Positions 1-64,000 of a stretch of 64,000 bases of DNA are shown in pieces; position 1 is the first letter of the stretch, and each line of letters starts with the position of its first letter. The stretch is from Giardia intestinalis. Its lineage: Eukaryota. The DNA lies in the NCBI GenBank assembly GCA_000002435.2, contig CM018789.1; one strand, given 5' to 3'. Made by a program: the position numbers and the translations under genes. The notes under the pieces are model-generated. The model was not told where the DNA came from and ran no database searches. It saw only the letters and a program-made list of their open reading frames with translations.

Positions 1-485
1 CGCTCGTCTTCACGAGCCGCCTGTTCTCCGTCCGCTCCACTATTGTACTCATGGGTTAAGAGGTTAAAGTTTGCGCCACTTAGATTCTTGGTGTTGCCAC
101 GCTCCCTTAAACGATTGAGATGATCTTGCTTTTCCTGCTCCTCCGCTTCTACCCGCTCAGCTATTCGCCGAGACCGTTCCATAGCAGCCTCGCCTCGAGC
201 TCGTAAGTAGTTTTCACGGCGCAACCTTTCCTCCTCGCGCCTGTTCCGTTCGATATCTAAAATGTTATCAGCAAATCTGTGATGTTCATCAATGTATGCA
301 GCAGAGTTTTGCGAGGCATGGTTGATGAATCCGGGATCCTCGTATTGGCAGTAATCCTCACGTCTCTGTGCAAGCCGCAACTTTTCCATATAATCTCTGT
401 CTTGGAGAGCGCGACGCTCCTCCCTGGTCATTGGCTTTATCCGCTGTCCAATAACTATGTCTTCGTCAACGATGCGACGGCTCAT
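1..485 (-). CDS. Partial CDS (N-terminal part; C-terminus lies beyond window start). Charged Arg/Glu-rich, probably coiled-coil, hypothetical protein.
   Basis: ATG (cat at 483-485 on + strand) preceded on the minus strand by an AT-rich tract. The minus-strand frame is open from 485 to position 1 with no stop (MSRRIVDEDIVIGQRIKPMTREERRALQDRDYMEKLRLAQ...). It is absent from the ORF track, presumably because no stop falls inside the window. Confidence 0.45.
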   Translation of the reverse strand, partial: MSRRIVDEDIVIGQRIKPMTREERRALQDRDYMEKLRLAQRREDYCQYEDPGFINHASQNSAAYIDEHHRFADNILDIERNRREEERLRRENYLRARGEAAMERSRRIAERVEAEEQEKQDHLNRLRERGNTKNLSGANFNLLTHEYNSGADGEQAAREDE

Positions 486-525
486 TTGAAGATTGCCCGG
501 TAAATTTTTAAAATTTGGATTTTTA

Positions 526-2469
526 TTATAGGCCTGTTTCGGTGTCCCGGTAGGCGTCGCGTAGGATATCTTGTAACTTGACACTCATCTCTGAGAGGCT
601 TTCCAAGACACTTATGTTACTAGGTAAATCTGAGAGACGATCCATGTTAACTCTACCGGTGGCGTCCTCTTCGAACAGCCGCTGCATTCTCCTAGGGCTG
701 TGCTTGGAGTTCTTGTCTAAGCGCGTAGGTGATCCCTTAAAGGAGGCGTGCGATGCACGAGGAGAGGAAGGTGTCGCCTCCTTTGTCTCTGCAACCAATT
801 TCTCTTTAAAATCTAAACAGGTGTACTTCTTCAATCTTTCATTGAGTATATTGTTCTTCAGATTAAGTGATTGATTCTGCTCCTTTAGTGTTGCGATCAT
901 GTTTGCTGCCAGTTTCATGTGCACTTGCATCTTGCGAAGGAGTTCAATAGAGTCCGGCTCAACAGACTCACCGTCCAGCATGAGCGCAATTTTCTTTTTG
1001 AGTCTATCATTCTCAACCTCTATTTCTGCTAGTTTTGTTTGCAACAGTGCAATAGTTTCCTTGTCAGCAGTTATTCGCTTGTTCTTTTCCAGAACGCGGT
1101 CATGGTCCTGCTGCAGCTCCTCCAGTTTGAGACTTATCTCCTCAAGTTTTGCCTTATAGCTATTGTTCTCAAGCTCTAGTGTCCGTGAGCACTCTGCAGC
1201 ACGTCTCATTTGCTCCTTCATATCTTTAATCACGTCTTCGTACCTTTGCAATGATGCAGCTTTGGCATCGTCCAGAAGAGGGTTTGGCTTGGCTCGTTCC
1301 AGGTCTGCATTGAGGCCCTTTAACCTGGTGGCCTCCTGGTCAGCGATTTGAAGGGCAATGGTGAGCTTGGACAGGGTTGCATTCAGATTTGAAATTTCTA
1401 CTACCTTTGCAGCAAGGTCATCTTTTACAATCTGCAGCTCTTTCTCTGCATCTAAGGCACGTTTTCGCAATGACCCCTCCACGTCTGTCTGCTGGGCTTG
1501 AAGTTCAGATTGGAGTGAGGCAGTTCTTCTCTTTTCTGCGATAATTGCGCTCTTTAATACAGATATGTCTCCTAGTAACTCTTCTATTTTCGCTTTATAT
1601 TCTACTGAAGCCCGAGAGAGCTCGTCAACCTTCTTTTCTGCCTTTTTCCGTAGCTCTTCTGCTTTCTCCAAGTCTGCACGTGCAGACTCCTTAGTATTGC
1701 ATAGCTTCAGACGAAGCTCTTCCACGTCGTGTTTGTACTTTGCAACGGATCTCTCTAGATCCTCTTCCTTGAGCTGGAGTTCACGCTGGAGAGTTGTTAT
1801 TTTGTGCTGCATGTCACTTTTGGTGGTTCTTTGCCGTTCAGCTGACAGGGACTGCGCATTCTCAAGCTCCTTGCGCAGTGAATCTCGTTCTATCTGCAGG
1901 GAAGCAACCTCTTGCTGCAACTTGACCAAAGTCTCATGGAGGCTTAAAGCATCAAGCCGAGCTTTCTCTGCTTCTTCTTTACTGTCCCTGCTTTCTTTGG
2001 CTGCATTCTCTGCTTTTTCTTCCATCATCTTGTGTTGCATCTCATATCTTTCTATTATTATTTGATTGGCTGTCGCCTTTTTAGTTGCCTCGGACTCTTG
2101 TGTCCTAATTGCCTGTAGCTGTATGGTAGTGTCAGACAGTTTCTGAGACAGGTCTGCTATTTCTAACCGCGCCTTATGGAGTTCTGTCTTTAGGCTTTTG
2201 TTCTCTGTGACAGTTATGTCATAGTGCAAGAGCTTCTGGTCCAAGATAGCTAGCTGATTTATCGCTGTTCCGGCTCGCTCCTTTTCCTTCTTCAAGTCGT
2301 TTGAGAGCGTATTTAGCTCCGCCTCAAGAATGTCGATTGTCTTGTCGCGTTCCAACAGAAGCGCGTAGTTATAATTAAAATCATCTGTCAGCTTCTTATT
2401 AGCTTGACGCTCTGCATTCAGCTGGGCCTCTATGTCACGGGCAAGGTTGAGGAGCAGGCCTTGATCCAT
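526..2469 (-). CDS. Long coiled-coil protein (hypothetical)
   Basis: 647-aa ORF with ATG start. Heptad-like E/K/L/Q-rich composition throughout. The Ser-rich ORFs on the opposite strand are the expected antisense artefact of GAG/AAG-rich coding sequence. Confidence 0.7.
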   Translation of the reverse strand: MDQGLLLNLARDIEAQLNAERQANKKLTDDFNYNYALLLERDKTIDILEAELNTLSNDLKKEKERAGTAINQLAILDQKLLHYDITVTENKSLKTELHKARLEIADLSQKLSDTTIQLQAIRTQESEATKKATANQIIIERYEMQHKMMEEKAENAAKESRDSKEEAEKARLDALSLHETLVKLQQEVASLQIERDSLRKELENAQSLSAERQRTTKSDMQHKITTLQRELQLKEEDLERSVAKYKHDVEELRLKLCNTKESARADLEKAEELRKKAEKKVDELSRASVEYKAKIEELLGDISVLKSAIIAEKRRTASLQSELQAQQTDVEGSLRKRALDAEKELQIVKDDLAAKVVEISNLNATLSKLTIALQIADQEATRLKGLNADLERAKPNPLLDDAKAASLQRYEDVIKDMKEQMRRAAECSRTLELENNSYKAKLEEISLKLEELQQDHDRVLEKNKRITADKETIALLQTKLAEIEVENDRLKKKIALMLDGESVEPDSIELLRKMQVHMKLAANMIATLKEQNQSLNLKNNILNERLKKYTCLDFKEKLVAETKEATPSSPRASHASFKGSPTRLDKNSKHSPRRMQRLFEEDATGRVNMDRLSDLPSNISVLESLSEMSVKLQDILRDAYRDTETGL

Positions 2470-2522
2470 AAAGTGTAAAATTTAATCCTGGTTCACCCTG
2501 CTCTTTACAATCGGATATAGCC

Positions 2523-5500
2523 ATGTTTTTTCTTCGTGGAGAGCGATCTGCATGGCTGAAACCCGCAGCACTGCCGCGATACCTTCAGTATATGCCCGAC
2601 GGGTGGGTTGACGTGACAGACACGAAGCACACAGAGTTATCGGTATTCACCCCATCTACTGTCTTCTACATCCCACAATTCGTGCAATCTGACGGTGCCG
2701 CGCCTTCTGCTATTGCATATGATTATAATACATCTATGCTTTACCGATTTTCGGACCTAAGTCACATGGAATCGAGTCCACTTGGGTTGGACTCTGCGGA
2801 GAAGGCCGCCTGCTGTGTCTTTCGCGGAAATGAGTATCTGGTACTCCTTATAAAGAGTACGGCAAAGCTGTATGCACTTGCACCTGGCCAGCCCCCGCGC
2901 TACTTGGACAAAGCAACCATCTATGAACGCATCGAATACATATATCTTGTATCATGTGATTCGAATCTATATTTAGTTAGCCAATCCGACAAGTCTATTA
3001 AGCTTCGCGGCCTGACTCCTGCAGACCCGTCAAGCCCAAACTTACACCTGAGAAATATATCTGTTTTGCTTCAGCCGATTGAGTCTCAGCGAGAGTCAGT
3101 GACCGGTCTCAAAGCAGGGGTTGGGCTATCTTCTGCCTTAAGAGTGTCTAAACTGCACTATGCTTTTCCCTTCCTACACAGGTACATTGCCATTTTGTAC
3201 ACTCCTTCTTTAGACCTTACTGACTCATTAGATCCTAAGAAGGTAGCGATGCTTCCCGTCCGGATATTGTTGATAGATCCCGTGCTCATGTCCGCAGACC
3301 ACGTTGCCCACGAAGAGCCTGTTTCTAGACTGGATATGATGATTCATAAGATTCTTTCCTTTCAGCTTTACCTCCTGGCGAGGATAGGACCTGATGACTT
3401 AAAGCAGCGAGCTCATAGACTAAGTGCAACTGTGCGAAGGTATAACGACTTTATCGAAACAGGGCGTATAACTCTTCCAGATGCTATTCACGTCTGCTTT
3501 GATATCTCGAAAGATAAGCAATCTAGGGATGATCTAAATCTGGGGGTTTCTTCCATCGTGGATCCCCAGCTCACCCGCCACACACCCCCGACAGATCCCA
3601 TAGCAGAAACACCGGTCATAGGGGATGAATCCAGCTTATTTGGCTCCGCTCGCAAAAGCGTTCAGCAATCTATACGCAGCCTTCCCGATGAAGAGCACTC
3701 CAGCCCTACTAAGGACTGGATTAACCCAGGCGAGACACTAAGGAATACTCTTCTCAAAGAAGGGGGATCGCGGGCCTTCAGTCCTGCAATGGAATGTCCT
3801 CCTGCGCTTATTGACACATCTAGTAGAGAAGCTCATGCAGCAGGTGAGAGGCTACACTCGCTGGACTCAACTATGCAGCTCACAGACATACAGATGCAGT
3901 CTAAGGTCACGCACGGGACGTCCAAGCTCTCTCAAGATGTGTATAAGCCTTCTACATCCACTGTGTCTGTGCACACGCTTCAAGCTCCTGAAGGTTCTGA
4001 CTCTGGTGCTATGATGGCTCTAATCACAAATCTCTCTGGTCTGGTCGAGGCTCAGCAAGAGAAGAGCCGTGCAATGGATGCTCGAATATCTGAGCTATCT
4101 ACCGCGCTCTCCTCGGCCACAGAGACTATAAAGCGCCTCGACCTAGAAAACGGTGAGCTCAGGGAGCGGGTCGTGTACCTGGAGGAGGTTCATAACTCTA
4201 ATATGAAAGGACCCCGAGCCTTGACATATAATGATCTGGGCCAGCTAAAGGAAGAAGTATCCATCTATGCAATGACAGACATTATCTCTACGTTCGATCG
4301 GCTGGCGGACAAAGTTGACTCGGATACAAACAATCTCAAAACAAAATTGTTCACAATGATTGACAAAGAGATAGGTGCTAAAGTTGAGTCATCACTTCGT
4401 CAAACTCTTGAATCTTTAGAAATGAAGCTCAGACAACAGCTCGATAAGGATTTAGAAGCCCTTACGTCTGGCTTAAGTTCCTCCATAGAAACGCTTAAGT
4501 TGGAAGTCGTCTCCAAAGAGACCATATCAAAATTGCTTAGCTCAGTCGTTGAGACAAACGAGGAGAGACTGTCCAGTGTGGTTAATGAGCTCTCCATTAG
4601 TCAAGAGAGATCTATTGAAGACACAACTATTCAATTGGGAAAGCTAGCTAATGAGATTGCAATTGAAAACGCAAGAACAACCTCTCTCGAAACCAATATT
4701 GAGAAGGTGTGGGCGTCCATGCATGCTCTCGAGAGGGAATGTGCTGCATCGCTGCCACTCCATTTAGAGAGTCACTTTCGGAGTTTTATGAACACTATGT
4801 TAACCACTGAGACCACACCAGTATTTAGGGCCTTTTTCAATCGTAGCCTTGAAGAGTACATGACATCTGCAGGAAGCTTAACTAACAATCCACACATTAA
4901 AAATATAGAAAAGCGGCTGGAGGAGGAAGCTCGTAGCATGCGTTCTGAGTTCAGGAGCGAGATCAATGAGCTTGCAACGAGCCTCAAAAGAATCAATCTA
5001 GAAGCGGCGTTACCTCATTCTTCTCTCACTGATGCCACACTCAAAAGGCTTGCAGAGCAGATAGAGGCCCAAAATGAATCCATACTGAGCTTGCAGATAC
5101 AGGTTGGCGCCGCAGCAACAAATGCTGCAGCGGCAACCACAGCGTCATCTCTTGTAGATAGCAAGACAGCAATCTTCAAGTATATTATTCAAAGGCTAAA
5201 CACAGACTACCTTCCTACCTTTGCTGCTGATGTAACAGCAATTGTTATTCAACGCGTCAAGGATGACCTGGAGTCAGATAGGGCCACGGCGGATAACCGC
5301 GCACTTATAGAGGAAGTCGTTACTAGCAGCAGAATAATCAACCAAATAGAGACACTGTCAACTAGAACGTATGTTAACTTGCTGGATAAGATACCTGGAA
5401 TTGTGGACCAGGAACTAAAGGAAAAGATGCCTCACCAAATAAACGAGCAGATCGCTAAGCATCTCGCAGAAGAGATATACTCTCTGAAAAATATTTCGTT

Positions 5501-6608
5501 CCTTGACACTCTGTATGCACGAATCGCTGAAATGATGGCCAAGGAGGGCAAGATGCAAGAGAGTATTGTGTCCTCTGTAACTATGAATATTCTACAGGAG
5601 CTGTCTCGCATTTCAAACATTGACTCTCCTCTATCTCCGCTGGCCCAGTTTAAGACCGGTTTGGTTTCCCAGATGGGCAACATGATAAAGGAATATATGA
5701 GAGAGTATGCTTCCAATCACTTAAAGCCATCGCTCGTTACACAAATGGAGTCTATGGTTATGACTTTGGGTGGCACGCAGCGCATGTCCAGCACCCTGGG
5801 CGGGGTAGAAGAGGCCACGCGGACATTCGCACATCAAGATTCCCATGCAATTGAAGGAGGCGCAATTCTATCGAGGCTAAAAAGCCTTGAGAAAAGGGTT
5901 GACCTTGCTATGACTAGCTCACACGATTCCAGTCGTGAGGGAGGTACTTCTGCTGAGATCATTGACGAGTTTTCCAAGGTCTACCTGGCAATGGAAAAGC
6001 AAAGGAAGGATATCAAAGCGGTTCAATTGATGGCTAAGGCATCCCAGGATAAGTGTGACGAATTAAACGTCCATGTAGAAAAGCTGGAAAATAAAACAGA
6101 TAAGTTGCACCACCTTCTATTCAACCCAAAATCGGTGAAGGGGAGTAATATAGAGATGATATTAGCCAGAGTTGACAACGTCATGCTAAAGCAAACAAAG
6201 CTCGAGGGTGAAGTAAGAAGCGATGTCAAGGAGCTTAAGGAGTCGATCGTCTACATGGACAGATACGTTGACAAGCTACGAGTGAAGTTTGATGCCACTG
6301 ATAAGAGTTCTAGTGATGGATTGGAGCTGCACTCGGCAGGTCATGTTTCTGAGCACGGAGGAGTAGATAGCCTGACTGTTTCACAGCTCCGAGGGTCACG
6401 GCATGGGATAGGAAGCCAGCATGGCATTATGACAACCCCGCTCGTCGACCGCTTGTGTCTCTTTATGTATGGAATTGCACGTGTATTGCAGATAAAGATG
6501 GGAGGTAGATACTATGGGAAAGCAATCCTTGAATGTGATAAGCAAGATATCCGTGAGGTGATTAACATCTTGGAGCGCACGGTAATAGACTACGTAAACT
6601 TTGAATAG
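2523..6608 (+). CDS. Large hypothetical protein (1361 aa). C-terminal half is coiled-coil-rich.
   Basis: Uninterrupted 4.1-kb ORF with ATG start. Diverges head-to-head from 526..2469 across a 53-bp AT-rich spacer. Confidence 0.7.
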   Translation: MFFLRGERSAWLKPAALPRYLQYMPDGWVDVTDTKHTELSVFTPSTVFYIPQFVQSDGAAPSAIAYDYNTSMLYRFSDLSHMESSPLGLDSAEKAACCVFRGNEYLVLLIKSTAKLYALAPGQPPRYLDKATIYERIEYIYLVSCDSNLYLVSQSDKSIKLRGLTPADPSSPNLHLRNISVLLQPIESQRESVTGLKAGVGLSSALRVSKLHYAFPFLHRYIAILYTPSLDLTDSLDPKKVAMLPVRILLIDPVLMSADHVAHEEPVSRLDMMIHKILSFQLYLLARIGPDDLKQRAHRLSATVRRYNDFIETGRITLPDAIHVCFDISKDKQSRDDLNLGVSSIVDPQLTRHTPPTDPIAETPVIGDESSLFGSARKSVQQSIRSLPDEEHSSPTKDWINPGETLRNTLLKEGGSRAFSPAMECPPALIDTSSREAHAAGERLHSLDSTMQLTDIQMQSKVTHGTSKLSQDVYKPSTSTVSVHTLQAPEGSDSGAMMALITNLSGLVEAQQEKSRAMDARISELSTALSSATETIKRLDLENGELRERVVYLEEVHNSNMKGPRALTYNDLGQLKEEVSIYAMTDIISTFDRLADKVDSDTNNLKTKLFTMIDKEIGAKVESSLRQTLESLEMKLRQQLDKDLEALTSGLSSSIETLKLEVVSKETISKLLSSVVETNEERLSSVVNELSISQERSIEDTTIQLGKLANEIAIENARTTSLETNIEKVWASMHALERECAASLPLHLESHFRSFMNTMLTTETTPVFRAFFNRSLEEYMTSAGSLTNNPHIKNIEKRLEEEARSMRSEFRSEINELATSLKRINLEAALPHSSLTDATLKRLAEQIEAQNESILSLQIQVGAAATNAAAATTASSLVDSKTAIFKYIIQRLNTDYLPTFAADVTAIVIQRVKDDLESDRATADNRALIEEVVTSSRIINQIETLSTRTYVNLLDKIPGIVDQELKEKMPHQINEQIAKHLAEEIYSLKNISFLDTLYARIAEMMAKEGKMQESIVSSVTMNILQELSRISNIDSPLSPLAQFKTGLVSQMGNMIKEYMREYASNHLKPSLVTQMESMVMTLGGTQRMSSTLGGVEEATRTFAHQDSHAIEGGAILSRLKSLEKRVDLAMTSSHDSSREGGTSAEIIDEFSKVYLAMEKQRKDIKAVQLMAKASQDKCDELNVHVEKLENKTDKLHHLLFNPKSVKGSNIEMILARVDNVMLKQTKLEGEVRSDVKELKESIVYMDRYVDKLRVKFDATDKSSSDGLELHSAGHVSEHGGVDSLTVSQLRGSRHGIGSQHGIMTTPLVDRLCLFMYGIARVLQIKMGGRYYGKAILECDKQDIREVINILERTVIDYVNFE

Positions 6609-6621
6609 GTGCTACTTCCAA

Positions 6622-7947
6622 CTAATCTCGTTCAGGATCTGGCTTGGCAAAGTCACGCAGTCTTCTCAAGCACACGTTATCGGCATCAATCATGAGGTCG
6701 TTTATTATCTTGCAGATGTCGTTGTATGTACGTGTCGATGCATTCATTGCCTTGCGATGCTTCTCTGAATGGTGCTGCAAGAACGGTCTCAGGTTGTCAT
6801 GGTACCTTTCTCCTCCCCGGACAAATGGAAGGAGCATCTTTTCTCCTCCGTGCAAAGGGGTGCTAGTAGACAAGTAGGCGGCCCCTAGGACCTGCTTTAG
6901 AACTTGCAAGTTAACCAGGTGCACGTCATCAACGTAGAGCTCCCTCTGCCTATAAGGTGTGGTCCCCCCTCCTGGAGCAGCCACCCAATACTTCTTGTCT
7001 GATAACCCCCTGTACACCAAGGATGCAATTATATCAATGATTGCGTTAGCATGTGCGATCCTCTGGAGACACTCTTGACTATTGGCTTGCTTTCTGGAAT
7101 ATAACGCTATCTTCGATCGATCCGACTCCTTCGGGAGGGCCTTTCCATCCATAATGTCTGCAATCTCTGCTGGATGCAGTGCTTCTGAGACACTGCACGA
7201 CCATCTAGGTAAGAGTATGTTGATTTTGCGTGTATAGTTACGAATTCTTTCCAGATCTTCATGTATCTTACTTACCAGTTCTGGGACGGATTCTTCTATA
7301 GACAGAGATCCTTGCGTTTGAGGAAGGGTCCTAGTGCGGCTCTGTGGCCGCTGGTTAAGTGATAGAGCTTTCTGGATGGGTGCTGCACCCTTGGCTCCGC
7401 CTCTGGAATCGCTTAGCTTGTGTGTCCCTTTGTTACTCACTACACCTTCTTTTGTAACGCTTTCAGCACATAAGTGAATGCCTGAGACATTGATAGAGGT
7501 AAAAAGGGCAACGTGTAGGAGGCGAGAAATTAACACAACGTAGCAAATTGCTAAAGCCATAGTATGGCCATCAAAGTCTGCCACAGCCCTACAAAGGTCG
7601 GCGGTGTGAACATGAGTACGTGTGATAGAGAAAGCAAATCCCATTTTGATGAGGGCGTTCTCCATGACCAAAAGAAAGTCCCGCGCTGTGGGACGGACTT
7701 TATCTCGACTTCTGTACTCCGCGGCAAGGGCTTGGAGCTGGGCAGATGGATCGGCAAGCTGGCCCCGGTAGTAATACACTGCTATTAGAAGGTCGTGTAG
7801 CGAGTAGAAAAGTGCAGAGACGTCCGATTTCTCAAGCATCTCTGAATTTGCTATTCCTCGGTAAAGAGTTTCTGGAGTCAAGGAAGTAATACCCGCGTGT
7901 TTCATGGCTCGCACCACACAGCCTATGGCTGTCTTGACAGTGGCCAT
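6622..7947 (-). CDS. Hypothetical protein (441 aa)
   Basis: Uninterrupted ORF with ATG start. Convergent with the upstream gene (13-bp gap). Diverges from 7958..12880 across 10 bp. Confidence 0.6.
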   Translation of the reverse strand: MATVKTAIGCVVRAMKHAGITSLTPETLYRGIANSEMLEKSDVSALFYSLHDLLIAVYYYRGQLADPSAQLQALAAEYRSRDKVRPTARDFLLVMENALIKMGFAFSITRTHVHTADLCRAVADFDGHTMALAICYVVLISRLLHVALFTSINVSGIHLCAESVTKEGVVSNKGTHKLSDSRGGAKGAAPIQKALSLNQRPQSRTRTLPQTQGSLSIEESVPELVSKIHEDLERIRNYTRKINILLPRWSCSVSEALHPAEIADIMDGKALPKESDRSKIALYSRKQANSQECLQRIAHANAIIDIIASLVYRGLSDKKYWVAAPGGGTTPYRQRELYVDDVHLVNLQVLKQVLGAAYLSTSTPLHGGEKMLLPFVRGGERYHDNLRPFLQHHSEKHRKAMNASTRTYNDICKIINDLMIDADNVCLRRLRDFAKPDPERD

Positions 7948-7957
7948 GTTTTAAAAA
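7948..7957. promoter_or_regulatory. 10-bp AT-rich bidirectional intergenic spacer (gttttaaaaa) between two divergent start codons
   Basis: cat (7945-7947) and atg (7958-7960) are separated only by gttttaaaaa. This matches the minimal A/T-rich initiator-type promoters described for Giardia-like genomes. Confidence 0.45.
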
Positions 7958-10900
7958 ATGACTTTTTTTGAACCCAACTATCTCGCCGAGGCTTTAAGCT
8001 TCCGATCACGCCTCACTATTGGCTTACACATCAATAAGACCAGTGCAGAGTTGTGTGCGCGAAATGGTATAGATTTGCTCCACTTTTTGCGGAATATGCC
8101 ACCATATCGTGTACAAGCTCCTCTGACTGCAGACTACATCAATTACCAAGGAAGACGAACGTCTGCTGTGTTAAACAATCTCCAATTTAAGTTGTATCTA
8201 GTCGATGAACTAGCCTCTATTCCGCTTCGTGTTTCACAAATTGTCACACCAGCTCCTGACCAAGCAATAGCCAGCGCCAATGATACGCTCATTAAGAACG
8301 CTCTTGGACAATTAGTGCAGCACTTTCAGGGCTCATCACGCAACTCCACGTCCTCTTTGTCTACCAGCCTCCACTCTAGCACCATTGAAAGCATCTCGTC
8401 TGATATCCTCCGGGATATAGTTTCTGCATACGCCAATGCTGGCTTCGCCCAGTTTAGATGCTTTGAGCATGACTTCTTGGACAACCCCGTTGGGTATCTG
8501 GCTGTCTGTGCAATGACTGACTCTCGCGAAGAGAAGATAGCGGCTATTAAGAAAATAACCACAGGACTGCCCGCAGTTCTTCAAGGTGCTGTCTCTGGCA
8601 TGTCTGACAACGACGTCTGCCTAACATTATTGATCATAGACCTTTATCCCACTGATCGATCGAGTCAGTATATCGATCCAGGATTACATAATGAACTAAC
8701 ACGTTATCGCGTCAAGCCGCTTTACCTCAATTTACAGCTGTTTCAGCAATACATTATGGAACCTTCAACGGACGTTAACATTACTGAGTATTTGCAAAGC
8801 ACGCATACTAAACGCTACTTCGAGTACTTATTTTCATGTGAGGGCTTCGCCGCAGATATGTACAGTGATATTGTCTGGTCTCCCATGGCAATGGATCCAT
8901 CCAGCGAGGATAAAAAAGGTCTCTATGCACGCCCCACGGTCTCAGACCTGATTGTTAAGCAAAGCAATGTACTCTTCAGCTTTTTCAACACGGTGTTCTC
9001 ATACTATCTAAAGACCATCTTGATCCCATTCCTGGCTTCGAAACTATTTAACATCTCTGAAAGCTGCGAGGAGACAGTTAGCGTAGGGAAGAAGATGGCC
9101 AATATTTTAGCCGGTCACCACACGTCCGCTAAGCAGGCAACTCGTACGGTTCCAGCACATGCTCATTTATCACAAGGAAAGGCATTCTATACGAAGTTCC
9201 CCATCGAGTACAGAATTCGCCGTCTGGCAGATTTACTCTTGCAATGCAACCTTATTGATGACGCTTGCGCGTACTACGAGACTTTGCTTCCAAGACAAAA
9301 GCATAAGGCGACCTCTCCTTTCGTGGCAGAGGCATATGAGGGTGCGGCCTTCGCTAGTTTACGCAAGTACTTTGCAAACTATTCGTTTGATAATGCGCAT
9401 GTCCACATTTCTGCCGACGACACCTCAAAACTCCTGAAGTACTACGGAGAGGCGTTGCGCATCATTAACGATTGTTTATCGGACCCTACATTGGGACATG
9501 TGAGCCTTTGCAACGCCTCCTTGCACAGCCCTTTCCGGCTGTCTGGCCAAGTATTTAACTCTCCGTTACAAAACGCTGAAAACGGTCTGAGCCCCTTCAC
9601 ACCAACGCCCGCCTTTCAGACACGCATATCTGTCTATCGCCTCTTTGACTATAAGCGATATCTTGAGATAATGGCGGCCTTGGTGTACACTGTGTCGGGA
9701 CAGAGCTTCCATTTGGTGGAAAAGACCTTTTCCTACGCTATTCCTCACACGATCAACTCTCTCACAGCAGCGCTTTCCTACCTGGTTTCTAGCTTTCTTC
9801 TCTGTGAGGCACGATATGTACGCCTGGGAACAGAGTCGGCATTCAGAGCAGGCGCACTTTTCTTTAACGACCGTCTTTTCAATCTAGCCTTTCTGTGCTT
9901 TACGTATGCCTTCATGAACTTAGATCGGCCTCATCTGCTGCCAGCACTTAAGACAGGATGGTGGTTTGCAACCGTTTATGAGTCAGAGCTCCTCTATTGC
10001 AGGACACGGGCGTTGCGTTCAGAAAGATTGGATCTACAGACTGCCGCAACAAAGGAGCCGACGCTGATTGATGCCCTTTCAAATAAGATTCTTCAGCTCC
10101 TTAAGAACACCACTTCTAAGCAGATGCAAACAGAACTATTCTATCCTAAGGACATCTCCTCTATTGTTAAGCATACGCCATCAACATTTTCTGACCCATC
10201 CTCTCCAATAGGTTCATGTTTTGCGTCTCTACAACGGCTCTTGATCACAAACCAGGTTGCCCTCCCCCAGCTCATGAGTCTCTTTTGTCTTCCCTTCTCT
10301 ACGGCCAAAGAAATAGAAGAGCGTAGTCTTAGATTTTGCATCAAGAACGTCACACCCCCAGTACGCAACATCGGAGAAACCCCTCTGCGCTATACAGTTC
10401 GTTTGTTCAGCGACCTCATTCAGTCGACCAACGGGGATGCAGACTCTAGCATTAACACGTTCCTTAAAAAGGCGTTTACACCAGCACGGAAGTTCATTGT
10501 AAGAGACTACCTGGTCGACTTTTTGACCCATATTGCTCCGCGACTAACAAACTTTGATTACAAGGTACTCTTAAAAGCTGATGCAGAAAAGCTGAAGATA
10601 ATCCACAAGGAGATACGGATTCCAAGCGTCTCTGTTAGCGGGCTTTATCACCCTAATATCAACCTTTCTTCTATTATCTTATTGGATAGCAAATCTCTCC
10701 CTTGTCCATTTGAGACTCTTCAGGGATTGGTGTATCACAAGCTGGCCAAAACCCAGCTACTGGATCAGCTAAATAACATCAAAGCAATACGAGCCGGCGA
10801 AACTGCTATGGCGATCTTCTGTCTCAGTAACGAATATCCGCTGCTGGATTATGATATTAAGAAAGTGGAGCTGTCGTTATGTTTTTATGATGAAAGCAAC

Positions 10901-12880
10901 CGACCACTTCCTTCTGCTACCCTGGAGCTCAGAAGCAAAAACGCACTTGTGATACCGACCAAGATGGCCTTCATAAGCGGTAGCATTCTTCTTTGTGGGA
11001 TCCCAATTATTATGCCGTCTGACACACGAACTATCTCAAAAATGGAGATCCGTGGTCTTCGAATTTCTTTTCTCCCCATAGATGTGCGTTCAACAGGGTC
11101 TCTTTCAAAGTCGTCTTCCTTTTCCAAGTCAAAATCCTCGCTACCCCCACTTACAACATCAACCGTTCCAAATGATGGGGCCACCACCCAGCAGACAGAG
11201 ATTATTTTGGAAACTCCTGTCTCATTCCCCGTTCTTTCGCATGCTGCTGACATTGTGATATCCGTTGTATTTCCAAACTCACCAGTGCTTCCGGGGCAGA
11301 TTGTCCAGGGGCAATTGGTAGTGAAGAACACTGGCCAGCGCGATGTTTCCAATCTGCTTATCTCCTCAAGCCATCAAGCATATTGTGTCTATGATCATGA
11401 GGCGTGTGTTTATCTGGATGAAGTAACACTAGAGTCGGACCAACATGAGGGTACGCTGTCTTCAAAACTAACAGATATCTCTCTTGAGGTGGCCCTCGAT
11501 TTTATCTTCCCAAGCCCTCTAGCTGTATTATCAGAACTAGAGCAGATTGCAGCCACTCCTCACGAACAATCCGTACTGAAGCTGGATCTTGCAAGGCCTT
11601 ACATTAAGAGGGTCTTGCAGAATTGTATGAAAGAGCTTATGATGCCTCCCATGCTCCAGGATAGATTGATCGTTTGCAGAAGGAGCCTAAGATCACGCGA
11701 GTCTATTGCGATTCCAATACTTCTTCTTATTCCACCTGGAGCGCAACCAGGAAAGCTCATTGTTGAATACTATCTAGGATACTCTATTACTGTTTGGCCT
11801 GTCGTGTCAGAAACTACTGCAGAGCTTCATATCCTCTCCGCAGCTAAGCCCAGTCTCCAAGGCCAGCCAAGTCTATCGTTACCTAGGGATGCGATTGCAA
11901 AGTCAGTTGCAGAAAAACAGCATAGCGTTAGAGCAATTCTTCCATCCGGTCAGGATGAGCTAGTTGCAGTAATACTCTCAAAGCGGTGCACTCCACCATC
12001 TCTGTGTAGACTCACTCTGGAGAAGAGTGGATTCACCTACACTGGAACGTTCCTCTGTGACCAGTACAAAGACTCATTGAGATTACTTCGGCAGCGCAGC
12101 CAGTCATTCACACCAACCCAACAAAATAAGGTGGGCATTCCACCGGACGCACTGGCCAATGAGGCCTTGATTAAGCAGACTAAGGATCTTGCAGGAATAT
12201 CTCGATCGTCGCTATTAAAGCTACATGAGAACATTACATTGTTGCTTAAGCGGGCAGAACTACACAAATACGGCCCCAGCCTTTTACCCCTGGCATACAA
12301 CTACCTAAAAAAGCAAAGTAACTTTTCATTTCAAGACCGAAACGATACTGCTTATAACCTAAATGAATTTCATAGCACAATCCTAAAGGACTTGCAGACA
12401 GTTCAAAGCGCCGTGCTCGATATGTACGTTAAAGAATTTTGTCAAGTAACGACAAGAGACTTTAGTCTGGTTTATTCTTCTGGGGACAAGGTGTTCTTAA
12501 ATCGTGAATTCACCCCCACTGCTTCTCGTGACCCGCCTGGGCTGGGCCCTCTATCTGCAATGGTCCGATGCAATGCTGCAGCCGATGGTAAGGTAAGCTT
12601 TGACCTTGTTATGGTTAACCGGTCTCTTACCGTGATTAATACACACGTGTCTGCCAATATTAGTGGTCCTACCGGCCTGTTTTCCATGATAGGCCTCCAG
12701 ACAATCATTGGGGAAATAGATTCATTTGAAGTAGCCATAGTGCCTTTTATGGCGTGTGCCTCTTCGATTGGAGAGTGCACAATCTCCGTCTCTGTCGACG
12801 CGACCGTCTCCGTGGGTTCTCTACAGAGAAGGGTCCCAGTAGTTGATTGTGGGCTCCGGCTTTCTCTCATCGTTGCATAG
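7958..12880 (+). CDS. Very large hypothetical protein (1640 aa)
   Basis: Uninterrupted 4.9-kb ORF with ATG start. I see no recognisable catalytic motif. Confidence 0.7.
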   Translation: MTFFEPNYLAEALSFRSRLTIGLHINKTSAELCARNGIDLLHFLRNMPPYRVQAPLTADYINYQGRRTSAVLNNLQFKLYLVDELASIPLRVSQIVTPAPDQAIASANDTLIKNALGQLVQHFQGSSRNSTSSLSTSLHSSTIESISSDILRDIVSAYANAGFAQFRCFEHDFLDNPVGYLAVCAMTDSREEKIAAIKKITTGLPAVLQGAVSGMSDNDVCLTLLIIDLYPTDRSSQYIDPGLHNELTRYRVKPLYLNLQLFQQYIMEPSTDVNITEYLQSTHTKRYFEYLFSCEGFAADMYSDIVWSPMAMDPSSEDKKGLYARPTVSDLIVKQSNVLFSFFNTVFSYYLKTILIPFLASKLFNISESCEETVSVGKKMANILAGHHTSAKQATRTVPAHAHLSQGKAFYTKFPIEYRIRRLADLLLQCNLIDDACAYYETLLPRQKHKATSPFVAEAYEGAAFASLRKYFANYSFDNAHVHISADDTSKLLKYYGEALRIINDCLSDPTLGHVSLCNASLHSPFRLSGQVFNSPLQNAENGLSPFTPTPAFQTRISVYRLFDYKRYLEIMAALVYTVSGQSFHLVEKTFSYAIPHTINSLTAALSYLVSSFLLCEARYVRLGTESAFRAGALFFNDRLFNLAFLCFTYAFMNLDRPHLLPALKTGWWFATVYESELLYCRTRALRSERLDLQTAATKEPTLIDALSNKILQLLKNTTSKQMQTELFYPKDISSIVKHTPSTFSDPSSPIGSCFASLQRLLITNQVALPQLMSLFCLPFSTAKEIEERSLRFCIKNVTPPVRNIGETPLRYTVRLFSDLIQSTNGDADSSINTFLKKAFTPARKFIVRDYLVDFLTHIAPRLTNFDYKVLLKADAEKLKIIHKEIRIPSVSVSGLYHPNINLSSIILLDSKSLPCPFETLQGLVYHKLAKTQLLDQLNNIKAIRAGETAMAIFCLSNEYPLLDYDIKKVELSLCFYDESNRPLPSATLELRSKNALVIPTKMAFISGSILLCGIPIIMPSDTRTISKMEIRGLRISFLPIDVRSTGSLSKSSSFSKSKSSLPPLTTSTVPNDGATTQQTEIILETPVSFPVLSHAADIVISVVFPNSPVLPGQIVQGQLVVKNTGQRDVSNLLISSSHQAYCVYDHEACVYLDEVTLESDQHEGTLSSKLTDISLEVALDFIFPSPLAVLSELEQIAATPHEQSVLKLDLARPYIKRVLQNCMKELMMPPMLQDRLIVCRRSLRSRESIAIPILLLIPPGAQPGKLIVEYYLGYSITVWPVVSETTAELHILSAAKPSLQGQPSLSLPRDAIAKSVAEKQHSVRAILPSGQDELVAVILSKRCTPPSLCRLTLEKSGFTYTGTFLCDQYKDSLRLLRQRSQSFTPTQQNKVGIPPDALANEALIKQTKDLAGISRSSLLKLHENITLLLKRAELHKYGPSLLPLAYNYLKKQSNFSFQDRNDTAYNLNEFHSTILKDLQTVQSAVLDMYVKEFCQVTTRDFSLVYSSGDKVFLNREFTPTASRDPPGLGPLSAMVRCNAAADGKVSFDLVMVNRSLTVINTHVSANISGPTGLFSMIGLQTIIGEIDSFEVAIVPFMACASSIGECTISVSVDATVSVGSLQRRVPVVDCGLRLSLIVA

Positions 12881-12884
12881 CTGG

Positions 12885-12891
12885 AGTAAAT
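12885..12891 (+). terminator. Putative polyadenylation signal AGTAAAT (AGTRAAY-type)
   Basis: Sits 5 nt downstream of the TAG stop at 12878-12880. It matches the Giardia-type AGTRAAY consensus (established knowledge). Weak on its own. Confidence 0.3.
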
Positions 12892-12975
12892 GTTCACCAC
12901 TTGCTAACAGATCAAGCCATTACAAATTGTAAAACTACATAGCTGATATTTTTGTTGATACCTTGCCCGCGAGCG

Positions 12976-14565
12976 ATGAGTTCGTTCTTATCTGCAGATA
13001 CTCATAGCACTTTGGCGCCATATCTGTCAGCAGAGGTAACTCATAAGGATTTTCGTTCTGGGATCTACGGCGATAGCGCCTCAACCCAGAAAGGACAGCA
13101 TCTGTTGAAGCACCAGAACCAATACATTGATGGCCTCTTAATAGATAAAGAGGCAGATCTTGCAAGTCATGTGCAGCGGATCTTCGATCTTAACGACCCA
13201 ATAAGGCGCTTGTATCTGCTCTACCTTTCGCAACAAGCCGACATTACAGAGGTGGAGGTCTGCCTTTTAAAGGAGATCATGTGCCTGCGGGCCATTGTTG
13301 TGGGCTATCTAGAATACACCGATACATGGCATGAGCATCTCCAGGTACTACCGCTGAGCGCGTCATTTCGTACTCTAAGTGCAAGCCTAGCTTCTCGTCT
13401 GAGTGAAGAGTTGACAGAGAGGCTAGACAGGCTCACAAATACATGTGCAGTTCAGACAGTGGCACAAAGCATGACCAGTGTTCACACTCAAACCTTGAAT
13501 CAAGGTTTGTCTAGAGCACTTGCTGCTAGTGGGTTAGCAGATGAAAGCGATGCACTCATCACAAGTGCTGTTTCTTCTAGCGGGGTCAGACTCCCAACAC
13601 AGACACATAATCCGCTTGTTAGCAAAGTGAAGCAGTTACATGACCTTCTTGCAGAAAAAGAGGCCCGCATTGCAGAGCTTTCTACAGATCTCGCTGAGGC
13701 ACGCCAACAAATAGCTAATCATCGCGATTCGTTACATATTACAGATTTGTATACGGAGAAGCAATCTGGCTTCTCTGGGCCATTTCCAGCCAGCCAAGAT
13801 TCTAAGTTGGTTGTTAAACAGAGATCTACAAGCGCAGGGGTGTATACGGCAAAATCTGCATGTGAGCCGCTAGTAGCTCCATCTCAGAGAGCCTCTTCCA
13901 TACCAGATCATCAAAATGCCCACAGTAATACCCAGACAATCGTCTCGGCTGAACTAGTGCCAAAGACAGTGCTAGTGAATCTACACAAGTCTATCTCGGA
14001 ACGAGACACTCTTCTGGCAGAAAAATGTGAAATAATAACCACTCAACAGAAAGAGATTTCTTGGTTGAAGGAGATGTTGCGAATGCATGAAGCAGAAAAA
14101 GAAAGAGTTGCCCTACAGTCGACCACGTGCCACCAACCAGCTTCGCTCGTGCAATCTAATACTATAGAGTCTGATCACCCACTAGATAAGCGGAACAGTA
14201 GAGTGTCTTTTAGCATGGATGCTTCGACACCATCTAAGCGGGCTCGTTCTAAGAAGTCCCGAACAGTCGAGGCAATGATTGACGCCCTAGAGTTAGAGTC
14301 GCAGGTGATGTCCCTGAAAAACCAAATCTCTAAACTCCCCGCATCTGAAGATCTGGTTGAGGATGCGGTGACCCGCTTAGCATTCCTCGAGCAAGAACTT
14401 ACTCAGAAGTCCATCAGCTTGACAGACCTTAAGGCCTCTGCAGGCTCACCTCTCAGCCAAGCCGTCTCTCCACAGGTTTTTGACGACGATATCTCCAGAT
14501 TGATTGCTGATCACCAAGCGGTCTTTGCAACGGTTGAACGGTCCCTCTCACAAGCAACCAAATGA
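12976..14565 (+). CDS. Coiled-coil hypothetical protein (about 530 aa)
   Basis: The ORF track starts this at 12952, but that codon is TTG. The first in-frame ATG is 12976 (MSSFLSAD...), preceded by gatatttttgttgata. The C-terminal half is coiled-coil-like. Confidence 0.6.
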   Translation: MSSFLSADTHSTLAPYLSAEVTHKDFRSGIYGDSASTQKGQHLLKHQNQYIDGLLIDKEADLASHVQRIFDLNDPIRRLYLLYLSQQADITEVEVCLLKEIMCLRAIVVGYLEYTDTWHEHLQVLPLSASFRTLSASLASRLSEELTERLDRLTNTCAVQTVAQSMTSVHTQTLNQGLSRALAASGLADESDALITSAVSSSGVRLPTQTHNPLVSKVKQLHDLLAEKEARIAELSTDLAEARQQIANHRDSLHITDLYTEKQSGFSGPFPASQDSKLVVKQRSTSAGVYTAKSACEPLVAPSQRASSIPDHQNAHSNTQTIVSAELVPKTVLVNLHKSISERDTLLAEKCEIITTQQKEISWLKEMLRMHEAEKERVALQSTTCHQPASLVQSNTIESDHPLDKRNSRVSFSMDASTPSKRARSKKSRTVEAMIDALELESQVMSLKNQISKLPASEDLVEDAVTRLAFLEQELTQKSISLTDLKASAGSPLSQAVSPQVFDDDISRLIADHQAVFATVERSLSQATK

Positions 14566-14672
14566 TACGATTCACTCGACTCATTGACTACATCGAGTGC
14601 TGCGCCACTACCCTACGGGGGCGGGTACGCCCATCCACTGCCGCTCCAGAGGCAAGGTAGATTTCGTGGAGC

Positions 14673-16338
14673 CAGGGCGGCTCTCGCGGGGCCTGGCACC
14701 TGGCGTCCTGGGCGGTGCCGGGTCTGAGTGGGTGTGCGCCTTCAGCACTGTGGGCGTCCCCCGTCCCTCTTCTGGTACAAGGGATCGGTGATGCGTACCC
14801 CCTCGGTCTGCGTGCGATTGTCAGTGCCCGTGCCTCGTGGTGTCCCGGCTCTTTCAGCCCCAGCTGTCGCGGCGCCCTGCTCCGGCCATATCCCCACGAG
14901 GCCGCGTATTCTTCCATGGGACGGTCCTGGTTCCGTAGAGGCACGCCTGGGCCCACGATTCTCCCTGCGGAGGCCCCGTTGTCTGTGCTACTGGGGTCTG
15001 GGCCATCCGTCTGTACCGCTGCTTCAGGAGTCACATGAGTAAACTGCCTTTCACGTGGCTTTTTATAGAAGTAGACACTGATTGTAATCAACAGGGTCTA
15101 AAGATCTCTCGCCAATTGTACATGTCAGATCCTGTGGATTTTGGAATCCTTGGGTAGCATCCGTGCCCGGCTGATACGCGCGCCTCGGGCTCAGCAAGCC
15201 TGCCACCCTCCTCCTCTTGCCCCCTGCGAGGACGCCGCCACTGGCTAGACGCGTGCACAGCTTGTCCATCCGGCCCTTGAGAAGAGCCACATCACACGAG
15301 GAAGGGCGCCGTTTACTCGAGGAGAGAGGCGATTGCGTCGTGGCCATGCCTCCTTGCGATGTCGAGGGCGGTGGTGCCGGGCGGGAAGCCGAACCACTCG
15401 CGGGTGGTCTGCATGCCTTTCTCCTTGTCCATCAGGAGCCTCGCACACTCCAGGTGACCACTCTGCGCTGCATGCATGAGCGCTGTCCATCCATTGTTAG
15501 TCTTCATGCCGTCTTCTTTGTCTACTAGAAGCCTCACGCAGTCCGAGCAACCGTTGTCGGCTGCGTGCATGAGGGCAGTCCACCCACTGTTGGCCCTCAT
15601 CCCGCCTTCCTTGTCCAGTAGAGCCTCCGCACACTCGCGGCGCCCATACTGTGCTGCATACATTAGGGCGGTCTTCCCATCATCCGTTTTCATGCCACCC
15701 TCCCTCTTCAGCAGAACCTTCACGGCTCTCAGGTTTCCATACTCTGCTGCTGACATGATGTCGGTCTCGACGAAGCCGTATTTCAGCAACAAAAAAGACG
15801 AGAGACTCAGCCCGCTCCCCCCTGTTGGCGGCAAAACTCTGCGGCGTCATCGAGGCTCCCATCGGAAGCAGACCCCTCGGTGTCCTGAGGGCGACGACTC
15901 ATTTCCGAAGCCCCAAGCACGTCGCTCGGCATTTTTAACTTCGTCTGCTTGCAGGAAGACACTGCCACGGAAACACACACTTTGCTCTCTGCTTCACTGA
16001 GAACGGTTTGTCAACTGCTGTCCGAGCATCTCCGTGAGAGCCGCCGCGCTGGGTGGGCCGCCCGCTCACCGTCCGGGGTCCAAGGTTCAGATCTTGAAGT
16101 TCGAACTCGTGCCCTCATACAAGGCCTCCTCCCCTGTGGGTAGGCGGGTCTCACGCTCGTTCACTTCTCCAATCCAGGACTCAGAACTCGAAGCTTGAGC
16201 GTCGCATGTCATGATGATTTACTCCACCCACCGGTTGCTTCCAGTGGTGTGCTGCTGGGGCCTGCCTGCAGGTATGGTCCAGAGATCTCACGGGTAAGCT
16301 CTTGCTCAGTCCCTGACTAGTCCGGAGACGAGGGTTGG
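14673..16338. repeat. Left arm of a 1,666-bp inverted repeat. GC-rich.
   Basis: Reverse complement of 19151..20816, with about 3-4 mismatches over 1,666 bp. The outer boundary is exact to the base (divergence begins at 14672). The inner boundary shows 2 mismatches in the last 30 bp. Confidence 0.9.
15313..15756 (-). CDS. Ankyrin-repeat protein (147 aa, about 4 ANK repeats). Copy 1 of 2, located in the IR left arm.
   Basis: The track ORF 15313..15834 starts on a non-ATG codon (TTG). The first ATG gives MSAAEYGNLRAVKVLL.... Repeats read GWTALMHAADNGCSDCVRLL / GWTALMHAAQSGHLECARLL, the 33-residue ankyrin consensus. There is an AT-rich tract (tcttttttgttgctgaaatac) about 20 nt upstream of the ATG. 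Confidence 0.6.
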   Translation of the reverse strand: MSAAEYGNLRAVKVLLKREGGMKTDDGKTALMYAAQYGRRECAEALLDKEGGMRANSGWTALMHAADNGCSDCVRLLVDKEDGMKTNNGWTALMHAAQSGHLECARLLMDKEKGMQTTREWFGFPPGTTALDIARRHGHDAIASLLE

Positions 16339-19150
16339 CCGCGGGTTGCAACGATAACCACAGCGGGGGCAAAGAGGGGTTCCCTCCACGTGTGGATCTG
16401 GGGTCTGTGCGTTCCGCGGCTGTTCCGCGGGCGTGCACAGCTGGACCTGAGGCGACGGAGAGCCCGTGAGGACCCGATCCACATTATGAACGCAAGATCG
16501 TACCTTCGGGCCCCAGAGAGCAAGCTGTGAGTCTCTACTCGGGGTGACACTCCGAAGACGTTTGCCCTCTCGGCAGGACACACACGCTGGCTCTGTGGCC
16601 TACCGTGTGAGAGCGCCAAGCAACTGACCGAGCACCTGAGAGAAGCAAATGATGACAGACACAGAGTGCTGGGCGACGACAAACTGATCCTTCCGTCCCA
16701 CATACCGAACCAGACAGCTGCCATGCTCATCCACCAAGGTGCACGCATGATCGCGAGCATCGAGCAGGCAGGGACTGGAGTCGCGCTCCCTGCTATCAGG
16801 GGCCTGAACGCCCTGGTGGGAAGCCCCAGAGGACTCAAGCAACACAGTAGAGCAGGCCCAGAGTAAGGCAGACCCAGACCCCGAGAAGGCGAGACGCCGG
16901 ATAGCAAACAGGGTGAACAACGCGCTGAGCTTCGGAGCAGTTGCTAAGGCTCTCCGCGCCCTTGATGAGACACCCGTGCGTCCCCCCGAAGGCTACGTTG
17001 GCCTTGACTACCCTCCATCGATGAGCTCGACGGGCTGGAGCGGCAACCGAGGAGGAAATGAGGAAGGCCCTGTTGGGACTCTCAACAAGAAGGCCTCAGG
17101 CGTGTCTGGCCTCGGGCCGGTCCAGCTCAGGTGACGAAGCAGAGCGACAGCTTCGTGAAATACCTCACGCAGGCGTACAACGAGCTGACCACCCACCCCG
17201 AAGGAGTCCGACGTGATGGCCATGTTCGAGTTCCGGGCGATCCTCATCCCGAAAGAGTCCGACGGATACCCCGATCGCGATAGGCGGATGGTCACGAACA
17301 TCTTCCACCGCGTCCTGCTGAAGGGCTGATCAGGCATGCCAACTACCTCTCATGCGAACAGATCGCCTTCAAGCAGAACGCATACGCGGTAGGCGTGAGG
17401 AGGGCCCACGAGCTCATCAGCAGGCCGGGGATGCACGCCGTCTCCCTCGACATAAAGAACGCCCTCAACTCGCTCCCGAGGGCGGAGGTCGTCAGAGCCC
17501 TGAACGAGGCGGAGGTCCCGAAGGTCCTAGTCGACTACATCGGGGACTTCCTCGACCTGAGGCACAGCCGGGACGTGAAGTGCGAGGTCTGCGGCGTCCC
17601 CCAGGGCGACCCGCTCAGCACGCTCCTCTTCTGCATGGCCATCGAGCGCCTCCTGAGACGCCTCAGGGAGAGGGGCATCACCTTCCTTGCCTAGCGGACG
17701 ACATCGTGGCGTTCCACGACGAAGGGTACCCAGCAGGTGTGATAACACAGCTGGCCACAGCAGAGGCTGCCGCCATGGGCCTGACGATCAGGAGCGACAA
17801 TGCAAGTCCACCATGGCGGGCGAGGAGGTGACCTTCCCCAACCACCCGGTGTCCCCCACCCCTGCCAGTCTCGCGCCGAAGGCCATCGCAGGTGCCGAGA
17901 CTGCCCCCATAACCACCCACCAGAAGCTCATCCTGCTGTCACTCTGCGTGGTCCCGATGGTGAGCTACGCCCCCCTGGTCGAGATAACATCGGACAAGGC
18001 GGACTACGAGGAGCTCGACAGACGTCGCACAAAGCTTCAGCAAGCTAACCAGCAGAAGCTGCGATCGCCTGGTCGACTTCCTGGCGTACCAAAGGAGAAG
18101 GGCGGCCTGGGCCTGCTCATGCCGGGGCTCTACCACGACGAGCTGCGGAGGGTGTGGGCCTCCCTGGACGTCAACAAGGGGACCAGAGACCCGGTGGAGC
18201 TGCCGGTGGAAGGCCAGGCACTGCAAGGGAAGGGGCCTACTCCAACCGCCTCCTCAGCCACACACCAGCTTCCAGACAGAGCGGCGGCGTGCTGACCGAG
18301 GAGGAAAGGGCCCTGAAGGAGAAGGGCGGCTCGATCATGGCGCAGAAAGAGGCACCTGCCCGGGCTGCCACACGGCGAGGACCCTCGACCACGAGGCACG
18401 ACATGATCGTCGCGTGCCTGTGCCTCCGCGTCTCGGGGAAGCTCAACCGGAGCTGGAAATCAAGACCCACAGCCACCTCAGCGACCAGAACCAGAAGCCC
18501 GACATCTGGCTCGTCGACAAGTGCAAAGCGATAGATGTGGGTGTCATCCAGCTCCGCCAGATGGATGCCTACTACAACGAGAAGGTCAAGAAGTACAGGG
18601 ACGGGACGCTCCCGATCATCTACGGGACAGACGGATCCCTCCACCCCAGTCCAAGGGGCACCTCGAGGAGCTCCACGTGGACCTCTGTCCGGGCCGCCTT
18701 CGCCATCGCCCACATGGCTGCAGAGGAGAACGAGCATCCGACGAAGCTGATCAGACGCGACCGGGCCGAAAGCCTGGTCACCCAGAGCGACCGTCTCCTG
18801 TCATCCTACTTCTGACAGCTGAATGAATCCACCCCTGGGACCTGTCGACAACGACCGAGAAGGGGCAAAGACTGGACACACAACCGAGTTGAATCCCAAC
18901 CAGAAGAGAAAGCCCCGCTAGCTGCTGCTGATATACATGGACAGCATTGAGAATGACAACAAAGACCAGAGCTTCACTCACCGTGAAGGGAGAACAAGGA
19001 GAGGCGCCCTAGTAGACCAGCGAGCCTGCAGGACGGCCTGATCTCCAAAAGGACCTATGTGCACTCTTAAACCGAGCACACGCCCGTAGAACAGCTGAGG
19101 AACGCAATAGCTCCTCCTACTACCACTGTGGTCCTTATATTGATACACGA
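16339..19150 (+). mobile_element. Degenerate non-LTR retrotransposon remnant (RT plus restriction-enzyme-like endonuclease; Genie/R2-like RLE type). Occupies the core between the IR arms.
   Basis: Plus-strand fragments in three frames carry RT motif 1/2 (ILIPKESDGY...FHRVLLKG), motif 2a (EQIAF), motif A (AVSLDIKNALNSLPR), motif B (GVPQGDPLSTLLFCMAIE) and motif C (LADDIVAF). Downstream lie GGLGLL and a PD-(D/E)xK module (KPDIWLVDKCKAIDVGV). At least three frameshifts are visible, so there is no intact ORF. Confidence 0.7.
17141..18815 (+). pseudogene. Frameshifted reverse transcriptase / REL-endonuclease ORF remnant
   Basis: RT motifs 1 through C, then the thumb/GGLGL region, then the PD..D.K nuclease. 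They are spread over frames 17141-17340, 17395-17694, 17695-17831, 17687-18295 and 18414-18815. Frame changes occur near 17340, 17690 and 18400. Confidence 0.65.
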
Positions 19151-20816
19151 CCAACCCTCGTCTCCGGACTAGTCAGGGACTGAGCAAGAGCTTGCCCGTG
19201 GGATCTCTGGACCATACCTGCAGGCAGGCCCCAGCAGCACACCACTGGAAGCAACCGGTGGGTGGAGTAAATCATCATGACATGCGACGCTCAAGCTTCG
19301 AGTTCTGAGTCCTGGATTGGAGAAGTGAACGAGCGTGAGACCCGCCTACCCACAGGGGAGGAGGCCTTGTATGAGGGCACGAGTTCGAGCTTCAAGATCT
19401 GAACCTTGGACCCCGGACGGTGAGCGGGCGGCCCACCCAGCGCGGCGGCTCTCACGGAGATGCTCGGACAGCAGTTGACAAACCGTTCTCAGTGAAGCAG
19501 AGAGCAAAGTGTGTGTTTCCGTGGCAGTGTCTTCCTGCAAGCAGACGAAGTTAAAAATGCCGAGCGACGTGCTTGGGGCTTCGGAAATGAGTCGTCGCCC
19601 TCAGGACACCGAGGGGTCTGCTTCCGATGGGAGCCTCGATGACGCCGCAGAGTTTTGCCGCCAACAGGGGGGAGCGGGCTGAGTCTCTCGTCTTTTTTGT
19701 TGCTGAAATACGGCTTCGTCGAGACCGACATCATGTCAGCAGCAGAGTATGGAAACCTGAGAGCCGTGAAGGTTCTGCTGAAGAGGGAGGGTGGCATGAA
19801 AACGGATGATGGGAAGACCGCCCTAATGTATGCAGCACAGTATGGGCGCCGCGAGTGTGCGGAGGCTCTACTGGACAAGGAAGGCGGGATGAGGGCCAAC
19901 AGTGGGTGGACTGCCCTCATGCACGCAGCCGACAACGGTTGCTCGGACTGCGTGAGGCTTCTAGTAGACAAAGAAGACGGCATGAAGACTAACAATGGAT
20001 GGACAGCGCTCATGCATGCAGCGCAGAGTGGTCACCTGGAGTGTGCGAGGCTCCTGATGGACAAGGAGAAAGGCATGCAGACCACCCGCGAGTGGTTCGG
20101 CTTCCCGCCCGGCACCACCGCCCTCGACATCGCAAGGAGGCATGGCCACGACGCAATCGCCTCTCTCCTCGAGTAAACGGCGCCCTTCCTCGTGTGATGT
20201 GGCTCTTCTCAAGGGCCGGATGGACAAGCTGTGCACGCGTCTAGCCAGTGGCGGCGTCCTCGCAGGGGGCAAGAGGAGGAGGGTGGCAGGCTTGCTGAGC
20301 CCGAGGCGCGCGTATCAGCCGGGCACGGATGCTACCCAAGGATTCCAAAATCCACAGGATCTGACATGTACAATTGGCGAGAGATCTTTAGACCCTGTTG
20401 ATTACAATCAGTGTCTACTTCTATAAAAAGCCACGTGAAAGGCAGTTTACTCATGTGACTCCTGAAGCAGCGGTACAGACGGATGGCCCAGACCCCAGTA
20501 GCACAGACAACGGGGCCTCCGCAGGGAGAATCGTGGGCCCAGGCGTGCCTCTACGGAACCAGGACCGTCCCATGGAAGAATACGCGGCCTCGTGGGGATA
20601 TGGCCGGAGCAGGGCGCCGCGACAGCTGGGGCTGAAAGAGCCGGGACACCACGAGGCACGGGCACTGACAATCGCACGCAGACCGAGGGGGTACGCATCA
20701 CCGATCCCTTGTACCAGAAGAGGGACGGGGGACGCCCACAGTGCTGAAGGCGCACACCCACTCAGACCCGGCACCGCCCAGGACGCCAGGTGCCAGGCCC
20801 CGCGAGAGCCGCCCTG
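19151..20816. repeat. Right arm of the 1,666-bp inverted repeat
   Basis: Reverse complement of 14673..16338. The outer end is exact at 20816 (gccctg|ttcc). Confidence 0.9.
19733..20176 (+). CDS. Ankyrin-repeat protein (147 aa). Copy 2 of 2, located in the IR right arm.
   Basis: Identical protein to the 15313..15756 copy. ATG at 19733 (catcATGtcagca). Transcribed outward, away from the retroelement core. Confidence 0.6.
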   Translation: MSAAEYGNLRAVKVLLKREGGMKTDDGKTALMYAAQYGRRECAEALLDKEGGMRANSGWTALMHAADNGCSDCVRLLVDKEDGMKTNNGWTALMHAAQSGHLECARLLMDKEKGMQTTREWFGFPPGTTALDIARRHGHDAIASLLE

Positions 20817-20895
20817 TTCCCGGCGCAGTCGCAGATAGAGACAGAAGACGACGAACCCCTCAGAGACGGGGATTGAAAAGATCGGGCCAAACGGC

Positions 20896-20902
20896 TATTT
20901 AC
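20896..20902 (-). terminator. Putative polyadenylation signal AGTAAAT directly after the stop of 20903..22060
   Basis: The minus-strand sequence following TAA reads agtaaat, matching AGTRAAY. Confidence 0.3.
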
Positions 20903-22060
20903 TTAGTTCACATCCGACACCGTAGTGCGGAGCTCGGCCCCGTTAATCTCCATGTTACCGAAGGCATCCCTAAGGATCTTGCCATTCTCCACAGTGCAGT
21001 AGAACGACACTTCGGAAGGATTGGGCTGCTTGGGTCTCCTCAAGCGAGACTCTGCAAGAGCTTTTAGAATGTCTGCGTGCTCATCTTTATCGAGGTTTTC
21101 CTTGATATCGTCGAATGCTAGAGCCTCAGGAATCCCTGCGATCGTAAGGAGACATGGGAGCCTTTCCTTCTGAGATTGCACCTTCTTGCCCTGCTTCTTC
21201 TTAGGCTTGGCGGCCTTCTGGTCATCAGCAAGCTGTACTCTAATTCCGGTGGCCTTCTTGGCTCCAGGCTTCTTCACACCACCCTTCGCCTCTTGGTGTC
21301 TCCTCTGCTTATTTTTTGTGCCCAGGGTACCATCGCCTGCAGACCCAACCCTCTCGCGAAGCTCCTGGATATGCTTACGGCGCTTCTCCGGGTTAATGAA
21401 CCTTATGGCGGGAACGCGTTCAAAAAGATTATCGGCAGAGAGAGCAGCAAAAAGCTTCTCTATCTCAGAAGACTGAACAACAACGGCGACCTTCGTCCCC
21501 CTCTGCGGCGGACGACCTTCAACATATCTAATCCCCATTGTCGCGCACCTGCCTTGCACAGAAGAGCCGCTGGCATCCTTGAGAGCACCCGCATTGATCC
21601 TTCCACGGATAGCATCCAGCACTTGATACTTCGCGGTGATCTTGAACTTGTGATCCTGAGCTGGCGTGATCTTCGAGAGGGTCTTAGTCAAAAAGGCGAC
21701 GACCTTCTCCGGGTCCATGAACTCTCCTGGTGCGGAGGTAACCGTGATGATGACATTTTTGCTTGTCTTGAGGTAGTCTGCATTGTACTCCTTGAACTTA
21801 GTAAAAATGGAAACATTGCGGTCGATGCAGTTCTTGCGTGCTTCATCCTGGTCGAGGGGAAGCAGATCAGCTTCTGGGTACTTCTGCCTAACCGCGGCAA
21901 GCAGCTTCCCATAGCCACAAGGTATTTCGACGCCCTTGTCAGTTTCACGGGCCTTGTTGGCTAGGTACGGCGAGCGAAAGCCGTCGACACCTTTGATGAT
22001 CTCCTTCAGGGTCCTTGTGAACTCCTCTGTAAGCTTCACACCCTTAATAATGATCGGCAT
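20903..22060 (-). CDS. Hypothetical protein with a central lysine-rich basic region. Possibly nucleolar or ribosome-biogenesis related, but function unassigned.
   Basis: 385-aa ORF with ATG start. Basic tract KKPGAKKATG...KPKKKQGKK between two structured segments. No diagnostic catalytic motif. Confidence 0.6.
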   Translation of the reverse strand: MPIIIKGVKLTEEFTRTLKEIIKGVDGFRSPYLANKARETDKGVEIPCGYGKLLAAVRQKYPEADLLPLDQDEARKNCIDRNVSIFTKFKEYNADYLKTSKNVIITVTSAPGEFMDPEKVVAFLTKTLSKITPAQDHKFKITAKYQVLDAIRGRINAGALKDASGSSVQGRCATMGIRYVEGRPPQRGTKVAVVVQSSEIEKLFAALSADNLFERVPAIRFINPEKRRKHIQELRERVGSAGDGTLGTKNKQRRHQEAKGGVKKPGAKKATGIRVQLADDQKAAKPKKKQGKKVQSQKERLPCLLTIAGIPEALAFDDIKENLDKDEHADILKALAESRLRRPKQPNPSEVSFYCTVENGKILRDAFGNMEINGAELRTTVSDVN

Positions 22061-22159
22061 CCTGCCCGGTCTTTTAATTGCTACATCAAAGTGACTTTAA
22101 ATTTGTTTATTTAGAAAGGGATTGGCATTTTTGTATCCACAACCGAACCTCAGGTAGCG

Positions 22160-23620
22160 TCATTCATCAAACGGAATGACTGGTTCAATGCGCCGCCGTG
22201 GAGGAGAAATGCTCTTCTCTAGACCACATAGTCTCCGCGTGTCCAGCTCTGTGCATAACAGGGGCAGCCTCCGTGTTATCTTGGTGTCTCCAGCGGGCTC
22301 CTGGCCTTGGCCTCGAGGCGGGAGAATAGCTGCTTGAGCCAATCTGATCAACGCTAAAATTATTGGAGGGTTATTTGCCAGGCAGCCACAAAACCGCAGT
22401 CTTTCGGTCTCTGTTAACGTATAGGAATGATCAGAAAGGACATGGTGCAGTCCAGCCTCTCTCATAGACAGAAGAGTCGCCCCTATTATGCATTTCAACT
22501 CGTCCTTAAGGTCGTCTATTGAGCGCATAAGAATGGTGAGCCTTTGTTTGAGGGTGCGTATTTCTTGCTGCTGCCGTATGGCCTCGCCCCTTCCAACGGA
22601 GCGACAGAGAGTTGGGGAGTGGTTGGTAGGAGACTCGGCGTTAGCAATAGTAGCCAGGATATCGTTGTGGCCGTAGAGAGTTCCTGCCTGCTGCGCTTTC
22701 CTCCCAGGGCCAGACCCATTAGCAAGTGCACCCGCGATTACAGGAAGCGAGGTGTGTTGTGTGGACATGAATGCCGTTTGTCCTGATGCAGAAAACTCTG
22801 GCCTTTCAGAGCCAAGTTGGCCGATCTGCGTGGAGTTTCTTGACCTTTGTCTCTGAGACCCTACTACGCTTCTGTCCGCATCCTTGGAGTATGGATATTT
22901 GGAGTCATCATCGGGACGAGGTGGAGAGGCTTTGTGGGGGGAGATCCCTTCGAAGTTCTGTGCACGCTGTGTTATAACTTGCTCCTGAACAAGCTTTTTA
23001 AGGTCAGAGCGCAGGACAGCGATCATGTTGCGCAAGTCCCCTATCTCCTTGTTTAAGCTATTGTTCTTTTGTACCTCAGCCTCCAGGGAAGCACTAAGCT
23101 CTGCCTTCTCCTCATTTAGCCGCTTGATGAAATCATTCCGGAGTTCGTCGCGCGTCTTTCTTGCTGATTCATCCTTTTTCTCTGCAAGGGTCTTGAAAGA
23201 TGGCTTTGCATGGAGGCGTGACTCAATAACGGCGATCCTGACCCGCTCTGACGCCACTTCCTCTAGGCTCTTTAGCTTTTCCTGAAGCGTGCTCCTTAAG
23301 TGCTGGATGTTTTCAGTTAGTGCAGTGTCTGCAGGTTCTCCGTCGGGCTCGTAAATTGATAGCCGTTCTCGTAGCCTCTCTACCTCCTTGTTATGAAGAA
23401 TCTCCCGACGAGCCAATGAAAGCTCTGCTGTTGTGAGTTCCGATTCCAGGTCCTTGATGCGTGCCTCAAGCGCCTGGATAGTGCTTTCCTGCTTGACGAT
23501 CAGGGCACGTGCCTTACCTGGCTCTATTCTAGTTTGAGTTACTAACCTGTTCTTTACTTCGCCATCTAACCCATCTATCAGGCCAGTATTAGCTGTTGAG
23601 TATGCTTTAGCGGTGTCCAT
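22160..23620 (-). CDS. Coiled-coil hypothetical protein
   Basis: The track start at 23716 is TTG. The first ATG is at 23620 (MDTAKAYS...). The N-terminal third is coiled-coil (IQALEARIKDLESELTTAELSLARREILHNKEVERLRERL). The C-terminus is Ser/Pro-rich. Confidence 0.6.
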   Translation of the reverse strand: MDTAKAYSTANTGLIDGLDGEVKNRLVTQTRIEPGKARALIVKQESTIQALEARIKDLESELTTAELSLARREILHNKEVERLRERLSIYEPDGEPADTALTENIQHLRSTLQEKLKSLEEVASERVRIAVIESRLHAKPSFKTLAEKKDESARKTRDELRNDFIKRLNEEKAELSASLEAEVQKNNSLNKEIGDLRNMIAVLRSDLKKLVQEQVITQRAQNFEGISPHKASPPRPDDDSKYPYSKDADRSVVGSQRQRSRNSTQIGQLGSERPEFSASGQTAFMSTQHTSLPVIAGALANGSGPGRKAQQAGTLYGHNDILATIANAESPTNHSPTLCRSVGRGEAIRQQQEIRTLKQRLTILMRSIDDLKDELKCIIGATLLSMREAGLHHVLSDHSYTLTETERLRFCGCLANNPPIILALIRLAQAAILPPRGQGQEPAGDTKITRRLPLLCTELDTRRLCGLEKSISPPRRRIEPVIPFDE

Positions 23621-23664
23621 ACAGTGATAAAGTTTACTTACCTTTAAATTCCAGTTTTTATGGG

Positions 23665-24714
23665 ATGGAGGGTCTGTCTCTCCTGCAGACGAGCTTTCGA
23701 ATTGTTGGTAGCGCAAGGGCTGCGGCTGCCTTCAATTCCACGGTGCAGTCGGGCGCAATTAAAGTGTTACGTTTAGAGGAATTCATCAAGCCGCTTCGCA
23801 TCATTGACCCTAACCTTCATTCTAAGGGTATGATCTCAACTCCATCAACTGTTGTAGTTGTGCTCATGCTGGAGCAAATCAAACAGGCTGCCAAAGAGTA
23901 CGTCTGTATGCAAATCACGGACTTGTGCGGGTCAGATGCCATCCTCGTCTATGAAAAAGATCCATCTGCAGCTACATCGATGAATATGGAAGTGTACAGT
24001 GTTATCTGTCTCCTCAGAACAAGTGTTGTGCACCTTAAGAATGCCTTATATCTTGAAAGTCCAGAGAGTCAAATCTTGCTGCTAGGACGTGCCATCAATG
24101 TTAGCACGTGCAGACATTTGAGCTTCACAGAGGGTCCGTGCTCTAATGCTATCGATGTGCGCGTATCTGTCTATTGCCCAGCGCACGCAGCGGGGGCCAT
24201 GTCAGCGCCCAATGCGGCCGGTTTGCGATTATATGAAGAGCTGCCTCTTATGGGTTCAGCTGCAGCACGTGCACACCATGCGTCGAAGCAGATGCATTTT
24301 TCCCCCAATCTTACCTTCAATGAGGTAGTAGATCATGTAGTCGAACGCCGAGCACAAGCTGAGCTTCTTAAAACTGGTGAACTAAAAGGTAAGAGACGCA
24401 CCTCAGGACTTGCAAAAGAGAAGCATCTCGGGCTTTCTGCAGTTAAGCCGTATGCTACATTGAAAATGAGTTTGCAGGAAGAAAGAAAGAGCGAAAGTGA
24501 AGCAACAAAGGCCACGCTCTGCAAAACATGCCAAATAGTTGCGGTAGTAGCTCCAGAGAGCTGCACTAAAAGCGGCCATAATTTGGAAACAATCTATGTT
24601 AAGGTACACCGATACAAGTGCAAGACCTGTTCCAGAGCCTATAAAACGATACGAAAATCCGGTCCTAGCTTTTCGTGTAGCACCTGTTTTACCAGCGCGT
24701 GGGCTACTTACTAG
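23665..24714 (+). CDS. Hypothetical protein (349 aa) with a C-terminal cysteine cluster (possible zinc ribbon)
   Basis: ATG start. Diverges from 22160..23620 across a 44-bp AT-rich spacer. C-terminus reads CKTCQ...C..(x17)..CKTC..(x17)..CSTC. Confidence 0.55.
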   Translation: MEGLSLLQTSFRIVGSARAAAAFNSTVQSGAIKVLRLEEFIKPLRIIDPNLHSKGMISTPSTVVVVLMLEQIKQAAKEYVCMQITDLCGSDAILVYEKDPSAATSMNMEVYSVICLLRTSVVHLKNALYLESPESQILLLGRAINVSTCRHLSFTEGPCSNAIDVRVSVYCPAHAAGAMSAPNAAGLRLYEELPLMGSAAARAHHASKQMHFSPNLTFNEVVDHVVERRAQAELLKTGELKGKRRTSGLAKEKHLGLSAVKPYATLKMSLQEERKSESEATKATLCKTCQIVAVVAPESCTKSGHNLETIYVKVHRYKCKTCSRAYKTIRKSGPSFSCSTCFTSAWATY

Positions 24715-24724
24715 GATCAACTAG

Positions 24725-26434
24725 CTAGCTGATTGAGTCGATATTTCTAAGAATCTTGTCAGAGATTTCATCATTGGACAATGCGACTGCACTGCTCTTC
24801 GGCATTTGAAGAAGGTGCAGTACGTAGAAGTGCAGATGGTCGTGTTTAAGGACATCTGTGTATCTGAGACCTGTGAGATCCAAGTACTTTGCCAACAGTT
24901 CGTGCATATTCATCAAACAATGCTTAATGCTGCTCATTTCTGTGTTTTTATTATTAGAAGAGAAGAGAGGCACAGCTATGTTGCTACGGATATCATTGTT
25001 TGCCACATCAGGATTGAGCCGGAGATACTCGTCTCCTACAGATGAGAGAGAATCCACGGTGCAAATGATCTGGTCCAACAGTATGCTGTACTCTTGGGTC
25101 TTAGCCACTCGCTCCTTGAATTTAAAGTACAAAGATAACATCTCATCAACCCCTATCCAATTCGCTAATATAGCGTCTAGATCAAAGCTGTACATGTTCT
25201 CTAGAAGTCCATAGAAGCGTGAATTAAAGTGATCCCTGTTCTTCAGGGATGTCTCAATTGTGTATGCAAAACTACACACTGTCCAGATCCTGTCCAGGAC
25301 TGTTTGTCCATCAGTAGATAAATTTGGCACGGCTGAGGAGATAGCCCTGAGCTTAGGACGCTTCAAATCGTCTAAGAAAGACAGCTCACATAGGAATGCT
25401 TTGTAGCTAGAGAAGAGCTGCCTATTTTCCGTGAGCTCCTGTATAATTAGCTTAAAACGTGCTTCTGAGCTCCCCGACCATTGACGGGAGCAAAATAAGG
25501 CTGAGACATCCGCGTTTATATCTATGCGTTCTATTCGATTCGAGCCCTTTACAAGCTCGACAGAAGCGATGGAGCTTATCGCATGCAGACAGTTTCTGAC
25601 TAAGAGCTGCTGGTCGTGCCAGTTGGGGGCCACAGAATCTTCACCAAACTTCTCTGATTGTCTGTGCCTTTCAACCTGCTCAATCCACGTTTCAATTGAC
25701 TCTGTATCGGCCATAAATCTAACAATCTGACAAGCAATCTCCTGCTTCCTACACATATCTTTCAAGCAGGAGTATCCAGTGACCAAGTGAATGATGGGGC
25801 TGAGGCTGGATTGAGCATTGGCCAGCTCCTTTACCCAGATACTCAGTTCCAAAAGAAAGGACATCATCTCCCTGTACCAGATGATAAATTTCTGTGCTGC
25901 ATCCTCTGGCAAGATTGATGCCAGATCCAAGTAAATGGGTGACTTGGCGAATAAGGAAGAGAGGCTCGGAGGAGAAATGGAGACCAACAAGGGCTTACAT
26001 CTATCAACTAACGTAGTTATATACCCGTGCATAGCCAAGACAAACGAGTTTAAGTGCCTGAGCATGCCAATGTAAGATTCTATTGCTAACGAGAACTTGC
26101 TCAGCTCCTTTGCATTCATATGAGCCAACGTTTTCAGAACTACATAATTGGGGATAACCATGTGGGCGGTTTTGGGAAGCATGTACCCATAAACGGGGTA
26201 AGGCAGCTCGGAATCCAGTCTCCTCCACAGGTCGGTTTGCAAGCTCAACAAGGCACCTTCCTTATGCTGACAATCCATGCGTCTTTTGCTGGAAGGAAGA
26301 ACGGCAGCGTCTATGCAAAGAGTCGTCGAATAGACCCACTGGCGACTGGGGATCTCGGGGTACATTTTTTTGACGATGATTCTGGGACAACGGGCCCGTA
26401 AGACGACTACAAATGCGCATCTAGAATAGTTCAT
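24725..26434 (-). CDS. Hypothetical protein (569 aa as longest ATG ORF)
   Basis: ATG at 26434 overlaps the stop of the upstream gene by 4 nt. An alternative start at 26365 (MYPEIPSRQW...) is preceded by caaaaaa and would give a 69-bp spacer instead. Confidence 0.55.
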   Translation of the reverse strand: MNYSRCAFVVVLRARCPRIIVKKMYPEIPSRQWVYSTTLCIDAAVLPSSKRRMDCQHKEGALLSLQTDLWRRLDSELPYPVYGYMLPKTAHMVIPNYVVLKTLAHMNAKELSKFSLAIESYIGMLRHLNSFVLAMHGYITTLVDRCKPLLVSISPPSLSSLFAKSPIYLDLASILPEDAAQKFIIWYREMMSFLLELSIWVKELANAQSSLSPIIHLVTGYSCLKDMCRKQEIACQIVRFMADTESIETWIEQVERHRQSEKFGEDSVAPNWHDQQLLVRNCLHAISSIASVELVKGSNRIERIDINADVSALFCSRQWSGSSEARFKLIIQELTENRQLFSSYKAFLCELSFLDDLKRPKLRAISSAVPNLSTDGQTVLDRIWTVCSFAYTIETSLKNRDHFNSRFYGLLENMYSFDLDAILANWIGVDEMLSLYFKFKERVAKTQEYSILLDQIICTVDSLSSVGDEYLRLNPDVANNDIRSNIAVPLFSSNNKNTEMSSIKHCLMNMHELLAKYLDLTGLRYTDVLKHDHLHFYVLHLLQMPKSSAVALSNDEISDKILRNIDSIS

Positions 26435-26985
26435 TGCTGCAGCTGCAAGCGCCTAATGTATGCCATCAATTCGCTATTCTGGACAAGAAGACTCTCCAGC
26501 ATAGCATTCTGCTTCTCTACGAGCTGCTTAGTTGTGTATAGCTCTTCTTCCGTGTGTTTGAGGGCCTTCATGCACTTTATAAGGTGATACTCTGTGCTAG
26601 ATCCCCTTGGTCCAGCACGTATAGACCGGAGGATGTTCTGCACAGAGGGAGAGAGTTTGAATGCATCGATATGAGACTCGGGAGATTCTGGTTCGCGTGC
26701 TGGAAGGAGCTTTAGCATTTTCTTACGTAAGTCCACAACTTCCCGGACAAGCTGCTCCTCTAACTGGGTCAGAGTATTAGCCCTTCTTTTTTCATTGTAC
26801 ATATCGATCAGGGGATCATGGCGTGCGGTAGAAGGCCCGCAACGTGACTTGCTTCTAACCATTTGTGGACTCTCAAACACGTGATCCAAGAAGGCCGACT
26901 TGGGAGAAGTTGGTGGCGTATCTTCCAGCTGGTTGCCTAGGGCTCCAGAGAGGAACAGGCCGCTGAATTTTTGCGAAACAGACAT
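26431..26985 (-). CDS. Hypothetical protein (184 aa)
   Basis: Clean ORF with ATG start. C-terminal part is coiled-coil-like. Confidence 0.5.
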   Translation of the reverse strand: MSVSQKFSGLFLSGALGNQLEDTPPTSPKSAFLDHVFESPQMVRSKSRCGPSTARHDPLIDMYNEKRRANTLTQLEEQLVREVVDLRKKMLKLLPAREPESPESHIDAFKLSPSVQNILRSIRAGPRGSSTEYHLIKCMKALKHTEEELYTTKQLVEKQNAMLESLLVQNSELMAYIRRLQLQQ

Positions 26986-27174
26986 CGAAGAGATTTAGAG
27001 CAGAAAGTTTATTCTTGGACTGTAAGACAGTTAGCTCTCGGCCGGACGAACTTCTACCACACACCTTGACAGAGTATATGGGAACAAAGTACACTGCCCA
27101 GGATATATGCGTAGCGTAGAGGCTTTCAGAAGTGTGCTCTTATGAGACCTTAAAAGTGAAGGAGAACGAACACG

Positions 27175-27549
27175 CTAGTGCAGCTTTGCTCTTTGAATCT
27201 CTGCCAGCTGTGTCTGGAGCTGCGCAATTTCGCGATCCTTTCGATGAAGAGCGTTCTGGAGAGAAGTTACTTCCTTTATTCTTCGAGACTCTGAGGCAAT
27301 AAGCTCTGCTTGAAGATTGACGACTCTCTGACTATCACTTACCCCTTGGCGGAGCTCGACGACTTCCCTCATAAGGGTCTTTATCGTCTCCTCGTACGTC
27401 GAGATGACTTCCTTGGCATCTTGGACCTCCTGGCGCAGCCTTCCTACGTCGTCCTTCTCCTCCATCAGAGCCTCCAGCATCTCCCGGAGATAGACTACCT
27501 CGCTAAGGAGGCAGCGCTCCCTTCTGCTTATGTCCTGGGAGGCATTCAT
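27175..27549 (-). CDS. Small coiled-coil protein (about 125 aa)
   Basis: The track start at 27615 is GTG and would overlap the dynein stop. The first ATG is at 27549 (MNASQDISRRER...). Heptad-rich sequence. Confidence 0.4.
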   Translation of the reverse strand: MNASQDISRRERCLLSEVVYLREMLEALMEEKDDVGRLRQEVQDAKEVISTYEETIKTLMREVVELRQGVSDSQRVVNLQAELIASESRRIKEVTSLQNALHRKDREIAQLQTQLAEIQRAKLH

Positions 27550-27572
27550 GCAGGCGCAGCGCTCAAAAACGT

Positions 27573-38088: not shown

Positions 38089-39189
38089 ATGAGTGTCCTG
38101 GACTTGGAAGTCTCCAAAGCGCCGGTTAAGAGCGTAAAGTATAATATGTTCCGCAGTGATCAAGTATTCATGGCGCTTTCCTTATGCAATGAGCTGGCAG
38201 TTTTTGCCTTTGACGTGTCTGACCGTCCCCGTCGAATCCATGTTCACAGAACGCATCCAGACACACTTATTGAGGCTTTCTTTGTCACACACAGCGAAGT
38301 TGTCATCGTGACAGACAAGAGTCAAATTTCACTGGTGAATTATTTCGAGGGAAGGATTCTTAGCACTTGCTCCTTATCCGTAGGGATTGTTTGCTGTGCC
38401 ATCCTCTATGAGCAATACATTCTGCTGGGCATCAAAACAGGCGGAGTAGTTGCTGTCGATTGGACGCAGCTTCCTGCTCACAAATGGCTGTCTGCAACTC
38501 CTGTGCGGCCTCTTCTTTCCATGATGTGCACTGAAGTGGTACTAGAGCGCTGTAGTCATGGAGACTCTAGATATCTCTGCCTACTCGTCTTTCTCAACGC
38601 ATCATTCACAATATCTATGCGACTGTACACACTAGACTTCGACGAGTGTCCCCAGACACGCCTCCACATGACCCCCGTGACTACCCCGTCTACTTCCTGC
38701 ACTCTCCACCTGCTGTGGATGGACCAAGACCTTATCCTGGCTACTCTTCGAGTACGCAAATTAGGAAAGTACTTCCACTGTTCGATTGCTCCCGTCAACC
38801 TTCGCAGTTACCTCGAGGACACCCTCTTGTCAGCGCGTGTAAAGCTCAGCAAACAATGTGGCAGCCTCTGTCTGAGAGATGTACATCCAACTGTGAGCAC
38901 CTTCATACACAAGCTCCGGACAGAGAGCCTTGACAGGTGGATCGTCAACTGTCCGATAGTAGCATCTTCTGAAGGCTCGCTGATCATTCTCAACGGCACT
39001 TGCTTTCATGCCTCGCTCAATCCTGCGCGCAAGCCTTTCACTGCAACTTACCACAGCGGCCCGGTGACATCGGTATGTTATCACAATCGATCATTTGTCT
39101 CAGGAGATGAAACTGGCCACGTTTATTGCCACAACAAAAACGCGGCCTGTGTTAAAAATGGCCAAGAGAGGACCAGAGGATCTATCTGA
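38089..39189 (+). CDS. Hypothetical protein (366 aa), possibly WD-repeat-like
   Basis: ATG start. Segments such as VTSVCYHNRSFVSGDETGHVYCH and GGVVAVDW resemble WD repeats. Its stop lies inside the 5' end of the downstream kinase-like gene. Confidence 0.5.
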   Translation: MSVLDLEVSKAPVKSVKYNMFRSDQVFMALSLCNELAVFAFDVSDRPRRIHVHRTHPDTLIEAFFVTHSEVVIVTDKSQISLVNYFEGRILSTCSLSVGIVCCAILYEQYILLGIKTGGVVAVDWTQLPAHKWLSATPVRPLLSMMCTEVVLERCSHGDSRYLCLLVFLNASFTISMRLYTLDFDECPQTRLHMTPVTTPSTSCTLHLLWMDQDLILATLRVRKLGKYFHCSIAPVNLRSYLEDTLLSARVKLSKQCGSLCLRDVHPTVSTFIHKLRTESLDRWIVNCPIVASSEGSLIILNGTCFHASLNPARKPFTATYHSGPVTSVCYHNRSFVSGDETGHVYCHNKNAACVKNGQERTRGSI

Positions 39190-40801
39190 ATCGGAGTTTG
39201 ATGCGCGGTACCAACTAAAGGAAGTAGTCAATCGAGGAACGTTTCGTACCACCTACCGGGTGTACGATAACCAGAGTGGAGAGCACCTCTATTGCAAGCG
39301 GCTGGATGCATCCAATATGCCGGCCTCTCAGCTTTCGGCCTTCGTTAGTAACATGATGTCCATCTCTGCCCTGCAGGAAAAGGGATACCTGGCCATAGAT
39401 ACGGTGTTTGTGCTTGCGAAGCGCAAGCTTGCATATATAGTAACCCCAGACTTCGGAGACTGTAGCCTGGCACACCTGATCCACACTGCTAGACGACAGC
39501 AGACCTCCTTCGAGGAGTCCTTAGTGTGGCGAGTGCTCGCTCAAATTGCAGCCAAGCTTTATGCCCTCCACTTTCCAGGGGAGCACGGCATACGCCCAGG
39601 GCGAAGGTTCATCCATTGTCAGCTTAAGCCATCAAATATCTTTCTCAGCCAGGCCCTCACGGTCTTCATTGTAGACCCTTTGGGCGTTGCTTTCTCGTCT
39701 TATTGCTGGGCAAACTCAGACGACGACGGATTTCGCTATATCCCCAACGAGGCCCTCACTGCCGCTACCCTTACTTCGAAAATAGACATTTACTCTCTCG
39801 GTTGTGTCCTTTATGAGCTATGCACCCTCTTCTCGCGTACCTTCCACGAGTCCCCTGTCGATTATGTCACCCTTCTGAGAGAGACACACTACAGCTCCCA
39901 GCTGAAGGATCTTGTTCTAGCCATGCTCAGCCCATACCCAGATGCTAGACCGTCGGCGCAGGACCTCATGCACAACACCACCATAGCTCAATATCTAAAG
40001 CTTCAATTTGCGTGCTTGAAGTTGTCCACACCTACGCAGAAGCTCCTCTCGTACACGAATATTGCCCACGACCTTAAGAGCATGGCAGAAGAAAACGAGG
40101 CGTCAACTTACAACCCACATGGTATTCACAGAGACTCACGGGCCGTGTCACCAGCAACTGTTCACAGCCTTGAGACACGGTCTATTGCTCTCGCATCCGA
40201 CGATGCCTCTTCCCCAGCTCAGGATGCATCCCTGCAGCAGCTGGCTACACCATCTATTGACACAGTCGAACAGGGTGTCAATACCCTTTTGGATATGGAA
40301 TTGCACCAAAGGGAATTCTCACTCAATCTTTCTCAGATCTCGCATTCGCAACTTGGGATTGACGAACTATCCAATCTTAAGAATTATTGCAGATTTTTAG
40401 AAAATGAAGTAGCAGCCCTGCGATCGGATTTGATCATTGCAGAGTCTCTCAAGCATAAGTACAACGATGAGCTGACAAACACTCGAGTCCAGCTCATGAA
40501 GTATATAGACTCAGAGGCGGCATCAATGTCCCCTGCACTTGCAGACAAACACAAACACGAACATAGCGAAGATGTGTATTCACTAAAAAATAAAATTAAG
40601 GATCTTGAGATCCAACTATCCATGGAGCGGGCAAACACGTTCATTCTGCGTCGAGAAAATGCAAAACTGATGGAGCATCTCAGGAACATAGACGTGACAA
40701 TGACCACGTGTGCAGAGCAAAATGTCAGTCCAAAGGAAATGGTTGATCAAGTTCGTTCGACCAGTATTGCTGCTAGGCGCGTATGTGCGGAAACAGTGTG
40801 A
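39107..40801 (+). CDS. NEK-like protein kinase homolog with a coiled-coil C-terminus. Probable pseudokinase.
   Basis: Kinase fold is recognisable (LYCKRL lysine, DIYSLGCVLYELCT subdomain IX). The catalytic loop reads HCQLKPSN instead of HRDLKPxN, the glycine loop is degenerate (NRGTFRTTY), and DFG reads DPLG. The track start at 39095 is TTG. The first ATGs are 39107 and 39158, both upstream of the neighbouring gene's stop at 39189. Confidence 0.65.
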   Translation: MKLATFIATTKTRPVLKMAKRGPEDLSESEFDARYQLKEVVNRGTFRTTYRVYDNQSGEHLYCKRLDASNMPASQLSAFVSNMMSISALQEKGYLAIDTVFVLAKRKLAYIVTPDFGDCSLAHLIHTARRQQTSFEESLVWRVLAQIAAKLYALHFPGEHGIRPGRRFIHCQLKPSNIFLSQALTVFIVDPLGVAFSSYCWANSDDDGFRYIPNEALTAATLTSKIDIYSLGCVLYELCTLFSRTFHESPVDYVTLLRETHYSSQLKDLVLAMLSPYPDARPSAQDLMHNTTIAQYLKLQFACLKLSTPTQKLLSYTNIAHDLKSMAEENEASTYNPHGIHRDSRAVSPATVHSLETRSIALASDDASSPAQDASLQQLATPSIDTVEQGVNTLLDMELHQREFSLNLSQISHSQLGIDELSNLKNYCRFLENEVAALRSDLIIAESLKHKYNDELTNTRVQLMKYIDSEAASMSPALADKHKHEHSEDVYSLKNKIKDLEIQLSMERANTFILRRENAKLMEHLRNIDVTMTTCAEQNVSPKEMVDQVRSTSIAARRVCAETV

Positions 40802-40818
40802 GTAGAAGCACTAGCACG

Positions 40819-42900
40819 TCACTCCTTATCAACCATGGCTTCTATCTCTGGCTGGAGCTGATTGTAGAGCTTCTTTCTGCAGAGCTTCTGTGTCGCTGTG
40901 AGACATCCATTTTCTATCGTGAATTCACGTCTCAGCAAGTGTATGTCCTTAAGGTGCATAAACGGCTTCATCCCCGCCTCCGAGTGCACTTTCGTGAGGT
41001 CTTTTACGATTTTCTGCTTAAGGAGACCCATTATGTGATTTTCCACATGCTTCCCCTCTAGAACGGAGAAGGAGCCCAGGGCCTCAACCTGCTCATTGGT
41101 GTGAACAGAGTCGGTTGCTGTATCATCTACGAGCTTGTCATGGAGCCCCGTCAGCGACAGAGGTTGGTCAGGCGAGAAATAGTTGGCCACATTCAGCTTA
41201 GCAAGCAGGCTTTCGCTTGGTACAACAAAAGCATAGAGGTGGTTCGAGTTGGGTGTCTGTGGAATGTAGATGGCACTGATCAGCGCGCTTTGCAGGTACA
41301 TAAGCTCAATTGTCTCTGGACAGACAAATTCACCGTTCTGCAGCTTGAAATTGGTATTAATTCTATCTTTGAGGATCAGCTTGTTGTCCTCATTCATCAG
41401 TCCACAATCACCAGATCTATACCATTCAGTTGACGGCGGAAAGTTATGAATATTTTCATAAAAGGTCTCTCCGGGCACGTAGTACCGGCTAAACATGGAG
41501 CTGCCACGAAGCAGAACCTCGTTCTCGGATGGGTCTATTCTCAGCTCCATATTTGGACACACAACCCCACAGTTTCCAACAGAATAGTCCGACTCGCACT
41601 GCACGGTGACACAGGCACACGTCTCTGTCTGTCCGTAGCCCTGGATGAGGTTACATTGAAAGAAGTCCTGAACAAAAAGGTGCACCTTGGGAGGAAGGGA
41701 CGCACCTCCAGATATCATCAGCTTGAAGTTGACGCCTATCTTGCGCTTCACAAGCCCATAGAGACACCGCCTGGCAAACCTTTGTAGCATGCTGTCTCCC
41801 TTGAGCCCGTAGTGGAACCACCCACGAGTGAGTGGGGAGGCCTCCAGCTTGCTGCGGATTGCCTGGTAGAGAGTCGTGTAGACTTTAGGCACGCCACACA
41901 GGATATCCGGTTTAACGTCTTGCATGTCACGTAAAAGTGATTTGAAGTCTCCTCGCCAGAAATAAACCTTACCACCAATGATTATACCAGTTGCCTGAAT
42001 TACGCGCTCATAGATGTGTGCCATGGGCAAATAGGAAAGGTAGTGAAGTCCTCTCCCGCTGCGCACAAAATCAAGAGGAGTCAGAAGATAGCCGTAACAG
42101 GCAGAGGTGAGCGCGCCGTGCGAGATGATAACGCCCTTTGGCGTAGAAGATGTTCCAGATGTATAAATTAAACTAGAAATGGTACTGGGCGTGGGAGGCA
42201 CCGGCGGTACTACATGGACTGCGGCCGTTACGTACCCAAGAATATCTGTGAGACGGGGGTTTGCCATGCCAGAGCGCGCTAGAAGCTGCTCGAGCTCCTC
42301 CACCTGGTTTCCAGGGATGGCACGCTCAAACTCGAGGTCGGTAGTGAGTATTACGGCCTTGAGGAATGAAAGGTCGACCACTGCTTGCGCAAGCGTTTTA
42401 ACCAACCGCCCAATCTTATCACGGCTTATCACCAGGATGTCAGGCCTGGTTGCGTCGATACAGTACGACATGCCGTGTGCAGACAGCGAATCATAAATGG
42501 GAACAAGCACCATAGACTGTCTGTTACAGGCCTGTTCGGTGATAATCCACTCTGGGCTGTTGCAGGACCAGAGCATGACCATCGATCCGGGCTTCAGACC
42601 GAACTTGGTCACAAATGCTGTCGCAAAACGCTCTATATTAGAACGCATGGTCCTGTAGGTGATACCTTCATAAGCCAGGCGCTCGATTGTCTGGGTCTGC
42701 GCGTTGAAGCGAAGAGGTGAATGGAAATAAACGAGCTCGTCAAGTCGAAGCAGAGAGTACTTCTCCCAAATAGCATAGAGGGTTTCCTCGTCTGCCGGTG
42801 CAGTTACAGGGTCGTCGCCGAGGCCTGTCCTCGACTTGTAGGGGTTCAGATAGATCGTCGGGTGAGGCGTCATTTTTGGTTTTAGAAATGGAAAGATCAT
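40819..42900 (-). CDS. Long-chain fatty-acid--CoA ligase (AMP-binding acyl-CoA synthetase)
   Basis: AMP-binding signature LIYTSGTSSTPKGVIISHGAL and motif IQGYGQTETC. The track start at 43008 is GTG. ATG candidates are 42900 (MIFPFL...) and 42873 (MTPHPTIY..., preceded by the A-rich aaaaccaaaa). Confidence 0.85.
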   Translation of the reverse strand: MIFPFLKPKMTPHPTIYLNPYKSRTGLGDDPVTAPADEETLYAIWEKYSLLRLDELVYFHSPLRFNAQTQTIERLAYEGITYRTMRSNIERFATAFVTKFGLKPGSMVMLWSCNSPEWIITEQACNRQSMVLVPIYDSLSAHGMSYCIDATRPDILVISRDKIGRLVKTLAQAVVDLSFLKAVILTTDLEFERAIPGNQVEELEQLLARSGMANPRLTDILGYVTAAVHVVPPVPPTPSTISSLIYTSGTSSTPKGVIISHGALTSACYGYLLTPLDFVRSGRGLHYLSYLPMAHIYERVIQATGIIIGGKVYFWRGDFKSLLRDMQDVKPDILCGVPKVYTTLYQAIRSKLEASPLTRGWFHYGLKGDSMLQRFARRCLYGLVKRKIGVNFKLMISGGASLPPKVHLFVQDFFQCNLIQGYGQTETCACVTVQCESDYSVGNCGVVCPNMELRIDPSENEVLLRGSSMFSRYYVPGETFYENIHNFPPSTEWYRSGDCGLMNEDNKLILKDRINTNFKLQNGEFVCPETIELMYLQSALISAIYIPQTPNSNHLYAFVVPSESLLAKLNVANYFSPDQPLSLTGLHDKLVDDTATDSVHTNEQVEALGSFSVLEGKHVENHIMGLLKQKIVKDLTKVHSEAGMKPFMHLKDIHLLRREFTIENGCLTATQKLCRKKLYNQLQPEIEAMVDKE

Positions 42901-43163
42901 AATGAAGCAGGGAATAGGTTTACAAATGTTAAAAGGGCTGGTCACTAGAAGGGGAAATAAACGCGCTCGGTAACCGTCACAGCGGTTGGGCCATGACAAA
43001 ATGGGCACTCATAAAGGCCGTATTCTGGCAAATCCATGTGTGCATACGATGTCAGACGACACCGCGGATTGAGACACGTATACTCAGACTGTCTCCAGAT
43101 GGTATCCATGACAGTAAAAGGCTTAAAATTTTTTAAAATTTCCTGGCATTGGGTCCAAGACGT

Positions 43164-45554
43164 TTACAGCTCCCCCTCCGGAAGATCGTTGAGGCGCATT
43201 TCTGAGGATGGTCTCTCTTGTACCAAGATGGACGCTTTGTTTTTGCTCCGAAACTTGGGAATTATGACAGGGAGGGGCGCCTTGCTGGAGGGCGAGAGCA
43301 GCTTGCAGGTCTTCTGGGAAGAGCCTAGAGAGTCTGACCGTATGTATTCATTGGAGATCAGAATAGCAGACCTTCCCCCCGTTTTGTCGCCTCCAGCACT
43401 GCCTGTCATTGCCTCATTCGGCTTTCTATCCGACAGTAGACCTGTGCTCAACAGTAAGCTATTTGCGATTGGCTTCTGAGGGAGCTCCTCATCCAAGTAA
43501 GAAGACAATACGTTGTTCAGTAGCGGGCTTTCCCTTTCTTCATTGTTGGATTCTTTGAAGTCATCTTTGGCGACAGTTGGCAGGTCTGTGACTGTATTTG
43601 ACACACGAATGCCTAATACTGGTAGCTGTATCTCGGTGGGGTCTAGTTTGTTATAGCTGTCGTAAAGATCGGAGTCATAAAGGGGCTGCGTATGCGCTCC
43701 CCTCTCATTTCCACCACCCTCTATGGTGTCGCTGGGACCAGGCGCATGAAAACTATCAAATCTGCTTACTACATTATCGTCCGTTTCTACATATGGAGCA
43801 GATGGAGTAGTGGTTTCGTCCCCCATGGCATTCATAATCATCTGCCGCAGGACCGAGCTCCTCATGCTCCCCTTGAAAAGCTCTTGCACGCAATAGAGTG
43901 CTTCCTTCTGTGCTCTATTTTCGCTCTCCAAGACCTTTATTGTTTCTTGAAGCGAGGCTACAAGCTTCTTGTAGTTTTCTACTAATGCTGCGTGCTTATT
44001 GGGAGAGCACATGCTACTTTCGTGCGCATTGCTCCCACCATCCTTTTGGATGCCTTCTGTGAGGGACACCCTGTTAGCTGATAGCTCGCTATAGCACGAG
44101 CTGGCATCGTCATTTTGATCATGCATAGGGGAGTCACGGAGCTCTTCCCTGCCTTCCTGCAGTGACATTGCTTGTGCGAAGCTCTCGACAGCATTCCTGG
44201 GCAAAATAGTCAAGTGTACACCACATCTTGGACACTGTGAAGTCAAGCACGTTATCTTTTCGTCCTCCTCGTCCTCCATAACGGCGAAATCACCCAAAGT
44301 AGTCATTGATATGCTGGAATCGTAGGCTATACCTTGGGCTGGCTTGCTAGAGGCGCGAGGTGTCGCATTGGCAACAAAGTTTGTTCTAAGAGACATGCAC
44401 CTAGTGGCAAACTGCAGTGTCGAATAGCTTTCGTCGTAGTTGTATGATGATGGCCCTATGGTGGCTACTATCAGTGTTTTGCTGTTCCCCGATAGGGACT
44501 CTGTCAGGAGCCGGGTCAGTGGGCTGTCTCTGAAGGGGACGAAAGACCGATTGGTAGATAAAGCTACAACGCAGTTTCCGAGCGCTGAGAGAGACTGATT
44601 AATTTTCTTGGCCTCTGAAAGGCGCTCTCCGTCTGACATCGTTTTGCTTACCCTTTCGCTACCGGCCAGATCAACAAAGGTAAGGACACCCCGCTTTGTT
44701 GTCGTGCTATAGCGCCTTTCTACAGTCAAAGTAAGCAGTACGTGTGAGCGCGACGAATTGCTATTCATCTGCGTGGCCGCGACTGCTCTCCGCTTGGCAG
44801 CAAACATGATCGCTGCAAAGACGTTTGTCGCCTGGTAGACTGGCAAGTGCATGACATTATTGACGAAGATTCCTCCCTTGTCCTCACGAATCTGCAGAGG
44901 AAGCAAAAGGTGATTGGTGGTAACATTGGCATCGAGGTTGGATAGTAGGTCGAAAACTTGGTCTTTGTATATTTGCACATACGACAGTGTGGCTGTGTAA
45001 GGGACTGTCGATTCATTCAGCTTATTAAAGATTTCTGAAATTGCTCTGGGTACCAACCCAGAGTGACTGGTGAGGACCTGGTTAGAGCGACTGACTCCGG
45101 TAAGCAGAGGGTCATCCGGTGGTCCAAAAGATGTATATGACTTCCCTGATCCCGTCTGGCCGTACATGATGATAGATGCATTCACACCGTTAAGCACATC
45201 ATTTATGCGTTGACGAGCCACAATCTCATATGTATCTTCCTGGGTGGTGAAGTGGGGCAGGACTGCGTCGAATTTGAAGTCACGCCTCTCGTGCATAGTT
45301 CTTCGCAAGCGAATAAAGGGAGTGTATGGTATGCGAACACGGTCAACATCGTACCAATCTGGCGGGACAATAGCTCTCCCGTCTTTGTCTCCCATATCGA
45401 GGATCTGAACGCACCACTCATCGACGGGGTTTGGGTGCAAATCCTCGGGTATAGACGGTCGTACACGCACAATGACGCGTATCTTCTCGTTTCTGATTTG
45501 TTTGGTGCTTGATGAGCGCGGTAGCGTTGGGGTGGCGCTCCTCTGCTGCTCCAT
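43164..45554 (-). CDS. Kinesin-like protein, N-terminal motor (796 aa)
   Basis: Motor motifs IMYGQTGSGKSYT (P-loop), NSSRSHVLLTL (switch I) and LTFVDLAGSE (switch II) fall within residues 30-330. Neck/coil and tail follow. Confidence 0.9.
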   Translation of the reverse strand: MEQQRSATPTLPRSSSTKQIRNEKIRVIVRVRPSIPEDLHPNPVDEWCVQILDMGDKDGRAIVPPDWYDVDRVRIPYTPFIRLRRTMHERRDFKFDAVLPHFTTQEDTYEIVARQRINDVLNGVNASIIMYGQTGSGKSYTSFGPPDDPLLTGVSRSNQVLTSHSGLVPRAISEIFNKLNESTVPYTATLSYVQIYKDQVFDLLSNLDANVTTNHLLLPLQIREDKGGIFVNNVMHLPVYQATNVFAAIMFAAKRRAVAATQMNSNSSRSHVLLTLTVERRYSTTTKRGVLTFVDLAGSERVSKTMSDGERLSEAKKINQSLSALGNCVVALSTNRSFVPFRDSPLTRLLTESLSGNSKTLIVATIGPSSYNYDESYSTLQFATRCMSLRTNFVANATPRASSKPAQGIAYDSSISMTTLGDFAVMEDEEDEKITCLTSQCPRCGVHLTILPRNAVESFAQAMSLQEGREELRDSPMHDQNDDASSCYSELSANRVSLTEGIQKDGGSNAHESSMCSPNKHAALVENYKKLVASLQETIKVLESENRAQKEALYCVQELFKGSMRSSVLRQMIMNAMGDETTTPSAPYVETDDNVVSRFDSFHAPGPSDTIEGGGNERGAHTQPLYDSDLYDSYNKLDPTEIQLPVLGIRVSNTVTDLPTVAKDDFKESNNEERESPLLNNVLSSYLDEELPQKPIANSLLLSTGLLSDRKPNEAMTGSAGGDKTGGRSAILISNEYIRSDSLGSSQKTCKLLSPSSKAPLPVIIPKFRSKNKASILVQERPSSEMRLNDLPEGEL

Positions 45555-45639
45555 GGTTTCGAGCCAAACTTGACTAAAGAACTAAATCCTGGAATGAAGT
45601 GTGTGACAGGTTATTTAAAAATTGCACACTGCATTGCAA

Positions 45640-46755
45640 ATGAAAAATATGGAGGATGATTTAATTGGAGCGGTTATTGATCCAGCCCAGCATACGCTGC
45701 TTCTCGCGCGCTATGGACAGTTGCAGACTCTCGAGGAGCGACAGGACTTCCTGGCCAAGCTATTGGCAATCTATGCAGGATTCTTGGAAGAGCCAGAAAC
45801 ACACATGACCGGTTTAGTAGGATCCGTGCGTAAAGCGATTCAGCTCCTTTTCAGTAAGGTCTTTCCAACTAGCTATGGGTGTGATGTACTAACACCCTTT
45901 CTCAGCCAAGTGGAACGAACCGCAAATGCTATGAAGCAAGCGTTCGATGAATATGTCCAAGAGGACTCTTTTAGGCGGAAAGACGCGGTCCACAGGGCTG
46001 CAGAGCGGTTGTGCTCTTGGCCACTCTATGCTATGCTGGAGTCCTTGGTCCTTCTATTTGTTCAAGAATATAGTCAAGAACAACTGGCAGAGATCTATGC
46101 ATCCAGCACAGAGAACCCTGCTGAGCTCTTCTGTCGGCGATTGTTTACGTCTCTGGAGAAGACGATCAACATTTTTCAATGCAGTGATGAGCTTATCCGC
46201 TACTCACCCTGGTATCTCCGATCCGTTAAGCTCTATGGATTAATGGTGGCACGCTGTACTAGAGTGTGCATTCCTCGCATGTTGCTTCTTATGGCTTACA
46301 AGCATCTAGTTATCTCCACTAAGGGCAAGGAACACAACGAGTACCTCTTTACAGATCCTACGGCAATTCTTTCTATTGCGTCGTCCAGCCACTTACTGCA
46401 TGACTCTAATTACAACTACACCATGGCATTCAATTATCTATTGCTGGTTGGCTCTTACTTATATGCTGACTACACCGTCTATCCTCTTCAGCCAGAAGAC
46501 TCAGAGGACAGGTTTGGGGCGATTGAAGAAAGGTGGCAAGTGCTTAGGCCTTTACTTCTCCTAACTTTTACTGACTTTGTCGTCCTTTTTGGCACTCTTG
46601 AGCGGACACCAGCGTACTTTGACTCTCTACTCAGCTTACTAATCTCCACCTTAGAGTCCGAGCATCCCCTAGATAAGGGCAGAAAGGCTGCACTAGAGCA
46701 ACTTGTTGATGTACGTGACAGTCTTTCGGAGATAACGGTGCGCCTGACTGACTAG
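45640..46755 (+). CDS. Hypothetical protein (372 aa)
   Basis: The track start at 45622 is TTG. The first ATG is at 45640 (MKNMEDDL...), preceded by ggttatttaaaaattgcacactgcattgcaa. Divergent from the kinesin gene. Confidence 0.55.
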   Translation: MKNMEDDLIGAVIDPAQHTLLLARYGQLQTLEERQDFLAKLLAIYAGFLEEPETHMTGLVGSVRKAIQLLFSKVFPTSYGCDVLTPFLSQVERTANAMKQAFDEYVQEDSFRRKDAVHRAAERLCSWPLYAMLESLVLLFVQEYSQEQLAEIYASSTENPAELFCRRLFTSLEKTINIFQCSDELIRYSPWYLRSVKLYGLMVARCTRVCIPRMLLLMAYKHLVISTKGKEHNEYLFTDPTAILSIASSSHLLHDSNYNYTMAFNYLLLVGSYLYADYTVYPLQPEDSEDRFGAIEERWQVLRPLLLLTFTDFVVLFGTLERTPAYFDSLLSLLISTLESEHPLDKGRKAALEQLVDVRDSLSEITVRLTD

Positions 46756-46809
46756 TCAACAAAGTAAGATTCTGCCAGGTTCCTGTAGAGAGTGCAGAGC
46801 CCTAGCACG

Positions 46810-49800
46810 ATGGTTGAAGCCAGTAAACTCTTGGGGTTCTCGAGTCACTCTTTTAGCACTAAAAAAGCCAAAATCTGTTTTCAGGGTTCCGAAATGGCCG
46901 AAGGGCAAGTGCTCGTGGACAAGGCATCTATGAATATGCTCATTCTCGAGTTTGATAACTTGAAGCGAGAGAATGAAGCCCTTAGAGAGAACCTGGAGGC
47001 TGCACTCGGGACACAAGATCAAGCGTCGCAGAATCTTCAAGCTGTTACTGAAGCGCTTCATAGAGTGAAAGGTGAGCTGTCCAATTCGGAGAACCACGTT
47101 AAAGTGCAGACGGAGCTGCTTCAGCTTAAGGACATGCAGTTAACGTTAGCGAAAAAGGGGTTTCTGGAGCTCTACAACCAGGTACGCGAGAAGAATGTGC
47201 ACATAGACATAGACATCGATTACATCTACCCATCTCTACGCCCCAGTGAGCTCCCCTCTTTCACTCAAGAAGAACTCGGCCAAATGACCCGCGAATGCGA
47301 GCTAATACGCGCAGAAATCAGCAGGTTTGCGTCTGCACGCGAGGTCACCACAAGTCAAGGCACGTCCAGGCTTGTTTCGCTTGCAGCCACGCCACGTGCG
47401 GCAACTGCTAGGCTTGACCGCTCGGGTCACCTATTAACTGAATCGTCTAACACAAATGTTCAGCAAAAGCTGGATGAACTAGCCATTCTTAAAGTAGAGC
47501 ATGAAGCCCTCCAAAGAGATAACCGAGAACTTTCTTTGCAAGTGCGCAAATTAATTAATGAAACGGCTGCTCAGCGAAGCACACTGGCAGCTTCTCAAAC
47601 GAACATGATCAGCCGGGATGATTATCTTCTGGAGAGACATAGACTTGAAAAGATCGCCAATGAGCTAAGAAACACACTTGACTCGACGCGAATGAGCGCA
47701 GACATGCTTCAGCAGGCCTTGGACCAAGAAAAGGAACGCGCACTACGCCTTCAGAAAGAACGTGATGACCTCAATCAATATCTTTATCAAGCCAGAGATG
47801 AGCTTGAGCAGGTGCGAGCCCAACACTTGGCCAAAAGTAGACACTTTGACCAAAGCTCCTCAACCCTTGAAGGTCACATCCGAACCTTAGAAGAGGATAA
47901 CCAGAAGCTTGCTGAACACGTGACAAAGCTCAGCACTGATTACCATCAGATGGAACAGCAAGATAAACTTAAAGAAGAGTCCATAGCTTTACTAAAAACA
48001 GAAAAGGAAGCACTTTTGGGTCAAATTAAAACTCTGACGCAAGATATTGAGACACTTGGAGTGGAGTTTCAGAACCGCGAGAGCGACCTGGAAGCAGCTG
48101 CAGCGTCTCTGGAGCAGCTTCTGAACAAGGAAATCTACGATGCACCTGTACAGACGGATATTATGGCGGACCAGAGTGTAATTATCACTGTAGGAGAGTT
48201 CAGAGATGCAAAAAGGGAGATCAGAGAGCGGGGAAAGAGAAGAATAATCCACAAAGTGATGAATATCCTTAATTTGAACGGTGAAAAAGCAGAATTGAGT
48301 GTGGAGAGATCCTTGCGACTCGATAGCATTCAGGGAAGCGAGCTCGCCACCAGTATGATAGATTCTGGGGTTCAAGATGTTATTATGTCAGAGGATGAGT
48401 TCATAGACAATCTCATGGTCCTGAAGACAGATATGATTGCTAAGTTTGGTGAACTTAACGGCCTCAAAGAGAAGATTACCAAGCTCACCGAGGACTTGGC
48501 AGAGCATAAAACTCTGAAAGGTGAGCTGCAACGGAAAGCTGAAAGTGCAGAAAAGAATCTCTTAGCACTTCGAGCAGAGATGGAGGAAGCACAGACACAG
48601 GCAGATGCGCTCAGAAGGCGTGAGGAAAAGACGATGGAAGATTTGAAGATAGAGAACAATGCGCTTGCTACACGCTTGCTAGAAGCACAGCAGAAGGGTG
48701 AAACCTCGCGGACACACACTCGTGACATGATGAATGCACTAGAGGAAAAGACAATCAATCTTGACAAGGCACAGCAAGAACTGAACTGGAACCAAGTGAA
48801 GATAGGCCAGCTAGAACGAAGAGTGATCGAGCTAGAGGAGGAGCTGTCAAACCACATTACAGGAGGGTTTCAGACGGATAAGCACGTTGACGCACTCAAG
48901 AAGGCGTACGAAGCAAAAATTGCGGAGCTTAATGCAGAGATTGATCAGCGCGACGCAGACCTGAATCGGGTTCTCAAGGAACAAATGGCCCGCTATGCAG
49001 AACAACGAGCAGAATTAGAGGCTGTGGTTCGAGCACCATCTTCCAGGCCTCAGAATCAAGGCCTTCTAGATGAACTTGTTAATATGCAAAAGATGTACGA
49101 AGACGCTAGAGGAGAGCAGTATAAGCTTATCACAGAGATTCGTGCAAAAGAAATGGAATGTGATGAACTGTCTTCAAGGAATGCATATCTCACCCAGGAA
49201 AAGGACAGATTGCAAGCGCTTCTGGACGAAAACTCTCGCGCTGCGCGGACAATGCGCAGTGAAGAGATTGAGCAACACACACAGATGCTTTCAGAGTACG
49301 AACGGAGGCTCAGAGAAAAGGACTCTGTGGTTGACGAACTACTTGGAAAGGCTAGCAAACTCGAGATAGAGAAGAAGTCGCTTGCAGCTGATTTCACTGA
49401 AGCTGAGGCACGCCTGAAGGCCGCCCTAGCTACATCAGAGGATCTTGCAGAGCAACTTGCGGATTATAAGGCACGCGTTAGTGATTTAGAGCTAGAAAAC
49501 CGGCAGCAAATTACCGAAATCACCATGCAGAAAGCACGGCTCACATCTGTACGCACAGGGGATTCTGAGAAAGATAAGATAATAGTATCTTTACAAGAGA
49601 GCATAAAGAACTATGAAAAAGAGCTAAGCAAATACCAGTCTGAAGTAGAGTCACTGAAAGGTCATATAACGACAAAGACCAAGTTTTTGGAGGCTGCAAA
49701 CAACGAGCTGGCAGGAATAAAGAAGAAGCATGACATGGATACGGATAAATTCAAGGCTACTATAAAGCAACTAAACTCCCGCGTCTCTGACCTCGACACC

Positions 49801-50553
49801 TTATTAAGTAATGCACACAAGGACGACGCCCTATTGTCATCTTATCGACAGAAGATCAGAGAGCTTGAGGCCGCCCTGCAGACTGAGCGCGAGGCTGCAG
49901 AGGCTTCACGAAAGGCCTATAAAGCAGAACAGAGGCAGGAGTTCAAGGAATTGGAGAACAAGATGAAACAATTAAGCTATGCAGTGGATGAACGGGATTC
50001 GTTGCGCCAAGAGAAGAAACGCCTACTTAAGGAGATCCAGAGAATGAAGGATGACCGAGCTAAGATGATAAGGGACCATGAAGAAGCGATGATGGGCATG
50101 CTTCGAAATGCCGATGAGGAGACCGAGACAGATAGAGAGACCATGTTCACCCGGGAAAGGTTTGATCACTATAGGTCACAGGCCAAGAAGTACAAGGACT
50201 TGTACAGAAGAGCATTCAACGTGGTAGAAAGGATGAAAGTAAAAGAGCGAGAAATGAAGAATATCATAGTACAATTGGAGAACAAACTCTTCGAAATGGG
50301 AGCCAAAAGAGATGACATAGTAGTTGGTGGGCTCAATAAAGACAACTCATGCACAACTTACGGTACAGCAAGCGTAAACGGCGACTCCCAAAGCGAGTCC
50401 CGTACTAGGGTGTCTAGTCGCCAAGGCAGCAGGGCAAGCAGCCGTTCCAGACAGCGGAGGTCTGATGCATCTGTGGACTCTAACAGGACAGGAAGAGTAG
50501 ATAGCCCCATTATCCCCGTTAACTTAGCATATAAACCTAGTGCTCAAAAGTAA
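46810..50553 (+). CDS. Very long coiled-coil protein (about 1250 aa)
   Basis: The track start at 46792 is GTG. ATG candidates are 46810 and 46894 (MAEGQV..., preceded by an A-rich tract). Nearly the whole length is heptad-rich (E/K/L/Q/R). The C-terminus is a Ser/Arg-rich tail. Confidence 0.7.
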   Translation: MVEASKLLGFSSHSFSTKKAKICFQGSEMAEGQVLVDKASMNMLILEFDNLKRENEALRENLEAALGTQDQASQNLQAVTEALHRVKGELSNSENHVKVQTELLQLKDMQLTLAKKGFLELYNQVREKNVHIDIDIDYIYPSLRPSELPSFTQEELGQMTRECELIRAEISRFASAREVTTSQGTSRLVSLAATPRAATARLDRSGHLLTESSNTNVQQKLDELAILKVEHEALQRDNRELSLQVRKLINETAAQRSTLAASQTNMISRDDYLLERHRLEKIANELRNTLDSTRMSADMLQQALDQEKERALRLQKERDDLNQYLYQARDELEQVRAQHLAKSRHFDQSSSTLEGHIRTLEEDNQKLAEHVTKLSTDYHQMEQQDKLKEESIALLKTEKEALLGQIKTLTQDIETLGVEFQNRESDLEAAAASLEQLLNKEIYDAPVQTDIMADQSVIITVGEFRDAKREIRERGKRRIIHKVMNILNLNGEKAELSVERSLRLDSIQGSELATSMIDSGVQDVIMSEDEFIDNLMVLKTDMIAKFGELNGLKEKITKLTEDLAEHKTLKGELQRKAESAEKNLLALRAEMEEAQTQADALRRREEKTMEDLKIENNALATRLLEAQQKGETSRTHTRDMMNALEEKTINLDKAQQELNWNQVKIGQLERRVIELEEELSNHITGGFQTDKHVDALKKAYEAKIAELNAEIDQRDADLNRVLKEQMARYAEQRAELEAVVRAPSSRPQNQGLLDELVNMQKMYEDARGEQYKLITEIRAKEMECDELSSRNAYLTQEKDRLQALLDENSRAARTMRSEEIEQHTQMLSEYERRLREKDSVVDELLGKASKLEIEKKSLAADFTEAEARLKAALATSEDLAEQLADYKARVSDLELENRQQITEITMQKARLTSVRTGDSEKDKIIVSLQESIKNYEKELSKYQSEVESLKGHITTKTKFLEAANNELAGIKKKHDMDTDKFKATIKQLNSRVSDLDTLLSNAHKDDALLSSYRQKIRELEAALQTEREAAEASRKAYKAEQRQEFKELENKMKQLSYAVDERDSLRQEKKRLLKEIQRMKDDRAKMIRDHEEAMMGMLRNADEETETDRETMFTRERFDHYRSQAKKYKDLYRRAFNVVERMKVKEREMKNIIVQLENKLFEMGAKRDDIVVGGLNKDNSCTTYGTASVNGDSQSESRTRVSSRQGSRASSRSRQRRSDASVDSNRTGRVDSPIIPVNLAYKPSAQK

Positions 50554-50599
50554 AGGGCCTATTAAGGCTTCTAGGACAGAGGGACTATCCGCACACTCT

Positions 50600-52021
50600 T
50601 CATACTATTCTGTCTCTGCGCCTGTACATCGTTGTATAGGCCTCCCAGTGTAAACTTTCTTGACGAAGCCTGTGACAAAGCAGGCGTCCTACTTTCTTGG
50701 ACTCTTTCTTCAAGTAATGCTGTAGCAACTTCTCCATATTGGTATGGGTGATGTCGAATGAATCTGTGTTGCGAAACCGGATATAAGGTAACTCTTGTAG
50801 CCCAGCCATGGCGTGCTTTTTAAGTAGGCCAGTCTGCTCACAAATGTAAACAAGATCAACGTGCTCAGACTTCTTTGGAAGCTTTGCATCTTCAAAAGCT
50901 CCGCGACTGGAAGGCACGGGGGAGAAGGTTAGCTCCTTCTCTGTCCCAAGTGTGTGCATTGAAGATTCGCTCTGGGCGTCAAGTGAGACTGGCACGCTCT
51001 CTGAACTAAGTGTGGCCATCGAGCCATTTCTTCTTACTTGAAGGAGCTCTTCCAAGTTAATCCCAAAAGTGTATTGAAGAAGATACTCAAGGACTTTGTT
51101 CGACCAGTATGCTGTAAAGCCCAATAGCCCAAGCTTTGAAAGAGGCTCCTCTGGGCCAGCTTGCCGATTCTCCATCTGTCCAAGGAGATATGCAAAATCA
51201 ATCAGTAGAGAGCCTATGCCCATTCTATGAAAGCAGGGAAAGGTCAGAATACACGCTAGAATATTGTTTTCACACTTCTCTTTGCTGAAGTACCCGACTA
51301 TTGTTTCCCCTGTGGGATAGCGAAGATTGCAAACTGGCTCAACAGCTGGGCCTCCACGACGCCGAAGAGAAGCATTCATTTCTTCGTCAAGAACGTCGGT
51401 GCGTACGGTCATAACATAAAAGAGGAAAATATCTGTGTCATAAAAGAGAGTTTTGCTATCCAAAAAAAGTTTCGTAAACAGACATAGACACTGACAGAAC
51501 AGCTTGTTGAGCCGTCCATCAACCTCGTAGACTGCGAGGAGGCCGTCGTCGTATATTCTCAAGCCCGGAGGGCGCCTCATGTCACAGTTCTGAATGTGAG
51601 CTGTGTAGGTCTTTTTCTTTCGGATGTAACGCATGCAGAACGGGCAGATAAAGATCTCTGGTAAGTGTGTATAGGGAGGAGGGAACGGAGAGTAGTACCA
51701 TGTGACCATGCGCACGTTCCCCATACAGACCTCTCCAATTGTCCGTTGCTCGAAGGATAGGGGCGTTTTGCTGGCAGTGGGTGGGTTTAGATACTCGAGC
51801 TCATCGTAGCGATACCATGAGGTCTGTTTGGCTTCTCGTGCCTCGGCGGACCCTGCGACACAAAAAAACCTCACATTAAAGAGTTGGTTTTTGGAGCCCT
51901 CTGGGCCACCCACGATTTTTATCTGCGCTATGCGGCCCTTCTGGGGCACATCTGACCCGCGGGGTCGCGTCCGCACTAAAGTCCCTACGAGGAACAGAGC
52001 CTCTGGGGGACAAAAACGCAT
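50600..52021 (-). CDS. MYST-family histone acetyltransferase
   Basis: N-terminal chromo-barrel-like region. C2HC zinc finger CPFCMRYIRKKKTYTAHIQNC. MYST core segments FCQCLCLFTKLFLDSKTLFYDTDIFLFYVMT and VGYFSKEKCENNILACILTFPCFHRMGIGSLLIDFAYLL (acetyl-CoA motif). Confidence 0.85.
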   Translation of the reverse strand: MRFCPPEALFLVGTLVRTRPRGSDVPQKGRIAQIKIVGGPEGSKNQLFNVRFFCVAGSAEAREAKQTSWYRYDELEYLNPPTASKTPLSFEQRTIGEVCMGNVRMVTWYYSPFPPPYTHLPEIFICPFCMRYIRKKKTYTAHIQNCDMRRPPGLRIYDDGLLAVYEVDGRLNKLFCQCLCLFTKLFLDSKTLFYDTDIFLFYVMTVRTDVLDEEMNASLRRRGGPAVEPVCNLRYPTGETIVGYFSKEKCENNILACILTFPCFHRMGIGSLLIDFAYLLGQMENRQAGPEEPLSKLGLLGFTAYWSNKVLEYLLQYTFGINLEELLQVRRNGSMATLSSESVPVSLDAQSESSMHTLGTEKELTFSPVPSSRGAFEDAKLPKKSEHVDLVYICEQTGLLKKHAMAGLQELPYIRFRNTDSFDITHTNMEKLLQHYLKKESKKVGRLLCHRLRQESLHWEAYTTMYRRRDRIV

Positions 52022-52224
52022 TTCATTTAATGTTCAAAGGAACTGTCTTTGAGGTTTCAGACAAACCCCTTAGAATTGTAAATGAAAGGGTAGATTTGGT
52101 GACTTTTTAATTAAAATTGCATGTAGTTGGGAATCCCTGACCCGGTGCGAACGTTAATACCCCCGCAGGGAAGCCTGCGAAAGCCTTAAGAAAAAATTTA
52201 TTAACTCATTATCTATACCTACGT

Positions 52225-53742
52225 CTAACAGAAAAAGGGAAGTGCCAGAGGCTGTAGCTCCTCATACTGGGGAACATTCTCAATAAACGAGCGATTGACG
52301 GACTCGATGGACTCGAGCATTGTCTTGATCTTATCCATATCAAATGCTTGGCGGGATGTCTGGAAAAAAGAACACAGTGCACAATTTCCCACGCAGCCAG
52401 CTGTCTCGCAAACTATAACAGTTGAGCCGTCGAGGATGTTCTTGTAGTGCTTGGAGCTCTTTTGGATGTAATATTTGCAAATTCGAAGAATGGTTGTCAC
52501 GGTGTCAATCATTCCATGAATCTGCACCACCTTCAAGATGGCTTTTTCAATAACATAGGAGCCGTATTTGGACTCCAGGATCGTTGGCAAATAGCGCGTG
52601 AGAGCTACCTTGCTGATAAATGGCAAGAGGAAATTTTTGGGCAGAACGTTTTCCTTGATTAGCTTTTCTAAGAGATGAGAGGAGTACTTACCGAAGACCA
52701 ACTCGGGAGCATCATTGATGAGTTGTTGTATGATAGACTTTGGGCACTTCTTGTTTTCCAAGAGGTGCTGGATCACGTAGTTACCACAGGTATTATTGCA
52801 TATTGTTGCAAAGTTCTCAATCACCTGGCTGAGGACCGCCGGATCTATCTGGCCTTCTTTAAAAAGGGTCCTCACCACCCAGGATGCATACGTGTTGATA
52901 CAGGCCTGAACCAGAATTCGTGGATCCCCTAGCAGATTGTAAAGGATGGGACCGACCTGCTGCCTTGCTTGGTTGATCATGGCCTGGAGAATGTGGTTGC
53001 CGTAGATGTGAAACATGCAGGGAATCAAGTGCGGATGAAGGTGAGGAAGGATAGCCTGGACCGCAGCCTTTCCATGAGCCGAAAGAAGTGATTGGAGATT
53101 CTTGCTTCCTTGCTTAGTCGTATACATGCTTACAATGTTGGCTGCCAAAAAGCTCGGAGAGGGAATACCAGGTTTCTGTGATTGTGATTGAGAGTCGCTC
53201 AGCTGGGGAGAAGAATATGGCGTTGTGGCTGTAGGGTAGGGAACCGGAACAGTTTGGCAAGGCGGGCTGACGGGGCAATAATAGGACGATGGTGCAATAG
53301 ATTGTTGAGCATATTGATCGACGGGAACAAAACTAGAAATACCATATTGAGGAATTGGTTCTAACTGCGTGTTTATGGACAAGGGGACTATGGGAGGCGT
53401 GGACTCGTTGATGGAGGGATAGTGTAAGACTGGTTGGGGTTGATAGTGGACTTGTGCGGTGGACTGGAAACCGGGTTTTGTGCATGCAGAGGCGCTGACT
53501 AGTGAAAGACCGGGAGGGGGAAGACCGTAGGATTGATGTGATATTACTGGGGGAAAGATTGAAGAATTGAAACCAGAATCACGTACACCGATGTGCATGT
53601 TAAGATTTTGACTACACGAAGAAGAGAAAGAAGTGTGACTGAAGGACCCCGTGGCTGGGGTCTCCCTGGCTGTAGAGTCGTCTGAATAGATCGATGTGCT
53701 ACAAAAGGCAGATTCTGGGCTAGATGGACTATCGGTGAACAT
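52225..53742 (-). CDS. Pumilio/PUF-family RNA-binding protein
   Basis: C-terminal half holds repeated PUF helices GNHILQAMI, CGNYVIQHLLE and YGSYVIEKAI. N-terminal half is low-complexity S/P/Q-rich. Confidence 0.8.
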   Translation of the reverse strand: MFTDSPSSPESAFCSTSIYSDDSTARETPATGSFSHTSFSSSCSQNLNMHIGVRDSGFNSSIFPPVISHQSYGLPPPGLSLVSASACTKPGFQSTAQVHYQPQPVLHYPSINESTPPIVPLSINTQLEPIPQYGISSFVPVDQYAQQSIAPSSYYCPVSPPCQTVPVPYPTATTPYSSPQLSDSQSQSQKPGIPSPSFLAANIVSMYTTKQGSKNLQSLLSAHGKAAVQAILPHLHPHLIPCMFHIYGNHILQAMINQARQQVGPILYNLLGDPRILVQACINTYASWVVRTLFKEGQIDPAVLSQVIENFATICNNTCGNYVIQHLLENKKCPKSIIQQLINDAPELVFGKYSSHLLEKLIKENVLPKNFLLPFISKVALTRYLPTILESKYGSYVIEKAILKVVQIHGMIDTVTTILRICKYYIQKSSKHYKNILDGSTVIVCETAGCVGNCALCSFFQTSRQAFDMDKIKTMLESIESVNRSFIENVPQYEELQPLALPFFC

Positions 53743-54022
53743 TTTTTGAGGCTCTTTATAATATTTAGAACATTTTTATTAAGTTTTGCAATTAAAATAT
53801 TTAATAAGCTCGAATTTGATCGCCTTCAGGGCAGAACCCCTGTTATAGAGACTCAGCTGCGAAGTATGCCTGTCTTGAAGCCCCTCTTTTCGTCACGCAC
53901 ATCCTAAGCTGCTGGTTGCAGTTGTTGAGCTTGACGACTTGGCCCGGACATCTAAAAGTATCTGAAATTATATATTTGTTTTTTTGAAAGGGCTTCAATA
54001 ATGCATTTATTTCTTGGCCAGA

Positions 54023-54679
54023 ATGACCGACTACTCGCTCCCGTTCGGGGTCCACCTCTATTTCACAGGAACCTTTGGGAGCCGCGAGGTCACAGAAGAC
54101 TCGTTCCGAAACTTAGTCACGCAGATCACCACCACGCCAATCAAGACTATCGAGGAGCTCTGGCGTGTCGTCGATAACATCCCGTCGTTTTTGGATGCCA
54201 ACGATGGGTTCACTTACTACTGGTTCAAGGAGGGGAAGAGCGTCACCTGGGAGAGTGAAGACAACTCTAACGGGGCGGTCTATTCGTACAGTCACGAAGA
54301 AGACGAGCAGCTGATCAAAAGCAATCCTCTGCACTGGGCACAGGTCAAGGCAGATCTGGAGGGCCGGGCCTTGGCGCTTCTGAGCCTCTTTGTTGGCTGC
54401 TCTTTGCCTGAGTTTACCGACCTTGTCAACGGGCTGCTTTTCAAGGTGCGGCGAACGAGAATCTCATACGAGCTTTGGCTTCATAAGGAGCCCTCTCCCG
54501 ACGAGAGGAGGCTACTTGATCAGTGTTTATCAGCTGCACTGCAGATAGATGGCGCCAAGGCCAGGCATATACACTTGAAAACTACGCGCGATCTAATATC
54601 CAGAAGCCAGACATCTTCCAGGCGGTCATCAAGGGCTCCCTCTGAGGAACGGTCACGAACGCACAAACGCTCACGGTGA
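54023..54679 (+). CDS. eIF4E-family cap-binding protein (218 aa)
   Basis: The track start at 54014 is TTG. ATG at 54023 (MTDYSLPFG...). Alignable to the eIF4E core: IEELWRVVDNI vs EDFWALYNHI, and FKEGKSVTWESEDNSNGAVY vs FKDGIEPMWEDEKNKRGGRW. The cap-stacking Trp positions and the W-E dyad are retained. Confidence 0.6.
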   Translation: MTDYSLPFGVHLYFTGTFGSREVTEDSFRNLVTQITTTPIKTIEELWRVVDNIPSFLDANDGFTYYWFKEGKSVTWESEDNSNGAVYSYSHEEDEQLIKSNPLHWAQVKADLEGRALALLSLFVGCSLPEFTDLVNGLLFKVRRTRISYELWLHKEPSPDERRLLDQCLSAALQIDGAKARHIHLKTTRDLISRSQTSSRRSSRAPSEERSRTHKRSR

Positions 54680-54825
54680 CAGCACTCTCTAACCGCGTTG
54701 TCTACTCGTTGCATCTCAGGTGCCTATTTGTAAATTGAGCTGATTGTGCCGACTGCATTATCTGGACTGGTCCAAGTCCAGAGGGGAGTGACGCGTTTAG
54801 AAAAAGTTGAAGGAAAACATTGGCT

Positions 54826-57345
54826 ATGTTTTCACTTCCGTTCTTTTGCAACCAGCAATCGGTCCCAGCTGACACATTTTGCAGCTACTGCGGAAGATGC
54901 ATACCGCAGGGAACGAGCGCGCGGCTTACAGAGTCCCGGGTTTTCTGTGCATCTCATGCCCAAACGACTGCGTACTCGATCACCACAGACGCATGTACCT
55001 TTGGAAACTTTGCCCTTTCCTTTGATGAGACTGGGTTTTCCGTAACGATAGACTTGGATGTTCTTCTGGAGCACCGGCCGGATCTAGGGATAGGTATAAT
55101 TTCCCGTTTGCCCATTACAGTCCTTGATGAGACACGGGCGTTTTGCATGGAGGTCTTCCACAGCAATATCCCCGTAGGAAATGAACTACCTGAGTACAAC
55201 TCTGACGCCGCCTCTATCCCAGCTGGCACTCAACCTGACTGGTTGTGCTATCGGCAAAATAAGATACAGAAGTCCAAATATACTCTATACGCACAGTTCC
55301 CCACCTATGGCGTTCTTCAGAAATCGACACGCCTACATCGCTCCTCTAGCCAACTGGAGTCTTTGAACATGGGCCCTCCAGACAAGCGCTTCTGGTCTGC
55401 TAAGTTGCAAGAATCCAAAGAGAAGATATCTAAAGAGTTCCTCCCAATACATTATGTTTACACGGATGTCACCGCTTGCCAAATGAATTCTAAATGGCCG
55501 ATTTATCTTGCCACTCCTCCGCAGGGCGCCAGTCTTCCTGGCTGCAGCTTCATTTCTATAAATATATATTGCTCTTACCTTCCTTCTGTGTTCCAGCCAC
55601 TTCACAGCTCCTCTACAAAGGCCTATATTCTGCGTGCAGATCTTGCTAAGAGCCTCATGAACACATACCCACCAACAGATGTTATCACAGAGGAGTTCTC
55701 GGTTATTCTTGGCAAGTATCTTTGTCAGATAGCTGCACGTGTCGTCTACCCATATAAGTACCAAAATATAGCAAGCACGGAGGAGGCCATAAAGAACTTC
55801 TTCTTAAGCAACAGAAAGTCTCAAAACCACAAACCACCATCAGGCATAGATAAGGGCGTAACGTTCGGATCTCTTCTGAACTCGCGGCCGACGGGGTCGG
55901 AGGTCATAGTATATGTTTCTGGAGGACTAGAGACGCAAAGCTACAACCAGAAGAAGGACAAGATAACAACGAGCTACATGCGCTCTTACCTGTGCCTCAA
56001 CCAATATGTTATTTCCTACGCAGCAGAGAGATTCAGGCTCCACCGTTTAATCACATCTAAGCCGGAGTTACTATCATCGCTAACACAGGATCTTTCGGTG
56101 ACCTCAACCGAAATGAAGTTACTCACTACTGCGTTGGGCCCTCCGAGCCAATTGATAATGTGCAAAGTGTTTTATGAGTGTTACAAGAAGGTCGGAGGAA
56201 ATTGTGCCCCATTTCAACTTCAAACGTGGAACTCAGCTAATAATTTCTATAACATAAATATATCCTTGCTTGCAAACGACGGATCTGTTATAGATAAGGT
56301 CATAGAAACATGTGACCAGCATAACACAGAAAAGAGCGACGTGCTGACAGCTGAGGAGTCCTCCAACATACAACCCAGTACCGTTATCTTTACAAGCATA
56401 GTCAACTTGACCTCTCTCTATGACAAGTTGCTGGGCTCTGATGACCAGCAGGACGACGCTCCGTCAGTACAGCTTTCGACCACTACCAGCCAGCTCGGAG
56501 AGCGCTCCCTCACCGACATGACCAGCATAGCAGGGAACATGGACGACGAAGACACAGGAGCAGATAGCTATCGGGTCTTTGCCGGGCTCATTGGACACTG
56601 CTCGTTAAGACCCATGTTCCCGGCGATATGGGTCGCATACCGTATCTCCTTTCCTAAAGCAGATCCCATGGAGAAGCTTCTCACTACTGTTGGAGCCTCG
56701 TTTCTTAGCACTCTCGGTAATGCTTCGGGAGAATTTATCAAAGGGTCAAGCACATCGCCGTACTATGCCTCGCTCCGGGGCCGCACGATAACAACGTCAG
56801 GTGCAGCCGCATCAGCCACAGCAATCTCATCATTCAACATCCTCGCCGTTTCACTGGCAGATGATGTCGTGGACAGCAAGCAGATGGGTGTGCATGGAGG
56901 CTCGACTGAAGAAAGCGGTCCCGCAAGGATGGGCGGATCTAGAGTGGTTTCGGCCATTTATGACATCTTACAGACAAGTACAGTACCGGATGGGTCAAAG
57001 AAGTATATGGGGTCTCTTGGAGATAACATCACGATCGATGCGCTGGATCGCATATATCCCCAAGACTACAGCAGGTCACTGTACTACTCTGAACCGTCTG
57101 TGCCCGTTTTTGCCAAGCCAAGGTATCTTTTTGCGCCGAGCTCAACGCCCAATAACTTTAAAATAGATGAGCATTTACTAGAATCTATATGCTTAGGATA
57201 TGGCGATTTTATGAACGTTGACGCTGTGCGGCGAATCCTGGAGGCAAACCATGCGGGTCTGAGCTCTCGGCTGTTTCTTTGTGAACAGAATGGGCAGAAA
57301 ATTTTCGACCGAGTGCAGAGTAATCATCGCAGACCCTCTCAGTGA
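54826..57345 (+). CDS. Hypothetical protein (about 840 aa)
   Basis: The track start at 54820 is TTG. ATG at 54826 (MFSLPFF...), preceded by tagaaaaagttgaaggaaaacattggct. Long uninterrupted ORF with no recognisable motif. Confidence 0.6.
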   Translation: MFSLPFFCNQQSVPADTFCSYCGRCIPQGTSARLTESRVFCASHAQTTAYSITTDACTFGNFALSFDETGFSVTIDLDVLLEHRPDLGIGIISRLPITVLDETRAFCMEVFHSNIPVGNELPEYNSDAASIPAGTQPDWLCYRQNKIQKSKYTLYAQFPTYGVLQKSTRLHRSSSQLESLNMGPPDKRFWSAKLQESKEKISKEFLPIHYVYTDVTACQMNSKWPIYLATPPQGASLPGCSFISINIYCSYLPSVFQPLHSSSTKAYILRADLAKSLMNTYPPTDVITEEFSVILGKYLCQIAARVVYPYKYQNIASTEEAIKNFFLSNRKSQNHKPPSGIDKGVTFGSLLNSRPTGSEVIVYVSGGLETQSYNQKKDKITTSYMRSYLCLNQYVISYAAERFRLHRLITSKPELLSSLTQDLSVTSTEMKLLTTALGPPSQLIMCKVFYECYKKVGGNCAPFQLQTWNSANNFYNINISLLANDGSVIDKVIETCDQHNTEKSDVLTAEESSNIQPSTVIFTSIVNLTSLYDKLLGSDDQQDDAPSVQLSTTTSQLGERSLTDMTSIAGNMDDEDTGADSYRVFAGLIGHCSLRPMFPAIWVAYRISFPKADPMEKLLTTVGASFLSTLGNASGEFIKGSSTSPYYASLRGRTITTSGAAASATAISSFNILAVSLADDVVDSKQMGVHGGSTEESGPARMGGSRVVSAIYDILQTSTVPDGSKKYMGSLGDNITIDALDRIYPQDYSRSLYYSEPSVPVFAKPRYLFAPSSTPNNFKIDEHLLESICLGYGDFMNVDAVRRILEANHAGLSSRLFLCEQNGQKIFDRVQSNHRRPSQ

Positions 57346-57401
57346 GTAACTTAAGCTTACAGCCGTGCGAAGATAAAGGCAAACCACAAGCTGCACACTG
57401 T

Positions 57402-60400
57402 TTACAACCCGGATTCTGGCTCTATGTCGCCTGGTGCGGTGATAAACCCTTTAGAACTATTTATTAAAGAGATGACGCCCACATCGGACACCGTATTCGT
57501 CCTAGTAACACACGCATACGTGAAAGGTGCCATGGGAAGCTCATCAAAGTCTATTATGTTGGTATTGTTCCACTTCAAGAGAGGGTTCATATAGATCTCA
57601 TAGAATTGCTTTCCAGATGGATAGTCAAACACCTTTAGCACACCCGTATCGTGCTGCGAAACAAGGAATTTCTTAGACGTGTTTATAAAGGCAGCCTTTG
57701 TGTGATTATATGCACTGCGGATTGAAGAAAAATTGTAAACAGATGCCGCTGGATTAGCGTGGTCGCTGCGAACATCGTAGTGTAGCACTCGTCCATCAAG
57801 TGCAGCAGAAAGAATAACGTGTCCATCCAGGCCGAATGTGATGCTCTCGACAGGTAGCCCAGAAAACTTGTCCAATGTAAGAACAGGCTTGGAGCTGGAG
57901 GACAGTGTGCGCACATCATAAAGTAAGATCTGCCCTGACAGCGTACCCAGTCCTAGTAGAGAGGATGACAGAGAGTAGCTGCATTTGGTAAACTGTGGAG
58001 CCCGTGGGGCCAGCTCGTTTGCAGACACCGGTAGGAGGTTGGTTATGGGAATATCATTAACTAGTGTGCATAAATCGTAGTTGACCACGCGCAGAGCGTC
58101 TTGAGCGACGGAATAAACCTCGCTGAAGGATGATCTAAGGGCAAAGTCTAAAATGGTACGACCAACGTCGATGCTATGGCTTTTCAGTCGCTGCTTATGC
58201 GCAGCACTGTGTGAGTAGTCATAGAGCATGTGTCCAAAAAGCAGCTCACCATAGGAGGTGGCTGCAACAATAACGTTTGCAGAGGAACTCAGCCACGTGA
58301 GAGCCACAATGGAGTCTTGGCTGTGCCCCTCTGTCTTCCTGCGGCGCATGAAGGGAATGTCCACCACGTAGTCACGCCTAGACGAGTCCGTGATTGTAAC
58401 ATAGCGATGCATAGACTCAACAAGAGGCGCCGATCCATCAATAACAAACACATCTCCTTGATCAGTACCGATCGCAATATCAGAATTGTAAGGGGAAGCA
58501 CGGAGTACGCTTGGGCGACCGAACCTAGACATCAAGGAAAAGGTGGACTCCGTCGGCAATTCTGGTGGTGTTGTTGAAAGACGAAATGGGGAACCAAGAG
58601 AGGACACATTAAAAATACTGTAGCTTCTAGGCTCAATGATCCTAGAGATGTGGCGTGCACAGAGTTTCTTCGCTGTACGCGCAGGAAGGTCTAAAGGCAT
58701 AATGGTGGGTGTAAATCGCCAGCTATGGTACTGACCCTCCAGCTCTTGAAAGTATAAGGAGGGTCTGTTCCTCATTATCGGAAAAGTGCCTCGGGAATCG
58801 ATGGATGATGCACTCTTCGCAGCTCGGTCTGTTTTCTTCTTCTTCGAGATGGACGCCTTATCTTCTAGCCTTTCCAGTATGAGATAGTGAGGAAAAGAGT
58901 AACGACTCTGTATCTCCTTCACGTATTCGCGCTGCTTTGTAGGTGCAATGGAGACGCCATCAATCGTCTTGAGGGAGGGGAGCAAAGCAGAAAGAAGGGG
59001 AAGGTAATCGGGTCGTGTACCAATTGACATAAGGCGCCTAACAACAATGGTCGGAAGATCGTATCTGATGGAGTCCAGTAGACCGCTCATTATTGAGAGT
59101 TTTGTAGCGCTGTCCTCTCCCTTGAATTGGCGTATGATACTCTTGAGAACGTAACTAAAGAACGACTTAGATTGACGAAGCTCTCCGGTGCCCTGGATAT
59201 CAGATCCCTGGCCCTTTTGTTCTTGTTCGGATTGCTCTAAAGAAGGGGAGGCCTGGACTTCACTTTTTTGTGCCAGAGAAGATTTCTTATCCTCTGGAAA
59301 AGACAAGCAATCCACCTGAGGACTGTCTTGATTATGTAAAAGGGCTTTAGCAGATATAAGATGGTTTAAGTCCATATCGTTTGTATTGCCTGCAGGGGAC
59401 TCGCCTGCAGTATTGTATGATAACTCGAATGCTGGTGCAAGCGACGAAGAACCTTCGAAATCTGCACTCTGTATCGTGAGATGGCCCCGATCACTAATCA
59501 GGACATCTGATGTGTGGGCATCTCCAGACGCAGTGTATGCAAATCGATGAAAACCGGTGCCCGGAGAAACTCTCTTTTCACTGTAATAGTTGATGCTCGA
59601 TGAATGGTCAGCCATATGCTCATAGCTGCAACCGGACAAGGATGCAGATTGCTGTCTCTCAGTGCTTTTATATTGCCTTAGCTGAGCTTCCTCAAGGCCC
59701 TGCTCAGCTCTTATGCGTGTAGGATTGGTAGTTCTTGCAGGAAACGTGGTAGTGTCTGTATGGTGTAGATGTTCAAGAAGCATTCGTTCAGAAAGAAAGA
59801 TACCTCCTTGACGCAGGATGTTCAACAGGTCTATTTCGTGAGTCGAGTCTGTAAGGTCTTTCACTTTAGTAAATGATATGAGCAAGCGTGAGGTTTCAGT
59901 GATTTCCTCGAAGGGCACTTGAAGTATAGCACAACGTATACAAACGTGGCTAGTGCTCTTGAGAAGTACTTCATAGACGTCACCAGCCTTCTGCCGCTCA
60001 CTCTCAATGGAGGTTGAAGAAACGGGTGCTTCAACGGGATGTTTAGTATCTATAGGCTGTGAATAATGCTGTGGCTTTGTGGATAACGCGTGCACTTGCA
60101 CAGAAGATGAACGCAAAGTATCTTTAGGTTCTGCCTCTCCACGCTGTCGAACAGCTGAGGAGAACCCAAGCCAGGATAGGAAGTTACTGTCTGAAACATG
60201 CTTTCTCACACTAATCTCTTGATAAAGCATAGATGTAAACCTCTCGTAGACGGTAGCTGCTGGTCGCTGGGAAACGGGGCACGGGAGCTTGAGCCAGAGG
60301 TGGCGCAGATTTGGAATTTTTCCAAGAGTGTCTAGGAGCACAAAGATATTAGTAGGGTGGAATGCAGAAAGGTCGAGGACATCAAACTCATATTTCTCCG

Positions 60401-60518
60401 GGGTGCACAATCCTGATCTGAAGTGATCTGTGATAGGATCGGAGAGTGTGTCACCCACAGACGGAACATCAGCGCGACAGATGGGACACTTTTCCATGAC
60501 ACTGCCCGCATTTTCCAT
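57402..60518 (-). CDS. Hypothetical protein with a C-terminal WD40-like beta-propeller region
   Basis: The track start at 60569 is GTG. The first ATG is at 60518 (MENAGSVMEKCPICR...). C-terminal segments GHVILSAALDGRVLHYDVRS, LGTLSGQILLYDVRTLS and HDTGVLKVFDYPSGKQ look like WD repeats. Confidence 0.55.
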   Translation of the reverse strand: MENAGSVMEKCPICRADVPSVGDTLSDPITDHFRSGLCTPEKYEFDVLDLSAFHPTNIFVLLDTLGKIPNLRHLWLKLPCPVSQRPAATVYERFTSMLYQEISVRKHVSDSNFLSWLGFSSAVRQRGEAEPKDTLRSSSVQVHALSTKPQHYSQPIDTKHPVEAPVSSTSIESERQKAGDVYEVLLKSTSHVCIRCAILQVPFEEITETSRLLISFTKVKDLTDSTHEIDLLNILRQGGIFLSERMLLEHLHHTDTTTFPARTTNPTRIRAEQGLEEAQLRQYKSTERQQSASLSGCSYEHMADHSSSINYYSEKRVSPGTGFHRFAYTASGDAHTSDVLISDRGHLTIQSADFEGSSSLAPAFELSYNTAGESPAGNTNDMDLNHLISAKALLHNQDSPQVDCLSFPEDKKSSLAQKSEVQASPSLEQSEQEQKGQGSDIQGTGELRQSKSFFSYVLKSIIRQFKGEDSATKLSIMSGLLDSIRYDLPTIVVRRLMSIGTRPDYLPLLSALLPSLKTIDGVSIAPTKQREYVKEIQSRYSFPHYLILERLEDKASISKKKKTDRAAKSASSIDSRGTFPIMRNRPSLYFQELEGQYHSWRFTPTIMPLDLPARTAKKLCARHISRIIEPRSYSIFNVSSLGSPFRLSTTPPELPTESTFSLMSRFGRPSVLRASPYNSDIAIGTDQGDVFVIDGSAPLVESMHRYVTITDSSRRDYVVDIPFMRRRKTEGHSQDSIVALTWLSSSANVIVAATSYGELLFGHMLYDYSHSAAHKQRLKSHSIDVGRTILDFALRSSFSEVYSVAQDALRVVNYDLCTLVNDIPITNLLPVSANELAPRAPQFTKCSYSLSSSLLGLGTLSGQILLYDVRTLSSSSKPVLTLDKFSGLPVESITFGLDGHVILSAALDGRVLHYDVRSDHANPAASVYNFSSIRSAYNHTKAAFINTSKKFLVSQHDTGVLKVFDYPSGKQFYEIYMNPLLKWNNTNIIDFDELPMAPFTYACVTRTNTVSDVGVISLINSSKGFITAPGDIEPESGL

Positions 60519-60996
60519 TGTATGCCGCGCTGAATAGCTAACGGCGTTTTTTAAACAGTCTTTCCACACTCACGCAGCAGATGCCAGTTCGCAACAAGTG
60601 GCCTATTAGTTAAACAATCTTGTTAGCAAAGAATGCTTTTCAGGCACTAAAACATGACACCAGACAAGCATTTACTTGTTGATAAAGAAAAGAACGACGG
60701 TGTGGAGCAATTTAAACTGACGGTTTATTGGTAGCAACTGGTAAAATGTCAGAGGTTGTACTAAGCCTCCTAAAGCCTATGGAAAAACTCTTGTCCAACC
60801 AATCATTCATCTATTCTGACTCTCATGAAAGAGTTATAGAACAAGACTAATACTATACCAACAATACTATGCCAGGTGCTCGTAGCTTTATAGTGAGGTG
60901 CCCAAGACGAAACCTGCACCAAAGTGCTTAGGTCTGGAGGCTGTCACCCGGGATAGCAAATTTTAAATTGTTCTCCGACGCCACTTACGTTCAGGC

Positions 60997-63300
60997 ATGC
61001 TTCCAACGCCGCCGAGTGCTGCGCTATCGTTCTTCAGAAACCCAGTGGTGCTAAGCCATGCAGTCATATCTGGTATTTCACGTGAGACAGGCATAGAATC
61101 ATACGGCATCTGTTTGCCCGCCAAACAAGTGCCTAAGCAGCTCGCCACTCAATTGACGGTTCTCGTAAGCACTAGCTACTTGCATGTTTCTGCATTCTAT
61201 CAGTTAAAGAGCTCTGCTGGTGATATCCGCTATTACTTGCTGGTCATTCCTCGAGATGACGCAGCCGACGTCCGCCCATATATGTCATTGTATGGCATAC
61301 TGCGTGATAAGATGCAACTAGACTGTGGTTTATTTGAACCCTTAGCGCTTCAGCTGCTAGATTTACTGGACACATTTAGTCGCTTGAGGTATACCCACGG
61401 GGCAATTTGTCCAAGTAATATTTACCTTAGTCCCGCCCAACTGTCCGTACGGCTGGGGCCCCCAATGCCCTTTGCTGCCTATCTGATTGATGTAGAAAGA
61501 ACTACTATGATTGACTCTTCTGTCCACAGTTATGATGTCTGCATACCACCAGAGTGCTTTCTTATCTATAAAAGCACAATAAACTGTCTGCAGCCAAGCA
61601 CTGATGCTTGGATGGTTGGCGCCTCACTGCTTTACGTTGTTCTTGGCACAAAGTTCATAGAGTCCCATTTCACCAGTTCATACAGTGACTATCGGGTTGA
61701 GCTAATAACACTTCTTTTCCATGCTCTCGGTCCTCCTCGTCAACTTGGTTCTCTGCCACTGCAAAAAGAGGCAGAAGAAAAGCTCATCTCGTCATTTGAA
61801 GGGATCGTTCCATACTTAGATTGTTCCAATCAAATAAGTTTTCCTGGGGCGCTTAGATTGAATGGCTTTAGAAGATCTGTTATAAAAAGAATCGTTACGG
61901 GTCTTATGACCTATGACTTTAATAGTCGGCTTAGACCAGGTCTTGCTCTAGAAATAATGAAGAAGGAGATAGATCGATTGGAGCCCACGAGCTGCACGCC
62001 TAACTTCCATTCTAGTTCTGACCACGCAGCACAGCTTTTGCATACAGAAAGACAAGATTTACACACATGCCAAAAACGCAGGAGGAGCCGTTCAATGTCT
62101 CCACACAAACGTAGGAGCACATCTAGTCGAGGCCCTTCACTAGCTGTAGACGCACCGTCTTCCCATCTGTGTGTGGAGACCCTTGCCAGACAACCCGTCA
62201 ATCATCGTTCGAAGTCTTCTAGCACCGACATGGACGAACTAGTGAAGCAGGTACGGAGTTCTATAGATTATGGTGCAATAGCTGCAAGCACAATTAGTAC
62301 TCGGGCGCTCAAACGAGCCATGGTGTCCTCCCCGATTGAGTCAGCGAGGGACATCCAGGCCACGCTCCAAAAGGAATACGAGACCCGGCCATCTGTAGAA
62401 GATCTGATTATTCCAAGCAAGGCGTCACTAAGCAGAGGCACAGCATCGATAAAGCCTCTTACCGTCGAGAAAGACAAGCCCAGCAGAAGGTCTGAGAGCG
62501 TGCATTATAAAAGATATTCAAAAGTACTGCGAGAACAAGTCTCTAGAGAGCTTGCATGCACAGAAAGAAGACTTAATAGCGATCGTAAGCCGCTTTCACA
62601 ATCTCTTCAGTTGTCTGCAGACAACCCTAATGCTTCGCGTGATTCTGTCAATGAATTTAGTGTTGCTGCACCCGAATACGACCGAGGCGATGGGCTTTTT
62701 GTTGACAGCATGGATGCGCCTCTACTGGAGATTACCAAGGAGCTTCCCCTTCTATCAAAGGGCTCTGATGTCAAGGCATACACACAGATGTCGCTTCCGG
62801 TGACACTAGCTTCAAAGATTCGCGAGCCAGTGTGCTCAGATAACAGGTATGAGCCTCCAATCTCTGATGACTCTATAAGGTGCCAGAGTACGGGGAAGAA
62901 AGTTGCGAGAGACATATGCACCATCGTAATACACCGTCTGTCTACTCCGTACAAGGCACAGCTGAATGTTGACTTTGCAGTGGAGCTCAAGCCGGCAGGC
63001 CATTCGTCAAGATCCTCATTTATTGGTAGCATGAGCAATGTAAAGATAGCAGAGCCCCCAGACTTCGGAATTTCTGTCCCCACAAACGTGGAAATAAAAG
63101 TCGTGAATTTTGATTCTGCATCAAGAGACTACTCCGGGGTACTTAGTGGTAGATTGGTTGTGTCCATTAATGCACCCCTAAATACCTGTAAAGTCATTTC
63201 CTTTAATCTCCGTATAGACATACGAGAAATGCCAAAGCCTCAAGAGTGGATGCTGAGCACAAATGGTCTGGCATCTGCTCTGCTGGAAGTTTTATACTAA
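60997..63300 (+). CDS. Degenerate protein-kinase-like protein (probable pseudokinase) with a long C-terminal extension
   Basis: Kinase subdomain remnants: catalytic loop reads HGAICPSNIYL instead of HRDLKPxN; CIPPECFL (APE region); DAWMVGASLLYVVLG (subdomain IX). No catalytic Asp and no DFG. Confidence 0.5.
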   Translation: MLPTPPSAALSFFRNPVVLSHAVISGISRETGIESYGICLPAKQVPKQLATQLTVLVSTSYLHVSAFYQLKSSAGDIRYYLLVIPRDDAADVRPYMSLYGILRDKMQLDCGLFEPLALQLLDLLDTFSRLRYTHGAICPSNIYLSPAQLSVRLGPPMPFAAYLIDVERTTMIDSSVHSYDVCIPPECFLIYKSTINCLQPSTDAWMVGASLLYVVLGTKFIESHFTSSYSDYRVELITLLFHALGPPRQLGSLPLQKEAEEKLISSFEGIVPYLDCSNQISFPGALRLNGFRRSVIKRIVTGLMTYDFNSRLRPGLALEIMKKEIDRLEPTSCTPNFHSSSDHAAQLLHTERQDLHTCQKRRRSRSMSPHKRRSTSSRGPSLAVDAPSSHLCVETLARQPVNHRSKSSSTDMDELVKQVRSSIDYGAIAASTISTRALKRAMVSSPIESARDIQATLQKEYETRPSVEDLIIPSKASLSRGTASIKPLTVEKDKPSRRSESVHYKRYSKVLREQVSRELACTERRLNSDRKPLSQSLQLSADNPNASRDSVNEFSVAAPEYDRGDGLFVDSMDAPLLEITKELPLLSKGSDVKAYTQMSLPVTLASKIREPVCSDNRYEPPISDDSIRCQSTGKKVARDICTIVIHRLSTPYKAQLNVDFAVELKPAGHSSRSSFIGSMSNVKIAEPPDFGISVPTNVEIKVVNFDSASRDYSGVLSGRLVVSINAPLNTCKVISFNLRIDIREMPKPQEWMLSTNGLASALLEVLY

Positions 63301-64000
63301 GCAACGGGTGAGAAGTTCTGCTTTATGGTCTTGAAGATTGTTACCAGTGTGTCATATGGAATTATTTCATCCTGGTATAGTGAAAGGGTTGTGTAGAGCC
63401 GTACGAGGTGTTGCATCTGCTTTTTAGGATGTGATGAGCTGTCCTCCTCTGGAAAAAGGGTCTTCCACTCTGGGGAGTGTCCCTCGCTACTGATTGTCAA
63501 CCGAAGTTTCTGGCATTCCCTTTCCTGCACAGCTAACGCCTCTAGGACATCCACTTGCCTGGAGGCATCCTTATGTATCTCCGCACCATCTAGCTTACTC
63601 TTGTATACATCTGTTAGGTCTACCAATTGCTTAAGCGTCACGCTCCGCATGTGCTTCTTGCAAGAAGATGCAATAGTCTGGGCAACAAAACGCGGGCCCT
63701 GCATACTAACAAAAATAGCGGAAGAATCTCCCCCACACTCTTGTGAATACGTGTGAAGGGCCAAGAAAAACCTAATCAACACAAGATCTAACATATCATT
63801 TCCGCACGATAGGGATATGCCCGTGTACTTTTGTATGACCCTTGAAATAAGGCGCAGCAGCACAGGGTCTTTTGCACTATCATGTGTTCGACTAAAGTAC
63901 TCACACCACTCACGAACAACCGCTGGCCCGTAGCAGATCTTTTGGTGCTGCAAGTCCGGAGAGTCAGAGAGAATAGCGTTCTGGGTCAGACTATTTGATG
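63297..64000 (-). CDS. Partial CDS (C-terminal part; N-terminus beyond window end). Hypothetical protein.
   Basis: The track start at 63953 is TTG. The minus-strand frame stays open up to the window edge. The first ATG inside the window is far downstream, so the gene most likely starts beyond 64000. Confidence 0.45.
   Translation of the reverse strand, partial: SNSLTQNAILSDSPDLQHQKICYGPAVVREWCEYFSRTHDSAKDPVLLRLISRVIQKYTGISLSCGNDMLDLVLIRFFLALHTYSQECGGDSSAIFVSMQGPRFVAQTIASSCKKHMRSVTLKQLVDLTDVYKSKLDGAEIHKDASRQVDVLEALAVQERECQKLRLTISSEGHSPEWKTLFPEEDSSSHPKKQMQHLVRLYTTLSLYQDEIIPYDTLVTIFKTIKQNFSPVA

Follow-up and report, generated by a model that had tools for sequence, protein, structure and literature searches.

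The segment at positions 16218-19271 of the window, i.e. the whole 64,000-nt stretch of the Giardia intestinalis WB contig CM018789.1 analysed here, is very probably a dead copy of the non-LTR retrotransposon GilD/Genie 2 that forms the spacer of a 1669-nt ankyrin palindrome. By itself the element is ordinary, since membership in GilD/Genie 2 makes it already known, the three non-LTR families of Giardia having reportedly been known since 2001-2002. The unit is delimited by the extent of its homology to paralogous copies, which runs past the bounds of 16339-19150 proposed in an earlier sequence-only reading of this DNA. Terminal inverted repeats (TIRs) are present at both ends. The left one (16218-16437, + strand) is an inverted copy of the element's own 3' end and aligns with the termini of the paralogous copies L008 and L009; it is near-perfect over 124 nt (16218-16341) and diverged, with an indel, over the following 95 nt or so (16342 to ~16437). 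The right one (~19065-19271, near-perfect at 19148-19271) belongs to the 3' UTR (18816-19271, + strand), which follows the stop codon at 18813-18815. The terminal 25-mer TTTACTCCACCCACCGGTTGCTTCC occurs at 16218 on the + strand and at 19271 on the − strand, as well as at both ends of L008. The 3' end of the element is a poly(A)-like signal, AGTAAA (19266-19271), and this sole AGTRAA of the interval 18801-19300 ends exactly at the limit of paralog homology. Alignment of the termini reveals no evident target-site duplication at L008 or at the window copy. Of note, the sequence-only reading made no mention of the TIRs. A DNA transposon or a foldback element was considered and rejected, the transposase being absent and the unit being filled by the reverse transcriptase (RT) ORF.

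Coding region and predicted domains

Frameshift-aware alignment to the family members P0001 and P0004 delineates a pseudogenised single ORF (16430-18815, + strand) comprising a zinc-finger relic, the RT, a GGLG linker, a CCHC motif and a PD-(D/E)xK-type endonuclease (RLE), its coding sequence being spread over three frames. Likewise, tblastn maps residues 307-1095 of P0001 to 16399-18643 in three frames. The RT fingers and palm (motifs 0 to C/D) cover residues encoded at 17049-17800 (+ strand), as judged from the Pfam RVT_1 match and the motif coordinates. The RT motif peptides are all found on the + strand where the sequence-only reading had placed them, across three frames: ILIPK (17240-17254) and FHRVLLKG (17303-17326) in frame 2, EQIAF (17356-17370), SLDIKNALNSLPR (17443-17481) and VPQGDPLSTLLFCMAIE (17596-17646) in frame 1, and LADDIVAF (17691-17714) in frame 0. 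Further downstream on the same strand lie GGLGLL (18101-18118, frame 2) and KPDIWLVDKCKAIDVGV (18495-18545, frame 0). This motif set is well beyond chance expectation. Profile searches returned RVT_1: the raw, unrepaired ORF at 17395-17694 scores 43.1 bits (E = 5e-11; cut-off 29.6), and the conceptually repaired RT 70.2 bits (E = 2.5e-19). The best solved-structure matches of the RT are R2 proteins (E = 0.001). Pfam matches of P0001, the longest family member (1108 aa), comprise only RVT_1 and zf-C2H2, the APE endonuclease being absent. The ensuing thumb/linker segment (17800-18150, + strand) contains a KEKGGLGLL motif that is conserved in P0001 and P0004 and aligns to the 'DGGLGV' region of R2.

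The CCHC remnant and the putative RLE core cover 18357-18700 (+ strand), as delimited by the motif series, an RLE HMM and alignments. The CCHC motif reads CPGCH in the window copy, the segment with its third Cys being deleted. The RLE motifs follow in order, RHD at 18394, ELEIK at 18450, KPD...IDVGV at 18495-18545 and EKVKKY at 18579-18596, and alignment indicates that the C-terminal CCHC / RHD / E / KPD / D.V / K.KY series is co-linear with that of R2. An RLE HMM trained solely on RLE domains from non-GilD relatives ranks ORFs of the element first and second among the 1158 ORFs of the window (E = 0.0012 and 0.11). Statistical support for the RLE fold assignment is modest. Comparison with R2-like RLEs by hhalign reports E = 0.0021 with a probability of 13%, and a PDB profile search with the RLE region returns weak matches to the PD-(D/E)xK endonuclease of influenza PA (E = 0.04-1), R2 reaching at best E = 0.8 in single-sequence and 3-sequence-profile PDB searches of this region. 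The AlphaFold2 model of P0004, computed from the single sequence without an alignment, is unusable (mean pLDDT 38). Taken with the RVT_1 match and the R2 structure matches, the co-linear motif series and the HMM ranks agree with the earlier proposal of an RLE-type, R2/Genie-like non-LTR element.

Decay of the copy and family assignment

The frameshift-aware alignment to P0001 and P0004 (76.6% identity over 853 residues) contains 18 frame changes, the inspected frameshift sites lie outside homopolymer runs, and 15-22 stops occur in each of the three frames. The YADD motif is broken by a 1-nt deletion near 17692 that removes the Y codon, and in-frame deletions have removed 7 residues (ALRKIEN), a 13-residue CCHC segment and about 20 residues upstream of motif 0. 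The residues of P0001 before about 325, including two N-terminal zinc fingers, are missing from the window copy, and about 220 nt of the element's own 3' end, in inverted orientation, take the place of this 5' part. As the same 5' junction is found in paralogous copies, it would have been inherited from one rearranged progenitor. A third Cys/His (C2H2-like) motif subsists as a relic (16588-16662, + strand), recognised by homology to P0001 and to the ORF of the isolate P15, where its counterpart is intact (CPACSLRFASKAELAAHLSNATDDQH); the first Cys is lost in the window copy (TRWLC vs SCWIC). The sequence-only reading was therefore right in describing a dead, multiply frameshifted and 5'-truncated copy; its statement that 16339-17140 holds no N-terminal zinc finger is correct for the two N-terminal fingers but misses the mutated third motif. 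With at least 18 frameshifts, the broken YADD, the CCHC deletion and the loss of ~325 codons, the window copy cannot make protein.

The nearest proteins to the window copy are all Giardia ORFs, so that the term 'Genie-like' turns out to be literally right. The RT is 73% identical to GSB_155064 from assemblage B, 29-31% to the Giardia 'Reverse transcriptase/endonuclease' proteins ESU40772 and ESU45216, and 26-32% to diplomonad, metagenomic and R2-like RTs. GilD was reportedly named by Arkhipova & Morrison in 2001, and Genie 2 by Burke, Malik, Rich & Eickbush in 2002, who are said to have found that its copies end in inverted repeats of up to ~172 bp; Genie 2 is also said to lack site specificity. 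Giardia is described as having three families: GilM and GilT sit at telomeres and keep their ORFs intact, whereas the dead GilD is riddled with deletions and found beside VSP genes (PMC10999387; PMC2861651; PMC7000408); GilD copies are degenerate, with frameshifts and internal deletions (PMC2861651). Among the relatives of the window copy, the DH copies P0002, P0003 and P0005 are partly out of frame; by contrast, the assemblage-B copy P0001 keeps its frame through the RT. The paralogous copies L008, L009, L010 and L011 all adjoin VSP genes, gene-poor regions beside such genes being the described setting of GilD. In L008, an inverted repeat of 170 nt (98% identity) lies exactly at the ends of homology to the window, and L011 has about 190 nt of element-derived repeat inside a longer inverted repeat. 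No feature contradicting GilD/Genie 2 membership was found. The putative assignment to this family is by elimination, drawing on these features, on secondary citations and on the reported ~172-bp inverted repeat.

If we assume instead that the element is live or recently active, its frameshifts should stem from mistakes in sequencing or assembling the long-read reference. The WB reference was indeed built from PacBio reads, its authors reported homopolymer frameshifts before Illumina polishing (PMC7000408), and long open frames persist in some relatives (1108 aa in P0001, an intact C-terminus in P0004). However, the 18 frame changes do not coincide with homopolymers at the inspected sites, such errors leave aside the in-frame deletions and the about 325 absent 5' codons, and independent paralogs in another isolate are broken to the same degree. 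A live element is vanishingly improbable and effectively refuted already. A decayed member of the telomeric GilM/GilT (Genie 1) family would match in host and in domain order (RT plus C-terminal endonuclease), but is very unlikely: RT identity to the annotated proteins ESU40772 and ESU45216 is 29-31% as against 73% within the element's own family, and the site is interstitial among housekeeping genes, e.g. a dynein heavy chain gene, with no tandem array. A search of the window that allowed up to 3 mismatches did not find the Genie 1 primers (PMC1950533) either, which is weak evidence; L012 lacks them too, a negative that is uninformative because L012 is from assemblage B.

The palindrome and its possible origin

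The GilD/Genie 2 copy is the 2.8-kb spacer in the exact centre of a near-perfect palindrome (14673-16341 / 19148-20816; 1669 nt, 4 mismatches), the arms of which run seamlessly from the TIRs into host DNA. The host-derived parts, defined by the inverted repeat and by comparison with the homologous arms of the P15 locus, cover 14673-16217 on the left and 19272-20816 on the right; the left one has no counterpart beside L008. Each arm carries an ankyrin-repeat ORF directed away from the element, copy 1 at 15313-15834 on the − strand (Pfam Ank_2, E = 1.7e-34) and copy 2 at 19655-20176 on the + strand (from the ORF list and Pfam). The product of the ankyrin ORF has no identical sequence on record, and a tandem-repeat scan reports the 93-nt ankyrin repeat units and nothing else. 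The neighbouring ORFs are exact matches to the WB genes GL50803_009861 and GL50803_007831, and the window copy, flanked by ankyrin-repeat and housekeeping genes, does not lie beside a VSP gene.

The isolate P15, of assemblage E, has the same palindrome at the same locus, with an outer boundary common to both genomes (the outer end of the P15 arm corresponds to WB 14597). Arm-to-arm identity is 99.76% in WB and 99% in P15, while the arms of WB and P15 are 74-86% identical to each other and the flanking genes 87%; arms near-identical within a genome and 74-86% identical between genomes indicate concerted evolution. The WB and P15 elements occupy the same point of the locus, within about 11 nt. 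The RT of the P15 element is, however, only 46% identical to that of the WB copy, less than the 73% between WB and assemblage B, and neither a TIR in the P15 element nor the WB TIR sequence in P15 was found; this contradicts a simple orthology of the two elements. The spacer may have undergone replacement, ectopic conversion or re-insertion. A search for the orthologous locus of assemblage B via GL50803_009861 homologues returned short contigs or paralogs only.

By analogy with R2, the RLE would have nicked the target, where the RT would have used target-primed reverse transcription to copy the RNA of the element, starting at its 3' end. Priming at both target ends, or fold-back, during one integration could have produced the inverted 3'-end copy. 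The palindrome is older than the divergence of assemblages A and E; its near-identity within each genome would result from gene conversion between the arms, with repeat boundaries that shift as they do in plastid inverted repeats. In the DH copy L011, the inverted repeat is at least 920 nt long and takes in VSP 3' ends, and the WB genome paper places RT pseudogenes (ψRT) between 4 of 7 divergent VSP pairs (PMC7000408 Table 2). We tentatively suggest, as a possibility rather than a probable account, that the self-complementary termini of GilD/Genie 2 seed palindromes, fold-back priming at integration or conversion-tract overrun extending the inverted repeat outward. Inverted gene pairs, ankyrin here and VSP elsewhere, might in this way be made and homogenised, outlasting the A/E divergence despite replacement of the spacer.

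An assembly error, or a duplication of very recent date that arose once and has nothing to do with the element, is an extremely improbable origin for the palindrome. Short-read contigs do end inside the right-arm outer boundary at 20816, by ~30 nt for the WB-type L001 (20787) and ~630 nt for the DH contig L003 (20186), but such breaks are what any repeat would cause; a single P15 contig holds both arms and the core, with an outer boundary corresponding to that of WB, and independent DH contigs extend into the arm. The four mismatches between the arms, and an outer edge that differs by 76 nt, are at odds with a fold-back read artefact. While near-perfect identity would fit a recent duplication, no break separates the repeat from the TIR of the element. 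On these comparisons, we take the palindrome to be real. It is unlikely, though less so, that the inverted-repeat-flanked unit is kept for a host function, either as a source of hairpin or dsRNA for RNAi or as a device duplicating and homogenising adjacent surface or ankyrin genes. In its favour, assemblages A and E both retain the palindrome, with arms at least 99% identical, the same architecture is found at VSP pairs and in L011, and PMC10999387 cites a report of small RNAs derived from Giardia retroposons. Against it, an Rfam scan of 14000-21500 found neither an R2-like HDV ribozyme nor any other RNA, WB and P15 do not share a conserved spacer sequence, and gene conversion alone accounts for the identity of the arms without selection.

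Significance and comparison with known systems

The WB genome paper already tabulates ψRT-centred inverted gene pairs, with ψRT remnants between divergent VSP pairs (PMC7000408). The present analysis provides a clean annotation of one copy, with its true ends, TIRs, poly(A)-signal terminus, zinc-finger relic and frameshift inventory. It also extends the ψRT-in-palindrome architecture beyond VSP genes, to a locus where it is common to assemblages A and E and where the arms evolve in concert. The elements that A and E hold in the spacer are not simple orthologues. If the palindromes are element-driven, a 'dead' retrotransposon family would be a driver of duplication and concerted evolution in the VSP and ankyrin families.

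The window copy shares with GilD/Genie 2 its isolate (WB), the occurrence of degenerate copies only, frameshifts and internal deletions, an interstitial location, a single ORF with RT and C-terminal RLE, and TIRs of about 170 nt (as in L008). It differs in lying between two ankyrin genes instead of beside VSP genes, and in having its inverted repeat lengthened to 1669 nt by host DNA. GilM/GilT, i.e. Genie 1, share the genome, the RT-plus-RLE architecture and the deep 'Genie' branch of RLE elements, but form subtelomeric head-to-tail arrays with intact ORFs, whereas the window copy is interstitial, solitary, dead and TIR-flanked, its RT being ~30% identical to presumed GilM/GilT-type proteins. 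The next-nearest named relatives are the RT/RLE elements of the diplomonads Spironucleus salmonicida and Hexamita inflata (E = 1e-44 to 1e-47 to P0001), with an RT identity of 28%; the Hexamita proteins retain intact CCHC, RHD, KPD, D.V and K.KY motifs, and the diplomonad elements have intact ORFs of about 1200 aa, in contrast to the fossil window copy.

R2 (R2Bm, R2Tg and relatives) shows the same order of N-terminal zinc fingers, RT, GGLG linker, CCHC and PD-(D/E)xK RLE. However, the RT of the window element is only 24-26% identical to the R2-like proteins P0121 and P0172, the 28S rDNA target is absent and no site specificity is detectable, the flanks of the window copy, L008 and L011 having nothing in common outside the TIRs that would point to a sequence-specific target; the TIRs themselves are not an R2 feature. 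Regarding the palindrome, it resembles the gene-converting palindromes of the human Y chromosome and the expansion of plastid inverted repeats in that its arms are at least 99% identical within a genome yet 74-86% between lineages, and in that its boundaries shift slightly from one lineage to another. This likeness is an analogy of process only, as the spacer here is a retroelement whose inverted termini form the innermost arms.

Reverse transcriptase, endonuclease and decay

Three-frame translation of window positions 16300-19200 (+ strand) recovers all the peptides quoted by the sequence-only reading, a motif series far above chance that supports its interpretation of the locus as the remnant of an RLE-type (restriction-like endonuclease), R2/Genie-like non-LTR retrotransposon. 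On this strand, ILIPK (17240-17254) and FHRVLLKG (17303-17326) lie in frame 2, EQIAF (17356-17370), SLDIKNALNSLPR (17443-17481) and VPQGDPLSTLLFCMAIE (17596-17646) in frame 1, and LADDIVAF (17691-17714) in frame 0. They are followed by GGLGLL (18101-18118, frame 2), CPGCH (18357, frame 0) and RHDMIV (18394, frame 1), then by ELEIK (18450), KPDIWLVDKCKAIDVGV (18495-18545) and EKVKKY (18579), all three in frame 0, and by a stop codon (18813-18815) directly after LLSSYF. The Pfam RVT_1 model matches an unrepaired 99-residue ORF (17395-17694; E 5e-11, over the curated cut-off) and the conceptually repaired reverse transcriptase (RT; E 2.5e-19), which backs the RT call. Among solved structures, proteins of R2 retrotransposons match best, with the RTs of group II introns and retrons next.

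The C-terminus has no matching Pfam model. A single-sequence comparison of the intact Giardia relative P0004 with the PDB returns a co-linear alignment with R2 across GGLG and CCHC/RH/KPD/D.V/K.Y, at a non-significant E of 0.8. An exhaustive HMMER search with P0001 (1108 residues, isolate GS_B of assemblage B), the longest relative, returned 3540 relatives, and the intact CCHC-RHD-KPD-D.V-K.KY series is present in many of these RT proteins. Nine of them, GilD-family sequences excluded, were used to build an RLE HMM, which was run against every stop-to-stop ORF in the window (1158 in all). Ranked first and second are two adjacent frames of the element: 17988-18812 (E 0.0012), spanning KPD to K.KY, and 18049-18531 (E 0.11), spanning the RHD segment. 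Profile-profile comparison with R2-like RLEs gives an E of 0.0021 with a probability of only 13%, and the GilD-family profile weakly matches the influenza PA endonuclease, a PD-(D/E)xK enzyme. At the level of motifs and profiles, the C-terminal domain qualifies as a predicted RLE.

Positions 16200-19300 were aligned with a composite reference (P0001 residues 1-805 followed by P0004) by a dynamic programme permitting frame changes. Homology begins near reference residue 325 (window ~16430), and 853 residues align to these Giardia sequences with 76.6% identity and 18 frameshifts, while each frame contains 15-22 stops over 16430-18815. The frameshift sites lie outside homopolymer runs and are therefore not long-read errors. 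The Y codon of YADD is lost through a 1-nt deletion (~17692), the thumb carries a 7-residue deletion (ALRKIEN), the third Cys segment of the CCHC motif is gone through a 13-residue deletion, and RPIAIG is thrown out of frame by a local double shift. The copy is dead and multiply frameshifted, as had been proposed, and the proposed 5' truncation also stands. P0001 possesses a Pfam zf-C2H2 match (residues 200-219), a second Cys/His motif near residues 245-260 and a third at ~395-420 (SCWICGLACENAKQLAEHLRESNDDRH), but only its residues 307-1095 map to the window by tblastn, so the first two fingers are absent. The earlier view that 16339-17140 is devoid of any N-terminal zinc finger has to be corrected, since the third motif has a homologue at 16588-16662 (WLCGLPCESAKQLTEHLREANDDRH) in which the first Cys is gone.

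Family assignment and relatives

The ORFs neighbouring the element exactly match GL50803_009861 and GL50803_007831, genes of Giardia intestinalis WB C6 that lie on a 1.485-Mb contig. Among 5.8 billion proteins, the only close ones are six Giardia duodenalis ORFs (isolates GS_B and DH, and one ENA contig), several of which themselves read partly out of frame. Nearest outside this family are a second Giardia set annotated 'Reverse transcriptase/endonuclease', RTs of Spironucleus and Hexamita, and metagenomic proteins. Identity to the RT of the window copy is 73% for P0001, 29-31% for the second Giardia set, 28% for Spironucleus and Hexamita, and 24-26% for the R2-like proteins P0121 and P0172. 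Three non-LTR families have been described in Giardia: the intact GilM and GilT form subtelomeric tandem arrays, whereas GilD is dead, deletion-riddled and located in gene-poor regions beside VSP genes (PMC10999387, PMC2861651, PMC7000408). The window element is a single dead copy at an interstitial site, and VSP genes adjoin all the paralogous copies L008, L009 and L011 (isolate DH) and L010 (GS_B). By elimination and on these features, the known families being compared by description, this fossil of an already described Giardia family is very probably a copy of GilD (= Genie 2).

P0001 is encoded by L010 (AHHH01000232, 1-3327), where its 1108-residue frame stays open across its three zinc-finger-like motifs and the complete RT and is lost only in the RLE. 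This long open frame suggests that the death of the GilD family was more recent in assemblage B than in assemblage A, or took a different course there. Intact GilD-related RT and CCHC-RLE proteins, among them P0037, P0038, P0206 and P0041, are found in Hexamita inflata (many copies of ~1212 residues), in Spironucleus salmonicida (1186 residues) and in metagenome/SRA assemblies. They probably form a wider diplomonad 'Genie' clade, which may be active today.

Element ends and the WB palindrome

The element had been placed at 16339-19150; its presence and + orientation stand, but homology with the paralogs sets its ends at 16218 and 19271. This unit aligns with L008 8546-11672 (83.6% identity), with L011 884-4054 (85.2%) and with L009 up to its contig end (87%). 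The limits of homology are TTTACTCCACCC... at the left and the reverse complement ...GGGTGGAGTAAA at the right. The terminal 25-mer occurs within the window only at both element ends, and also at both ends of L008, which form a 170-nt inverted repeat (98%) between flanks unrelated to each other. In a multiple alignment, this terminal inverted repeat (TIR) runs inward, diverged, to ~16437 and ~19065, so that at its left the unit carries ~220 nt of its 3' end in inverted form. The point where this inverted copy joins the truncated ORF is identical in the window, L008 and L009, and therefore arose once and was then inherited. The right end coincides with the sole AGTRAA hexamer of the 3' UTR (AGTAAA, 19266-19271). 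This hexamer fits the polyadenylation signal of Giardia and is what one would expect where a retrotransposed RNA ended. Its reverse complement at 16218-16223 gives the antisense strand this signal at the left end as well, so that transcripts of either strand could stop at the element boundary. Reverse transcription primed from both target ends or, alternatively, cDNA fold-back would produce a 5' segment that repeats the 3' terminus in inverted orientation, exact to its final nucleotide.

In WB, a 1669-nt inverted repeat (14673-16341 / 19148-20816) frames the element precisely, with the element as its 2806-nt spacer, and the arms of this repeat differ at four positions (16100, 16288, 16295 and 16339). 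In both arms, the TIR accounts for the innermost 124 nt and host DNA for the other 1545 nt. Each arm contains a 173-residue ankyrin-repeat ORF facing away from the element (15313-15834 on the - strand, 19655-20176 on the + strand), and Tandem Repeats Finder reports a 93-nt periodicity at 15422-15673 and 19853-20084 that corresponds to the ankyrin repeat units. Short-read assemblies end inside the outer arm boundary, by ~30 nt in a WB-type contig (L001) to ~630 nt in a DH contig (L003).

Evolution of arms and spacers

The orthologous locus of the assemblage E isolate P15 is contained in one contig (ACVC01000035, 11236-20089) with the same layout as in WB, between genes 87% identical to those of WB and around an RT-RLE remnant in the same orientation. 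The two P15 arms (11236-12328 / 18996-20089) share 99% identity with one another and 74-86% with the WB arms, and the 3'-side arm/element junction agrees within ~11 nt. The palindrome is therefore older than the A/E split. Its arms, near-identical within each genome but diverged between the two, undergo concerted evolution, for which gene conversion between arms would be the standard explanation. The outer arm boundary in P15 corresponds to WB 14597: ~76 nt of left flank (14597-14672) are in both P15 arms but have been lost or substituted at the right arm of WB (20817-20837), so the outer boundary has shifted in the WB lineage.

The RT of the P15 element is 45-46% identical to that of the WB copy, below the value for WB versus assemblage B (73%) although B is the outgroup; the P15 element is longer at its 5' end, matching P0001 residues 75-272, and a search of it for a TIR found none. 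Therefore, the spacers are not simple orthologues. One of them may have been replaced through an exchange with another copy, by ectopic conversion or by recombination, the element may have re-inserted at the same point, or different ancestral subfamilies may have survived. Beyond a known family, the interest of the locus lies in a conserved, apparently gene-converting palindrome and in its non-orthologous spacers.

Inverted repeats around GilD recur elsewhere. That of L011 (AHGT01000170; 163-1083 / 3855-4773) is at least 920 nt long, up to the contig end, and takes in the 3' ends (CRGKA-stop) of two VSP genes facing the element; further TIR/3'-UTR fragments are nested in its flanks (about 280-561). 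L008 has the TIR alone, with no extended inverted repeat. In four of the seven duplicated VSP pairs oriented '<- ->', an RT remnant separates the two genes and the spacer measures 3242-6264 bp (PMC7000408 Table 2), and the window ankyrin pair (gene starts 15834 and 19655) is of the same kind. This recurrence tentatively suggests that self-complementary element ends might seed inverted repeats growing outward into host DNA, a scenario that we hold to be rather doubtful. In addition, twelve duplicated VSP pairs oriented '-> <-' share a constant 2.5-2.8 kb spacer with nothing annotated in between (PMC7000408 Table 2), close to the 2.8-kb truncated GilD spacer, and these spacers might therefore be unannotated RT remnants.
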